A DNA stretch of 64,000 nt. Origin: Octopus vulgaris (Eukaryota). How positions within the stretch are numbered: position 1 is the first letter of the stretch; each line of letters opens with the position of its first letter. Shown here one piece after another: positions 1 to 64,000 of the stretch. The translations under genes were made by a program, and so were the position numbers. The stretch is taken from contig OX597822.1 in the NCBI GenBank assembly GCA_951406725.2, positions 76,446,001 through 76,510,000 on the forward strand, in the 5' to 3' direction. The notes under the pieces were generated by a model. It did not search any database. It saw only the letters and a program-made list of their open reading frames with translations, and was not told the DNA's origin.

Positions 1-162
1 AGTGGTGCTGAACCTGGAACCACACAGTTTGTTATGATTTGAAATGATCCAATGGGTCATAAGACTATGCTATGGTTTCTACAGCCAGCGACCCTTCCTA
101 ATGTCAACCATGGTACAAAGTACACTGGGTGATGTCTTTCCATACACACACACACACACACA

Positions 163-400
163 TATTGATAGAAATGGTAAGACAACAAAAGAATGAAAGA
201 GACCTCGATATTATGTAAATAGAGGAATTTATCTGTAAATGTAATATGTGACAATTATTCAGTAACCATTATAAAACTCCAAGTTATCCGATGGCCGGAT
301 AATTGAAGAGATGGTGCCGTGGATTTCTACCCCAACATCTGAAACCCGAAGTTTTATCATGGCTACCGAATAATTGTCACATATTACATTTACAGATATA
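163..400. mobile_element. Fold-back Penelope-like/retrozyme-type element
   Basis: ~50-bp inverted arms (TATCTGTAAATGTAATATGTGACAATTATTC, ~231-278 vs ~350-398) enclosing a hammerhead fold; flanked by CA/TA dinucleotide runs. Confidence 0.6.
298..358 (+). ncRNA. Type I hammerhead ribozyme-like motif (C3>U)
   Basis: GATAA-TTGAAGA-GATG..CATC-T-GAAAC-CCGAA-GTT-TTATC: stem I GATAA/TTATC, stem II GATG/CATC. Confidence 0.6.
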
Positions 401-551
401 TACTGGAGATATGGGTCAGTGGTTAAGAAGTTTGCTTTGCAGTCTATGATTTCAGGTTCACTCCCACTGCATTGCACCTTGGGCAAATGTTAAATGATGA
501 TGATTGTGGCTGTCTATCTATCTACACATGCACATACACTAACACACACAC

Positions 552-605
<54 letters not shown>

Positions 606-748
606 GTGTGTGTTTGATAAGTGCTAACACATGAAACTCATAGCCCTTGAGTTGCTTTTCTGCTAAATATTAATAAAAATGGTATATATATATACTCATG
701 TTTTGTGTTCTATTTTTCCTGTTTGCATCACCAAACCTATATAAACAC

Positions 749-783
<35 letters not shown>

Positions 784-1543
784 TATAATACCTGCAGCTC
801 TAATTTAGAAATCTTGATGTTGGTTGTTCTTATAATACAGAATTTCCAATGTTGTTATTCCCACATTAACCAAACTTGTCTATACATCAGATATTCTGAA
901 TTTCAATCAGATAAATCAACTCACTTTTTTTATTATTTTTATCTCTTCTCAGTTCTGTTCTTTATTGTCTTATTATCCGTCATAATTTCTGAAATCCCCT
1001 GTCTGTTTTTTTGAATTGATGTGAGCACATATGCTTTGTGAATGCCTCATCTGACTGGTTACATTTATCAAACACACACGTCTCTATTCTAGGATGTATG
1101 CGCTTGTATGTGTGCAAATATCTATGCAACTCTGTGTGTGTGTGTGTGTGTGATCTCGGTCATGTCTGCATTTGTGTTTGCCAGTAGAAACGCATTTATT
1201 TGTTTCATGCATACGCATGAGGATATTTATGATGTGTTAGTGTTTATCTGAACATTTTCGTCTGTATAATTGTGTGTGTGTCCGTGTGTGTGTCTTATGC
1301 ATTTGTATTCATATGAATTACTGCAAATAGCTTATGTTGTTGTTTTTTTTTCTGTGTATATTTTTTTGGAAATATTGCAATTTGTTAGAAAGTATTCCTT
1401 GGGCCTGAATAAATCTATAAATTAAGTTTTGTCATAATTGATGCAAATAAAAATATAAAGGCAGAAACACACAAACACTCTGATTCACAGACTCTCAGAA
1501 TCACATGTATGTGTGTGTGAAAATACATGAATACATATATATA

Positions 1544-1673
<130 letters not shown>

Positions 1674-1725
1674 GTCCCATCCATGTTAGCATGGAGGGCG
1701 GATGTTAAACAATGATGATGATAAT

Positions 1726-2040
1726 GAAGGTGTATGGCTCAAGGTATTTGGCACAAGATCGTAAGGTCATGATTTCCATTCCTGTCGTCATGTTGCGTCC
1801 TTGAGCAAGACACTTTATTTCATGTTGCTCCAGTCCACTCAGCTGCCAAAAAGGAGCTGTACCTGTAATTCATAGGGCCAGCCTTGTCACACTTTGCATC
1901 ACACTGCATCTCCCTGAGAACGACATTAGGGCTACACGTGTCTGTGGAGTGCTCAGCCACTTGCACATTAATTTCACAAGCAGACTGTCCTGTTGATCAG
2001 ATCAACTGTAATTCTCATTATCATAAACAGCTGAGGGCCA
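1726..2040 (+). mobile_element. tRNA-derived CORE-like SINE (OR2-like)
   Basis: Degenerate A/B-box head; central TCCTTGAGCAAGACACTTTATTTCATGTTGCTCCAGTCCACTCAGCTG resembles the CORE domain; tail shared with 44140-44323 and 17995-18105. Confidence 0.7.
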
Positions 2041-2285
2041 ATATGTATACAGCAATCCCTTCACTAACACAGGTGTTACGTTCCAAAACCTCCCACAGAA
2101 ATATTTATAATCTAGAAAAATATGAATACCTATCAGTCACAGAAACCCGCGATATGGGGAGGAGTCTGCCATATAAATTCACACATATTAACCAGAAAAT
2201 CCTGCAATATACTGGGTGTGTGATAGGTGAACCATGATATGGCGAGGGAGTACTGTTTATGTATTTCTGTGTGTGTGTGTGTGTT

Positions 2286-2546
2286 GACTGGCATCCGTGT
2301 CGGTGACACATAAAAAGCACCAACCGAACCTGGCCATTTGCCAGCCTCCTCTGACCATGTGCCAGTGGCATGTAAAAAGCACCCACTACACTCACAGTGT
2401 GGTTGGCATTAGGAAGGGCATCCAGCTGTAGAAACACTGCCAAATCAGACTGGTGCCTGGTGCATCCTCCTGGCTTCTCAGATCCCGGTCGAACCATCCA
2501 ACCCATGCTAGCATGGAAAACGGATGTTAAACAATGATGACGATGA
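2286..2546 (+). mobile_element. RTE-clade LINE 3' end, (GAT)n tail
   Basis: GTGGTTGGCATTAGGAAGGGCATCCAGCTGTAGAAAC...CATGCTAGCATGGAAAACGGATGTTAAAC(GAT)n; same family as the ORF-bearing copy at 50200-50801. Confidence 0.75.
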
Positions 2547-2565
2547 TATATAAATATGTATAAAT

Positions 2566-2673
2566 GGCTCCGACAAAAGTAGCTTTAATTTTCTTAGGTC
2601 ATTCAATTTACCTGCAATTGAGTAAACCTCTCAGTAATGTACCTATGATGACAACTGGAAACAGCTGTAAGTC
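2566..2673 (+). ncRNA. Decayed type I hammerhead motif with long stem II
   Basis: GGCT-CCGACAA-[TAGGTCATT/AATGTACCTA hairpin]-GAAAC-AGCT-GTA-AGTC; two core substitutions. Confidence 0.4.
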
Positions 2674-2721
2674 TAATTTGATCAAATAATGGAATTATAT
2701 GCAATGACCATTATATGTATA

Positions 2722-2860
2722 TGGTGTTAGGAAGGACATCCAGCCATAGAAAACCATGACAAATCAGGCTGGAATTGGGTGCAGCCTTCCAGCTTGCCAG
2801 TCCTGGTCAAACTGTCCAAACCATGCCAGCAGAGACAATGGATGTTAAATGATGATGATT
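2722..2860 (+). mobile_element. RTE 3' end fragment
   Basis: TTAGGAAGGACATCCAGCC...GATGTTAAAT(GAT)n. Confidence 0.65.
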
Positions 2861-3423
2861 ATGCTGATGATATACTCAATCGAATCCCCAGCAAGTTAAC
2901 ATGGGATCTTTTAACGACAGTGTAAACTTCATATAATGAGTATTTTGTGGTATATCTATTGTTTGGATGATTCACTCCGTCCAAGGTTCTACTAGCTATG
3001 AAATATATGTTGTCTGGATTTTAACTGACCCCACTACCTAATTTTTTAATGTTTATTTGCATGAGTGGCTGTGTGGTAAGTAGCTTGCTTACCAACCACA
3101 TTTAAGGGAAGACAGAGGGAAGGGAAGACAGAGGGAAGGGAAGACAGAGGGAAAAAATCGCCAATGATACACGTGCGGTCACATATTGAATCTTCTTTTA
3201 TATCTTCTACTTCTACGAATTACTTGAGGCTCACTAACTTCCTACACCTTGTTCTTTGGATCTTACCTTTGCACATATCTCTCTCTATATATATACATAT
3301 ATATATACATCATATATATATATGTATACATGCATACATATATGTATGTATACATGCATATATATATATATACATGCATATATATATATATATGTATACA
3401 TGCATACATATATATATATATGT

Positions 3424-3468
<45 letters not shown>

Positions 3469-3500
3469 TGTATACATGCATATATATACACACATGCATA

Positions 3501-3555
<55 letters not shown>

Positions 3556-3585
3556 ACATGCATACATATATATGTGTATACATGC

Positions 3586-3618
<33 letters not shown>

Positions 3619-3679
3619 GAAAAAAAAAAACATATATATATATATATATGTACATATACATATGTATACATACATATGT

Positions 3680-3909
3680 ACATATATATATATATATTAT
3701 GTCGTATGTAAACAAACATAAGTTTGCATTTGAAGCATTGAGATGTATTGTAGAACAAGTTGAAAGATATTTTTTTTTTCAATATGTAAATATTGAACTG
3801 TATATATAAAGGATAAAAACCTTTTTAAGGGTTCTTAAAAAGGATTTTGCCCTTTATATATATACTGTTCAACATTTACGTGTTGAAAAAATATATCTTT
3901 CTACTTGTT

Positions 3910-3910
<1 letters not shown>
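3680..3910. mobile_element. Fold-back element in (TA)n
   Basis: Inverted arms 3753-3829 / 3834-3910 with a 4-nt loop; left arm extends further; TA tracts on both sides. Confidence 0.6.
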
Positions 3911-3979
<69 letters not shown>

Positions 3980-3980
3980 A

Positions 3981-4395
3981 CGTGGTCTGATCAATACCTA
4001 TCCTGAGTGTTGCCATAGTAACAAAGCAAAAGCACGCAGAGAGAATCTACTTGGCACAGATTGATCATGAATTATGCTGTGCATGTGCACTGAGTTTTAA
4101 TGTTCTACCTCATTTTCACTGTTTACAGCAGTGCGTGGAAGGAAGGTGTGTAGCATGTGATCGTCACACTGACCATGAGAGAGAAAGCTGAGCAGATATT
4201 CTACATGAAATTTTGTCAAAAGCTACCCACTTTCCTTCCAAACATTGCTGCAAACAGCAGAAGTGAGCTAGAAAGTTAAAACTTAGTGTACATACACAGC
4301 AGAGTTCAAGGTCAATTTGTGTTAAACAGCTTCACTTTGCATGCTTTAGCTTCATTACTATGGCAACAGTCCGGATACTTATTGATCAGACCATG
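3981..4395 (+). mobile_element. Non-autonomous mariner derivative with long inverted ends
   Basis: TA-CGTGGTCTGATCAATA...TATTGATCAGACCATG termini, ~165-bp inverted arms, transposase start MREKAEQIFYMKFCQK. Confidence 0.75.
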
Positions 4396-4420
4396 TGTGT
4401 GTGTGTATATATATATATAT

Positions 4421-4850
<430 letters not shown>

Positions 4851-4866
4851 TATATATATATATATA

Positions 4867-5045
4867 AGGTGTTCAAAAAGTCTCTCCGCAGTGAACATTT
4901 TTCATCCTGTACATCACCACGGTGCTACTTCAAGAGTTTTTCAGTGAACAGATTATGTCGAAGGGACTTAAGCCACCAACTTCACCTGATTTAACACCAC
5001 CAGACTTTTTTTTTTCTGGGGAGCAAGTAAAGGATCAGTGTACAA
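4867..5045 (+). mobile_element. Tc1/mariner transposase remnant
   Basis: TA-AGGTGTTCAAAAAGT end; peptide LQEFFSEQIMSKGLKPPTSPDLTPPDFF matches the (W)PPxSPDLxPxDF motif. Confidence 0.7.
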
Positions 5046-5584
5046 GAATGGCCCAAAAAACCATTAAATACTTACTTCAGAGAGACCTTTTGAAAACCCT
5101 GTATTTTATTCTGTCCAAGTTAGTCCCTTTCTTCCTTAAATCTTGCCCATGGGTGCACAGGGTCTTCAATCAAGTTACTACTCACAACCTGTAACTTACC
5201 TGAAGATCCTGTTTATACACAGAGGCAAAAATTAAGTAATTTTTGTGCCTTGGCCAAAATAAGATTTTTGTTCCATCAATCAACAGTAAACAGAACACAC
5301 ACACACACTTACACACATGCACACTCACAAACACATGTGCGCATGAATGCACACATGGTTTCACGTTTGTTTCAATGCAATGTAAAAGACTGCATTAAGA
5401 AAGGAGGAGCCATCATCAACATCACCCTGTGGCTATTGTTGAAGGTCTCTCTCAGGGCTCTCAATGCCACAGGATCTGCTGATCTCATATCAGTCTCGTT
5501 AGCTATGTCTGATCCCATGAGAAATAATGTACTGGAGGTGTAGGAGGAGGAATGCCTTGAATCTGTTCCTCATGAGCGTTCTGT

Positions 5585-5818
5585 CTCAAGCTGTAGGACT
5601 TCGAAGGCTGGTTCCCTAGTTTCCATGGCATACAAGTGGTCGAGATCCACAACACACTCCCTGGATAGGATGTCGAACCATTGCTCCAGTCCTGTGGACT
5701 GGAGCAACATGAAATGAAGTGTGTTGCTTAAGAACACAATGTGCCACCAAGTCCAGGAATTGAAACCACGATCTTACAATCCTGAGTGCAACACCTTAAC
5801 CACCAGGCCACCTGCTTT
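5585..5818 (-). mobile_element. CORE-like tRNA SINE (variant tail)
   Basis: Reverse complement of TGGCCTGGTGGTTAAGG head, GTTTCAATTCC B box and CORE-like centre; tail similar to 18215-18445. Confidence 0.6.
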
Positions 5819-6039
5819 CACTTCCTCATGGCAAATTATTTATTTCTCATTTTGAACTTCATATACTTACTGTATTTGTGGACATAGACCTTCCCAACAA
5901 ACCATGTTTTACTTTGTGTGTGGTGGTGGTGGGAGGGTGATTTATTGATTCCCTTAACAACTATAAAATCTATCAGTCTCTTTCTGATTGACATTTTCAG
6001 TTCTTTCAAAGCTTTTCTCACTGTTCCATCATATAACTT

Positions 6040-7080
6040 ATTGTCTCTTTGTCTGTTTAGCTGTCTGTCTGTGTGTCTGACTGTCTCTCTCTCTTTCTGT
6101 CTACCTCCCTCTCACTCTCTCTTGCTCTCTCTCTCTCTCTGCTTCTTCTTAACGTTTTCTCTCTCTTTCTTTCACTCTCTCTCCTCCTTCCATTCACTCT
6201 GTCTTTCGACCACCTTCCATCCTTCCTACCCCTCCATCTCCACTTTATCCTTCTCCTTTCATCCATCCCGATTCTCCCACAGTTCACACTTCCTCCCACC
6301 TTCATCCACCCGTCTTCTACTTTCATCCACCCTTTTCCCCCACCACAGCTCTCCCACCCATGTCCATCACTATCTCATTTCTCTCTTTCTGGATGACTCT
6401 CTCTCTCCATTTTGTTACACACAATCTTAATAATTTTCTGATAAACCTAAAAGTAGATGTTGTAGTAGTAGTAGTAGTAGCAGTAGTAGTAGTAATAGTA
6501 GTAGTAGTAGTAGTAGTAGTAGTTGTTGTTTTTGTTGTTGTTATTGATTTTGTTATTGTAGTAAACGATGTGTCTTTTCATTGTCATTGAACGATAATTG
6601 CAGTTGTTGTTGTTGTGCTGATGGGGGCGGTAAAGGTGATAGTGAAAGTACTTGTTTTTGTTGTTGTTGTTGTTTTTCCTGTTGTTGCTCTTATTGTAGT
6701 TTAGTGTATAATAATGTGTCTTCTTATTATTGTCAGAAAATTATAATTCTTGTTACTGTTGTTGTTATGCTTATTGTTATTATTACTATTGTTTGTGTTG
6801 TTATTGTCTGGATGATAATTTGTCTTCTTAGAAACAATAATTGTTGTTGTTATTTTTCATGTTGTTTTTATTTTACGCTGTTATTGTTTGTTGTTTATCT
6901 TATTGTTTATATTGTTGCTATTGATTTTTGATGCTGTTACTGTTCTATGCTTGTTTGCTTGTTGTTTATCATCACAAACAATAGATGCTGCTGCTGCTGC
7001 TGTGGTTGTTGTTGTTGTCGCCGTCATCATTTGTTTGTGTTCTTGTAGTGATTGGGTAATGTGTCTTCTTTGCTGTTATG
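6040..7080. repeat. Low-complexity (CT)n, (GTA)n, (GTT)n tracts
   Basis: Degenerate simple repeats. Confidence 0.85.
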
Positions 7081-7159
7081 AATGATAATTCTTGCTGTTG
7101 CTTAATTTCTGTGCGGAATAAATTAAAATAGCAGTTATAAGGAGACAGGGCCAACCAGC

Positions 7160-7540
7160 CACGACTACCACCAACACCCTACCACTCCTACCTCCACCAC
7201 CACCACCAACAACAACAACAACCACAACAATGCTAACATCACCAACATCACCACCACCACTACCACCACCAGAATTGCAACTAACTCTACTGTCACCATC
7301 ACCACCACAATCACCATCACTACCACCACCACCACCGCCGCCACCGCCACCACCACTACCACTGCTCTCTCTCTCTTTCTCACTTCTATCACTCCTACCA
7401 CTACCATCACAACTTCCATGATTACAATCAACAATAATTTACTACCTGTAATCATCCCCATGGCAACCAGCACCAACACCATGGTATGGCTGTCATTATC
7501 ACCACCACTATGAACATCATCATCATAGGCTTCATCATCA
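7160..7540. repeat. (CAC/ACC)n low-complexity tract
   Basis: Degenerate trinucleotide repeat. Confidence 0.85.
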
Positions 7541-7564
7541 TTGTGAAACCAAAAGTAAGGGTCA

Positions 7565-8140
7565 CCCTGTGGTCATCTGACCTATTAAAAAATTGAACCA
7601 AATTTTCTTCCATTCACATCCCCTCACTTTAGAAAATGGACACATTGGATGTTAGGCAAAATCAGACTGGATGGTCATGATTGGATCATTTTGATTATAG
7701 CTCTAACTTGTAAGTGCTAACAATGATAATGAGCTGTTATTTGGTTGTTTATCTGCTAAAACGAGCCACCAAATCTCCCTCAAAACACATCCTGCTATCT
7801 GAGAAAAAGCCATATTGGTTAGCATGGTTCGGAGTTTCTTGCTTATAAGAAGAGAAGAGATGGTCAAAATTTAGAATGTCTTTGATCATAAGGCTGCCTG
7901 ATCAGGGTTGACTCAGGGCTAAACAGCACCAACAGCAGCAAAAACAAAGGATCCTTTATGTGCTAAAAATAGTGGGTAACCTCCCCCAAATCAGACACCA
8001 ACATCTTGAAAAAAAGAAGGGCACATTGGACAATACTGTCCTAGATGTTCTTGGATAAGGCTGTATGGTCATGGCTGGAATTCCTTTGGCCACAGATTTG
8101 CTTAGTTTGGGCTGACGTGGGGTTAAGCAACAATAACAAC
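7565..8140 (+). repeat. Three head-to-tail diverged copies of an ~190-bp interspersed unit with (AAC)n tail
   Basis: Recurring CCAAATCTCCCTCAAA..CACATTGGA..ATGGTCATGGCTGGAAT..TTTGATCA..GGGCTAAAC(AAC)n; further copies at 8500-8755, 29050-29500(-), 29745-29920(-), 38668-38860. Confidence 0.6.
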
Positions 8141-8237
8141 ACCAATACAATGATCTCTATCACATCATCTCTAACACAGCATCACATTCATCATCATTGC
8201 CATCGCAGTCACAAAAATCAATATTATCAAGATGATA

Positions 8238-8458
8238 GGCAACAAGCTGGTAGAAACATTAACACGTCGGGCGAAATGCTTAGCAGTATTTTGTCTGTCT
8301 TTACGTTCTGAGTTCAAATTCCGCCGAGGTCAACTTTGCCTTTCATCCTTTCGGGGTTGATAAATTAAGTACCAGTTGCATACTGGGGATCGATTTAATC
8401 GACTGGTCCCTTCCCCCAAAGTTCCAGGCCTTGTGCCTAGAGTAGAAAAGAATATTAT
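8238..8458 (+). mobile_element. tRNA-derived SINE family C
   Basis: GGCAACAAGCTGGTAGAA head, GAGTTCAAATTCC B box, GCCTTTCATCCTTTCGGGGTTGATAAATTAAGTACCAG centre, (ATT)n-like tail. Confidence 0.75.
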
Positions 8459-8844
8459 CATCAAGATGGCCACCACAACAACAAAAAAATAAAGGAGTGT
8501 CTACATGATCCCTCAACATATTAGAAATAGGCACTGCAACAAGCCAATAAAGGAATGCTTGTGTGGACCCACTAGAAATCACAACAAAATAGCTTTCTAA
8601 TTACATCCTAATGTCGTTAATAGAGAAAAGACTTAATTAATGAAATTGATAAACTGTCAGAATAAAAGATGGAATGGTCATGAGTGGAGAGCCTTTGATC
8701 AAAAGTCTTTTCAATCAAGGTTAATTTTGGGCTAAACAGCAACAACAGCAACAGCAAAATTCCAATGAGTGAAACTGTTAGTAGTCTTATGGCTAGCTAG
8801 AAATAGAAACCAAACACCCTTGATATCACAGCCATTTTTTATGC

Positions 8845-9226
8845 TTTATTTGTTTCAGTCAGTAGGCCGTGGCCATGTTGGGGCATCCTCTTGGACAATT
8901 TTAGTTGAATGAATTGACCCCAGGGCTTATTATTTTTGGAAGTCTGGTATTTATTCTATTGGTCTCTTTTGCTGAGCTGCTAAGTTACGGGTATGTAGAC
9001 ACACCAATACCAGTTGTCAAGTGGTGTTACAGGACAAAGAATACACACGCACACACACTCACATGCACACATACACACACATCTTCATACACACACACAC
9101 ACACATACACACACACACACATACTCACAAACACATGCAGACACACACGTACACACACATACACACATAGACACATAGATGACGGGCTTCTTTTCAGACT
9201 CCACCTACCAAATCTACTCACAAGGC
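8845..9226 (-). mobile_element. SINE family A (head truncated)
   Basis: Reverse complement of family A tail with internal (CA)n. Confidence 0.7.
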
Positions 9227-9234
9227 TTAACAAC

Positions 9235-10310
9235 AGCATCACCACAACATCAACCACTACCGCTCACACAACCACCACCACCACCACTAGCACTGCCACC
9301 ATCATCACTATCATCATAAATAGCATGAAACCTCACAATGATTTTAACCTTTTATCACCACCATCACCACCACCACCACTGCCACCATCACCAACACCAC
9401 TACAACTACATCACTACTGCCACTACAATCACCACCACCTCAGTCATTACAACCACCACCACCACCACCACCACCACCGGCAGCATCACCACTTCAGGTT
9501 TCACACCAAGAACAACATTCATATTACCAAAATCCCCACCGCTAACACCCAGACCATTACCTCTTGGAGCTCTTGGACGACCACCATGACAAGAACAGTA
9601 ACACCTACATGACTTCTGATAGCACAGAGGCCACTACTACTTGGACCACCACTAGCAAAACCACCGTTGCCTCCAACGCCACAGCCACCACCACCATCAC
9701 CACCACCTTTGCCAATATCTGCATCACTGTCAGTCAAAAACCATTATAGCGTTCAAAGTTCTAAGAGAGACAAATTTAATTTGTATCACTTGTTTATTTA
9801 CATTGCGTTATTGTTTACTGCAACAACAACATCAACGATAACAGCTGCAAGAACTACAGCAACAACAACAATAACAACATCAATGATAACAGCAGCAACA
9901 ACAACAACAACAGCAATAACATCAATGATAACAGCAGCAACAACTGAGGCAACAACAGCAACAATAACAACATCGTAAACAAAAGCAACAAAAACAACTA
10001 AGGACAACAACCGCCACAAAAACAAGAGCAACAAAAATAGTTCCGGAATTATTTTTTCCTAAGTGATAAAAAGAAAAAAAAAACCCGGACAATAATCACT
10101 AAAAAGAAACAAAAAAAAAAGAATATGCAGCAACAGCAACAAACAACAACAATAGTGATAAGAGACAACAACAACAACAACAACAACAACAACAGGAGAG
10201 CTATAAATCTTGAACAAAATTTAAAAAAAAACACAAGAAAAAAACTAAAGATAAAAATTCAATAGCAACAAAAGAACAACAACAACAACAACAACAAACA
10301 ACAACAATGA
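9235..10310. repeat. (CAC)n / (CAA)n low-complexity tracts
   Basis: Degenerate trinucleotide repeats. Confidence 0.85.
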
Positions 10311-10699
10311 TAGCACTCTAAATTATCTCTGTTTGCCTGCTTGTCTGCCTGTCTGCCTGCCTGCCTGTCTGTCTGTCTCCCAAAATCCCCAAATTCCTTA
10401 GATATTAAGTGATTGAATCCCCCACCCCCGAAACCTCACCACCACCACCATCCATCCTTCTAAATCTGCCAAGGCTAATAAATATATGGAAGAAGGGAGG
10501 AGGCACCGTTATAAGTAAATAAACGAACATTCATTTTAGTGTTTGATCTTGGTTTTTGTTGTTGACGCTTTTGCTGTTGGCATTCTTGTTCTTGAGGATG
10601 ATGTGTCTAATTTAACAACCTAGCATATTTTAACATACGCCTATCTACTTCACACAAAAGCCAAGGGCTTTCATATTGTAACCATTGATGTTTTTAATA

Positions 10700-10890
10700 C
10701 CTCATCATCATTTTTGTCATCATCATCATCAGCAGCATCATCTTTATTACTTAACGTCTGTTTTCCATGCTGGCATGGGTTAGATGGTTTGATGGGAGCT
10801 GGCAAGCTGGGGAGCTGCACCACCCTCCATTTGTCTGTTTTGGTATGGTTTCTATGGCTGGATGCCCTTCATAATGCTAACCACGTAACA
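10700..10890 (-). mobile_element. RTE 3' end
   Basis: (CAT)n-TTAACGTCTGTTTTCCATGCTGGCATGGG...GGATGCCCTTC. Confidence 0.7.
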
Positions 10891-11041
10891 GAGTGTATTT
10901 TTACATGGGACAGTATGTATTTTTACATTGGATAGCTTTTTACATGGGATAGCATTTTACATGGGACAACATGGGTGCTTTTTATCATATGGCACCAGAA
11001 TGAATGCTTCTTGAATGGCACCAGCAAAGATGCTTTTCCTG

Positions 11042-11145
11042 TGGCTATAGTAGAAGACACTTGTACAAGGTGCCATGCAATGGGAATAAACCCGGAACCA
11101 TGAGGTTGGTAAGCAAGTTACTTACCACACAGCCACTCCTGTGCC
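11042..11145 (-). mobile_element. SINE family A head
   Basis: Reverse complement of CAGGAGTGGCTGTGTGGTAAG head. Confidence 0.7.
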
Positions 11146-11223
11146 GATACTATATAATATATATATAGATAGATAGATAGATGTATGATATATATGTATG
11201 ATATATATATATGATATATAATA

Positions 11224-11257
<34 letters not shown>

Positions 11258-11263
<6 letters not shown>

Positions 11264-11450
11264 AATATTTTGCGTAATAAGATAAAAAACCAAGGCTATT
11301 ATGCAAAATATTCTTATATACATACGCTGACATACAACCAGCGTTGAACCCATAATTCACAATATTACCAAATCTGGAACTTAACTATGGTCTGTCTATA
11401 GCACTTATTCAGCATTACCTGACGCCATTTTGGGTCTCAATGACACATTA

Positions 11451-11453
<3 letters not shown>
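11258..11453. mobile_element. Fold-back element, same family as 4421-4742
   Basis: TATAAGAATATTTTGCGTAATA / TATTATGCAAAATATTCTTATA inversion plus shared tail ending GGTCTCAATGACAC; within (TA)n. Confidence 0.7.
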
Positions 11454-11493
<40 letters not shown>

Positions 11494-11502
11494 ATATATA
11501 TA

Positions 11503-11537
<35 letters not shown>

Positions 11538-11564
11538 CATTGTATATATATATATATATATATA

Positions 11565-11615
<51 letters not shown>

Positions 11616-11756
11616 TGTATGAGATATATATAACAGACATATATATATAGTTGTTATATATATATATAGATGTATGATATATATATGTGATATATATATA
11701 TAACAGACATATATATATATTTGTTATATATATAATATATACATTATATATATATA

Positions 11757-11980
11757 GGTGCAGGCATGGCTGTGTGATAAGAAGCTTGCTTCCCAACCAC
11801 ATGGTTCTGTGTTCATTTTCTACTATAACCTCAGGCCGACCAAAGCCTTGTGAGTGGATTTGGTAGGCGGAAACTAAAAGAAGCCTGTCGTATCGAGGCT
11901 ATAGTAGAAGACAATTGTGCAAGGTGTCACGCAGTGGGACTGAACCTGGAACCATGTGGTTGGGAAGCAAGCTTCTTACC
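11757..11980. mobile_element. Two abutting SINE A heads in opposite orientation
   Basis: + head 11757-11892, - head 11893-11980. Confidence 0.65.
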
Positions 11981-12419
11981 ATGCATGCGTGTATGTGTGT
12001 ATTGGTGAGTGTCTTCATAAAGAACTGAAGCACACCATCAACATTGAGTTGAAATGTTACTTGGAACCAGCAGAAGAATCTTTGTATCTTTCTTAATCTG
12101 GGAGATGAAAAACTGACTGCAAAGTTTATTGAGAGCAGTTTAGCTGTTTGTCAAACTGTTTGACAAACCTCCCTTGGACATACTTTTAAGTTACAGTCAG
12201 TCTTTCTCTTTAACCTATGTTTTGTATGTATGTATGTGTTTAAACCTTCGTTGTAGCTATATAAACATAGCTATTTTAATTTACTTCTCCATGAAGAAGG
12301 GTGAAAAGAATGAATAGCTTCAGTTTTCGATCCTTTTTGCAGTTTCATCAGAGGCTTTCATATCACTTGACTAAATCCAGAAAAACAAGCAGCTTATCTG
12401 TTTATATGCACAACAGCTA

Positions 12420-12571
12420 GTAGACAGACAGACACAGACAGAGAGATAGATAGATAGATGGACGGACAAATTCATAGATAGATAGATAGATGGACAGACA
12501 AATTCATAGATAGATAGATAGGTAGATAGATAGATAGATAGATGGACGGACAAATTCATAGATAGATAGAT

Positions 12572-12602
<31 letters not shown>

Positions 12603-12754
12603 CAGAGAGACAGACACAAATTGATAGATAGCTAGATAGATAGATGGATGGATAGATAGATAGATAGACGGACAAACAGACAAATTTATAGATAGATAGA
12701 TGGATGGACGGACAAACTGATAGATAGATAGATAGACTGACAGACAGACAAATT

Positions 12755-12800
<46 letters not shown>

Positions 12801-12865
12801 CGGACAGACAGACAAATTGATAGATAGATAGATAGATAGACAGACAGAAAGACAAATTGATAGAT
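12420..12865. repeat. (GATA)n with higher-order GACAAATT(C/G)ATA interruptions
   Basis: Direct inspection. Confidence 0.9.
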
Positions 12866-12991
12866 ATTTATATATATATATATATATATGTACACATAAT
12901 CACATGCATATACATACTTATAAGTATACATATGCAAGTGTACCTGTGCAAGTTAGATACATAGAAATATATTTATACTTATCCATATGTG

Positions 12992-13033
<42 letters not shown>

Positions 13034-13704
13034 TATAGAGACATGCATATATACATAAAAACACATACACGCATACTTACACACATGTGTATATATATAC
13101 TCATACATGCACATATATGCATAAACATATATACACAAGTAAGTCAGATACATGGACACATTTCTACATGTGTGTATATATACATACATGCTTACACACA
13201 CACACACACATGCATATATACATATAAATACACATACACTTACATAGGCATGTATGCAAATATATAAAAATATACACACATATACAAACAAATGTATCCT
13301 GTGATACTATTGCCATTCAGAAAATGATTCCCAATTGCATTCATTAAGCTTTCAGTCATACGCATATTACATGTTGATCAATTTTTCCCACACCACATAC
13401 AATGGTGTGGGAAACACAATTAGTTGTATGTAACTACATTCATGTTTGTAACTACTCCATTCATAAAATCTTTTACATTTCCATTCAGCTCGTTTAACAA
13501 GTGTAAACCTAACATCAGCAATGTTTCAGCATTAATTTCTCTTTTGTGTTTCTGTCGGTTGCTTTTGATTGTCACTCTCCTACTATATTAACCCATTTAT
13601 TTTCATCTGTCATCTTTCAATCCGTATTAACCCAATGTACTGATGAGTTCATAAGAAACATTGTGACCATATTGTAAATATTAATTGCATCTAAGAATAG
13701 CTTT

Positions 13705-13860
13705 ATCATCATCATCATCATTTGATGTTCGTGTTCCATGTTAGCATGAGTGGGACAGTACCACAAGAGTCAGCCAGGCCGAAGCCTGCACTAGACTTCT
13801 GTGACTGTTTTGGCAGGATTTTTACAGCTGGATGCTCTTCCTAACACCAACTATTCAGCA
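13705..13860 (-). mobile_element. RTE 3' end (diverged)
   Basis: (CAT)n tail and CAGCTGGATGCTCTTCCTAACACCAAC. Confidence 0.6.
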
Positions 13861-13966
13861 GAATAGGTTATATATTCATTATTATCTTCTATGACAGTGT
13901 GTACTATTTTAACCTACAGATCTGAATCACAATGTATTGTGTGTGTGTGTGCATGTGTTTGAACAG

Positions 13967-14100
13967 TGGAGACACATGGCCAGGTGGTTAGAGCAGCAGA
14001 CCTCACGGTCGAGGGATCACAGGTTCAAATCTCAGACCAGGCAATGTGTGTGTTTACAAGCAAAACATGCCAATGAAACCAGAAAACCGGCCCTTAAGAG
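13967..14100 (+). mobile_element. OR1-like tRNA SINE head
   Basis: TGGCCAGGTGGTTAGAGCAGCAGAC...GGTTCAAATC. Confidence 0.55.
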
Positions 14101-14104
14101 CCAA

Positions 14105-14715
14105 ACATGGCTGAGTGGCAAGAAGCTTGTTTCCCAGTCACATGGTTCTGGGGTTCAGTCCCACTGTGTGGAACCTTGCACAACTGTCTTCTACTGTAGC
14201 CCTGAGTTGACCAGAGCCTTGTGAGTGTAGCTGGTTGGCGGAAACTGAAAGAAACGCATTGTGTATGCATATAAAGTATATCTTTATGAGGAATTCCAAC
14301 CACATTTTATAGTTCAATATCTCAGCAGCTCCTTTATAGAATCCAGTTGGAAATGACATTATCAGGAGGTATCATGTCCAGTTTGGCCCTACTTCTCTGC
14401 CATTTTCGACATGGTGGACCTGCACCCCTTTTGGAGGTGTCTTGAGCTCTGGTGTTGAGTTTGTTTTTTTTTCTTTCTCCTTTTTTTCTTATGTTCTTTG
14501 TGTTTGTCCCCAACTACTGCTTGAAAACCAGTGTTGGTTTGTTTATGTCACTGAAATTTAGTGTCTTGGCAGAAGAGCCCAATAGAGCCTGAAGTACCAG
14601 AGCTTTAGAGAGGAAAGCAAAAATAAGTCCTGGGGTCGGTTTGTTTGACTAAAACCCTTTATGGCAGCTCTCTGGCATGGCTGCACTCCAATGACTGTAA
14701 CAAGTAAAAGATAAA
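14105..14715 (+). mobile_element. SINE family A interrupted by ~230 bp of other sequence
   Basis: Head 14105-14265, tail 14500-14715. Confidence 0.6.
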
Positions 14716-15946
14716 CTCTGTGTGTGTGTGTGTGAGTGAGATTGTAGTCATAGTGGGGTTGAGGGTTAATCAACTTCATTGCAATTACTTTTTGAACGGT
14801 ACTTTATTTTATTAACCCCAAAAGCATGAAAGACAGACTTGACAGGCACGATTTGAACTCAGAAGATAAAAAGCCATATCTAAATACCATGAGACAGTCT
14901 GCCGTGGTGGTGATGGTACAGAGGTTGTGATGTGGATGGTGGTGGTGGTGGTGGTTGTGATGTGGATGATAGTGGTGATGATGTGGATGATAGTGGTGAT
15001 GATGATGGTGGTGGTGGTGGTTATGGTGGAACAGCGGTTGTGATGTTGGTTATGTGGATGATGGTGGTTGTGGTGGTGATGGTGGTGATGGTGATGGTGC
15101 TGATGTAGTTGATGCTGCCGATTTTAGGGTGGTGGTGGTGGTGGTGGTGTTGATGACGATGCTGATGTTATTAGGCAGAAGAGATGGTGAGTGTAGAAGG
15201 TGGGTGAGGTGGGTTATGTTATGAGCTGATAGAAATTAGAAATACCATTTGTTTTATTCCAAATATCAGAAATTATGGAACAATTGATGTCAGCTCATTA
15301 GTGCCACCCTCACACAGACACTAATTTCTTCCTAATTTGAATAATGGTTTAGCATTGACGATTCTGATGTGTACAAGTTTAATTGTGTGGTTGTGTGTGT
15401 GTGTGTGTTTGTGTGTGTGTAGTTGTTGGTGTTTGTGTGTATATCCTTGAGTGTAATTGCTTGTATGTATAACTTTGTGAAAAGTGTGTATGTATGACTT
15501 AATGTTTGTAGCTGTATGTGTTTAACTTTGTTTATATGTATGTGTATGCGTGTGTTTGTGCATTTGGTAGGGTGATTGCATATTGTGTATACAGAGTGAT
15601 CGTATCAGAGGGTGTTTAGTTCACTGGTGTAGAATACTCAGCAGAAAATTGAGTACAGAGTCCAGTACAGAGCTCGTCTCCTTGTAGCGGCTATTGACCA
15701 ATCATTAATGGCAGTGCCCCAGCATGGCCACAGCTCTTGAGCTGCACCTAGTGAAAGAATAAAAGAATAGAAGTGAGAGTATACAAGTGTATTTATTTAT
15801 GTCTGTCTCTAAGCGTACAGATTTTTTTTCACAAGGTGGAGGAAATGATGTGCTGTCCAAAATGCTTTGGACACCATGGTTAGATGTATGTGTGTAAATA
15901 TATATGTACATGGTTAGATGTATGTATGTGTGAATATATATACATA

Positions 15947-16106
15947 GGCACAGGAGTGGCTGTGTGTTAAGAAGCTGGCTTCCCAACTACATAATCTCGG
16001 GTTCACTCCTACTGCGTGGCACCTTGGGCAAGTGTCTTCTACTATAGCCTTGGGCCAACCAAAGCTGTAGTGGGTGGATTTGGTAGATGGAAACTGAAAG
16101 AAGCTC

Positions 16107-16159
<53 letters not shown>

Positions 16160-16377
16160 TTGCATTTGTTGTTTGTGTGTTTGTGTTTGTCCCCTCCCCA
16201 TTACTTGACAACTGATGTTGGTATATTTACGTCCCTGTCACTTAACGATTCGGCAAAAAGAGACTGATAGAATAAGGCTTACAAAACAAATGTCCTGAGT
16301 TTGATTTATTTGACTAAAGGTGGTACTCCAGCATGGCCGCAGTCAAATGACTGAAACGAGTAAAAGAGTAAAAGAAT
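15947..16377 (+). mobile_element. SINE family A, full length
   Basis: GGCACAGGAGTGGCTGTGTG head with A/B-box-like motifs, internal (TA)n, tail CCAGCATGGCCGCAGTCAAATGACTGAAAC. Confidence 0.85.
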
Positions 16378-16492
16378 AATACACTGGGTTAATATAATAT
16401 TTGGGGTTTTGTTTTAAAGCATTTAAATGATAGCTGAGAGATCAATAACCTTTGGAGAGTTATTATTTCTAGTTTCATTCCCAAAATACATG

Positions 16493-16885
16493 GGTGTAGG
16501 CATGGCTGTGTAGTAAGAAGTTTGTGTCCCTGCCACATGGTTCTGGGTTCAAATCCACTGCCTGGCACCTTGGGTAAGTGTCTTCTACTATAGCCTCAGG
16601 CTGATGAAAGCCTTGAGAGTAGATTTGGTCAGTGGAAATTGAAGGAAGCTCATCATCTGTGAGTGTGTTTGTGTGTTTGTGTATGTGTCAGTGTTTCTCT
16701 CCCGCCACCATTTGGCAACCAGTGTTGGTGTGTTTATGCCCCCATAACTTAATGATGAAGCAAAGAGACTGATAGAACAAGTACCAGGCTTTGAAATGCA
16801 TACTGCAGTCCATTTGGTCAACTAAAATTCTTCAAGTTGGTGCCCCAGCATGGCCTCAGTCTAATGAACGAAACAAACAAAAGAG
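16493..16885 (+). mobile_element. SINE family A, full length
   Basis: Same head and tail as 15947-16377. Confidence 0.8.
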
Positions 16886-16959
16886 TAGATATATACCTAT
16901 GTATAAGGAATATCAGTCATACCATTTATTTATTTATTTAGTGTGTGTGTATGTGTTTA

Positions 16960-17495
16960 TCTCTTATATAAAATCTGTTCTGTCTCTGTCTTCTCGGATC
17001 TTGGGCATACTCCATCCGATTGCGCTCAAATTTGATATGTAGATACCGACGGTATCAGGGCGTGTATAAGTCTTGAAAAAATTACAAAAATCGATTCCAA
17101 GTGATAATGCAATTGATAAAGCCATTTTTGTCCTGCTTTTCTTCCGTCAACTTGTACATAACTGCACCTTCCATTTTTTGATGTTTTTGTACTGCTTAAT
17201 GGCACGTTTCTTTCCTGCCAAGCTTACTGTTTAAACCATGTTTGTGTTCTCCCAGTCAACAGCCTTATCACTACTGGTACTTCAAACTCTTCGGTTGCAT
17301 ATTTGTGTGAATAAATTCGTTTTTCTTTGGAATAGAAAAAAGTCTATCTTTATTTCTTCTTTTACTGTTGTGGCATCTCAAATTTAGGTTAAATCAGTGT
17401 TTCTCAAAGGGGAAGCCTATGGGATGGTCGGACAAGTTGTTTTGAGAAAATTTGGTTTAAATGTTTGACAACTCAGCACCGGCCATTGGACGGGT
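16960..17495 (+). mobile_element. Non-autonomous Helitron-like element (3' end degenerate)
   Basis: A|TCTCTTATATAAAA 5' end; subterminal hairpin-like ACCGGCCATTGGACGGGT; CTAG end not seen. Confidence 0.45.
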
Positions 17496-17624
17496 GGGGG
17501 AGGCGTTTTCCTCATTTATTTATATAGTGTTTATGGATGTGTTTATTTATTTATATAGTGTGTATGTATGTGTTTATTTATCACAGTTTGTGAAATATGA
17601 TAAACTATATATAAATCTTTTCTA

Positions 17625-17659
17625 TAATGTTTCTCTTTCTTTTCTATTTACAGGTGAGT
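17625..17659 (+). promoter_or_regulatory. Candidate recursive splice site (AG|GT ratchet point)
   Basis: GTTTCTCTTTCTTTTCTATTTACAG|GTGAGT: polypyrimidine acceptor fused to a consensus donor. Confidence 0.45.
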
Positions 17660-18214
17660 AAAAACTGTTTTTGAATCAGTGAATGTTGAAAAAGAATTGG
17701 TGTTCTTACTTGAACAGGTTTGCCGCTCAATTTTCTAAATTTACAACAATTTTCTGTGAAGTTTTATTTTGGGTTTCGATTTTCATGGGTATTTCTGGGC
17801 TGTCTTTATATGAATATGATCCGTTTTGGGGTTCTGTTCATTAAGCAAATTGCTCATTGCATGAGGAATTAAAATACATATGAATACGAGTATTCCATTC
17901 CAAGCTAATCCAAATTCCTCTTAAAAGCCTGAAATGATGTTTTATTTGCCCATCATCAACAGCAAATGCATAAATATCAACCCAGACTGAATTGCTCTTA
18001 AGTGTATGTGTATCTGTGGTGTGCTCAGCCACTTGCATGTTAATTTGATGAGCAGCCTGTTCCATTGATCGGATCAACTGCAGCCTTCATGAGTGCCAGT
18101 TCCATTCATAAACACTCTCTCGGTACTTAGATTCTTGTGTAGTCTACAAGTGGTTTGTTGTCCAAATTCCAGTTCTTGAAATAAATGGTAAAATAACTTT
18201 CTTAAGTCATACCG

Positions 18215-18445
18215 CTTCATGGGGGCTGGTTTCCAGGTTTCGTGGCATGTATACTCTCCACCTGGATGGGACATCACACCATCACAAGATTACTCACTTC
18301 TGCTAGCCAAGCAGACTGGAGCAATGTGAAATGTTATTTTTTTTTTTTTGCTCAAAAACACAACACATCGCCCAGTCCAGGAATTGAAACCACAGTCTTA
18401 TGATCATAAATCCAACACCCCTAACCATTAAGCTACGTGGCGCCA
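18215..18445 (-). mobile_element. CORE-like tRNA SINE
   Basis: Reverse complement of TAGCTTAATGGTTAGG head and CORE-like centre. Confidence 0.65.
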
Positions 18446-19315
18446 CCTGTAAGTAAATGAACTCGTAGTTACCTATATATGTTTGTAGTCTCTTCATGGT
18501 TCATGGATCAAATTTCAGCTAGTTATGAGAGTGAGAAAGGCAAGCCAATGGATTTGGTTAAAAAGAGATGATTAGCAATAGCTAGAAGAATATTGAGCAA
18601 CATCTCATGACCATTTGATCTAGCAAGCGGGGCCTCATTTCAGTGAGGGTGTGGCTGATACGCAATGATGCCATTGAGAAGTAGGCCCTGAAACAGCACG
18701 CATTCTCTCCTGATGACACCATACACTTGCTGGATTCTGGTATGTGGAGCCTTCGACTGGTAGCACTTGCATGTGCAAGTTATTTGCAAAACATATTCAG
18801 AAAAACCATTTGTTATTCAATTTGTTTGTTTAGAGAGCTGTTTGTATGGGGATGCTCCATTCGATATGGTGTTTGGACAGTCTTTGGTAACATACTGCAT
18901 ACAGTGACAGACTGGCCAGGTTACCAGCTTGCCCAATAGCAAGTGGACCCCTGCGCTATTTGAACCCATATATGGTGGGGGGGGGGTCCATATTAGTATC
19001 TAAAGAGCTCACCCCCTCAAGTTTGAGAATTTTTTAGTGACTCCTGGAAGAATGCATTAATTATTTCAGCCTGGCTCTGTTTGTAGTCAGTTGAAAAGAA
19101 TAGTTTTAACCAAAAAAAAAAAATAGTTAAATGATAACATTGTAGTTGTGGGTGGGCCCCTTTGTAGTTGCAGGTGGGCCCCCTTAGTCTCCTAGCAACC
19201 AATATTTTTAGACCCAGTCTACTATTGACTGCTTACATCTCATTGTGCAATGGAATATGGCCTTGGACTAAGCCAAACTATCTGATTAGATGAGATGTAT
19301 GTATGATTGTAAGCA

Positions 19316-19358
<43 letters not shown>

Positions 19359-19398
19359 GGTTGCCTTTGTGTGTGTACTGTGTATGTATGTGTGATAG

Positions 19399-19622
19399 TA
19401 TTCTTTTATTTGTTTAAGTCATTTTGACTGTGGCTATACTGGAGCACCACCTTTAGTTGAGCAAATCGACTCCAGGACTTATTCTTTGTAAGCCCAGTAC
19501 TTATTCCATTGGTCTCTTTTGCTGAACAGCTAAGTTATGGGGATGTAAACGCACCAGCATCAATTGTCAGGAGATGGTGGTGGGGGCGACAAACATAGAC
19601 ACAAACGCACATATACACATAC

Positions 19623-19653
<31 letters not shown>

Positions 19654-19818
19654 CACAACAGGCTTCTTTCAGTTTCTGTCTACCAAATCCACTCACAAGG
19701 CTTTGGTTGAACCGTGCCTATAGTAGAAGATACTTACCCAAGGTGCCAAGCAGTGGGACTGAATCCAGACCCATGTGGTTGGTAAGCAAGCTACTTACCA
19801 CACAGCCACTCCTGCACC
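19399..19818 (-). mobile_element. SINE family A, full length
   Basis: Reverse complement head and tail. Confidence 0.85.
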
Positions 19819-20165
19819 TATATACATATACATATGTTAGTTGCTCAGAGTGTCAAAGGCTTTGGTTGTCAAGTAATAATGACATGTACTGCTGGCCCAT
19901 AACGGTTGAATGGTTATGATATTGAACTACCTGCTGCTGATAGGTTCTAAGCTGAAATCTACTGCAGAGACTTCAGCTTGTCTCTGGACAGAACTCCTGA
20001 TTTAGCTAGCAAGATATCTGGATTAAGTAATAGATATCTTGGGAATATTACTAGAAATAGTACATCCTGTCCAAATAAAATTCATCTCTCATCTATCAGT
20101 ATAATATCTGTATAATGCTTATGAAACAAACACAACAAATTATATTCTAGTCCGGTGTATATATA

Positions 20166-20347
20166 GGCGTAGGAGTGGCTATGTGGTAAGTAGCTTGCTT
20201 ACGAACTACATGGTTCTGGGTTCAGTCCCACTGCGTTGCACCTTGGGCAAGTGACTTCTACTATAGCCTCGGGCCAACCAAAGCCTCGTGAGTGGATTTG
20301 GTAGATGGAAACTGAAAAAAGCCCGTCATGTATACATACATATATAC

Positions 20348-20397
<50 letters not shown>

Positions 20398-20613
20398 GTG
20401 TGTGTGTATATGTTTGTGTATCTGTGTTTGTCCACCAACATCGCTTGACAACCGATGCTAGTGTGTTTACGTCCCTGTAACTTAGTGGTTTGGCAAAAGA
20501 AACCAATAGAATAAGTACTAGGCTTAAAAAGAATAAGTCCTGGGATCGATTTGCTTGACTGAAAGGCAGTGCTCCAGCATGGCCACAGTCAAATGACTGA
20601 AGCGAGTAAAAGA
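20166..20613 (+). mobile_element. SINE family A, full length
   Basis: GGCGTAGGAGTGGCT head, internal (TG)n, conserved tail. Confidence 0.85.
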
Positions 20614-20769
20614 CTATATGTATGTATATTCGTATGCGTGCACACACACACACACACACAAAGACATCATAAATAAAAGCTTTTATTCTCACAATGATAT
20701 GGACGTATATAGAACTGTTTCTTTAACACACACACATACCCACAAATGTATGATACATACTAATACATA

Positions 20770-20960
20770 TTCTTTTACGTGTTTCAGCCATTTGACAGTG
20801 GCTATGCTGGAGCACCGCCTTTAGTCGAGCAAATTGACCCCAGGACTTTTTCATTGTAAGCCTAGGACTTAGTTTATTGGTCTCTTTTTTGCCGAACCGC
20901 TAAGTTACAAGGATGCAAATACACCAGCATCAGTTGACAAGGGATGTTGGTGGGGGGAGG
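20770..20960 (-). mobile_element. SINE family A tail
   Basis: Reverse complement of tail. Confidence 0.7.
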
Positions 20961-20964
20961 GTAT

Positions 20965-21157
20965 AATAATAATCCTTCCTACTGAATGCGCAAGGCCTTA
21001 AATTTGGGGGAACAGATTAAGTCGATTACATCGACCCCAGTATGCAACTAGTACTTATATAATCAACCCTGATAGGATGAAAGCAAAGTCGACCTCAGCA
21101 GAATTTGAACTCAGAACATAGTGACTGGCAAAATACCACTGAGCATTCTGCCAGCTC

Positions 21158-21158
<1 letters not shown>
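20965..21158 (-). mobile_element. SINE family C
   Basis: Reverse complement of the 8238-8458 type. Confidence 0.7.
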
Positions 21159-21202
<44 letters not shown>

Positions 21203-21665
21203 GTAATAATAATCACCATTTAACGTCTGCTTTTCATGCTGGCATGGGTTAGACGGCTTGACTGGAACTTGTAAGCCAGAAAGCTGCACTAAATTCCAGT
21301 CTAATATGACATAGTGTCTGTTGGACTATATATATATATATATATATATCTGTATAATTGTTATTATTTTTTATTATATATATGTATGTATGTATATATC
21401 AGTGCAAATGGAGTCACATCCATATGTTTAATTAATACACCGATACTAAGTGTTGCATTGAATGCAGAGACCATGCACAGGGCTTTTGGCAAGCATTTCT
21501 GAAAGTCCTGTGGCTTTCACTACAGGGTATACTTCCACCGAAAGCCTAAATATATACTTGTATTAAGCATATGGATACAACACTGTAAAGTTTGCTAAAT
21601 AAATATGGAAACATTTTGACGTATAGTTCAATCTCATTATCAACATGTATTCATGCAGACCTACA

Positions 21666-21900
21666 TTCTTTTATTCTTTTAATTGCTTCTGTCATTTGAC
21701 TGCGGCCATGCTGGAGCACTGCCTTTAGTCAAACAAATCGACCCCAGGACTTATTCTTTGTAAGCCTAGTACTTATTCTATCGGTTTCTTTTGTCGAACT
21801 AAGTTACGTGGACGTAAACACATCAGTGTCAGTTGTCAAGCGATGTTGGGGTGGGGCAGGAACAAACACACACACACACAAACATATACACATGCACACA
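21666..21900 (-). mobile_element. SINE family A tail
   Basis: Reverse complement of tail. Confidence 0.75.
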
Positions 21901-21901
21901 C

Positions 21902-21952
<51 letters not shown>

Positions 21953-21956
<4 letters not shown>

Positions 21957-22640
21957 AAAGGGTGGAATATAATTAATTTAATAAAATTAATCAATTTCAC
22001 CTAGTAGATTTATCGGTATGGAAAAGACCATATTTGGTAAGGGTTATAATAATTATAAATAAGGGTTAGATGCAACAAGTTGCTCAAAACCACATACCGA
22101 AAATATTAGAAATAGCAGCCAAAATTGGTCACCATTTCCTCAACTAGTAAAAAGTCTCCACAAACAAACAGAATTTGTAAGCTGTATATGGCAAAAAAGG
22201 CAGAAAATAACGAAATCCCAGCCTATGGATTAATTATAGACGACTCGTTTCTGGATTAGAACCGAAGGTTCATTTCCTTGTCAATATAATATTTCCTATA
22301 GATCTAGAAATGCTAGGGGAAAAACTCACCCGTTACACCAATACGATCAGCGACATCGGATGGTCTAACAGAACTGCTAGCATTCCTACACCTATACCAA
22401 CATGCGAATTCATATTTCCCTCAAAATTTACCACGTGAGCTACAAAAACGTTACCAATGAAACGAAAAATTCGTAGATAACTTGTAAGGGAGCAAAAGTA
22501 TTCAATATGCAATAAAGGGTGGAATATAATTAATTTAATAAAATTAATCAATTTCACCTAGTAGATTTATCGGTATGGAAAAGACCATAAGGGAAATATG
22601 AATTCGCATGTTGGTATAGGTGTAGGAATGCTGATCGTAT
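21953..22640 (-). mobile_element. Retrozyme/pLTR-like element: 557-bp unit + 80-bp terminal redundancy + inverted piece, in (TA)n
   Basis: Identical direct repeats 21953-22032 and 22510-22589; 22590-22632 is the reverse complement of 22379-22421; internal hammerhead. Confidence 0.75.
22233..22290 (-). ncRNA. Type I hammerhead ribozyme, U3-A8 core variant
   Basis: Minus strand ATTATA-TTGACAA-GGA..GAACC TTC GGTTC..TCC-A-GAAAC-GAGTC-GTC-TATAAT; 6-bp stem I. Confidence 0.7.
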
Positions 22641-23951
22641 ATATATATATATATATATATTCAAATGAAATATTTTGTTCAAGAACACAACACAATGACT
22701 GATCCAGGAAATGAAACCATGATCTTAAAATCAAGAGGGCAACATCCTAACCATTAGACCACTTTCCCTCACATGCATATGCATACACACACACATATTG
22801 CATAGCTATTTAGGCAACACATTCAAGGGTTACCCTCAGGAAAGATCAGTCGCTACAAACCCAATCATTGACCAACTTTCAGTCATAAAGCAATGACAAA
22901 ACTGAAAGAAAATAAAAGCTGGTGTTTCAGCATGACCACAATTCTATAAATGAAACTACTGAAAGAAAATCAAATAATAGAATGGGGGAAACTCTAATTA
23001 GCAATGGAGTGCAGCCTCAGCTTTTGGATAAATTCTACTCGAATAAACTGTAGCTTCTTTATTGAGTATCATTTGCCTCTCATTTGTAAATTCAAATACA
23101 CACACACACACAAACACAGATGCACGAGTGTGTCTTTGTGTGTTTAATGAGGTAGCAGGTGTTTGGTGAATTGGAAGCAAATTCTAAGTGATTTATTTTT
23201 AGAAATGCAGTTTTGAAATAATTTCATAAGGGAGTGGCCAGCCTCAGCATATTATTAAATGTGTTTGTGCCTGTGTGTGTGTGTGTGAATGAGAGTGTGT
23301 GTGTGTTTGTGAATGAGTGTGGAAATGGAATTGTAATGGATACAAAGAATAATTGGAAATAACGTTGAATTATATTTGACACTGAGGTCAAAAACAGACA
23401 GTTATCTGTAGGATTTAATGCAAAGGCCATGTTGGTGAAAGCATGCATTTATATGCATGTGTGTGTGTGCATGTAACATGGCAGTTCTGCCACTAGAATT
23501 TATGGATGCACGAACCAAAAACATGCTCACCAGGCAGTCTTGTAGTCTGTTGAGTCTTTGACTTACGGTATGGCCATAAAATTAAAGAACCCCTATAATT
23601 CTTTATTCCTTTTAATTTTTTTATTTTTTTTACTTATTCCAGCCACTGGACCACAGCCATGCTGGAGCATCAGCTTGATGAGTTTAGTCTAATGTATTGG
23701 TTCCAGGATTTAAATTTCAAGGCTGATAACCATTCTCTTGCTCTCTTTTTGTGGAAATTGTTAAGTTACAGGGATGTGAACAAATCAACACCAGTTGTCA
23801 AGCAATGGTGGGAACGTACACAAAGACACACACAGACGCTCATACACAGTATTCACATATATGTGTGTGTGTGTGTGCATGTGTGCATGTATATATATAC
23901 ACACATATGTACCTATATATATGTATATATATATATATATGTTCATATACA

Positions 23952-23981
<30 letters not shown>

Positions 23982-23988
<7 letters not shown>

Positions 23989-24286
23989 ATCACGTGACCG
24001 ACCAGACCATCAAATGTTGTTACACATCGCTGGTCACAATGCGTTCACATTGTTTTAGCCTTCGAATGACGCCACCCCGCTGTCTAAGCGAGCAGGCCAA
24101 CAGAAGAAAGAGTGGGAGAAAGTGTGGTGAAAGAGTACAGCAGGTATCACCACCCCCTGCCAGAGCCTCGTGGAGCTTTTTAGGTGTTTTCGCTCAATAA
24201 ACATTCACAACGCCTGATCTGGGAATCGAAACCGCGATCCTACGACCGCGAGTCCGCTGCCCTAACCACTGGGCCATTGCGCCTCC
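23982..24286 (-). mobile_element. OR1-like tRNA(Arg)-derived SINE, CpG-rich
   Basis: GGAGGCGCAATGGCCCAGTGGTTAGGGCAGCGGACTCGCGGTCGTAGGATCGCGGTTTCGATTCC: A and B boxes, TCG anticodon-like; flanked by (TA)n. Confidence 0.8.
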
Positions 24287-24433
24287 ACACACATATATAT
24301 ATATATATATATATACATGTATATATACGTATATATGTGTGTATATATATGTATGTATGTATATACATGTATGTATATACATATATATATATATATATGT
24401 ATATACATGTATATATACATATATATGTATGTG

Positions 24434-24517
<84 letters not shown>

Positions 24518-24562
24518 CATACATATATATGTATATATATTTACTATGTATATATACATACA

Positions 24563-24632
<70 letters not shown>

Positions 24633-24635
<3 letters not shown>

Positions 24636-24897
24636 AATCATTGGAAAAATCCATTTATTACACAGAGTCCTATAAATGTCATCAAATAATGGAAGATGTT
24701 TTGGATGGTAATATGGATTATATATTAAATCCAACCAGACAGCTGTTTCTGTCGTAAAAGACCATATTTCAGGTATACAATTGAAGAATATGCACTTCTT
24801 CAAAAGTAATACACATTATCATATTAAGTCAGTTGGAACTCATCAGTGGATAATAATTAAATTATTTAATATTTAAATTAGCACCTTTAGTTTTCTT
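24633..24897 (-). mobile_element. Hammerhead-bearing pLTR-like insertion in (TA)n
   Basis: ~265-bp non-microsatellite insert between TA tracts containing a hammerhead. Confidence 0.6.
24735..24849 (-). ncRNA. Type I hammerhead ribozyme with intact core and long stem II
   Basis: Minus strand CCA-CTGATGA-[GTT/GAC..TTGAAGAA/TTCTTCAA]-A-GAAAC-AGCT-GTC-TGG. Confidence 0.7.
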
Positions 24898-24974
24898 ATA
24901 TATATATATGTATATATGTATGTATGTATATATATGTATATAAATGTGTGTGTGTGTGTGTGTGTTTTGTTTTT

Positions 24975-25140
<166 letters not shown>

Positions 25141-25181
25141 TGTGTGTGTATATATATGTGTGTGTGCATATGTGTATATAT

Positions 25182-25570
25182 GCACAGGAGTGGCTGTGTG
25201 GCCGGTAGCTTGCTCACCAACCACATGGCTCTGGGTTCAGTCCCATTGCATGGCACCTTGGGCAAGTGTCTTCTACTATAGCATCAGGCCGACCAAAGCT
25301 TTGTGAGTGGATTTGGTAGACAGAAACTGAAAAGAAGCCCATCATATGTGTGTGTGTGTCTTTTTGTGTTTCTGTGTTTTGTCTCCCTATTATTCCTTGA
25401 CAACTAATGTTGGTATGTTTACATCCCCATAACTTAGCATTTCAGCAAAACAGATCAATACTGACCTTAAGAAGAATAAGTCCTGGGGTCAATTTCTTTG
25501 ACTAAAACCCTTTAAGGTGGTGCTCCAGCATGGCCACAGTCAAATGACTGAAACAAGTAATAGAAGAATA
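25182..25570 (+). mobile_element. SINE family A, full length
   Basis: Head and tail as in other copies. Confidence 0.85.
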
Positions 25571-25744
25571 TGTGTATTGAAAACTTTGCACCATTGGTTT
25601 CCTTTGTTTTCTGAATTTAAAATTAATATTTGTGATTGTTGCTTATAAATTTGTTCCTCACTTGACTCCATTCCTTCATAGTTTATTTCATGTTTGCTGA
25701 ATCTGTCTTGAATTTTGGCACACGTCTTGCTGTTCGTAATAATC

Positions 25745-26280
25745 TCATAACACACACACTCACAAACACAGATGCATGCACACAAACAAACATACACATA
25801 AATGCATGCACACTCACACATAATCACACACAAACACACACACAAACACACACAGTTTCATACACAAACACACACACACAAACGCACGAACACACACAAA
25901 CGCATGAACACACACAAATGCATGAACACACACAAACACGTGAACACACACAAACACACACGCACACACACAGACAAACACACAAACACACACAGACACA
26001 CATACACACACAAACACACACACAAACACACACGAATGCATGCACACACACAAACACACTCAGTTACATACACAAACACACACACACAAACGCACGAACA
26101 CACACAAATGCACGAACACACACAAACGCATGAACACACACAAACACGTGAACACACACAAACACACACAAACACACACAGACAAACACACAAACACACA
26201 CATACACACACACAAACACACGCACACAAACACATACACAAACCCACACACAAACACACTCTCTCACACACACACACATG
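25745..26280. repeat. CA-rich minisatellite (18-bp unit, ~208-bp higher-order duplication)
   Basis: ACACACACAAACGCATGA units; blocks starting at ~25853 and ~26061. Confidence 0.8.
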
Positions 26281-26931
26281 CATTGGTACTTCTAACCTTC
26301 AGTGTTTTCTTTATATTTTGGCATTTGGCATTGCAACAGAATCTCTTGATAACTTAACAGATGCTGCTGCCAGCAACGTAGCTCAACCAAATGAAGACAC
26401 CCCTGTCTTCAGTAATGTGTGAATCCTATTCAAAATAATAACAACTGTGGCATTAAATATTGGCAGAGGGCCACAACTTTTAACGTAGCCTGTAGTCAAT
26501 TATATTGACCCCAGCACATGACTGGTTGGGACTTATGTTATTCGTTCAAGATGAGTGAAAATCAAAGCAGACCTTTGTAAATGAAATTTGGAAACAGCTT
26601 GTAAAGAAGATGTAACTTTATATTGATTTTGAAGTTATTGGCCCATGGCCAGCAATTTTGTGGGAGGGGTTAGATTGATAACATTGACCCCAGTACTCAA
26701 CTGGTACTTGTTTTGTCGATGCTGAAAGGATGAAAGACAAAGTCAACCTTGGTGAAATTTGAACTCAGAACAACTCAGCCAGAAAAACGCAGGTGTGGCT
26801 GTGTGGGAAGAAGTTTGCTCCTTAACCATATGGTTCCAGGTTCAGTCCTACTGCATGGCACTCAGGGCTGAAACAAGTAAATGAAATAACTATATATATC
26901 ATCATCATCATCATATCTATGTATATGTATG

Positions 26932-26962
<31 letters not shown>

Positions 26963-26966
<4 letters not shown>

Positions 26967-27638
26967 TCATCATCGTTTAACGTCCGCTTTCCATGGACGA
27001 TTTTGACCGAGGGCTGGTGAACCAGATTGTTGCACCAGCCTCCAATCTTGATTTGGCAGAGTTTCTACAGCTGGATGCCCTTCCTAACACCAACCACTCT
27101 GAGAGTGTAGTGGGTGCATTTTACGTGCCACCAGTACAGGGGCCAGTCAGGCGGTACTGGCAACGACCTCGCTTGAATGGTTTTACACATGCCACCAGCA
27201 CAGGTGCCAGTAAGGCGACATTGGTAATGATCACACTCGAATGGTGCCCTTTTTACGTGCCACTGGCATGGAAGCCAGTTGGCTGCTCTGGCAATGATCA
27301 CACTCGGATGGTGCTCTTGGCACCCTACTAGCACGGGCACAAGTGCCAGTAAGGCGATGCTGGTAATGATCACGCTCGAATGGTACCCTTTAAGTGCCAC
27401 TGACACGGAAGCCGGTTAGCCACTCTGTCAATGATCACGCTCGTATGGTGCTCTTTGCACCTTGCTAGCATGGACGCCAGTCATCGAATTTGATTTAGAT
27501 TTTGCTTTTGATTGATTTGATTTCATTTGCCTCAACAGGTCTTCGCAAGCAGAGTTTTAGTGACCAAAGAAGGAAAAGGTTACAAGGTTACGTACAAGTG
27601 GGCTGGTTACGACCCTGGCATAGGCCATAAGATTATGG

Positions 27639-27640
<2 letters not shown>
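26963..27640 (-). mobile_element. RTE LINE 3' UTR, long copy with internal tandem subrepeats
   Basis: (CAT)n tail, conserved GGATGCCCTTCCTAAC core, ~138-bp duplicated block. Confidence 0.75.
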
Positions 27641-27676
<36 letters not shown>

Positions 27677-27904
27677 CACACATATCAGTTAATCAGTCTG
27701 TTGCTGGTCAGTGTTGTCCTTCGGTAAAGGAATGACTTTGATAGTGCTAGCAATGGTCAGTTGCCATCTGCAACATTGCATGCGAATGCACTTCATTCAA
27801 TGTCAGGATGGAATGAAAAGATTCTTGGTTGTTGGTGCAAAGATTTTTAACTGGAATTACACAACGATGCCATGATTACACTTATTTTGGCTGAGTTCCT
27901 ATTG

Positions 27905-28158
27905 AGTGTTGGACCTCACAGAGGCAATGACCAAGGCCTTTGACATTATGTCGTGCTTGAGAAGAAGAAACATCAAGCTAAGCAAAAATCACAGTTGTGG
28001 CAGATCCTAGAATCACACAAATTGGCACCTGTGCCGGTAGCATGTAAAAGAGATGTGGTGTCACACAAACTGGTACCTGTGCCAGAAGTATGTAAAAGCA
28101 CTGTGGAGTCACACAAATGGCACCCGTGCCGGTGGCATGTAAAAGCACCCATTACACT
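27905..28158 (+). mobile_element. RTE ORF end / 3' UTR fragment
   Basis: TTGGACCTCACAGAGGCAATGACC matches the ORF C-terminus of the 50200-50801 copy. Confidence 0.65.
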
Positions 28159-28371
28159 CTAGACACAATAACGATCATCATTCTATGGTTATTTGTGTGC
28201 AGGGTCAAAGCTGCAAACTTCCATAAGCATCCTCTTCTTGACCTCTTCACCTCTTTCCCAATCACCACAAGAATTGTGAAGGAAGTGTGATGATGGTGGC
28301 GGTGGTGGCAATGGTGCCAGTGTTTTGGTTTGCTGAACAACCTTCACACTTATTAGCGTAGATTGCACTGT

Positions 28372-28708
28372 GAAGGTGCATGCCTCAGTGGTTAGTGTCA
28401 AACTCACAATCATGAAATAGTGAGTTCAATCCACAGACTGGGCTGTGTGTTGTCTTGAGTAAGATGCTTTATTTCTCATTGCCTCAGTTCACTCAGCTGT
28501 AGAAATGAGTTGTGACATAACTGGTGCCAAGCTGTATCATGGCCTTTGCTTTTCTTTTGGATAACATCAGTAGCATGGAGAAGAGATGCTGGTATGCATG
28601 GACAACTGCTGGTCTTCTGCAAACAACATTGGCTGGGCTCATACCTCAGAGGGCAACTTTCTAGCTGCAATCCGATGGTCATTCATGACCAAAGTGGGTC
28701 TTTACTTT
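28372..28708 (+). mobile_element. CORE-like tRNA SINE (third tail type)
   Basis: CAGTGGTTAG A box, GAGTTCAATCC B box, GCCTCAGTTCACTCAGCTGTAGAAATGAG CORE-like segment. Confidence 0.65.
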
Positions 28709-30039
28709 TAGAGATTATACAGAGCCAATTTCACTCTCTCGTCCTTCAAACTTCTATGGTGTGGTACAAGTATCACAATTCCAGCAGCTATTAGGACCCA
28801 GGATTTGTATGGAGTCCCCTTCTCTTAAATGAGCAGCTGAAGTGCCAAAGAGGCAATTCCATGTCATGGCAATTAACTCAAAGCTGGAGCCTGGACAGGT
28901 GCAGACTTGGGGACAACAGTGACTGAGAGGTGGTTCCACACTCCTCAAAATCCCAGAACTTCCAAACCAGGGCTCCATGACTGGATGCAGTTTAGAGTCA
29001 AACTGAAGACTAAATATATAGGCCTACATTATCCAATATGTCTATTCCTTTCCCAGAGTGTAATTTGAGGGAAATTTGGCTGTTCTTTCTAGTGTTTAAG
29101 TTATCTCAAAGAGTCTTCTTGTTTTATTGGTGTATGCAATCATGGTATTTCAGAGTGATTAGGCTGTTATTTCTAGCAGTTTGATTGACTAGATAGAGCC
29201 TCTTTCATATGCTTTTATTCTTTTATTAGTCTCATTCATCTGACTGCGAACATGCTGGAGCACTACCTTGGGGTTTTAGTCAAACACATTGACCCCAGGA
29301 CTTATTTTTTAAGCCTAGTACTTATTCTATCGGTTTCTTTTGCTGAACCACTAAGTTATTTTAGTGCTAAGCTAATTCTTGTTGAACAGGCCTAGGATAA
29401 AAAAAAACATTCCAGCTTTGATCAATTTGCTATTTTTGTGTATTGACGATTACATTGGTTGTGTGTGATTTGTAAGAATTTGGCTGCTATTTCAAGAAAG
29501 TCAAGTGGTGTTTGTTGTTGTTGTTGTTGAATCCCTTCACTGATGCTTTAGTAATCTTGTCTTTTTGTTGAGTAGGAGTATTGGCCCTGCACAAATCTAG
29601 TTTTTCTTCAAGGAAGAGCTGGTCCTTATAAGTCTGACCCGTATCTGTTGACTTGTCCAGCAATTCCTGTTTCCTCACCAGGAATTTGTGCTCTACTGGT
29701 AAAACTCTCAGGGTCTTGGGGGCACTTAAGCCATCACAAGGACTGGACTTTGGATGGGTGGGGCCCTGATCCAGCCGATTTACGATTAAAAACATGCCAA
29801 ATATGACCATCCCATCATTTTTCCTATGTGCAGTATAACATTATTCAACCTGTCATTTTAAGTTGGCAGGATGCGACTTTAATTGGATACATAGCTGTTA
29901 TTTCTAGCAGTTTGAGCAGCCATTTAGAGACACAGCTTGACGCTCCTACATTAGTTTGTGCTGTGATAGTAGACATTTATAGTATTGGTGGTAGTTGCAG
30001 TGGTGTTCAAGGTTGCAGTATTGGTAACAGTAGGAATAG

Positions 30040-30380
30040 TGGTGATGGCTATGATGATGAGGAGAGGAAGAGAAAGAAGAGGAGGAGATGATGATGACGC
30101 TGAGAATGATGGTGATGATGATGTTGACGAAGATGATGGTGATGATGATGATAGTAGTGATGTTGATGATGGTGATGTTGATGAAGATGATGTTCATGAT
30201 GGTGTTAAGGTGGAGGAGATGATGATGATGATGATGATGGTAACACTGGAGAAGAGGATGAGAACGACGACGACGATTATGATGATGCTGACGATGAGAA
30301 TGACGTCAATGATGAGGCTGAAGAGGATCACGATGCTGATGATGAAGATGATGTTCATGATGATGAGAAGGATGATGTAA
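30040..30380. repeat. (GAT)n low-complexity tract
   Basis: Degenerate trinucleotide repeat. Confidence 0.85.
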
Positions 30381-30997
30381 GAGCAGTGGGATGGAAGTGG
30401 ATGGAGGTGGGGGGGGGGCAGGGAATTTATTTGTAGCTGAGTGGTTATGGTGATGGAGATGTAACTGAAGTGTGTGGTGGTGGTGGTCGTGGTGGATCGG
30501 AAGCAAAGTATTCTGTCAGATTCAATCACAGCAGTGATATTGGTCTGTCAGATACAATCTCTGTTATACTACAGTGTATTACAATGTACCGTATTCCGAC
30601 AAACTGGACAGGAGGGTGTGGCTTAGGGGGTGGGGAGAGGAAATGTATTCTGATGTATGTGTTTGAGAAGGTGTGTGGTTATGTGTAAGTACGTGTGTGT
30701 GCGTGTGTAAGTACATGTGTGTAAGTATGTAAGTGTGTGTGAGTGTATGTTTCTGTGTAAGTTCATGTGTGTGTAAGTATGTGTGTATGTGTGTGCACGT
30801 GTGTGTGTGTTTCTGTGTATGTGTAAGTATGTGTGTGTATGCATGTGTATGTAAGTATGTGTGTGTGTGGGGTGGGATGTAAGTATGTGTGTGTGTGAGA
30901 GATGGCAGCAGAGAGAAAGAAATGAAAGATGACGAAGAGAGAGATGGGGAAGATGAAGAAAGACATAAAAGAACAAACGCAAATGTGTACAGGCATG

Positions 30998-31032
<35 letters not shown>

Positions 31033-31125
31033 GTTAAATCAGAAACCTGCCTCAACTGGTGTATTTGTCAATATGAAGATGTTCTAGTACAAGGTAAATG
31101 CAAGCACGTGTATACATAATAATAT

Positions 31126-31302
<177 letters not shown>

Positions 31303-31748
31303 CACATACATTCATATACACACATATATATACATGTATATGTGTGTGTGTGTGTGTATACACGCATTTATATATACATGTATACATACATATACACACA
31401 TATATATACATGTATATGTGTGTGTATACACGTATTTATATATACATGTATACATATATATACACATACATACATATATATACACACACACACATATATA
31501 TAAATATATATACATATATAAACACACACATATATATATACATATACATATATAAACACACACTCATATATATATATATATGTATGTAGTATAAATGTAT
31601 ATGTGTGTATGTATTTGTGTGTGTGTATAGAGTTGACTGGAAGAGAATGTAAGGAATGGGAAACTTGGATTAGTGACAGAGCAAGGCGTCGGCTTCGAAT
31701 GAATGGATAAACTCTGCTTTTTCAGTCTCATTTGTTTATCCGAGCATG

Positions 31749-31786
<38 letters not shown>

Positions 31787-32121
31787 GACACACGTGTATA
31801 TGTATTTAGCTTTTTCTCTCTTCCTCATTCCTTCTGTGTGTGTGTGTGTGTGTGTGTGTGTTCTTGTTTTAGTATGTGTTTTTATACTCATGATACCATG
31901 GCTGCAACTTCTTATGGAAGGGAGGTTGTCTCTAGGCTGTGCATATATTTGTACACAAATCCTTTGACTGTCACAACATCTTAGAAGAATGTACTCTTTC
32001 GAGAATCTGCTTCTATGTATAAATATCATTGATGTCACACAATTCCTTTGTGGAATATTGTCTGGGAAGTATATCTATATAAATATATATATGCATATAT
32101 ATGTGTGTATATATATATATA

Positions 32122-33183
32122 CTAGCTGAAGGTGACCCGCTCTACGCGCGGGTAAGAGTGTGGTTGTTACTTTCTGTTGCTTCCTTTCAGCATGTAAAAA
32201 GCACCATCCGAACGTGGCCGATTGCAGAGCCGCCTTGACTGGCTTCTGTGCCGGTGGCACGTAAAAAGCACCAACCAATCGTTGCCGCTGCGAGCCCCCT
32301 GGCACCTGTGCCGGCGGCACAAAAAGAGCACCCACTACACTCACAGAGTGGTTGGCGTTAGGAAGGTCATCCACCTGTAGAAACACTGACAGATGAGATT
32401 GGAGCCCAGTGCAGCCTCCTGGCTTCCCAGACCCCGGTCAAACTGTCCAACCTGTGCTAGCACGGAAAACGGACGTTAAACGATGATGATGATGATGATT
32501 CTCCCTCTTTGTTTCTCTCTCCTTTCTCTCTCACTTTCCCACTCTCTTACTTTTTCTTTTCTCTCGGACTCTCCCTCGCTTTCTCTTACTCTCTATCTTT
32601 ATCTATCTCTCTCCCATTTATAAACAACAAAAGATCTTGAGTAAGTTGAGAAATAAAATATTTAGAAAGATCAATCATAAATATCAGGCAGTGGCAACGG
32701 AAAGGTCTGCTTCAAGGCAGACAGCAAAACGCTAACATTTAAAAGGTACAGACAAACTTGCGAGCTGAATAAAAATAATAAAATATTGGAAACCAAAGTT
32801 TGAAGGGATAGAATGTGAGGATAGTAGAGTCACCATGGCTGGCATTTCTTAATGACGGACAGCAATGTATTAACAGTTTAATGGCTGGCGTAAAATTTTG
32901 AACTTGATGTAAAAGAAAATTCGTAAACACCAAGTTTTGAAGTGATTCTTTCTCTCGACAGTAGACTCACCATGGCAAGCATTCAAAACTTCTTCATCAT
33001 GGACGGCAACACATTGACGATTAAAAGGCTGGCGCAAATTTTTTAGCTTGATGTAACAGAGAATTCCTAAACACTCGCTCATTTAAATTTTAATCCCCTT
33101 CCAGTCCCATTTAGACCCCTTTTCACATTTTGGTTAATATAACCCGATTTCATTCGGGTCTACTGGTGCCACATTTTATAAGA
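32122..33183 (-). mobile_element. Non-autonomous Helitron
   Basis: Minus strand A|TCTTATAAAA 5' end; 3' hairpin ACCCGCGCGTAGAGCGGGT ~9 nt before CTAG|T; internal ~138-bp tandem repeat; nested RTE 3' end. Confidence 0.75.
32188..32497 (+). mobile_element. RTE 3' end nested in the Helitron
   Basis: GTGGTTGGCGTTAGGAAGG...GGACGTTAAAC(GAT)n. Confidence 0.8.
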
Positions 33184-33389
33184 TGAGGAATTTTGTCCTA
33201 GAGGTGACGCCTTTCATTTGAGGAAAAAAATAGTTGTCATGCAAATTTGCCAGCACTTTTAACATAGGTGTGCATATTTTCAGCTGAACCGACCGAGCAC
33301 ATAATGCACACATTACATATATATATATATATGTGTGTATATATATGTGTGTGTGTGTGTGTGCACGCATTATATATACAAATGTATAC

Positions 33390-33420
<31 letters not shown>

Positions 33421-34035
33421 TAAATTAAATTAGAGATAAAACCACTAATAGGTTAATCAAACAGTGAAAAACCAAAAACAAAAACATAAAAATAAAAATG
33501 TAATATATAAAATATATAAAATATAAAATTGAAAAATTTAAATTATTTAAATTTAAAATAAAAATTATTAAATTATATTTATAATTTGTTTAAAAATATA
33601 TATAACTATCAAAAAGTATTAAAAAGTTTAATATACATAAATACAGATATATATACTTTGTATATATATACATTATATATACATATTTATATATAGAACA
33701 CACACACACACATATAAATGAACGCAAGAAATATCTGATTCATAATATTTGTTCTCATGACTGTGTGTTGTTCGTGGCGATGATAATTCTCTCTATGAAT
33801 GCAGACAGCGAGATAAAGAACGCCGTTTGATGAACTTATAAAGGGAAACTGAAGGGGAGTTAGAGGGGAATGGAGGAAATAGCGTGAGTGAGGAAGACAG
33901 ATACGTAAAAGAATGGGAGTGGACTTGTCAAAGTGGGTTTTTGGCCCTAGCAACGACACCTTTTAAGATAGGGATTTCTAACATAGCCCACGGGCATCGT
34001 CACCTCATTTTACATGTCCCTGTAAACGCATTTCA

Positions 34036-34081
<46 letters not shown>

Positions 34082-34082
34082 A

Positions 34083-34116
<34 letters not shown>

Positions 34117-34149
34117 ATATATGTATGTATGTATATTTATGTATGTATG

Positions 34150-34627
<478 letters not shown>

Positions 34628-34774
34628 TGCATATATATATATATATATATGCATGCATATATATACAGGTAAATCCCAAAAATACGAAGAGCAAACACAA
34701 GAAAAAAACACAACAACGCAAGGATGTGGTACATGCAAAATATCAGCAGGCACTCAGGGAAGGAAAGGCAGGTG

Positions 34775-34809
34775 GTTTCACATTTCAAACAAAGCTCTTC
34801 TTCAGAAAC
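34775..34809 (-). ncRNA. Decayed minimal hammerhead (no helix III) in a ~155-bp insert (34667-34822)
   Basis: Minus strand GTTT-CTGAAGA-A-GAGC TTT GTTT-GAAA-TGTG-AAAC. Confidence 0.5.
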
Positions 34810-34820
34810 AGCAGACAGAA

Positions 34821-34856
<36 letters not shown>

Positions 34857-34857
<1 letters not shown>

Positions 34858-35215
34858 TGAGTGTATTTTTACCTTGTTAACAATTAACACGGAAAAAATA
34901 AATAAATAGTTACCAGAGCAGCAAAAATCTCACAAGTAAAGGTGTTGTAACTTCTTGTTTATAAAGGTAGAAACTTCGTATTTACGTTGAATATTTTGAA
35001 TAATATATGAATAAATAAATGGTGTTTAACGCAGGTGTAATCATTTTTTTGCTAAAATGTCTTATTGACGAGTTTTGTTTTTTTCACTTTCCTGAGGAGA
35101 AGATTGCATTGTTTATACCATTTATTCTTTTGAATAGTATCAGTGGAATTTTCGAAACATGTGTCGAAAGTAAAAATATTTGATTACACCTGCGTTAAAC
35201 TCCATTTATTTATTC

Positions 35216-35221
<6 letters not shown>
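34857..35221. mobile_element. Head-to-head fold-back pLTR-like element in (TA)n
   Basis: Inverted ~40-bp repeats ~35003-35043 / ~35181-35221; homologous to 63379-63753. Confidence 0.75.
35086..35171 (+). ncRNA. Intact type I hammerhead ribozyme
   Basis: ACTTTC-CTGAGGA-[GAAGATTGCATTG/CAGTGGAATTTTC]-GAAAC-ATGT-GTC^GAAAGT; all core nucleotides present. Confidence 0.85.
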
Positions 35222-35261
<40 letters not shown>

Positions 35262-35303
35262 ATGTATGTATGTATATATGTATGTATGTATATATGTATG
35301 TAA

Positions 35304-35700
35304 GCGCACGAGTGGCTGTGTGGTATGTAGCTTACTTACCAACCACATGGTTCCAGACTCAATCCCACTTTGTGGCACCTCAGGTGAGTGTCTTCTACTA
35401 TTGCCTCGGGCCGACCAAAGCCTTGTTAGTGTATTTGGTAGACGGAAACTGAAAGAAGCTCGTCGTATATAAATTTATATATGTGTGTGTGTGTTTATGT
35501 GTTTGTCCCCCCCTAACATCACATGGCACACCGATGCTGGTGTGTTCACGCCCCAGTAACTTAGTGGTTTGGCAAAAGAGACCAATAGAATAAGTATTAG
35601 GCTTCCAAAGAATAAGTCTTGGGGTCGATTTCTTGACTAAAGACGGTGCTCCAGCATGGCTGCAGTCAAATGACTGAAACAAATAAAAGAATAAAAGAAT
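35304..35700 (+). mobile_element. SINE family A, full length
   Basis: Head and tail as in other copies. Confidence 0.85.
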
Positions 35701-36282
35701 AGGTATACATATGTATATATATGTTTATAAATTCTGTATATATGTATGTATACATATATGTATATATGTGTGTGTGTGTATATATATGTGTGTGTATGTA
35801 TGTATTTGTGTGTTTGCCAGGTGTGTCTTGCCTTGGATGTATGCGCCTGTACATGTGGCTGTGATATCACACTAATAAAACACTTTGGAATATTGTTTGT
35901 CTTGGCATGGCTGGTGTTTGCTTGTCTATATTCCCTCATAACTTAGTGGCTCGGCAAAGGAGATTAACAGAATAATTACCATGTGTTAAAAATTAAGTAC
36001 TGGGTTTGATTTGCTTCATTAACTCCTTCAACACCATGCTCCAGCATGGTCACAATCCAATGATAAAAGCATGTAAATGAATGATTCAACACTGTTTTTT
36101 ATAATGAAACGGCTGTAGAAAATAAGGATAGATGTACAAGCAGAAGTGGGACAACTGTGTGGATTTAATTTATAAGTAAAGTACGAACTCAAGTTTTTGA
36201 ATTCAAATCTGCTTCAGTTGTTATTGTAATTTGTATACACAAAGTAGACCATTTAATTCCATTATTATTTTCTTTCATAATG

Positions 36283-36500
36283 CTGCAAGCTGGCAGAATG
36301 GTTACTGCACCTGGCAAAACGTTTAGCAGCATTTTGTCTGTCTCTATCTTCTGAATTCAAATTCCACTGAGGTCGACTTTACCTTTCTTCCTTTCAGGGT
36401 TCATAAAATAAGTACCATTTGATCTTTGGGATCGATATAATTAAGTTATCCCCTTTAAACTTGCTGGCCTTGTGCCAAAATTTGAAATCATTATTATTTT
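36283..36500 (+). mobile_element. SINE family C
   Basis: AGCTGGCAGAATGGTTA head, GAATTCAAATTCC, CCTTTCAGGGTTCATAAAATAAGTACC. Confidence 0.7.
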
Positions 36501-36544
36501 CTTTCATCAATTGTGTTCAATTAGTTGTTGGCAATAATTTGAAC

Positions 36545-37257
36545 ATTGGGCCACACAGAGGCAATATCGAAAGACCGAGACCTCTGGAGATGTGCTATGA
36601 TTGAGAAAACCCAGCAAGTAAAGTGAGATCACAGCCATAGCCTACACCAGTGTTGCATAACCAGCCCATTTAAAAATACCTTTCAATTGTCGGGTGATGT
36701 GTTGTGCTTAAGGAGACCTATGGAGTCAAGTAAAATCAAAATCAAATCACAATCAAATGGAAATTGTAGTTGTGGCTGATGCCAATGCCACCTGACTGGC
36801 TCCTGTGCTGGTGGCATGTAATAAGCACCATTCATGCGTGGGTCGTTGCTAGTGCCACCTGAATGGCCTCCCATGATAGTGGCACACAGTAAGCACCATG
36901 CATGCATGGGTCATAGCCAGCTCCACCTGACTATCTCCTCGTGCCGGTGGCACGTAAAAACCACCATCCAAACGTGGTTGATGCCATCCCTGACTGGCTC
37001 CTGTGCTGGTAGCACATAACAAGCACTATCCAAGCATGGCCAATGCCAGTGCTGCCTGACTGGCTCCCATGTCAGTGGAACATAAAAAGTACCCACTACA
37101 CTCTTGGAGTGGTTGGCGTTAGGAAGGACATCCAGCTGTAGAAACATTGCCAGATCAGATTGGATCTTGGTGCAGCCTCCTGGCTTGCCAGTCCCCAGTC
37201 AAACCGTCCAACCCATGTCAGCTTGGAAAACAGATGTTAACCAATGATGATGATGAT
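36545..37257 (+). mobile_element. RTE ORF end + full 3' UTR
   Basis: TTGGGCCACACAGAGGCAAT start, tandem subrepeats, (GAT)n tail. Confidence 0.8.
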
Positions 37258-37344
37258 TTGTAGTTTCTAGTTACAACTCTATACATTTTGATTTGAATCT
37301 TGTTGAAATCAACTTTTCTTTTTGTCCCACTGTGCTTTGTAAAA

Positions 37345-37762
37345 AACACTTGTGGCTGGTACCACATTATAAAGCACCCATGCTGGTGCCACATATAAAG
37401 CATTGGAGCTGGTTTCACTTAAACAGTACCCAGTCCACTCTGTGAAGTGGTTGGTATTAGGAAGGGCAACATGCAGCCATAGAAACCATATCAAAACAGA
37501 CAATTGGAGCCTGGTGCAGCCCTCCAGCTTGCTTACTCCTGTCAGACCATCCAAGCCATGCCAGCTTGGAACACAGACGTAAATGATTATGAGGATGATG
37601 ATGACAGCTAATGAAGTAAAATACCAGTCAAGTACTCATACCAGCATCATCATCATTTAACGTCTGTTTTCCATGCTGGCATGGGTTGGACGGTTTGACT
37701 GAGGACTGGCATGCCAAGAGGCTGCACCAGGCTCCCATCTGATCTGGTACTGTTTCTATAGC
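37345..37762. mobile_element. Two RTE 3' ends tail-to-tail
   Basis: + copy 37345-37605, - copy 37643-37762. Confidence 0.65.
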
Positions 37763-40417
37763 TTTGCTTGTTTTACTTAATAGACTGTGGTCATGCTGGG
37801 GCATAATTGACTATATTCACCCCGCTGCCAAATTTCAGGCTTTCTGCCAATGCCAAACCAAGAAATCAATAATTACCATTTTCTTGATTGAACACTAAAT
37901 GACAAAATGGTTTATCAATGTATTTACTTAATTCCACGGAGATTCTTTAATAACGACTTTATTTCTATAGATGCTCCAAATCTTTCTCGACCAAATTAGT
38001 TTTGATCTACACAGTCACGATTTTTGTCATATACATATAGATAGACATATATATTTCTTTTTATATAGAGTGTGTGTAAGATATTTGAGGACAGATTTAT
38101 GTTTATATAAAAAACAGATATATAATAACAGGTAATAACTTTATAAAAAATGCTATGAGGATAAAAATAAACCTTCTTTTCTATAATGTGATTCAATAAA
38201 TCCACCTTCAGCTTCAGCAACTGCTTCTGTATGAGATCTAAATCATCTACAGCATGGCCGCAGTCCAATGATTGAAACAAGTAACAGATAAAAGACAATT
38301 TATAATTTTAATAGGAGCTCTTTATACCTGGCAGTTTTGTGTCAAAGAGCCAGGTGTAATCTCAGGTGGAGTGGAATGAAAACGATTAATAAATGTTCAT
38401 ATATAAAGTGCTTAATTATGATGAAAATGGAAATATGAGTGTTAGCCTAATTGAGTTGTAAGATCATCATCAAAGTCTTCATCTTCTGGTAACATCTTGT
38501 GGACTTGTCAAATTCTATTTGACATATGGCCTGGAATTGCAAGTGTGAGATGTGAAGTAAGACGGAGTAGCTCAACTGGAAGTTGAACCTGTACCACCAG
38601 AAATTCAGCTGACTAAAAACTTATAAACCACTCCACAACACTTCCACAGACTAAGTGAGGGAACGTCTATGTGGTTTGACCTGTTAGAAATAACAACCAA
38701 ATCTACCTAAAACGCAAGCAACATTTTACCTTCTTTAAAAATATAAAAGGATACATTGAACAATGTCATTTTAGATAATTTTTTTCTAAAACTAGATCAA
38801 ATGGTCATGGCTGGAAGGCCTTTGATTAGAGGTCTGTTGAATTAAAATTAACTTGGAGTTACAAGTTTATTAGCACATTGGGTAACCTACAGATGATTAT
38901 CAATTTAATTTTCATTTCCTTTTCATTTAACGACCACTTTTCTATGCTAGCATGCGTCAGACGAAATTTGTTGAGGCCGATTCTGTTTCTGTGACCAGAT
39001 GTCCTTCCAATTGCCAACCCTCACCTACTTCCAAACAAGGTAATATTTTCCCCATAGTCAGACATTTCTTTCACAGAAGACAGGAGCTGAACAACTTTGC
39101 TTGTTTGATGAAGATGCTGCTCATATGCAACCATTACTGAATGTTTAGACAAATGTACACATAAACACACACACATCTTATACACATGCACACACACACT
39201 CACTCACAACCACACACACACATCTATACACATGCACATATACACACAACCACGCACACACATCTTATGCATGTGTACACTCACAATGCATCTATACACA
39301 CACACATATTTACGCACAAGCATGCACAGACACACACATACACACATGCATATATATATATACACACACATACACACCCTATACACATTCACACACACAC
39401 ACCTAATAAACATGCTCATATGTATATATACACATGCACACACACCATATGCATACACAACCACGCACCCACACATGCATACACACACACTCACATAGAA
39501 CTCGTTCCAAAACCTCTATCAGAAGAGACAATGAAAAACACCACCCCAACCGTCCTCCTCTTCCTCCCCCTCCCCCCGTCCTCCTCTCCGTGCACCCATC
39601 CTCGTAGCTTTACATTAGACATTTATCCAAGATATTGTCAGATTTGCTCCATGGATTCTGAATGATGCAAAAACTAAAGACATTTTCAGGGTGGGGTTAG
39701 GGAGGAAGGAGAGGAAAGAGAAAGGAGGCGGCGGTGGGGTGGGGTGAGGAGTAGGGGTTTCTGTTTACTGTGACTGAGATTCATGGAATTTTACGAGGGT
39801 GTATTGTGGGGAGTAAGAGATTTTGGTGATGGGGGGGGGGGGGGAAGCAGGAGGCAGACGGAGAGGCTGGCGTATTGCGAACACGACGAGGCTGGTGGGA
39901 TTCTAGCAAGGATCTTGTAGGGTGCGGAATTGTATGTGTGTAAGAATGGGAGAGCAGCGATCATGTGAAGATTGTAGCCATAATTGAATGAAAATAATCT
40001 AGCTAGCCATCTATCTATCAATCCATCCACATACCTATTCATCTCTCTATCTATCTCTCTGCCTATCTATCTATCTACCTATCTATCTATTTCTATATAC
40101 ATATATAATGTATGCCTCTCTCTCTCTCTCTATATATATATGTATATATATATATATATATATATACAAACACACACATACATATATGTATATATATATA
40201 ATATATCTGAAGACTAGTGTTATTGAAATTACAAAGATATAATCTAATAAATGTGAAAATCACACTTGTCATCTTTGATGGAATGTTTGGCCAGATTTGG
40301 TTGAAGTTTCCTTATTATTTATAGCATGAAGATGAAGAAAATTCTATGAGCATAAACAACTCATCGATATATACATAAATATATGTATTTATATATGTAT
40401 GTGTATATGTATGTATG

Positions 40418-40472
<55 letters not shown>

Positions 40473-40628
40473 ATATGTATGTATGTATATGCATGCATGC
40501 ATATATATATATAGGTATGTGTATATGTATGCATGCATATATATGTATGTGTATATGTATGTATGCATATATATATATATGTATGTATGTATGTACGTAT
40601 GCATATATACATACACACAAACAAATAA

Positions 40629-40685
<57 letters not shown>

Positions 40686-41044
40686 CCTGCACATTATTTG
40701 TATATATATTCCCTATACTTCTTTTACTATATATTTATGTAATGGATACTGAGTTCCCAATAATCTTCTTCTTCAAGAGAGCGAGAGAGAGGTGATAACC
40801 AAAATGCGTTTCATCATGCTGTGCTAGAATTCTCTCTCGCCCATTAACTTTAGTAAATCCTCAGTTTCATATTGTTTGTTTCTGTCAATAACTTCAATAT
40901 AGTCAAGCGGTCTTTTGCCTTTATTAGACAATGGAGGTCTCCAAAATATAACATCTAATACAGCTGGTATTCAGAGAATAGCAGTGACCAGCAATGCTTA
41001 ACCAGCATTGAGCTACATTAATCTAGAGTAGATCAAAACATTGA

Positions 41045-41235
41045 TTTCAAATTGTGTTAGAAGGCAAGAAATTTTGGGAGAGAACCCCCGTATTCAATTG
41101 GTTTTTATTCTATCGACCCTGAAAGGACAAAAGGCAAAGTCAACCTCAGTGGAACTTGAACTCAGAACGTAAAGACACGTGAAATGCCACTTAGTATTTC
41201 GTCCAGTGTGCTAACAATTCTGCCAGCTCGCTGTC
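41045..41235 (-). mobile_element. SINE family C
   Basis: Reverse complement of the GAGCTGGCAGAATTGTTAGCAC head. Confidence 0.7.
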
Positions 41236-41239
41236 TTAA

Positions 41240-41469
41240 ACCTTTCGTTACCATATTTCTGTTGAGATGTTTTGTGTTTCTTACAATTGATTTTAAATAT
41301 AACAAAGAATTTAGTAAATTAACTTAGTTATCATGAAACTAGTGTTAAGTACATAAATTGTGACTAAGGTTTGTTGGAAGATTTTAATTCAGAACTTATG
41401 AAAACAAGAAAACAAGACATTTGTACTGCAGAACCAGAAGCGGTTTCTGCCGGGCTGGTATGAAGAGAG
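41240..41469 (+). mobile_element. piggyBac-like MITE, copy 1
   Basis: TTAA-ACCTTTCGTTACC 5' end with degenerate inverted 3' end; ~230 bp similar to the adjacent copy. Confidence 0.55.
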
Positions 41470-41500
41470 TAAAGAATTATTTCTTTATTATATATTTTAA

Positions 41501-41724
41501 CTCTTTTATGATCATATTTCTGTTGAGATGCTCTGTGTTTCTTTCAATCAATCTTAAATACAACGAAGAATTTAGTAAAATAACTTAGTTATCATTCAGC
41601 TAGTGTTAAGAACATAAATTGTGATTACGGTTTGGTGGAAGATTTTAATTCAAAACTTATTAAAACAAAACGTTTTTGTACTACAGTGTCAGAACTAGTT
41701 TCAGCCAAGTTGCTATCAAAAGGT
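41501..41724 (+). mobile_element. piggyBac-like MITE, copy 2
   Basis: TTAA flanks, CTCTTTT...AAAAGGT ends. Confidence 0.55.
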
Positions 41725-42139
41725 TTAAAGTAGAATTGAATATTAATACATCTTCATTTATCAAGGAAGTTTGGTTCCAAAAAGCAGAATGATAAATAAA
41801 TCATCTCTATGCTTATCCTTCACTGAGCTACAATAATCTGGAGCAGAGCTAAGATAATGTAGTCCAATATCCATGCAAGGATATAAATTCAAAACACGGA
41901 AGATATACAAATATTAATACATCTTCGTTTATCAGAGAAGTTTTGTTGCAAAAAAAATCCCAGTGATGAATGGGTCGTCTCTGCGTAGTTAGTAAATAGA
42001 AAGAATGCTTAAGATTCATTGACATTAAACTTAACAGTCTACAGCAGCAAAGCTTCCACCTTCGTGTATTTTCTTAATCATCTCTATCTTTCCCTGTAGA
42101 AAAATACATTTGTTTGCATCATGTGTTGGGATCAGGCAT

Positions 42140-42360
42140 ATCATCGTCATCATCATCATCAAATGTCCGTTTTCCATGCTGGTATGGGTTGAATAGTTTG
42201 ACAGGAGGTGGTAAGCTGGAGAGCTGCACCAGGCCCCAACTGTCTGTTTTGGCACGTTTTCTATCACAGGATGTGCCTCCAAATGCCACCCCCTTTACAG
42301 AGTGAACTGGGTGCTTTTTATGTGATGCAAAAAAAGGTGCTTTTTGTGTAGTACCATCAC
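42140..42360 (-). mobile_element. RTE 3' end
   Basis: (CAT)n-AATGTCCGTTTTCCATGCTGG. Confidence 0.65.
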
Positions 42361-42764
42361 CTTCGTATTTTTTCTGTTTACTGGTCCTATGTTGAAGGGT
42401 TAGAGTATATAAATCTATAAAACAAACCATACAGCCTCACTGCATGGTCTGGTGACAGTCAGAAAATATTAGGTAGCAGCTGAGAACTGCCGGTGGTCCC
42501 TGGGTCATGTTTTTGTAGTATAACCAGAGTTTTCAAATGATTGCCAACGTGTGTTATCACAGGCAAACCTGTGATTAGTGAGACATGGCTCATAACCTGG
42601 ACTCCTACACTTCGGCTGCATCTCTCCTACCCATGTATTACACTGGACTCTTTCTTTGATGAGAAATCACTCCAATACACCATGACGTTTGAACCTTTTG
42701 AACTTTTCTAAACTTTTTGTACTTAGTGCTCTTTCCTATTGTCATTTCTCTCAACCTGCTCTTG

Positions 42765-43177
42765 TTCACCATGATAGATCCCTAGCCACTAATTCTTTTT
42801 CTTTTTCCTCTCCCTTTTTATTTCTGTGTTCCTTTCTGCTGAAGAGTGCAGGCTCGAAATGTAAAAGACTTTCTCACTTCCCAAGCATTAAACTAATACA
42901 TCTGTTTGTTGTTTACACATCCATCTTCGTCTTTTATTTTTGTAAATTCTCACGATATATAATGTATATATTACAGAGATTTCACCATGATAGATCGCTA
43001 GCCACTAAACCTTTTTCTATTTTCTCTCCCTGTTTATTTCTGTGTTTCTTTCTGCAGAAGAGCATAGGCTCGAAACATGAAAAGCTTTCTCACTTCCCGA
43101 GCATTAAACTAATACATCTGTTTGTTGTTTACATATCCATCTTCATCTTTTGTCTTTTTGTAAATTCTCACTATATG
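42765..43177 (+). mobile_element. Tandem 216-bp units each with a minimal hammerhead-like motif
   Basis: Units start at 42765 and 42981; CTTT-CTGCTGA-A-GAGT GCAG GCTC-GAAATGTA-AAAG (42832-42867) and CTTT-CTGCAGA-A-GAGC ATAG GCTC-GAAACATG-AAAAG (43048-43084). Confidence 0.6.
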
Positions 43178-43958
43178 ATACATGTATTTGTATATTGAGG
43201 AATTGTGAATAAGTTACTCACTGTAATTCCATGAGCCATTCTAATCCCATTCAGTATTACACATATTATGCCTGCAGACTATGTGAAAAGTACAATTGCC
43301 TGAGGAATACTCAGGCATGCTTGAATTTGTTGCTCTCTTGATGGAACATATGGAAACTTTGTTTGGCTAGATAATTCAGTGTATGAAACAGTTTTACAGA
43401 TACATACACTTGCAGGCACACCATCACACACACACACACATACACACACACACACACACTCATACACACACACACATACATGCACATACACCATCACACA
43501 CACACACATGCACACACACACATACTATCACACACATATGCATACACACACCATCACATACAAACATGCACTATCACACACACATGCACACACACACCAT
43601 CACACACATGCACACACACACACATACACCATTACACTCATACATACATGCATATACACCATCACACACACACTATCACACACACACCATCACACACACA
43701 CATTATCATACACACACACCATCATACCATCACACACACTATCACACACATGCACACACACACCATTACACTGACACACACATGCACTTACACATACTTT
43801 TCATTCTTTCAGAGACTGACTTAAATTTTGCCAAGGGGAGAAATACTCGAATAAATCATACGTATACCCATACGTGTGTGTGTTTGCATGTATGTTTGTG
43901 TGTATGTAAATATTTATATGTATATATATGTGTGCATGTGTGTATATACTTCGTGCAT

Positions 43959-44323
43959 GGAGGTGCAATGGCCCACTGGTTAGGGCAGCGGACTCGAGAT
44001 CATAGGATCACGGTTTCAATTCCCAGACCAAGCATTGTGAGTGTTTATTGAGCGAAAACACCTAAATCTCCACGAGGCTCCTGCAGGGGATAATGGCGAA
44101 CCCTGCTGTACTTTTTCTCTCACTCTTTCTTCTGGTTTCTGATGTACTTGTATTTCAAAGGGCCAGCCTTGTCCCACTCTGTGTCACACTGAATCTCCCT
44201 GAGAACTACTTTAAGGGTTCACATGTCTGTGGAGTGCTCAGCCACTTGCACCTTAATTTCACGAGCAAGCTGTTCCGTTGATGAGATCAACTGGAACCCT
44301 AGTCGTCATAACCGACGGAGTGC
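43959..44323 (+). mobile_element. OR1-like SINE with the tail of the CORE-like SINE
   Basis: Head matches 23982-24286; tail matches 1860-2040. Confidence 0.8.
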
Positions 44324-44397
44324 TGTAGTAATATATACATACATACATACATACATATATATCATCATCATCATCATCATCGTTTAGCGTCCATTTT

Positions 44398-44450
<53 letters not shown>

Positions 44451-44451
<1 letters not shown>

Positions 44452-44971
44452 CTTTGCTGAATCTCACCAGGAGGAAATCGTTGAACCACCATCTGTGAGT
44501 TATCAGAATATGCAGATTAATTGCAGTTCATTTCAGTTCATTATCACTGAAGATTTGGGAATGAGACACACGTCTGCCAAGTCTGTGCAAAACTGCTTTC
44601 AGATAACCAAAAAGACACTCAGGTTTCACTTGCACAAGATCTTGATTCTGTTGAGAATGATGATAACTTTTTGAAAACTTTGCCTAGGCCTCTGAGATGG
44701 TATCGCCAAGCTTTTGGCAAATTTGATGTAGATTCTCTGCTAAACTTTCTCTGTCATGTTCATTGCAATGATTATATGCTACACACCTTCCTTCCAAGCA
44801 CTGCTGTAAACAGCAGAAGTAAGCTAGAATGTTAAAACTTAGTGTACATGCACAACAGAGTTCAAGGTCACTCTGTGCCAAGCAGCTTCACTCTGTGCCA
44901 AGCAGCTTCACTCTGAGTGCTTTAGCTTTGTTACCATGGCAACAATCCAGATACTTATTGATTAGACCACA
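44451..44971. mobile_element. Mariner remnant: transposase fragment + inverted left end
   Basis: Frameshifted + strand peptide IITEDLGMRHTSAKSV/KLLSDNQKDTQVSLAQDL/VENDDNFLKTL; right part is the reverse complement of the left end of 3981-4395. Confidence 0.75.
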
Positions 44972-45003
44972 TATATATAGATAGATAGATGGATGGTTGG
45001 ATG

Positions 45004-45051
<48 letters not shown>

Positions 45052-45511
45052 TGTGTGTATGTGTATGTATATACCCATACATATACTAATCCACTTTTAT
45101 TGTTCAAGTAATTTTCTCTCGGTTCCAGGTCACTTCCATTGTATAGCATGTATCTGCTATTGATAGGCATCTATTAAGACAAGGAAAATATACTCTTGGT
45201 TCATCATATTCCTCTTGCTTCTTCCAACACAATCCAATACTTTGCAACTACCATCGCTATTAATGAACTCTGTTCTACTGATGTTAAGTTGGCTGTGAAT
45301 CCATTCTTTGCTATAAGTGTGAATTTAATTAGTCCATTCAGTTTGCATCTTTTAAAAGAGGAATATATTTCATACGAGGTTATTTGATTATATCTGTAAT
45401 TAGAATTCAATTGTAAAATTGTATTCCGTGTTTATTTCATAGGAGTGAAGAAAATGATATCTTTATATGTATGTGCTTGTCTATGTCTATGCATATATAT
45501 AATATATAATA

Positions 45512-45910
45512 GGCGCAGGATTGGTTGTGTAGTAAGTAGCTTGCTTACCAACTACATGGTTACGGGTTCAGTCCCACTGCGTGGCATCTTGGGCAGCTGT
45601 CTTCTACTATAGCCTCGGCTTGACCAAAGCCTTGTGAGTGGAATTGGTAGACAGAAACTGAAAGAAACCCGTTGTATATATGTATGTAATATATATATAT
45701 ATATGTATGCGGGTGTGTGTATTTGTATGTCTGTATTTGTTCCCGCCCCCCCAACATCACATGACAACCAATGCTGGTGTGTTTACGTCCATGTTAGCAG
45801 TTCGGCAAAGGAGACCAATTGAATAAGTACTAGTTTTACAAAGAATAAACCCCGGGTGCTCCAGCATGGCCGCAGTCAAATGACCGAAACAAATAAAAGA
45901 ATAAAAGAAT
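45512..45910 (+). mobile_element. SINE family A, near full length
   Basis: GGCGCAGG head, conserved tail. Confidence 0.85.
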
Positions 45911-46086
45911 ATATATATATAATCATCGTTTATCATCATCATTGAATGTCTGCCTTCCATGCTGGTATGGGTTGGATGGTTTGACAGGAGCCAGCCAGGC
46001 AGAAGACTGCATCAGACTTCTGTATCTATTTTGGTATGGTTTTTATGGTTGGATGCTCTTCCTGACACCAACTCAGCTGAGTGATG

Positions 46087-46139
<53 letters not shown>

Positions 46140-46509
46140 GTTAATATCGAGCAGTGAGAATAAGTGCTCAGCAATGCATTGGTGGATAAATATTCTTCAT
46201 TTGTGGGTCAACAAAGCTACCAATGGTTTCATGTAAGAGGAATCTCTTAACAATTATCAAACCTGTCATATGGGAATGTTGGGACTTGTCTCCATTTTGG
46301 TATTTTCATCCAAAATGGAGATAAATTCCAATGTTCCCATGTGGTGGACTCATAGTTGAGTAACACCTTACAGTTTTATCAGAGCTGCAATGCCTAAGTG
46401 AAATATATACACACCAATATAATGTTGCAGTAAGTGAACAGAGTTAGATCAAAAGGACAATAAACTACAAACCAAAACACATAGACACACACAATACAAT
46501 CATACTGGT

Positions 46510-46765
46510 CAAGACTCATCAAGCCAAGTGAAATCATAGCTGTGGCAGATGCCGGTGTCACATAACTGGCACCTGCTGATGCCAGTGGCATGTAAAAAAG
46601 CACCTGTTACACTCTTGGAGTGGTTGGTGTCAGGAAAGGCATCCAGCTGTAGAGACCATGCCAGACTGGAACCTGGTGCAGCTCTCCGGCTTACCAATTC
46701 CAGTCGAACCATCTAACCCATACCGGCATGGAAAACGGATGCTTGATGAAGATGAGTATGATGAT
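46510..46765 (+). mobile_element. RTE 3' end
   Basis: Conserved core and GAT tail. Confidence 0.7.
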
Positions 46766-46805
46766 GTGTTTATGACTGTGCCTGTGTGTTTAGACATATA
46801 TTTCA

Positions 46806-47140
46806 TTTTTTTTTTCATTTTATCTAGTTTCAGCTCACGAGCTGTGGCACCGCCATTCGGTGTTGCTACATGATTTTACTTCACGAATGCTTTTTAGCAA
46901 TTGACATTTGGTGCATAAGAGAGTTTGATGCAGCTGCCCTCATCTGCACCTCCTGCCGTGAAGTTGGTTCATCTGGGACACCTGACAGGAAGAGGTCCAG
47001 CTTTATCTTAAAGACATCTGCATCCACCCCATGCTAGTCTCTCAGGTCTTTTGGGAGGATATTGAAGAGCTGTGGACCTCTGAAGCCCAGGCTATCACAG
47101 TATCTTGTCCTACATCTTGATGGCAAATTTGGAGTCCTTG
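46806..47140 (-). mobile_element. CR1-group LINE 3' end (ORF2 C-terminus + 3' UTR)
   Basis: Minus strand SLGFRGPQLFNILPKDLRD*HGVDADVFKIKLDLFLSGVPDEPTSRQEVQMRAAASNSL; tail GGCGGTGCC..CAGCTCGTGAGCTGAAAC. Confidence 0.8.
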
Positions 47141-48243
47141 ATGGTATAAATTGTATTATATTCGAGAATGTAAGCTTCATTGTAAATCTTTGCATAAAAT
47201 GTAGAAATTTGTAAGCCTGTAACTGCCATTCTTAAGACACAAATCTCCAATCAATATATAGGTGTCTAAGACAGCCACATTCTGGATCGGATCATAAATA
47301 AAATTACATGCCTATGTTTAATAAACATACATTTAACCTTGCCATGCAAATAGACTTCATTGTTGATATATAAATTGATTGCAAACTAATAGCACCCATG
47401 TCTTTCTTAATGAATACTAATTAAGTCAAAACTAGAATTATCAGTATACTTGATACCAGATTAAAAAACATAATTTATACTTTAGCTGCCATACAGAGTA
47501 CATTAATTAAAGCATCCCTACCAAAAGAGAAATATTATTTGTAAATCTAGACATTGTATATGAAATGTTTGATAGCTAGAAACGGCTTGTTTTATTTAAA
47601 TAATATTAGAATCTCGTAACTCAACTGTTTCATAAACAGCTTTAAACTACTTCAACAGACTTTTCAATACGACAACATTTTCTATCAAAGTTTCTCGTCT
47701 CGTTTGTTTCCCTTTCTAGTCTTTATCCTTTATCTTCCATGCTCTTCGTTGTATTCTTGTTAAAATTGAACTCCTCCTCCTCCTCCTCTACTCTTCTCTT
47801 TCCTCCTCCTTCCTGCATAGATCTTATTCTCTAGGTGTATCCCTCCATCTGTTTGCTCCCTGCCTCTCCACACCCCACTACCACCACCACCACATCCAGT
47901 TTTTGTTCTTTATTTAAGCAGGAATAAAAATCACAATATGTTTTATATTCTCCGAAGAACTATTTAAATGGCGAAATGTGACTGCAACCTTACGATATAG
48001 TTATAAAATGTATGCATGCATGTATGTATGCATGTGTGTATGTATGTATGTGTGTTTGAATCTATGTGTGTGTGTGTGTGTGTGTGTAAATAGAACTATC
48101 TTTACACATGCATATATAACTATATGTATATATATGTGTAGGTAATATATATGTATATATCTGTATATAAATTTATCTATTACATATCTATATATGTATA
48201 TATGTGTATATATATATACATATATGTTCATATACATTTATAA

Positions 48244-48286
<43 letters not shown>

Positions 48287-48404
48287 CATATATACATTTA
48301 TAGATTTATATATATATATATTATATATATGTAAAGTTTTACATATATGCAGATCTTTATCACACTTTCTCTCTTTCTAAGTCTCTCTCTCTCTCACTAT
48401 ATAC

Positions 48405-48539
<135 letters not shown>

Positions 48540-48961
48540 GTATGTATGTATGTACACACACACGCTAACACATGCACACACCATATGTACACATAAAATT
48601 ATGTAAATGTGTTCTTTGTCTTTGTATATGAAACATTTATTGACGAAAACATTCACCACTAATAGACCCCAGCTCAATACAACCCACACAAAATTATCTG
48701 GCTACTTTCAAAACATTAACCAATAACAAGTCTCACTCTGAGTTTTTCTCTCTTTTCATATATTACTATATTATTTTATATACACACATATATACACACA
48801 CATGCATATATATGCTTTTGTGTTGTTTTTAGTGCCTTTTATTTTATGTATCATAGTTTTAAGTCAATATTTTATTAGATATTTTAATTAATTACATACT
48901 CATGTGTCTTTATAGTCCAATAGACACATGCATAAAGCCATAAAAATATAGATGTGTGTAG

Positions 48962-49042
<81 letters not shown>

Positions 49043-49172
49043 CATACACACTCACATGTATACGTATGTGTATATAGATATATGTATATAGATATCCTCA
49101 CATGCAAACCACATATATATAATATATATAAATCTATACATGTGTACATGATAGGTATATATATATATATAA

Positions 49173-49223
<51 letters not shown>

Positions 49224-49922
49224 CATACACGTGTGTGTACAGCTTGTTTATCCATTTCTCTTGCTGTATTTGTATGTATATATATATGTATGTGCAAGTA
49301 TTTGCATGTGTATGTGTGTTTGTCAAGCCATTTATTCTATTAAACTCAACCATAATTAGAAAATTCTTAAATGATATAAAATTTCACCAATCTCAAACAA
49401 AAACTTCGTTCATTATTCTTAGTAACAATTTTTCTATGCATATTTGTGTGTGTGTGCTGCATGTGTGTGTTGTGTTTATCTCCTTGCAACATGTGTGTGT
49501 GTGTGTGTGTACACGTGTCTTCATTCTTATGCACAGAACAGTATTATTTGTCTTAAGCATCTATGAGCATAACAACAAGTTTGTTAATGTGCTGTTGTTT
49601 TTTTTTATCGTTAAATATATGCTCTGCAAACTTATGTTTGCGGGTGTATATATATTTTAACTTATGTGAGGCCATACTTGTGTGTATATGTGTCTTCCTC
49701 TGCATGTGTGTGTCTGTGGCGTATGTGTACACACAACAAGTAACCAATTGCAGTCTGTATATCCCCAAAATAGAATATTTATCCACCAATGTAGTGTTGA
49801 ACATTCATTCTCACTGTTCAATATTTATACATAAATATTAGCTTATAAAATATTATTATTTACAGAACTGTCACTCATCGCTGCTTCTTAAATCATTGAG
49901 GAATACATATATATATTTATTA

Positions 49923-50090
49923 TAGGTATAGGTGTGGAAGTGTGGTAAGAAGCTTGCTTCCAAACCACATGGTTCCAAGTTCAGTCCCACTGTGTGACAT
50001 CATGGGCAAGTGTCTTCTACTAAAGCCTCAGGCTGACCAAAGCCTTGTGAGTGGATTTGGTAGATGAGAACTGAAAAAAGCCCATTGTAT
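49923..50090 (+). mobile_element. SINE family A head
   Basis: GTGTGGTAAGAAGCTTGCTTCC...GTTCAGTCCCACTG. Confidence 0.7.
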
Positions 50091-50199
50091 GTATATATAT
50101 ACAGAATTTGAGGAAGCAATATCCATGTAAATGGATTGTTAAAAACAATCCTGATGCCAACTGGGTTTAACCAAATATATTTTTTGGAAGATCATCAAT

Positions 50200-50801
50200 A
50201 TCATCATCATCATCATCATTGTTTAATGTCCGTTTTCCATGCTGGCATGGGTTGGATGGTTCGACTAGGGTCTGGGAAGCTAGGAGGCTGCACCAGGCTC
50301 CAGCTGATGTGGCAGTGTTTCTACAGTTGGATTCCCTCGCTAACGCCAACTACTCCAAGAGTGTAGTGGATGCTTTTTATGTGCCACCGGCAAGGAAGCT
50401 GCAATGACCATGATTGGTTGGGGCTTTTATATGTGCCACCAGCACTGAAGCCAGTCAAGGCAGCACTGGCATCAGCCATGTTCAGATGCTGCTTTTTACG
50501 TGCTACCAGCAGAGGGATTACAGCTACAATTTCCATTTGATTTGATTTTGATATTGCTGTTGATGTTGATGTACTTGACTCAATAGGTCTCCTGAAGCAC
50601 AGCATGTCACCATACGATCCAAGGTACTTTTGAGTGGGCTGGTTATGTGACACTGGTGTAGGTTACAGCTGTGAACTCACTTTATTTGCCAGGTCTTCTC
50701 AGTCACAGCATATCGCCAGAAGTCTTGGTCTTTTGTCATTGCCTCTGTGAGGCCCAGCATTCAAAGGTCATGCTTCACCACTTCATCCCATGTCTTCTTG
50801 G
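50200..50801 (-). mobile_element. RTE-clade LINE, 5'-truncated (ORF C-terminus 50677-50801 + 3' UTR)
   Basis: Minus strand KKTWDEVVKHDL*MLGLTEAMTKDQDFWRYAVTEKT matches the RTE C-terminal GRPxKTW..DL..A.DR..WR pattern; (GAT)n tail. Confidence 0.85.
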
Positions 50802-50911
50802 TTATGGGTTCAGTTCCACTGTGTGGCACCATGGGCAAGTATCTTCTTTTATAGCCTCGGACCAACTAAAGCCATGTTAGTGGATTTGGTAGATGGAAAG
50901 TGAAAGAAGCC

Positions 50912-50944
<33 letters not shown>

Positions 50945-51030
50945 TTAGTGTCCGTTTTCCATGCTAGCATGGGTTGGACGATTCTACTGGGGTCTGTGAA
51001 GCCAGAAGGCTTCATCAGGCCCAATATATA

Positions 51031-51066
<36 letters not shown>

Positions 51067-51789
51067 TGTATGTATCTATATGTATGTATATATGTGTGTG
51101 TGTGTGTGTGTGTGTTTGGTTTGAGCTTTTGTGTGAATGCAGAAAAGCAAGAAATGTGGAGTGAATCACCAGATTTACATGAATAAATAAAAACTACAAC
51201 TTGTTTCAAAAACATTTTCTTGTTTGTGTATGTGTGCATCTGTATGTATCTGTGTGTGTTGTGTGTGTGTGAATCATGTTCACCAAAGCAAATTTCTACA
51301 TTGTACGTACAGCTCAAAGACACCTGAGACTTGTGTAACTAACTCAACTATTAAGTCCACAGTCTGGGTCATTAGAGATAATGAATTAGAATTATTTAGA
51401 CTTGGCTTGCCAAATTCTCTAAAATTACTAATTCTAAAGTATTGTTATGACACAGCTTTTGAAAAGTTGTTAGTTTGTAAGATATCTGTCTTATTGTCTG
51501 ATTCCACAGACATCCAGTTGCCAGCTTTTGTCTGCTTAGTCTTTAATTCCAAGGTCTGCACTGCAGATTTGGCTCTGCTATCATTTTCAGTTTACAGTTT
51601 TATATAAAAGTTCTCAGTTCACTCTCGTAACATGGAAATTTTGGCTTGCTGCTTTTAGCGTAGTTTTAGACTGACCAGTACTTTCCTTACCATCATCATC
51701 ATCACCATTATCACCATCATCATCACTGCATCATCATCATCATCATCATCGATTAATGTCTGCTTTTCTATGCTATCATGGGTTGAGTT

Positions 51790-52541
51790 CAGTGTTTCTC
51801 AACAATTTTTTTTTTTTTTTTTACCTATGGCATGCTTTGATTCCTGAAACTCATTATGAAAGTAGAAGCACTCCAGAGATCCATAACAAGAAAGGTAGAT
51901 AGCATGAGAGGCATTGATTATTGGGATCGACAAAAAAAACTCAATCTCTACTCTCTACAACGCCGCTGGGAGTGCTGCATCATTTGTGTTACGTGGAAAA
52001 TATTCCATTAATATTGCACAAATGATGTTGGCATCAATTTTAAAATCCATCCAAAACTTGGACCCCATGCTTTCTGCCCACTACAAAAATCAAACTTGGT
52101 AAACATAGCAACATTATGTCACAATTACTTTACCTCAACCAGTCCAGCTCTCTTTAATACCATACCAAAATACGTCAAAATGGAAATGGATCCCATAAAA
52201 TTCAAATGTTTACTGGTCAAATTTCCTGGACCAACCTCCTACACCCGGATATGTCTCCGACCATAATAACTCTTTGTCAGAGCGGGCTATGGTGCCCCAT
52301 ATATGACTTTAAAAAAAGACTTCACCAGATGATGCTATTGAGTTAGACATGGACTGGGCCTATACTGGCCAAAACCTATCATAGTTATTTATGTAATTAA
52401 ATATCATTCGGAATTGAATTAAAAATTTTGTGTATCATAGAGATAAAACCGATCTTATTGCACATAAATTTTAGCAAAAGTATATATATATATATGGACC
52501 CCCACCCCAAGGGTCATTTGGACCTATGCTGGGAACCATTG
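51790..52541. mobile_element. hAT-like MITE interrupted by a LINE fragment
   Basis: CAGTGTTTCTCAAC start and degenerate GCTGGGAACCATTG end; no TSD recognised. Confidence 0.45.
51853..52390 (+). mobile_element. CR1-group LINE 3' fragment
   Basis: KVEALQRSITRKVDSMRGIDYWDRQKKLNLYSLQRRWE...PALFNTIPK...DQPPTPGY..NNSL, with stop and frameshift. Confidence 0.85.
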
Positions 52542-52544
52542 GGC

Positions 52545-52666
52545 TGAAGGCTGGAGACTATATCAGCCAAAACGTGTTAACAACAAACAAGATGAGGACA
52601 AATATCCGTCAAATGTAAATAATGTAAATAATGTACATAATTCCTCATCTCTTCAATATAGAACTG
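52545..52666 (+). mobile_element. pLTR-like fragment with truncated hammerhead
   Basis: TGA-A-GGCTG..CAGCC-AAAAC-GT-GTT; 5' core missing, G12>A. Confidence 0.35.
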
Positions 52667-53215
52667 CTTCCTGTTCTTACATCATCATGAGACTGATTTC
52701 AATGCCTCCAGTTCAGGGTGACACATGCAGTATCCAGATAGTTGCAGCTGTTTTTGCCTGATTTTCTCACTAACTTTCAACAGGTCTCTATAAAGGAATT
52801 CAATTGTCATATATTGCCACAATTTCACATTTAAGACCACCATAATAGATGAAAAAAATTCATCAGCATCAGCTTTGTTTTAAGGTTTTCATGCAATCTG
52901 AACGCAGGCCAGTATGGACAACAGACGTTAAATAATTATGATGATGATGATGATGAGTGAATACCTTGAAGCAAATAAGATGCTGAGGATATATTTTATC
53001 AGTTATCCTTTACTTGTTTCAGTCATCAGACTGCGGCCATACTGGGGCACCACCTTGAAAGGTTTAGTTGCACAAATCAATTCCAATACTTAGCATTTAA
53101 AAAAAAATCTTGGTGCATGTTCTGTCAGTCTCTTTTTGCCAAACAGCTAAGTTACTGCAGTGGTGGTGGAGAAAAACACACACACACATATATATATACA
53201 TACATACGTACATTG

Positions 53216-53585
53216 TTTTATTCTTTTACTGGCTTCAGTCATTCTCACTGTGGCCATGCTGGGGCACCACCTTTTAGTTGAATAAATCTACCCCTGGACT
53301 TATTCTTTGTAAGCCTAGTATTACTCTATCAGTCTCTTTTGCTGAACCACAAAATTATGATGATGTAAACACACCAAGTGATGGTGGAGGGACAAACACA
53401 CAAAAACACACAAATACATACAAATATACAATGGGCTTCTTTCAGTTTCCATCTATCAAATTCACTCACAAGTCTTTGGTCAGCCCTAGGCTATAGTAGA
53501 AGACACTTGCCCAAGGTGGCACGCAGAAGGACTGAACCCAGAACCATGTGGTTGGGAAGCAAGTTTTTTACCACACAGCCATGCC
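53216..53585 (-). mobile_element. SINE family A, full length (partial copies at 53005-53185 and 53587-53730)
   Basis: Reverse complement head and tail. Confidence 0.8.
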
Positions 53586-53764
53586 TAGTTTCTGTCTACC
53601 AAATCCTTTCAGAAGGCTTTAGATTGGTCCATAGCCTTAATGGAAGACACTTGCCCAAGGTACCACATAGTGGGACTGAACCCAGGCAATATGCATTTGA
53701 GAAGCAAGCTTTTTACTACACAGTCATGCCTGAATACATACTTATATGTATACACACATACACA

Positions 53765-54440
53765 GCCACTCATAATATAAAAGAGTACAGGTGGAATGTC
53801 CCAGTGAAGACCTCAGTAAAATGTATGCACAACAGACCTGATTTTAAAATTTGAGATAGAGTAGAGAAACTGTGTACAGTTGTAGAAATTAGCTGTCCAG
53901 CAGATGTTAACATAAAGCTGAAGATCAGTGAAAAAGAGAACACCTATGTTAAACTATTGAGAAATTTGAAGTTACTCTATCCAGATCACAACTTTCGGTT
54001 TATACCTGTAATTATTGGGGACCTGGGATATGTAACATACTAAATAACAATCTTGAGAAATCAGGCTTCTCAAAACCATAAAGGAGAAAGCTAATTCGAA
54101 GACTACAGATAAAATCCATCACTGGAACTGTAAAATTTTGTGAAACTTTCCAGTTTATCATTTAAATATATATGAGTGTGTCAAGATATGCAACTATATG
54201 CATGAGAATACATACATAAAACATACAAATCTGCATATACATACACACACACACATACATACACACACACATACATACATACACACACACATATATACAT
54301 ACATACATATATACATACACACATACAAAAATTCCCTGTTGCTGATGTTGAAATTCCAATGAAGGAGTCTTGGATCTAGGTTAGAAACCGGCTCTTTCTC
54401 TGTTGGCAAGAAATCTTGAAATAAAACTGAACAATGACAT
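53765..54440 (+). mobile_element. R4/Dong-like non-LTR retrotransposon 3' end (restriction-like endonuclease domain)
   Basis: WNVPVKTSVKCMHNRPDFKI*DRVEKLCTVVEISCPADVNIKLKISEKENTY..LYP..FIPVIIGDLG: RPD..E..K..Y motif of RLE; followed by 3' UTR. Confidence 0.85.
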
Positions 54441-54475
54441 ACATGCATACCTACATCTATTATACATACATACGT

Positions 54476-54535
<60 letters not shown>

Positions 54536-55394
54536 GCAACACCATCATCAAACATCAATGAGCTTTGTCATCACTCTACCAATTACCATTAACAAATTAA
54601 CATCTACCCTCCCATGCTACCATGGGCCACTTAGATGGGGCTTCCAACATCCCTATCACCATTCATCACAATCCTTCATCAATAACGGCAAATATTAAGT
54701 GATCTAACATTTGCTATTTCATCTTCGTGTCTTCTTTAAGTATCTTTCCCTGATAGTTTGTTTGCAATTATATCTTTCATATTTTGTTTTGTTTGGTCTT
54801 TTTTTGTCTTTTTAACTTTGCACTAATCTGCTATTTGCATAACATGTCCGTGTGATTATGGTTATTTCTCTTGCATACACCAACCAATGCCATTAATGAT
54901 CAGCCACACTCTTCATTAACTTCGGCTTTGCATTGCATTCAGGTTAACATGACACATGCAATGGAAGATTGTTCTCACCCCATTTCATTTTACCATATAT
55001 ACATAAATATATATATATAATACATATAAGTATAAACATATATTATGTATATATACATGTATATATTTATATCTTATATCATAAACATGTGTGTGTGTAT
55101 ATATATATATAATATATACACACACACAGATATACATATATATGTATATATATATATATATATATCATCTTATACACACACACATATATATATATAGATA
55201 GATAATTAGATAGATAGATTGATAGATATGCACATATGTATATATATATGTGTGTGTGTGTGTGTGTGCATATAAACATATATACGTACATACACATATA
55301 CATACTTACATACATATATATATACATACATGCATGCACATACATATATATATAATTCCAAAGCATGTATATTCAGGAAGAATATTACCTTATG

Positions 55395-55445
<51 letters not shown>

Positions 55446-55614
55446 AACACACATATATAATATACATGTACACACACACGCACACACACAAACACATGCG
55501 CACACACTTATACATGTATATATGTTCATATGACACATGAAAACATGTAGTCATATTCATATCCCGCTTTCTCTCTTTCTATATATACACACACGCACAC
55601 ATACATGCATATAG

Positions 55615-55741
55615 ACGAAGCTTGCTTTGTAACCATGTGGTTACAGGTTCAATCCTACTGTGCAGTTCTTCTGCTGTAGTTCCTGTCTAGACGGTGCCTT
55701 GTGAGTGAATTTGGTAGATGGAAACTGTGTGTCAGTCCTTC

Positions 55742-55778
<37 letters not shown>

Positions 55779-55965
55779 TCTTTCCACCACATGACAGCCG
55801 GTGTTGGTTTATTTGCATCAACATAACTCATTGGCTCAGCAAACAAGAAATACAGAATATGTATCAGATTTTTAAAACACAATTAGCACCGAGATTAATT
55901 TGGGCAACTAAGTCCTCCAAAACTGTGCCCCAGCATGGCCACAGTCCAGTGATCCAAACAAACAA
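55615..55965 (+). mobile_element. SINE family A (diverged)
   Basis: Partial head, (TG)n, GCCCCAGCATGGCCACAGTC tail. Confidence 0.65.
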
Positions 55966-56523
55966 AAGCCTAGTTTTAGAACTGCATGCAGTGCCATTCA
56001 AAGGACATGTAGAAAATGATCTAAGAGAATGCGTATTTCAAAATCAATGATTGTTGAAAAATGCTCAGCAATTACTCTAAGATACACAGGTTGCAGTGAC
56101 ATATCTGCTTACAGTTGGATGGTTTTGGAACTTTAGAATATGACGATGTAATTTGGAGAGCTAATTTGTCCAGTGAATAGAAATTAGAAAACAGGCTGCC
56201 AGGTTAAAAAAAATAAATAAATGATTTTGTTGAGTTTTTTTACAGTGGGTACCAATACACCAGGATATCTGATAGTCTGGCATTATCATGATCTTGTAGG
56301 TGCTGAATTAATGGTCCTATCCCCCACCCCTTCTGTGTGTGTATATATATATATATATATATACTGGTTGCTTTGCAATTTGAAAAGCTGTGGGAGAGAA
56401 AATAATTGAAAAGCAGGTACATGTTGGAGACTGGAAGAGCATCTAGCTGTAAAGTCTATATATATATGTATAAATAAGCTTGTGTGTGGAAGTGTATATG
56501 ATATATATATGCATATAGATGTC

Positions 56524-56574
<51 letters not shown>

Positions 56575-56670
56575 ACATACATACACACACATACATATGT
56601 ATGTACGTATATATGTATGTATTTATATATGTGTGTGTGTATATGTATATAGATGTGTGTGTAGGTTTAT

Positions 56671-56699
<29 letters not shown>

Positions 56700-56702
<3 letters not shown>

Positions 56703-57080
56703 CCTCTCCATTTTTCTTTTGTCTTCTTTCTTTGCTATTCTCATTCCAGTTCTCTTTATCTCTCTCTTTCCATCCCTCTGTCTTTCTCTCTTACTCTCTT
56801 TCTCTATTCGTCCTTCCTTCTCCCTATACATCATTCTCTCTTTCCTTCACTTTGTATATTTCTCACTCTCTCTCTCTCTCTCTCTCACCTCCTTTATCTC
56901 TTTCTGTGTTTACCCCATTTTCTTTCATCTTTCTCATCCACAATCTATTTCTTTCCATTAATGCCTCTCTCTCTCTCCTCCTTTTCTTGTCTTCTCTTCA
57001 TTTCCCACTTTTTCCTTATTCCTCCATCTTTTCTCTCTCTTTATACCTCTCTCTCCCCCTCTCTCTCTTTCTCTCTCTAA
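56700..57080. repeat. (CT)-rich polypyrimidine tract
   Basis: Low complexity. Confidence 0.8.
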
Positions 57081-57733
57081 TTATCCATTCCATCCATATT
57101 CCCTTGATTCTAGAATTGGTTAACGAGCTCAAGAACTGATATCAATGAATATATTTGAATATATTCAAAGCTATATTTCCAGAACCAATTCCCTAATCAC
57201 AGATCTCTGCTAAATCCCAAATACTTGCCGCCACAGTCCACTTTTTAGTCAAATTTATATCTTAATTCTCACAAACCTTTCAAACTCAGCAACATTTCTT
57301 GGAACAAAGAAATAAACCAAAAAGAATAAATTCAAAATCCCAATTCTACATTGAATCAAAAAGATCTGCAATATTTTAGTAATATTTTGGCATTATTCTT
57401 CAATTTACAACAAAACCAGCCTAGCCTTCCAAGTAGAGGCCATCGTATTGCACCATCTGGAACCCCCTTTCTGCTAGGTCTTTGATCCTACTCTGATACC
57501 AGTTCTGGTCCCTTGAGGTGAAGAAGTCCTTCACTTTGCTTCATCAATCAAGAGGAGATGGAAGCCTTTTGTCCTTTCAGGGTCGATGTAATTGACTGGC
57601 CTTGTTCCCCTCAAAAATTGCAGGCCTTGTGCAATTACTAGAAAGGATTTTTGTTGTTGTTGTTGTTGTTGTTTGTGTGATGAGTACTCTACGCTGCTCT
57701 ACAGCAAAACCCCCTATCTCTGTCCCTCTATAC

Positions 57734-58387
57734 CAGTGTTTCTCAACCTTTTACCCTTGCATAACCCTTAAAATAAATTAAATGTCTCAAGGAACCCCCT
57801 GCACAAAAATGAATTATATGCTACATTTTTCTCATATTTATTTCATCATAGTTCACGTGGTAAATATCATATACACACACACACACACACACACACAACA
57901 CATTTATAGCTCCTGTGCTGGTGGCCTATAAAAAGCACCATTCGAGCGTGGTTGTTGCCAGTGTCATCTGACTGGTTCCCATGCCAGCAGCATGTAAAAA
58001 GCACCTACTACACTCTCAGAGTAGTTGGTGTTAGGAAGGGCACCCAGCTGTAGAAACCTTGCCAGATCAGATTGGAGCTGGGTACAGCCTCCTGACTTGC
58101 CAGTCCTCAGTCAAACCATCCAACTCATGCCAGCATGGAAGGTGGATGTTAAATAACGACGATGATGGTGACAATGATGATGGTTGTTAAATTGTTTTGA
58201 TAACCTAATAGGTTAGATAGGATGTTGTCTATATTAGAATATTACAATAACCAACAATATGTCGTACATGTATAGTAATATTATGATCTTGAAATTAGAA
58301 TTTGCTTATCTCACTCTTTCTCGCAGAACCCCTAGGTACCTTTTACGGAACCCTAGTGTTTTGGGGAACCCCAATTGAGAAACGCTG
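57734..58387. mobile_element. hAT (Charlie-like) MITE with perfect 8-bp TSD
   Basis: TIR CAGTGTTTCTCAA / TTGAGAAACGCTG; TSD CTCTATAC at 57726-57733 and 58388-58395; nested RTE 3' end at 57908-58180. Confidence 0.9.
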
Positions 58388-58449
58388 CTCTATACCATTA
58401 ATCTCTTAACTGGCACCAAACTACATCCCCTCAATACTAATCCCCACCA

Positions 58450-58633
58450 TGTAAAGCACACTGGTGTTGGTACCATGTAAAATGCACACTGTGTACCCTG
58501 TAGATTGGTTGGTGTTAGGAAGGGAATCCAGCTGTAGAAACCATACCCAAAACGGACAATGGAATCTGGGGATCAAACTGTCCAACCCATGACAGCATGG
58601 AAAACAGATTTTAAATGATGATGATGATGATGA
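58450..58633 (+). mobile_element. RTE 3' end
   Basis: Conserved core and (GAT)n. Confidence 0.65.
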
Positions 58634-58639
58634 TTAATA

Positions 58640-58860
58640 GAATCATTCAAGTGTTGGATAGAATGTCATGCAGTATTTGTTCTGATTCTTCCTGATATTC
58701 TGAGTTCAAATCCTGCTAAAGTCAAATTTTGCCTTCCACTCTTTCAGAATCGATAGATTAAAATATCAATCAAGAACTGGGCTCAATATAATCTAACTAA
58801 TCCATTCCCCTTAAAATTGCTACATTTGTGTCTAAATTAAAAACAATTGTTATTATTTAC
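58640..58860 (+). mobile_element. SINE family C (diverged)
   Basis: GAGTTCAAATCC, GCCTTCCACTCTTTCAGAATCGATA. Confidence 0.55.
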
Positions 58861-59710
58861 CATAATAATTGCCAATAATCTCTTCGTCACTTCAATACCA
58901 TAAAAATGCACCACTTGAATTTAATCTGGAGTTAACCTACATAAGCTTGTGTCTTAACCACATTCCTGATACTAATTCGCCTCTCCCTGTCTCCCTTTAA
59001 ATTTCATTTGATTCTCTCTATGATCCCTTTTCTTGTCTTTTCTATTATTTTTTTTTTTTTAATAGATCCCTTTTCTCATTGTTTAATTGCTGCAATAATC
59101 TCTATAAGTCTTTTCATTCTACCCTATACCCTAACCCTGTCCCCTTTGAAAAATGTTTGCACTCTTATTTATTTGTACTTCATTTCCTTTTATTAATTTA
59201 TTTATAGCCAAATATTAATAACATCTATTTCTAATCTCAGCTTTAGGGATACAACTGCCTTTAATACTAATCCCCTAATACTACTTGACTTGTGGCTAAT
59301 CCTGTAAAAAATGTACCGAAAATTATTTCAGATTGAAATCAATTTCTGGTGAATTTGCTTTGTAATTTTCAGTTTTAATTATTTTATGGAGTATTATACA
59401 TACATTTATCTATTGTTTGTTTGTCTTTTCCTCGTATGTATTGACCCTTATAAATATGGAAGCATAGAACTGAAAATTGATTCTCAAAATTAGAGGAAAA
59501 AGAGAATGGGGTTAAAAGAAATACACATACATAAGGGTGTGTGTGTGTATGTATGTGCATCTAGCTATCTATATATGCATATATATGTATATATATGTAT
59601 ATATATGTATATATATGTATATATATATATATATATATATCCAACCCATGCTAGCATGGAGAACGGACGTTAAACGATGATGATGATGATGATATATATA
59701 TATATATATA

Positions 59711-59815
59711 TATTGGGTCATCCCATAAATAATGTGGTTTTTTTATACTTTTTTATTTTTCAAAATTATGATAAACAAAGAACACTTTTTGTCTTCAAAC
59801 TAAAGTTGGTAGTTT
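59711..59815. mobile_element. Mariner-like terminal fragment
   Basis: TA-TTGGGTCATCCCATAAATAATG end in a TA tract. Confidence 0.4.
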
Positions 59816-59874
59816 TTATATATACGTGTGTGTGTGTGTGTATAATGATGATGATGATGATACACATATATACG

Positions 59875-59916
<42 letters not shown>

Positions 59917-59942
59917 TATATATATATACACACACATGGAGA

Positions 59943-60100
59943 TTACACTCTTGAAGTGGTTGGTGTTAGGAAGGGTATTCATCCGTAGAGACCGTGCCAA
60001 ATCAGACTGGTGTTTGGGGCTGCCTCTCAGCTTACCAACCCTGGTCAAACTATCCAATCCATGTAAGCATGAACAACAGACATTAAGTGGTGATGATGAT
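59943..60100 (+). mobile_element. RTE 3' end
   Basis: Conserved core and GAT tail. Confidence 0.65.
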
Positions 60101-60443
60101 GAGAATGAAGATGATATATATATATATATATATTGTCAGTGGATTATATATCCAATAAAGAAGCATACTCTAAAGAGCAGAGCAGTAATGTATTCATATG
60201 CACTTAAATCTATGTCTGGTCATAGAGTGACCAATGGTTTCACATCCGTAAAACACTTAGCTAAGCACTTTATGGATGTAAAACCATTGGTCACTGACAC
60301 CCTTCTGTCAGTTCCTGTCTACTAAATCCATCCACTCGCAAGTCTTTGGACACGGTGGGGCTATAGTATAAGACTGACCCAAGGTGCCATGCAGTGGTTG
60401 AGAAGCACACATTCACATACACACACACAAACACATACACAAA

Positions 60444-60475
<32 letters not shown>

Positions 60476-61411
60476 TTTGTTCATTTGCTTTAGATCCATT
60501 TAGACAAATATATTTATTGAGGTTTTGTTTTACAACCAGATGCTCTTCCTGTCATTAATTCTTACTTCTTTTTATTTGGTAAAAAATGTCAACTGGGGCA
60601 GTGTGCTTCAGTATGCAGTTTTGGCTGAGGCTGCACTTTATGTATTGTACCATGTTTTTCATGCCGGAGGAATTGAAGAACTTTCGCAGTTGACACAAAC
60701 TCTGGCTAAATTACTGCTCCTTAGTTCCTCTACTTGTTTTAGCTTTCTGTTTTATTCCATTGCTTCGTTGAAGGAAGAAGAGCAATGCTCTGACCTTTGC
60801 AGTGATTCTGTGATGGTGCAAAGGAGAGAAAGAATTAAAGAACTACGGCTCTCATAGATTCTGCCAGAGAAAACAACATATCACTACATCAAGCTATTTG
60901 TCTGCAGACTGAAAAACTTTTTCAAAATATTTCCAACAGACTGGCTGCTGTTTCTATCAGATCATCCAGCTATATCGATGTTCCATGTTAAGTCAGTGGG
61001 CAAATGAGGTGTTTGAGAAATTATCAATGACAGCAATGTCGGAGAAACACATTTACAACCCTCACACGATATCAAAACAAGGGCATATATACACATAGAC
61101 ACACCTACACATGCACATCCACACATAAACACACATACATACGCATATGCATATTAGATTATAAAATATCTTTCTTTAATATCACATTTTCTGAATAATA
61201 GTAGTGTTGTTAGCTCCATGTTTACAACTGGCCAATCAATGGTTCACTGCTCTTCTGATGATGAAGATGACATGGGATTGTCTGTGCAACTTAGTGCAGT
61301 ATATATATATATTCCAGGCAGGGTATTTTTATTTGAAAGTACAGCTCTGCTTCTCTTCCTTTATTTTCTCCTTGCTGTTGTTTACGTGTTTTACTGATAT
61401 ATATCTCTAGA

Positions 61412-61448
<37 letters not shown>

Positions 61449-61859
61449 GACACATATGACAAGTATGAAGCACACAAGAAAAGCTGGGGAAAATATTAAA
61501 ATGAATAAACAAGAGATAAATAACTAAATAATATATAGAAAGTTAGACAAGTAAAAAGAAAAAGGCAGAAAAAGAAAACACAGAAAAATCTATATAATGG
61601 TACTATATCTTTCAGGGAATGTGTACAATGAGAATAAATATGCCAAATGAAAAGAAATAGAAGAGGATCTAAGATTTAAGTTATATTCTTTATCTATGGC
61701 AAATAAAGGAATGAAGAGAAAGATGAGTAAAAGAAATTCAAAGGATATCAAATTTTACACAAGCACACTTGCACACAGATATCTTTATATATGTATATAT
61801 ATATATACACATGTGGTTTCTAATATATATGATATATATTATGTGTGTAATAAATGTAT

Positions 61860-62075
61860 ATTGTTTACATCGTAAGACTTCTGAAATTTCTAGAGATATG
61901 AAATAAATTGTGAAACTTGAAATAGATAAAGTTATTGTAATGGCTTGGATGGAAAAAGTTGAAGGCTACCCCTCTCATGTAGACTTCTACTTTTTCCAGT
62001 CGAAGAATTTTTTAAAATTCTATATTCTACATTGATATGATTTATAGCTTCATCTACTTTGAGTTCCACCAATAA
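61860..62075. mobile_element. Fold-back element between TA-rich tracts
   Basis: Inner 20-bp hairpin 61950-61969 / 61979-61998 (18/20) and outer inverted repeat ~61910-61935 / ~62044-62069. Confidence 0.5.
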
Positions 62076-62125
62076 AAACAATATATGTGTGTGTGTGTAT
62101 ATGTGTATGCATAAATATATGTGTG

Positions 62126-62175
<50 letters not shown>

Positions 62176-62209
62176 CATGCATATATATATGTATATATAT
62201 ACACAGACA

Positions 62210-62245
<36 letters not shown>

Positions 62246-62246
<1 letters not shown>

Positions 62247-62461
62247 GAGGGGTACTGAAAAGTTCCTGGCTTTAAGGGTTTTGTAAAAGGCCTGGCTGGA
62301 GGCTCAACCTTCTGAGTTCTTTCACAGGGCTTAGAAAAACTGAAGGATTGTTGCAATAAGCATGTGAATCTGAGAGGGGAATATGTTGAATAAAATTATA
62401 ATTAACTGATCCTCCTGTATTTTCTTTTATCCAGAACCAGGAACTTTTCAATATTCCCTCA
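62246..62461 (+). mobile_element. Mariner MITE
   Basis: TA TSD; TIR CGAGGGGTACTGAAAAGTTCCTGG / CCAGGAACTTTTCAATATTCCCTCA; transposase C-terminus GLEKLKDCCNKHVNLRGEYVE*. Confidence 0.85.
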
Positions 62462-62484
62462 TATACTGTATACATATGTATACA

Positions 62485-62725
62485 TTCTTCTATTCTTTTA
62501 TTTGTTTCAGTCATTTGACTGCGGCCATGCTGGAGCACCACCTTTAGTCGAGCAAATCGGCCACAGGACTTATTCTATCAGTCCCTTTTGCTGAACTGCT
62601 AAGTTATGGGGATGTAAATGCACCAGCATCGGTTGTCAAGTGATGTTAGGGGTACAAACACTGACACACACACACGCATATATATGTATCTATACACACA
62701 CATATATACACATATAAAGCCTGTC

Positions 62726-62775
<50 letters not shown>

Positions 62776-62895
62776 TTGTGTGTCTGTGTTTGTCCCCCTT
62801 AAAGAATATATCCTCGGGTCGGTTTGCTTGACTAAAGGTGGTGCTCCAGTATGGCTGCAGTCAAATGACTGAAACAAGTAAAAGAATAAAAAGAA
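62485..62895. mobile_element. Two SINE A tails in opposite orientation
   Basis: - copy 62485-62660, + copy 62718-62895. Confidence 0.7.
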
Positions 62896-62913
62896 ATATA
62901 TAAATATATATAT

Positions 62914-63753
62914 AAATTAAGAAATGGAGTCAAACACAAGTGTTATTCAAATCATTTATTTCCAACATATGTTTCAAAGAAAGCATTGAGATTATTCTGG
63001 AGGGAATAAAAATGATGTAAAACAACACAATCATCTTCTCGGGGAAAGAAAGAGAAGCAAAGCACATCAATAAGCCATTTTAATCGAATGTGATTTTTGG
63101 CTGTATGATGAAGGGGAATTCTAGCAAGTTATTTAACGTCAAAGGTAATTTAGAGAAAGAAAGAAATTAAAAGAAAATTAAGAGTGGAAAACATAGTGTG
63201 ATAGATGAATTGGAATAAAGTTTAAAAGCATGGAAATAGATATATGTATATATATGTAAATGAAATGTAAGGAGACAGTTAAAGGTCAAATTATATAGAT
63301 TGGTAGAAATTACTTATAGAAACTAAAGGTGTGTTTTTGCCAATGCTTACAATGATAAACACTTTTAAACGTGTTATAAAATAAGTTGCCAGAGTTCCCC
63401 TTCATCATATAGGTGGTAATCACATTTGGTTAAAATGGCTTATTGATGTGTTTTGTTTCTCCTTTTAACTGACGAGATGATTGCATTGTTTTATATCATT
63501 TTCATTCCCTTCAGAATAATCTCAATGCTTTCTTCGAAACATATGTTGGAAGTATAAATGATTTTAATAACACCTGCATTTGACTCCATTTTTTAATTTA
63601 TCCAGGTTATACAAAAACATTTCGCTTAACCCCTGGAATTTCTACCTTTATAAGTACGCTATAATATTCTTGGCACTTCTGTGTATTTTTTTCTACCCTG
63701 GTAACTATTTATTTATTTTTTCCATGTTATTTTTACACATTGAAAAAATACAC
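62914..63753. mobile_element. Head-to-head pLTR-like element with two hammerhead copies
   Basis: ~220-bp inverted arms 62914-63133 / 63379-63599; cores CTGACGA..GAAAC-ATAT-GTT (63469-63547, +) and CCGAGAA..GAAAC-ATAT-GTT (62959-63047, -); same family as 34857-35221. Confidence 0.75.
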
Positions 63754-64000
63754 ATACATTTATATATGTGTGTGTACATACATACACACCCATAATATTT
63801 ATGCTATCTTCTCTTATAACATGCAGGTAGCTTAATCCAACTATCAAGAATATTGTTCAGGGAAATGCATTTCTGAGGAGAGCTCTTGGTAGCTGAAGCA
63901 ATCTACACGTTATAAGATAGAATTATGTATTCTGTTCTGTTTTTAACATTTGGTAGTTCTTTTTAAATTGTCAGTATCTTAGCCAAACAATTAGTTTATC

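Follow-up and report, generated by a model that had tools for sequence, protein, structure and literature searches.

Positions 21953–22640 of the analysed window (64,000 nucleotides of Octopus vulgaris contig OX597822.1, forward-strand positions 76,446,001 to 76,510,000) probably hold a non-autonomous, non-LTR retrozyme-type element, 1.14 units long, that a Penelope-like reverse transcriptase (RT)-endonuclease would have copied from an RNA longer than one unit and inserted at a (TA)n repeat. On the minus strand, the order is an inverted piece, the terminal 80 nt of one unit, a complete unit, and (TA)n.

Anatomy of the insertion

One full 557-bp unit occupies 21953–22509 on the minus strand. 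Its extent is given by the repeat spacing and by a junction found throughout the family, and its orientation by a hammerhead motif present on the minus strand only. We infer that the RNA sense of the unit is the minus strand, with the 3′ end, where reverse transcription starts, at 21953. The two direct repeats, copy 1 at 21953–22032 and copy 2 at 22510–22589 (both minus strand), are identical over exactly 80 bp, spaced by 557 bp, and bounded by mismatches immediately outside; sequence comparison thus confirms to the base what an earlier note on this DNA had claimed. Copy 2 represents the final 80 nt of a preceding unit, 5′-truncated at 22589, and forms a partial tandem (pseudo-LTR, pLTR). An AU-rich hairpin is predicted at approximately 21961–22001 in copy 1, just inside the 3′ end of the unit.

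Next to copy 2 lies a 43-bp inverted piece (22590–22632, plus strand), which is the exact reverse complement of 22379–22421. It is followed by an 11-bp jump piece, GCTGATCGTAT (22630–22640, plus strand), the reverse complement of 22341–22351. The complement of GCTGATCGTAT occurs only once in the 64-kb window, 27 nt beyond the source of the 43-bp piece. The jump between the two pieces skips 27 nt at a GCT common to both sides, and the terminal TAT of the jump piece is common to the target repeat. The exact inverted piece, the GCT jump and the (TA)n, all noticed earlier, are therefore present, and the (TA)n lies on both sides: as read from the sequence, the left half of the target (21914–21952) prolongs a (CA/TA) microsatellite, and the right half is located at 22641–22660. 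The inner junction (22575–22605) is blunt as read, the unit running on TTTGGTAAGGG past 22032; it can alternatively be read as an AGGG microhomology join with a loss of 7 nt. A SINE-like repeat is present around the element in four diverged copies (19400–19650, 20768–20985, 21672–21884 and 23625–23846), and the insertion point is the microsatellite tail of the copy at 21672–21884. Neither a second copy of the 557-bp unit nor an array was found within the 64-kb window.

The partial tandem, the 5′ inverted piece and the microsatellite target are insertion marks of the Penelope type. The inversion is atypical, since it starts at an internal site and not at the 3′ end of the element as in the usual inverted 5′-truncated copy. 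This copy has no tail, a tail of 30–40 bp being optional in the Penelope type. The identity of the repeats had been taken to imply a recent event; the identity stands, but recency is only loosely bounded, since 0 differences over 123 duplicated bases permit a pairwise divergence of up to 2.4% at 95%.

A non-coding unit closed head to tail

The unit has a GC content of 34% and contains no RT or GIY-YIG ORF. In agreement with the claim that it has no credible ORF, ATG-started frames of the circularised unit do not exceed 26 aa on the minus strand and 42 aa on the plus strand, and none of the 8 stop-free frames submitted to Pfam, among 22 listed, showed a match. A 74-aa open frame on the minus strand had no relative among longer proteins, which is weak evidence. 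The RNA fold has a z-score of −4.0 for the linear form and −3.2 for the circular form, with 63% of the circle paired and 0 of 40 shuffles equally stable. Two segments containing CGGTATG on opposite strands (22010–22027 and 22090–22104) pair in the predicted fold, and the minus-strand segment is also similar to a 5′ splice site (GTATGT; compare intron-bearing pLTRs).

The 557-bp stretch is found, whole or partial, in 20 of 24 listed runs, which come from 8 studies and carry three organism labels. We compared the unit (21953–22509) with the contigs of four runs, X1 and X4 (DNA) and X7 and X17 (RNA by guess, no run containing the stretch being recorded as RNA), and obtained 885, 867, 23 and 98 matching contigs, respectively. 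Since 885 and 867 contigs match in the two DNA runs, the unit belongs to a high-copy, variable family.

A head-to-tail joint, at which 22509 is followed by 21953 (going back 557), was observed in all four runs compared, under two organism labels and in two allelic forms, as the longer-than-unit, head-to-tail template proposed in the earlier note would require. The junction depth was 613 + 658 against 1382 at 22504–22509 in X1 (ratio 0.92), 834 + 508 + 47 against 2402 in X4 (0.58), 98 against 123 in X7 (0.80), and 112 against 93 in X17 (1.2). At the far end of the unit, the majority of the depth continues through the junction and not into an ORF; attachment to a coding Penelope ORF as an ordinary pLTR, which the earlier note had set against its own reading, was not seen. 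One X7 contig spans the junction with 177 + 170 nt, exceeding the 80 nt of this copy. Since the junction recurs in four of four runs, it is a property of the family, with no ORF between units. No locus with two complete hammerheads was seen in the four runs, where contigs are short and no listed piece covers the whole unit.

Another X7 observation concerns a contig with colinear matching blocks up to 22123, at 22268–22317 and from 22482, whose loose end after 22507 resembles a diverged unit start. This contig is probably from a second, diverged family with an identical head-to-tail layout.

The recurrent junction bears on whether the copy is ordinary debris of an autonomous Penelope-like element, that is, a 5′-truncated pLTR with the usual pLTR hammerhead, the 557-bp unit being a rare deletion product outside any retrozyme cycle. 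A partial tandem, a 5′ inversion and (TA)n are the standard layout of autonomous elements, and the DNA depth falls at ~22330, so that many copies share only the 3′ 380 bp. However, the presence of the junction in all runs, labels and allelic forms mentioned above, together with the diverged colinear relative in X7, makes such debris improbable, and the absence of a coding remnant (no Pfam match in 8 frames and, weakly, no relative of the 74-aa frame) points the same way. Identity with an autonomous EN+ Penelope-like element is itself ruled out, since the unit has no ORF and the junction closes it on itself. There may well be an autonomous relative with the 3′ part in common; the 557-bp unit nonetheless multiplies without an ORF.

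The copy differs from all covering contigs at 22361, 22399 and 22458. These private differences are all CpG-type transitions, which suggests a methylated source locus or a different lineage. At 22399, an A is found in both the main copy and the inverted piece, and a G in all family contigs compared. None of the four runs compared showed the junction peculiar to this copy (22589/22590) or its private alleles, as would be seen if the 80-bp repeat and the inversion were mis-joins made by the assembly in a microsatellite-flanked repeat. We consider such an artefact very improbable, since the head-to-tail junction is present in independent runs, the CpG-type transitions are expected of genuine decay in a source locus or lineage, the 64-kb window contains no N bases, and the locus may simply be missing from the sampled individuals.

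A variant type I hammerhead

A type I hammerhead variant is located at 22223–22301 on the minus strand, based on a relaxed descriptor, the predicted fold, and the same sequence in family contigs. Stem I comprises 6 bp (22290–22285 with 22238–22233) and an outer extension to 22301 and 22223. The core UUGACAA (22284–22278), for which CUGANGA is canonical, is followed by a long stem II (22277–22253), an extra A (22252), and GAAA (22251–22248). Stem III (22248–22240) is near-palindromic (ACGA-G-UCGU), and the GUC cleavage site is predicted between 22239 and 22238. GGA-AAU opens and UAA-UCC closes stem I as well as stem II, which places the same 3 × 3 internal loop twice within 22223–22301 of the minus strand. 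The duplicated loop could bind a protein, make a tertiary contact, or permit swapped pairing between stems I and II.

The unit had been said to contain a single hammerhead, and one motif was found, at 22290–22233 on the minus strand only. With a 6-bp stem I, the relaxed descriptor had this motif as its sole match in the whole window. Of 3000 dinucleotide shuffles of the unit, 1 matched with a 5-bp stem I and 2 with a 6-bp stem I, figures that are somewhat flattering since the descriptor was composed after the motif was seen. Rfam yielded no match at the gathering score, and no hammerhead family was found among the 14 matches at E ≤ 10. Exact 21–22-nt motifs of the element had no matches in viral contigs and none in metagenome contigs. 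Six metagenome loci retrieved with a degenerate hammerhead pattern were dismissed as chance, with a stem I of 0–2 bp and one 21-nt BLAST match inside the pattern itself.

One X7 contig matches 22151–22300 with 0 differences, and X17 shows 1 difference. In 40 of the 49 rows of variants tabulated for the family, none falls in the core; the listed variants concern the loop of stem III (22244), the first pair of stem I, which becomes G-U (22285), and the distal part of stem II (22268). Since the listed variants spare the core and the X7 contig is exact, the U3-A8 pair and the extra A are family traits and not decay of this copy. U3-A8 cores, a swap of C3-G8, occur in Penelope-like elements of Schistosoma (Cercyon family; PMC4209133), and U3-A8 hammerheads are reported to be active in vitro (PMC3088659).

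The hammerhead conformer has a predicted energy of −13.0 kcal/mol, compared with −15.9 kcal/mol for a fold that pairs up the core, and a stem III self-duplex between two copies is predicted at −11.0 kcal/mol. Since the conformer lies 2.9 kcal/mol above the core-sequestering fold and stem III can pair with itself, the putative ribozyme is likely to act in a dimer-dependent or protein-assisted mode.

Depth polarity and candidate transcription

In the two DNA runs, summed contig depth at the 21953 end exceeds that at the 22509 end by factors of 92 and 73; this measure is raised by overlapping contigs and by motifs common to other repeats and does not equal copy number. The left/right ratio in the runs guessed to be RNA is 1.0 (X7) and 9.1 (X17). 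Among the matches listed, another locus (X17) ends at 21954 adjoining (TA)n. The 3′-to-5′ polarity and the end at 21954 suggest that copying starts at a fixed internal site and that copies are truncated at the 5′ end, as is the case for Penelope-like elements. The random circular permutations expected in the earlier note are therefore probably wrong. A fixed start is compatible with a circle, and the permutation pattern is thus not decisive for or against it.

The DNA depth drops at ~22330, just upstream of the hammerhead, from 15,000–27,000 to 3,000–7,000. The excess over 21953–22330 leaves room for many copies, perhaps including a coding helper, that have only the 3′ 380 bp in common. A local depth peak at 22105–22123 overlaps the motif AGAAATAGCAGCCAAA (22104–22123), which is common to a different dispersed repeat at 38682 (plus) and 29498 (minus) in the window. 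Since the motif belongs also to this other repeat, which accounts for the peak and for the loose ends at 22089–22124, we rejected the peak as a sign of special conservation in the family.

The polarity is also relevant to an origin at the DNA level, in which a hammerhead satellite expands by unequal exchange and this copy results from template-switching repair (a fold-back of 43 + 11 bp), no RNA being involved. The A at 22399 common to both pieces would also be expected from copying of a nascent DNA strand, a jump at GCT is typical of microhomology switching, and bioRxiv 10.64898/2026.07.22.740005 proposes that pLTRs amplify locally in tandem. On the other hand, the strong 3′-to-5′ polarity on the hammerhead strand fits target-primed reverse transcription, as do the dispersed position of this single copy within (TA)n, where the 64-kb window contains no array, and the end of another locus at the same place adjoining (TA)n. 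An origin without RNA thus appears quite unlikely. A hybrid, with an RNA-templated main piece and a DNA-templated inversion, is possible.

The contigs of X7 and X17 cover the unit and cross both the junction and the cleavage site, contigs being blind to strand and circularity. X7 is unlike genomic DNA, since its left/right depth is flat (1.0 versus 92 and 73). The flat X7 profile suggests transcription of the entire unit, through both junction and cleavage site, which is compatible with a circle and a multimer alike. In X7, the hammerhead region has a depth of 175 versus 91 for the junction contig, and this approximately twofold imbalance counts against a pure circle. The DNA runs show no sharp depth step at the cleavage site, a weak indication that cleaved linear monomers are not the apparent main template.

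Relation to retrozymes and Penelope-like elements

Non-LTR retrozymes of metazoans have been described by Cervera & de la Pena 2020 (PMC7229834) and Li, Clavereau & Pollet 2026 (bioRxiv 10.64898/2026.07.22.740005). The affinity to retrozymes suggested earlier is borne out by a non-coding, head-to-tail unit with a predicted type I hammerhead, and membership of this class is likely. The element and the non-LTR retrozymes are alike non-coding, below 45% GC, self-paired, arranged head to tail, equipped with one type I hammerhead, and high in copy number. A Penelope-like helper is likewise proposed for the latter, whose mollusc example is a mussel element of 350–390 bp. The unit size of 557 nt is outside the 170–400 nt given in PMC7229834 and within the 51–972 bp given in bioRxiv 10.64898/2026.07.22.740005. 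Unlike the non-LTR retrozymes, the element has a U3-A8 core and long stems, which the CUGANGA descriptor misses, and it is a dispersed 1.14-mer with Penelope-type marks, not an array.

According to Li et al. (bioRxiv 10.64898/2026.07.22.740005), an "active" locus has at least two complete hammerhead-bearing units, 8 of 9 predicted Xenopus retrozyme dimers gave no cleavage in vitro, and retrozymes are argued to derive from Penelope-like elements. The mobility of animal retrozymes is treated as proposed and undemonstrated in PMC7229834 and bioRxiv 10.64898/2026.07.22.740005, and the idea of a circular template is already published (PMC4209133, discussion; PMC7229834).

A partial tandem with a 5′ inversion is a described layout of Penelope-like elements (PMC8557442). 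For the Penelope-like RT, internal initiation in the RNA has been shown in vitro, and the enzyme cuts both strands of AT-rich DNA (PMC11167929). The anole Penelope-like element is described as inserting from unprocessed RNA, with cleavage not needed (PMC11167929). The element resembles the EN+ Penelope-like elements, in particular the Hydra clade, in its pseudo-LTR, 5′ inverted piece and (TA)n (Craig et al. 2021, PMC8557442; Cervera & de la Pena 2014, PMC4209133). It is unlike them in that the 557-bp element has no RT/GIY-YIG ORF and its inversion comes from an internal site.

The Hydra clade, which includes an octopus member, shows a preference for (TA)n (PMC8557442), and its hammerheads commonly have a stem III of the form ACNN-n-NNGT and unpaired bases before GAA (PMC8557442 File S1/S2). 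The hammerhead of the element shares the palindromic stem III with Hydra-clade and pLTR hammerheads, and U3-A8 with Cercyon. Unlike in the Hydra-clade hammerheads, the unpaired base occurs only on the 3′ side of stem II, and the distance from the hammerhead to the 3′ end is 285 nt in the element versus roughly 40 nt in the Hydra-1_Obim consensus. On account of the (TA)n target, the shape of stem III and the octopus member, elements of the Hydra clade may be regarded as candidate helpers. A motif search of the octopus Naiad and Hydra consensus sequences in the PMC8557442 set with motifs of the element gave no relevant match, and Hydra-1_Obim gave none by eye or motif search. Naiad, considered as a source, has the same (TA)n target and is reported without canonical hammerheads. 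For Octopus vulgaris itself, recent activity of Penelope-like families has been reported (PMC13282606).

Non-autonomous Penelope-like elements are known from algae (PMC9977147). Like the element, MRC1 and Chlamys-N are described as ORF-less, with pLTRs, a head-to-tail arrangement and microsatellite targets, and are often 5′-truncated (PMC8557442, PMC9977147). They differ in coming from green algae, in having (C)n or (CA)n targets, and in belonging to a clade described as mostly without canonical hammerheads.

Proposed course of the insertion

The insertion can be arranged into a tentative series of steps. Minus-strand transcription of a source locus would run through the junction between units, as the two runs guessed to be RNA suggest. 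The hammerhead, probably dimeric via its palindromic stem III, may release monomers, which would be ligated into circles. The borrowed enzyme would then nick (TA)n and prime cDNA synthesis at a fixed site internal to the RNA, 285 nt 3′ of the cleavage site. The main cDNA, whose product is observed, would have reached 637 nt, crossing an intact cleavage site and passing its own start by 80 nt. The other target strand may have primed a second cDNA at a UAU microhomology (22341), in a manner resembling twin priming; this cDNA would have slipped 27 nt at GCT and added 43 nt before the two cDNAs were joined.

In L1 twin priming, the second target strand primes at an internal RNA site by short complementarity, which results in an inverted 5′ segment. 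The second piece of the present copy is most simply explained as cDNA primed from the other target strand, and an inverted 5′ segment from internal priming is likewise proposed here. Unlike in L1 twin priming, the element has no poly(A) tail and no discernible target-site duplication in (TA)n, and its inverted segment duplicates sequence already contained in the main piece.

Since the cDNA crosses the cleavage site and its own start, a cleaved linear monomer is insufficient as the template without an end-to-end jump. Given the copying of a longer-than-unit RNA, we lean slightly towards an uncleaved multimer or an end-to-end jump as the source of the extra length, and give a covalently closed circle somewhat less than an even chance. 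An uncleaved multimer explains the DNA equally well as a circle, and the circle is plausible. The A at 22399 in both pieces means that they derive from one source sequence and that the change is older than the insertion. This sharing fits equally a circle, a second piece copied from the first cDNA, a tandem source still young and homogeneous, or a lineage whose common allele is A. Release of a monomer would be impossible from this copy, which has only one hammerhead.

A bolder proposal, which we hold to be rather unlikely, is that cephalopods contain an overlooked retrozyme group, missed by CUGANGA descriptors and Rfam on account of its U3-A8 core, whose 557-nt circular RNA is copied directly by a Penelope-like enzyme, both target strands priming on one circle. 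If this is true, the same circle read for 1.14 turns and then partially re-read would amount to direct evidence, at the level of the genome, that pseudo-LTRs form on circular templates.

Implications

The element stands out for a ribozyme core that is seldom met and an insertion footprint that is exceptionally easy to read; both its class and the circle hypothesis have been published before. The literature searches made returned no account of a retrozyme from a cephalopod, and the element may already be catalogued as Penelope-like or unknown in the 2026 Octopus vulgaris repeat library. With thousands of likely copies and a short unit, the family offers a cheap test of circles versus tandem transcripts as the longer-than-unit source. 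U3-A8 hammerheads escape Rfam, and counts of retrozymes may therefore be underestimates. The combination of a retrozyme-type unit and clear Penelope-type marks in one short, dispersed copy argues for mobilisation by Penelope-like enzymes and against a purely local satellite expansion.

Follow-up and report, generated by a model that had tools for sequence, protein, structure and literature searches.

A hammerhead ribozyme motif in Octopus vulgaris, probably the tail of a young, 5'-truncated Penelope-like element of the Hydra clade

The window analysed here, a stretch of 64,000 nucleotides of Octopus vulgaris DNA, contains a type I hammerhead motif of 86 nt with an intact core (35086-35171, + strand). 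It is very probably the 3' end of a young, 5'-truncated Penelope-like retroelement (PLE) of the Hydra clade inserted in a (TA)n microsatellite, predicted to cut only as a complex of two copies or with the help of a protein, and likely near-silent at this locus. The coordinates of the motif and of the insertion are presented in Table 1.

Table 1. Hammerhead motif and surrounding insertion (positions in the window).
Feature	Position	Strand	Remarks
Type I hammerhead motif, in element 3' UTR/pLTR	35086..35171	+	Sequence, fold, descriptor, RNAalifold, covariation
Stem I 5' strand ACUUUC	35086..35091	+	Partner GAAAGU at 35166-35171, 6 bp
Core C3-A9, CUGAGGA	35092..35098	+	N7 = G; relatives U, A or C
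Stem II arm, 55 nt	35099..35153	+	Basal stem of 13 positions, then internal loops and an AUUC(C)/(G)GAAU hairpin at the apex
GAA (G12-A14), helix III strand and C17	35154..35165	+	8-nt self-complementary strand ACAUGUGU at 35157-64; C17 at 35165
Forward arm, 5'-truncated 3' end of Penelope-like element	35040..35215	+	98.4% identical to L013 and L016
Inverted arm, last ~36 nt of 3' UTR and ~147-nt tail (5' UTR start)	34856..35043	-	
40-bp inverted repeat	35004..35220	.	35004-35043 pairs with 35181-35220 except at one mismatch
(TA)n target microsatellite, left side	34822..34855	.	Right side 35216-35237

As in type I hammerheads, the core CUGANGA ... GAAA ... UH surrounds a three-way junction, and stem I is the one left open. 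GAAAC occupies 35154-58, the loop AUGU 35159-62 and the GUC triplet 35163-65, and the cut site is predicted at 35165/35166. The base of stem II (35099-35111 with 35141-35153) comprises 13 positions including one G.G mismatch, and the arm is closed by G10.1-C11.1. An earlier note, made from the sequence alone, had described a 6-bp stem I, CUGAGGA, GAAAC and GUC in an intact core, all of which were borne out by the sequence and by a descriptor search; its 13-bp stem II with one mismatch and inner pairing was also recovered, the inner pairing being a further apical hairpin, and its cleavage position after 35165 agrees with our prediction. The centroid fold of 35080-35180 contained stems I and II, with a z of only -1.67. 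This hammerhead was the single match to the type I descriptor in the window. In block-wise dinucleotide shuffles of the window, none of 200 matched when stems of at least 6 + 6 were required, and 17 of 200 matched at lax settings. Rfam reported nothing in the whole window at gathering score, and within 34900-35300 none of its hammerhead families matched even at E<=10, a miss that is probably caused by the long stem II. A short-gap pattern, CTGANGAN{4,34}GAAA, had 9 matches in the window for 2.7 expected, none being the 35086-35171 motif. Short-gap CUGANGA...GAAA matches were located at 12325-12351, 13640-13658, 16601-16638, 40207-40228, 42839-42859, 52823-52866 and 53918-53933; as type I hammerheads they were rejected, as 0/9 passed the fuller type I descriptor. 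Hammerhead-like matches with a short stem II were also seen in other repeat families, close to copies of the element described below: L049 (-) 235, L056 (+) 1175, L062 (+) 4733, L064 (-) 3721 and L067 (-) 4812.

The insertion carrying the motif extends from 34856 to 35215 (360 nt) within a (TA)n run and is 5'-truncated, with an inverted arm followed by a forward arm, the two overlapping by 4 nt (ATCA, 35040-43). It holds one hammerhead and lacks the element ORF, and the 40-bp inverted repeat encloses the hammerhead in a + strand transcript. We rejected a reading of this repeat as a MITE or DNA transposon, since its left arm runs into the element tail and most copies have no such repeat. A non-LTR retrozyme was also discarded: there is one hammerhead in the insertion, the relatives run on into an ORF, and short non-coding tandem units are absent. 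Another insertion of this PLE lineage, tandem/inverted but older and degraded, was observed at 62900-63770 of the window. It includes the nearest same-strand relative of the motif (63469-63553, +), with CUGACGA, an AUAU loop, GUU and a broken stem I, as well as a second hammerhead remnant on the - strand (~62918-63082).

To what extent the locus stands out was judged from its copies. In a DNA search of the genome, all 40 scored of 1,916 candidates matched, the main ones at 93-100% identity. A 20-nt 3' core had 3,673 exact matches in the genome versus 0 for its reversed control; among the first 30 of these matches, 23 have both halves of the hammerhead and 12 pass a strict intact test. The identical 86 nt were present in 19 of the 29 closest loci, which had been selected for similarity. 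At 98.4% identity, the 15 core positions would remain unchanged by chance in ~79% of cases. Hence the "fully intact" core needs no selection, because a copy this young has a ~79% chance of keeping it, and nothing supports a special status for this copy: it is one among thousands of retroelement copies. In one other copy (G000:C16:4881298-4881332), the whole hammerhead between the stem I strands was apparently deleted.

By its sequence, the motif-bearing element is very probably a young Penelope-like retroelement of the Hydra clade, 5'-truncated at this locus. Longer copies extend upstream into an ORF, with an uninterrupted frame of 775 aa at three loci (L044-L046). An AlphaFold model of the ORF, made from a 13-sequence alignment, had a pLDDT of 79.7, and the top four Foldseek matches were telomerase RT (TERT) structures, which supports the RT only; on this model, the ORF encodes a telomerase-like RT. 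Pfam and PDB sequence-profile searches of the ORF gave no informative match. The ORF contains the motifs SDKT, FDIPMGSSDSAQIADL, YRDD and, toward the C-terminus, SIYQC...FYIG, CLLCNSE and CKH, which agree by eye with the published Hydra description and alignment (PMC8557442). Since SIYQC...FYIG and the motifs downstream of it align by eye with the published Hydra EN (PMC8557442), comparison with that alignment points to a putative GIY-YIG-type domain at the C-terminus. A Naiad assignment was rejected, as the endonuclease-type domain is C-terminal in this element.

Several features that distinguish the Hydra clade were found. The change of DKG to DKT (SDKT) is present in families B and C, as are CLLCNSE ... 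N ... CKH and CNLCVSE ... N ... CPH. Insertion in (TA)n and a length below 3 kb were observed as well (the L044 unit is ~2.86 kb; family C has a period of 3,624 bp), together with the partial tandem pLTRs, inverted 5'-truncated copies and tail of EN+ Penelope-like elements, an anatomy typical of PLEs (Craig et al., 2021; PMC8557442). RWK reads RWL in this lineage, with RW conserved in 13/13 aligned proteins. The CxCX5C linker, present in published Hydra elements (PMC8557442), is absent from the family A, B and C ORFs; it was found in 11 of 12 aligned database homologues, the twelfth being a partial protein. In L044 (2796-5120) and L121 (5164-7848, -), all CxCX5C cysteines are lost, yet insertion is still in (TA)n. 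Such a loss is hard to square with the role suggested for this linker in guiding insertion to microsatellites. Only one homologue of the element protein was named in NCBI, from Argonauta hians.

The structure is conserved well beyond the immediate family. The same hammerhead layout was found behind ORFs in copies with 51-87% protein identity (over matched stretches), and core nucleotides were kept between families with proteins only 58% identical. We aligned 35 copies, chosen for diversity out of 91 distinct complete ones, and RNAalifold recovered both stem I and stem II while leaving the core unpaired. The named structure was paired in 89.1% of 907 cells as compared with 37-59% for slid controls, and the covariation score exceeded all 500 shuffles, although this is not a probability given that the rows are related. 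Two-sided changes were seen at 8 of 26 pairs in stems I and II, a count inflated by the related rows. In stem I, a U-A/C-G swap at pair 14-96 occurred in 9/35 copies and the C1.1-G pair was kept in 35/35. Core position 7 was G, A, U or C among relatives, as one would anticipate of a hammerhead core. Stem II plus loop measured 53-59 nt in each of the 23 complete copies out of 30 sampled.

A subfamily and a separate, related family deserve description. The subfamily (L044-L047, L100-L108) has uninterrupted ORFs and a hammerhead with U4C, mostly also C11.1U, and GUA; its 3' core had 248 exact matches in the genome. U4C occurred alone in the intermediates L038, L042 and L043, suggesting a stepwise change. 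The family with an ACGU loop (family C; L121, G000:C1:119513500-119523400, and L098 1124-1229), is the youngest family seen and was probably active recently: a 171-nt copy was 100% identical in 40/40 scored of 906 candidates. It has full-length units in tandem with a 3,624-bp period and an 895-aa ORF with long low-complexity inserts, 58% identical over the RT region. Its hammerhead combines a canonical core, a perfect ACACGUGU palindrome and a GUA site with a bulged stem I.

The key to how the motif might work is helix III. In the monomer, it amounts to 2 bp with a predicted pairing probability of 0.03-0.04, short of a stable helix. The stretch from A15.1 to U16.1 is an 8-mer that occurs in three versions, all of them self-complementary, and an 8-bp helix III can form only between two copies, with pairing energies of -7.0 kcal/mol for ACAUAUGU, -6.0 for the window version ACAUGUGU (two central G.U pairs) and -10.3 for ACACGUGU. 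The earlier note had pointed to a palindromic ACAUGU; a dimer option does exist, but that 6-mer is the wrong strand, as its pairing shifts the register so that A15.1 loses its pairing with U16.1, and the productive strand is the 8-mer at 35157-64. When the first 100 pattern matches (out of 1,149) were counted, the loop was AUGU in 77, AUAU in 16, ACGU in 2 and other in 5. Over the 35 aligned rows, the centre pair of the 8-mer was U-A in 20, U-G in 13, C-G in 1 and unpaired in 1, the C-G form being ACACGUGU from the family with a protein only 58% identical. The 8-bp self-complementary strand is kept across subfamilies despite the change of loop, which is the PLE dimer design. Palindromic helix III/loop III has been described in repeat-type hammerheads by Perreault et al. 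(PMC3088659), and the minimal hammerheads of metazoan PLEs did not cleave as monomers and did so only to a low degree as dimers (PMC4209133).

Folding predictions were more nuanced. The unconstrained two-strand MFE was the strand-swapped active double hammerhead in 2 of 4 variants tested. For the window version, the active dimer lay 2.2 kcal/mol above the best dimer, which used the off-register ACAUGU pairing; for family C (ACGU), the best predicted dimer kept the 8-bp helix and lost stem I, with a gap of 4.0 kcal/mol. As an isolated 86-mer, the active monomer fold was ~0.7-1.3 kcal/mol above the MFE, and the long stem II could make tertiary contacts that stabilise this fold. When 35044-35219 or wider flanks were included, the hammerhead fold was predicted at 3.9-6.9 kcal/mol above the MFE and the probability of the stem I closing pair was at most 0.002. 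Since ordinary element contexts gave gaps of 4.5-6.1 kcal/mol, this penalty is mostly intrinsic to the element.

These observations suggest how the element may use its hammerhead. In a full-length element, two hammerheads in a tandem precursor RNA would swap strands and form the 8-bp helix III, and such a double hammerhead would cleave after GUC or GUA in a regulated and probably slow manner. The RT-endonuclease, on nicking (TA)n, would mainly copy RNA that is still uncut; this would account for copy ends ~50 or ~200 nt past the cut and for scattered truncation points. The window copy is without the ORF, and its insertion offers no partner hammerhead. We looked at 5' junctions around the cut, classified by eye: ~16 true junctions of 35 matches started in 35166-35177, as compared with 31 of 34 in 35154-35164, the two junction windows having used different anchors; a third control window was left out because it was dominated by a 1-nt indel subfamily. 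Only 2 junctions were exactly at 35166, both with microhomology, and no excess of 5' truncation at this cut site was found among the family junctions examined. As a counter-example, the inverted arm of the related copy L002 begins exactly at the cut site. The hammerhead of an Anolis PLE cut only with protein, its catalytic mutants still inserted in vitro, and no RNA-seq reads were reported to begin or end at the hammerhead site (PMC11167929). That junctions are not piled up at the cut agrees with these findings. Family-level contigs from runs X1 and X10 read across the predicted cut site, extending at least 31 letters to either side; they may be DNA, are not copy-specific and carry no end information.

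Whether catalysis matters to the element at all can be questioned. The motif could be kept mainly as a structured protein-binding or packaging signal for which catalysis is dispensable, a reading that we consider unlikely. The young U4C subfamily, usually with C11.1U, has uninterrupted ORFs and its 248 exact 3'-core matches, while U4C is reported to lower in vitro activity considerably (PMC3088659), and the insertion of catalytic mutants of the Anolis PLE in vitro (PMC11167929) points the same way. However, the youngest family has a canonical core and a perfect palindrome, and the core nucleotides are kept across proteins only 58% identical. A signal function is compatible with a hammerhead at the end of a PLE that cuts as a two-copy or protein-aided complex, and differs only in the purpose given to the motif.

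The earlier note had instead raised the possibility that, if the window is a + strand intron, this copy cleaves the pre-mRNA co-transcriptionally, considered here as cleavage by the monomer. The intact core and stems that are strong in isolation speak for it, and so does the sequence at 17653, where a strong acceptor is followed directly by GTGAGT (AG|GTGAGT), as a recursive splice site might be. A second copy of this segment lies on the same strand 86 kb upstream: 17611-17740 and G000:C9:76377681-76377978 (L142) share ~125 nt that are almost identical, with flanks near 80%, and no third copy was among 40 scored matches. The site at 17653 to which the earlier note points is real and, with its second copy, compatible with a possible long intron on the + strand, but a host exon was not identified over 254 kb. 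All 55 splice-flanked candidates over 254 kb were repeat-like or noise, and Pfam searches of 146 of the 235 unmasked frames over the same 254 kb yielded no host exon and 3 sub-threshold matches only. Contigs of four runs, presumed to be RNA, did not cover 17540-17971, which proves nothing. Cleavage of a host pre-mRNA is not supported: the monomer helix III (0.03-0.04) is weak, the flanks disfavour the fold down to the stem I closing pair (<=0.002), the 40-bp duplex would clamp the cut products together, and the metazoan PLE hammerheads tested in two studies had no monomer activity (PMC4209133, PMC11167929). Altogether, intronic self-cleavage appears very improbable. A tandem array with a ~617-nt period and units more than 99% identical was also observed (L139 4973-10000 and L138 1-1083; G000:C9 ~76.361-76.367 Mb).

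Equally doubtful is that the stub acts in trans, its enzyme half cutting the substrate strand of another copy, so that scattered stubs would cut each other's host RNAs. The 3' core is common to thousands of copies, and the enzyme half 35086-35164 forms a full 14-bp trans hammerhead with the same-strand GUU site at 63539-63553 (-25.4 kcal/mol, 1.7 above the best cofold, for isolated fragments). On the other hand, its own stem I and local alternative folds compete, and the partner is 28 kb away from an enzyme half whose pairing was computed on isolated fragments. A bolder version, to which we give just as little credence, would have the ~55-nt stem II arm serve as a docking site, for the element protein or a tertiary contact, that switches on a dormant hammerhead, with dispersed stubs being genome-wide trans half-ribozymes that cut host long-intron RNAs, for example at GUU 63545-63547; the genome-wide scale follows from the thousands of stubs that have in common a self-complementary strand for helix III and stem I strands able to pair across copies.

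The single locus matters little, being the kind of remnant one would predict for a known retroelement group. The lineage is a convenient natural test set for the role of PLE hammerheads. Its palindrome exists in three versions (AUAU, AUGU, ACGU), one of its subfamilies has spread in spite of U4C/C11.1U, and one family consists of 100%-identical copies and includes full-length units in tandem. Because of the long stem II, thousands of hammerheads in such genomes are missed by Rfam and by short-stem descriptors. The present long-stem-II family did not appear in the titles and abstracts of the literature searched; Repbase, Dfam and preprint supplements were outside this search, so the family may already be catalogued.

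Hammerheads at the 3' end of Hydra-clade elements, including the Octopus family Hydra-1_Obim, have been published and were found by descriptor (PMC8557442). The element described here resembles that clade in its single ORF with an RT followed by a putative GIY-YIG-type domain, DKT, YRDD, CxxC and CxH around conserved E and N, a length of ~2.9 kb, insertion in (TA)n, copies that are in partial tandem or inverted and 5'-truncated and bear a tail, and a type I hammerhead on the sense strand of the 3' UTR whose helix III is short and self-complementary (PMC8557442). It differs in a stem II plus loop of 53-59 nt versus 10-24 nt in the 26 Hydra rows of File S2, a helix III strand of 8 nt versus 9-10, the missing CxCX5C linker, RWL in place of RWK, and a tail of ~150 nt, where PLE tails are described as 30-40 bp long; Hydra-1_Obim is also listed with a different hammerhead sequence (PMC8557442). 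Like the minimal hammerheads of metazoan PLEs (Cervera and de la Pena, 2014; PMC4209133), those studied here lie in pLTRs, for the most part as the only motif of a truncated copy, with palindromic 15.2-16.2/loop 3, G10.1-C11.1 and a dimer design, whereas they have no extra nucleotide between A9 and G10.1 and a helix II much longer than the 7-8 bp described there. Poseidon PAc of Anolis (Frangieh et al., 2024; PMC11167929) belongs to a different PLE clade; it shares ends downstream of the hammerhead, internal start points that give a tail and AT-rich targets, but its hammerhead overlaps the ORF start, whereas here, in tandem copies, ~250 nt separate its end from the ATG downstream. Finally, metazoan non-LTR retrozymes (PMC7229834; 10.64898/2026.07.22.740005) have similar dimer-type type I hammerheads related to PLE pLTRs, and are short non-coding head-to-tail repeats, whereas the window copy is the single truncated end of an ORF-bearing element.
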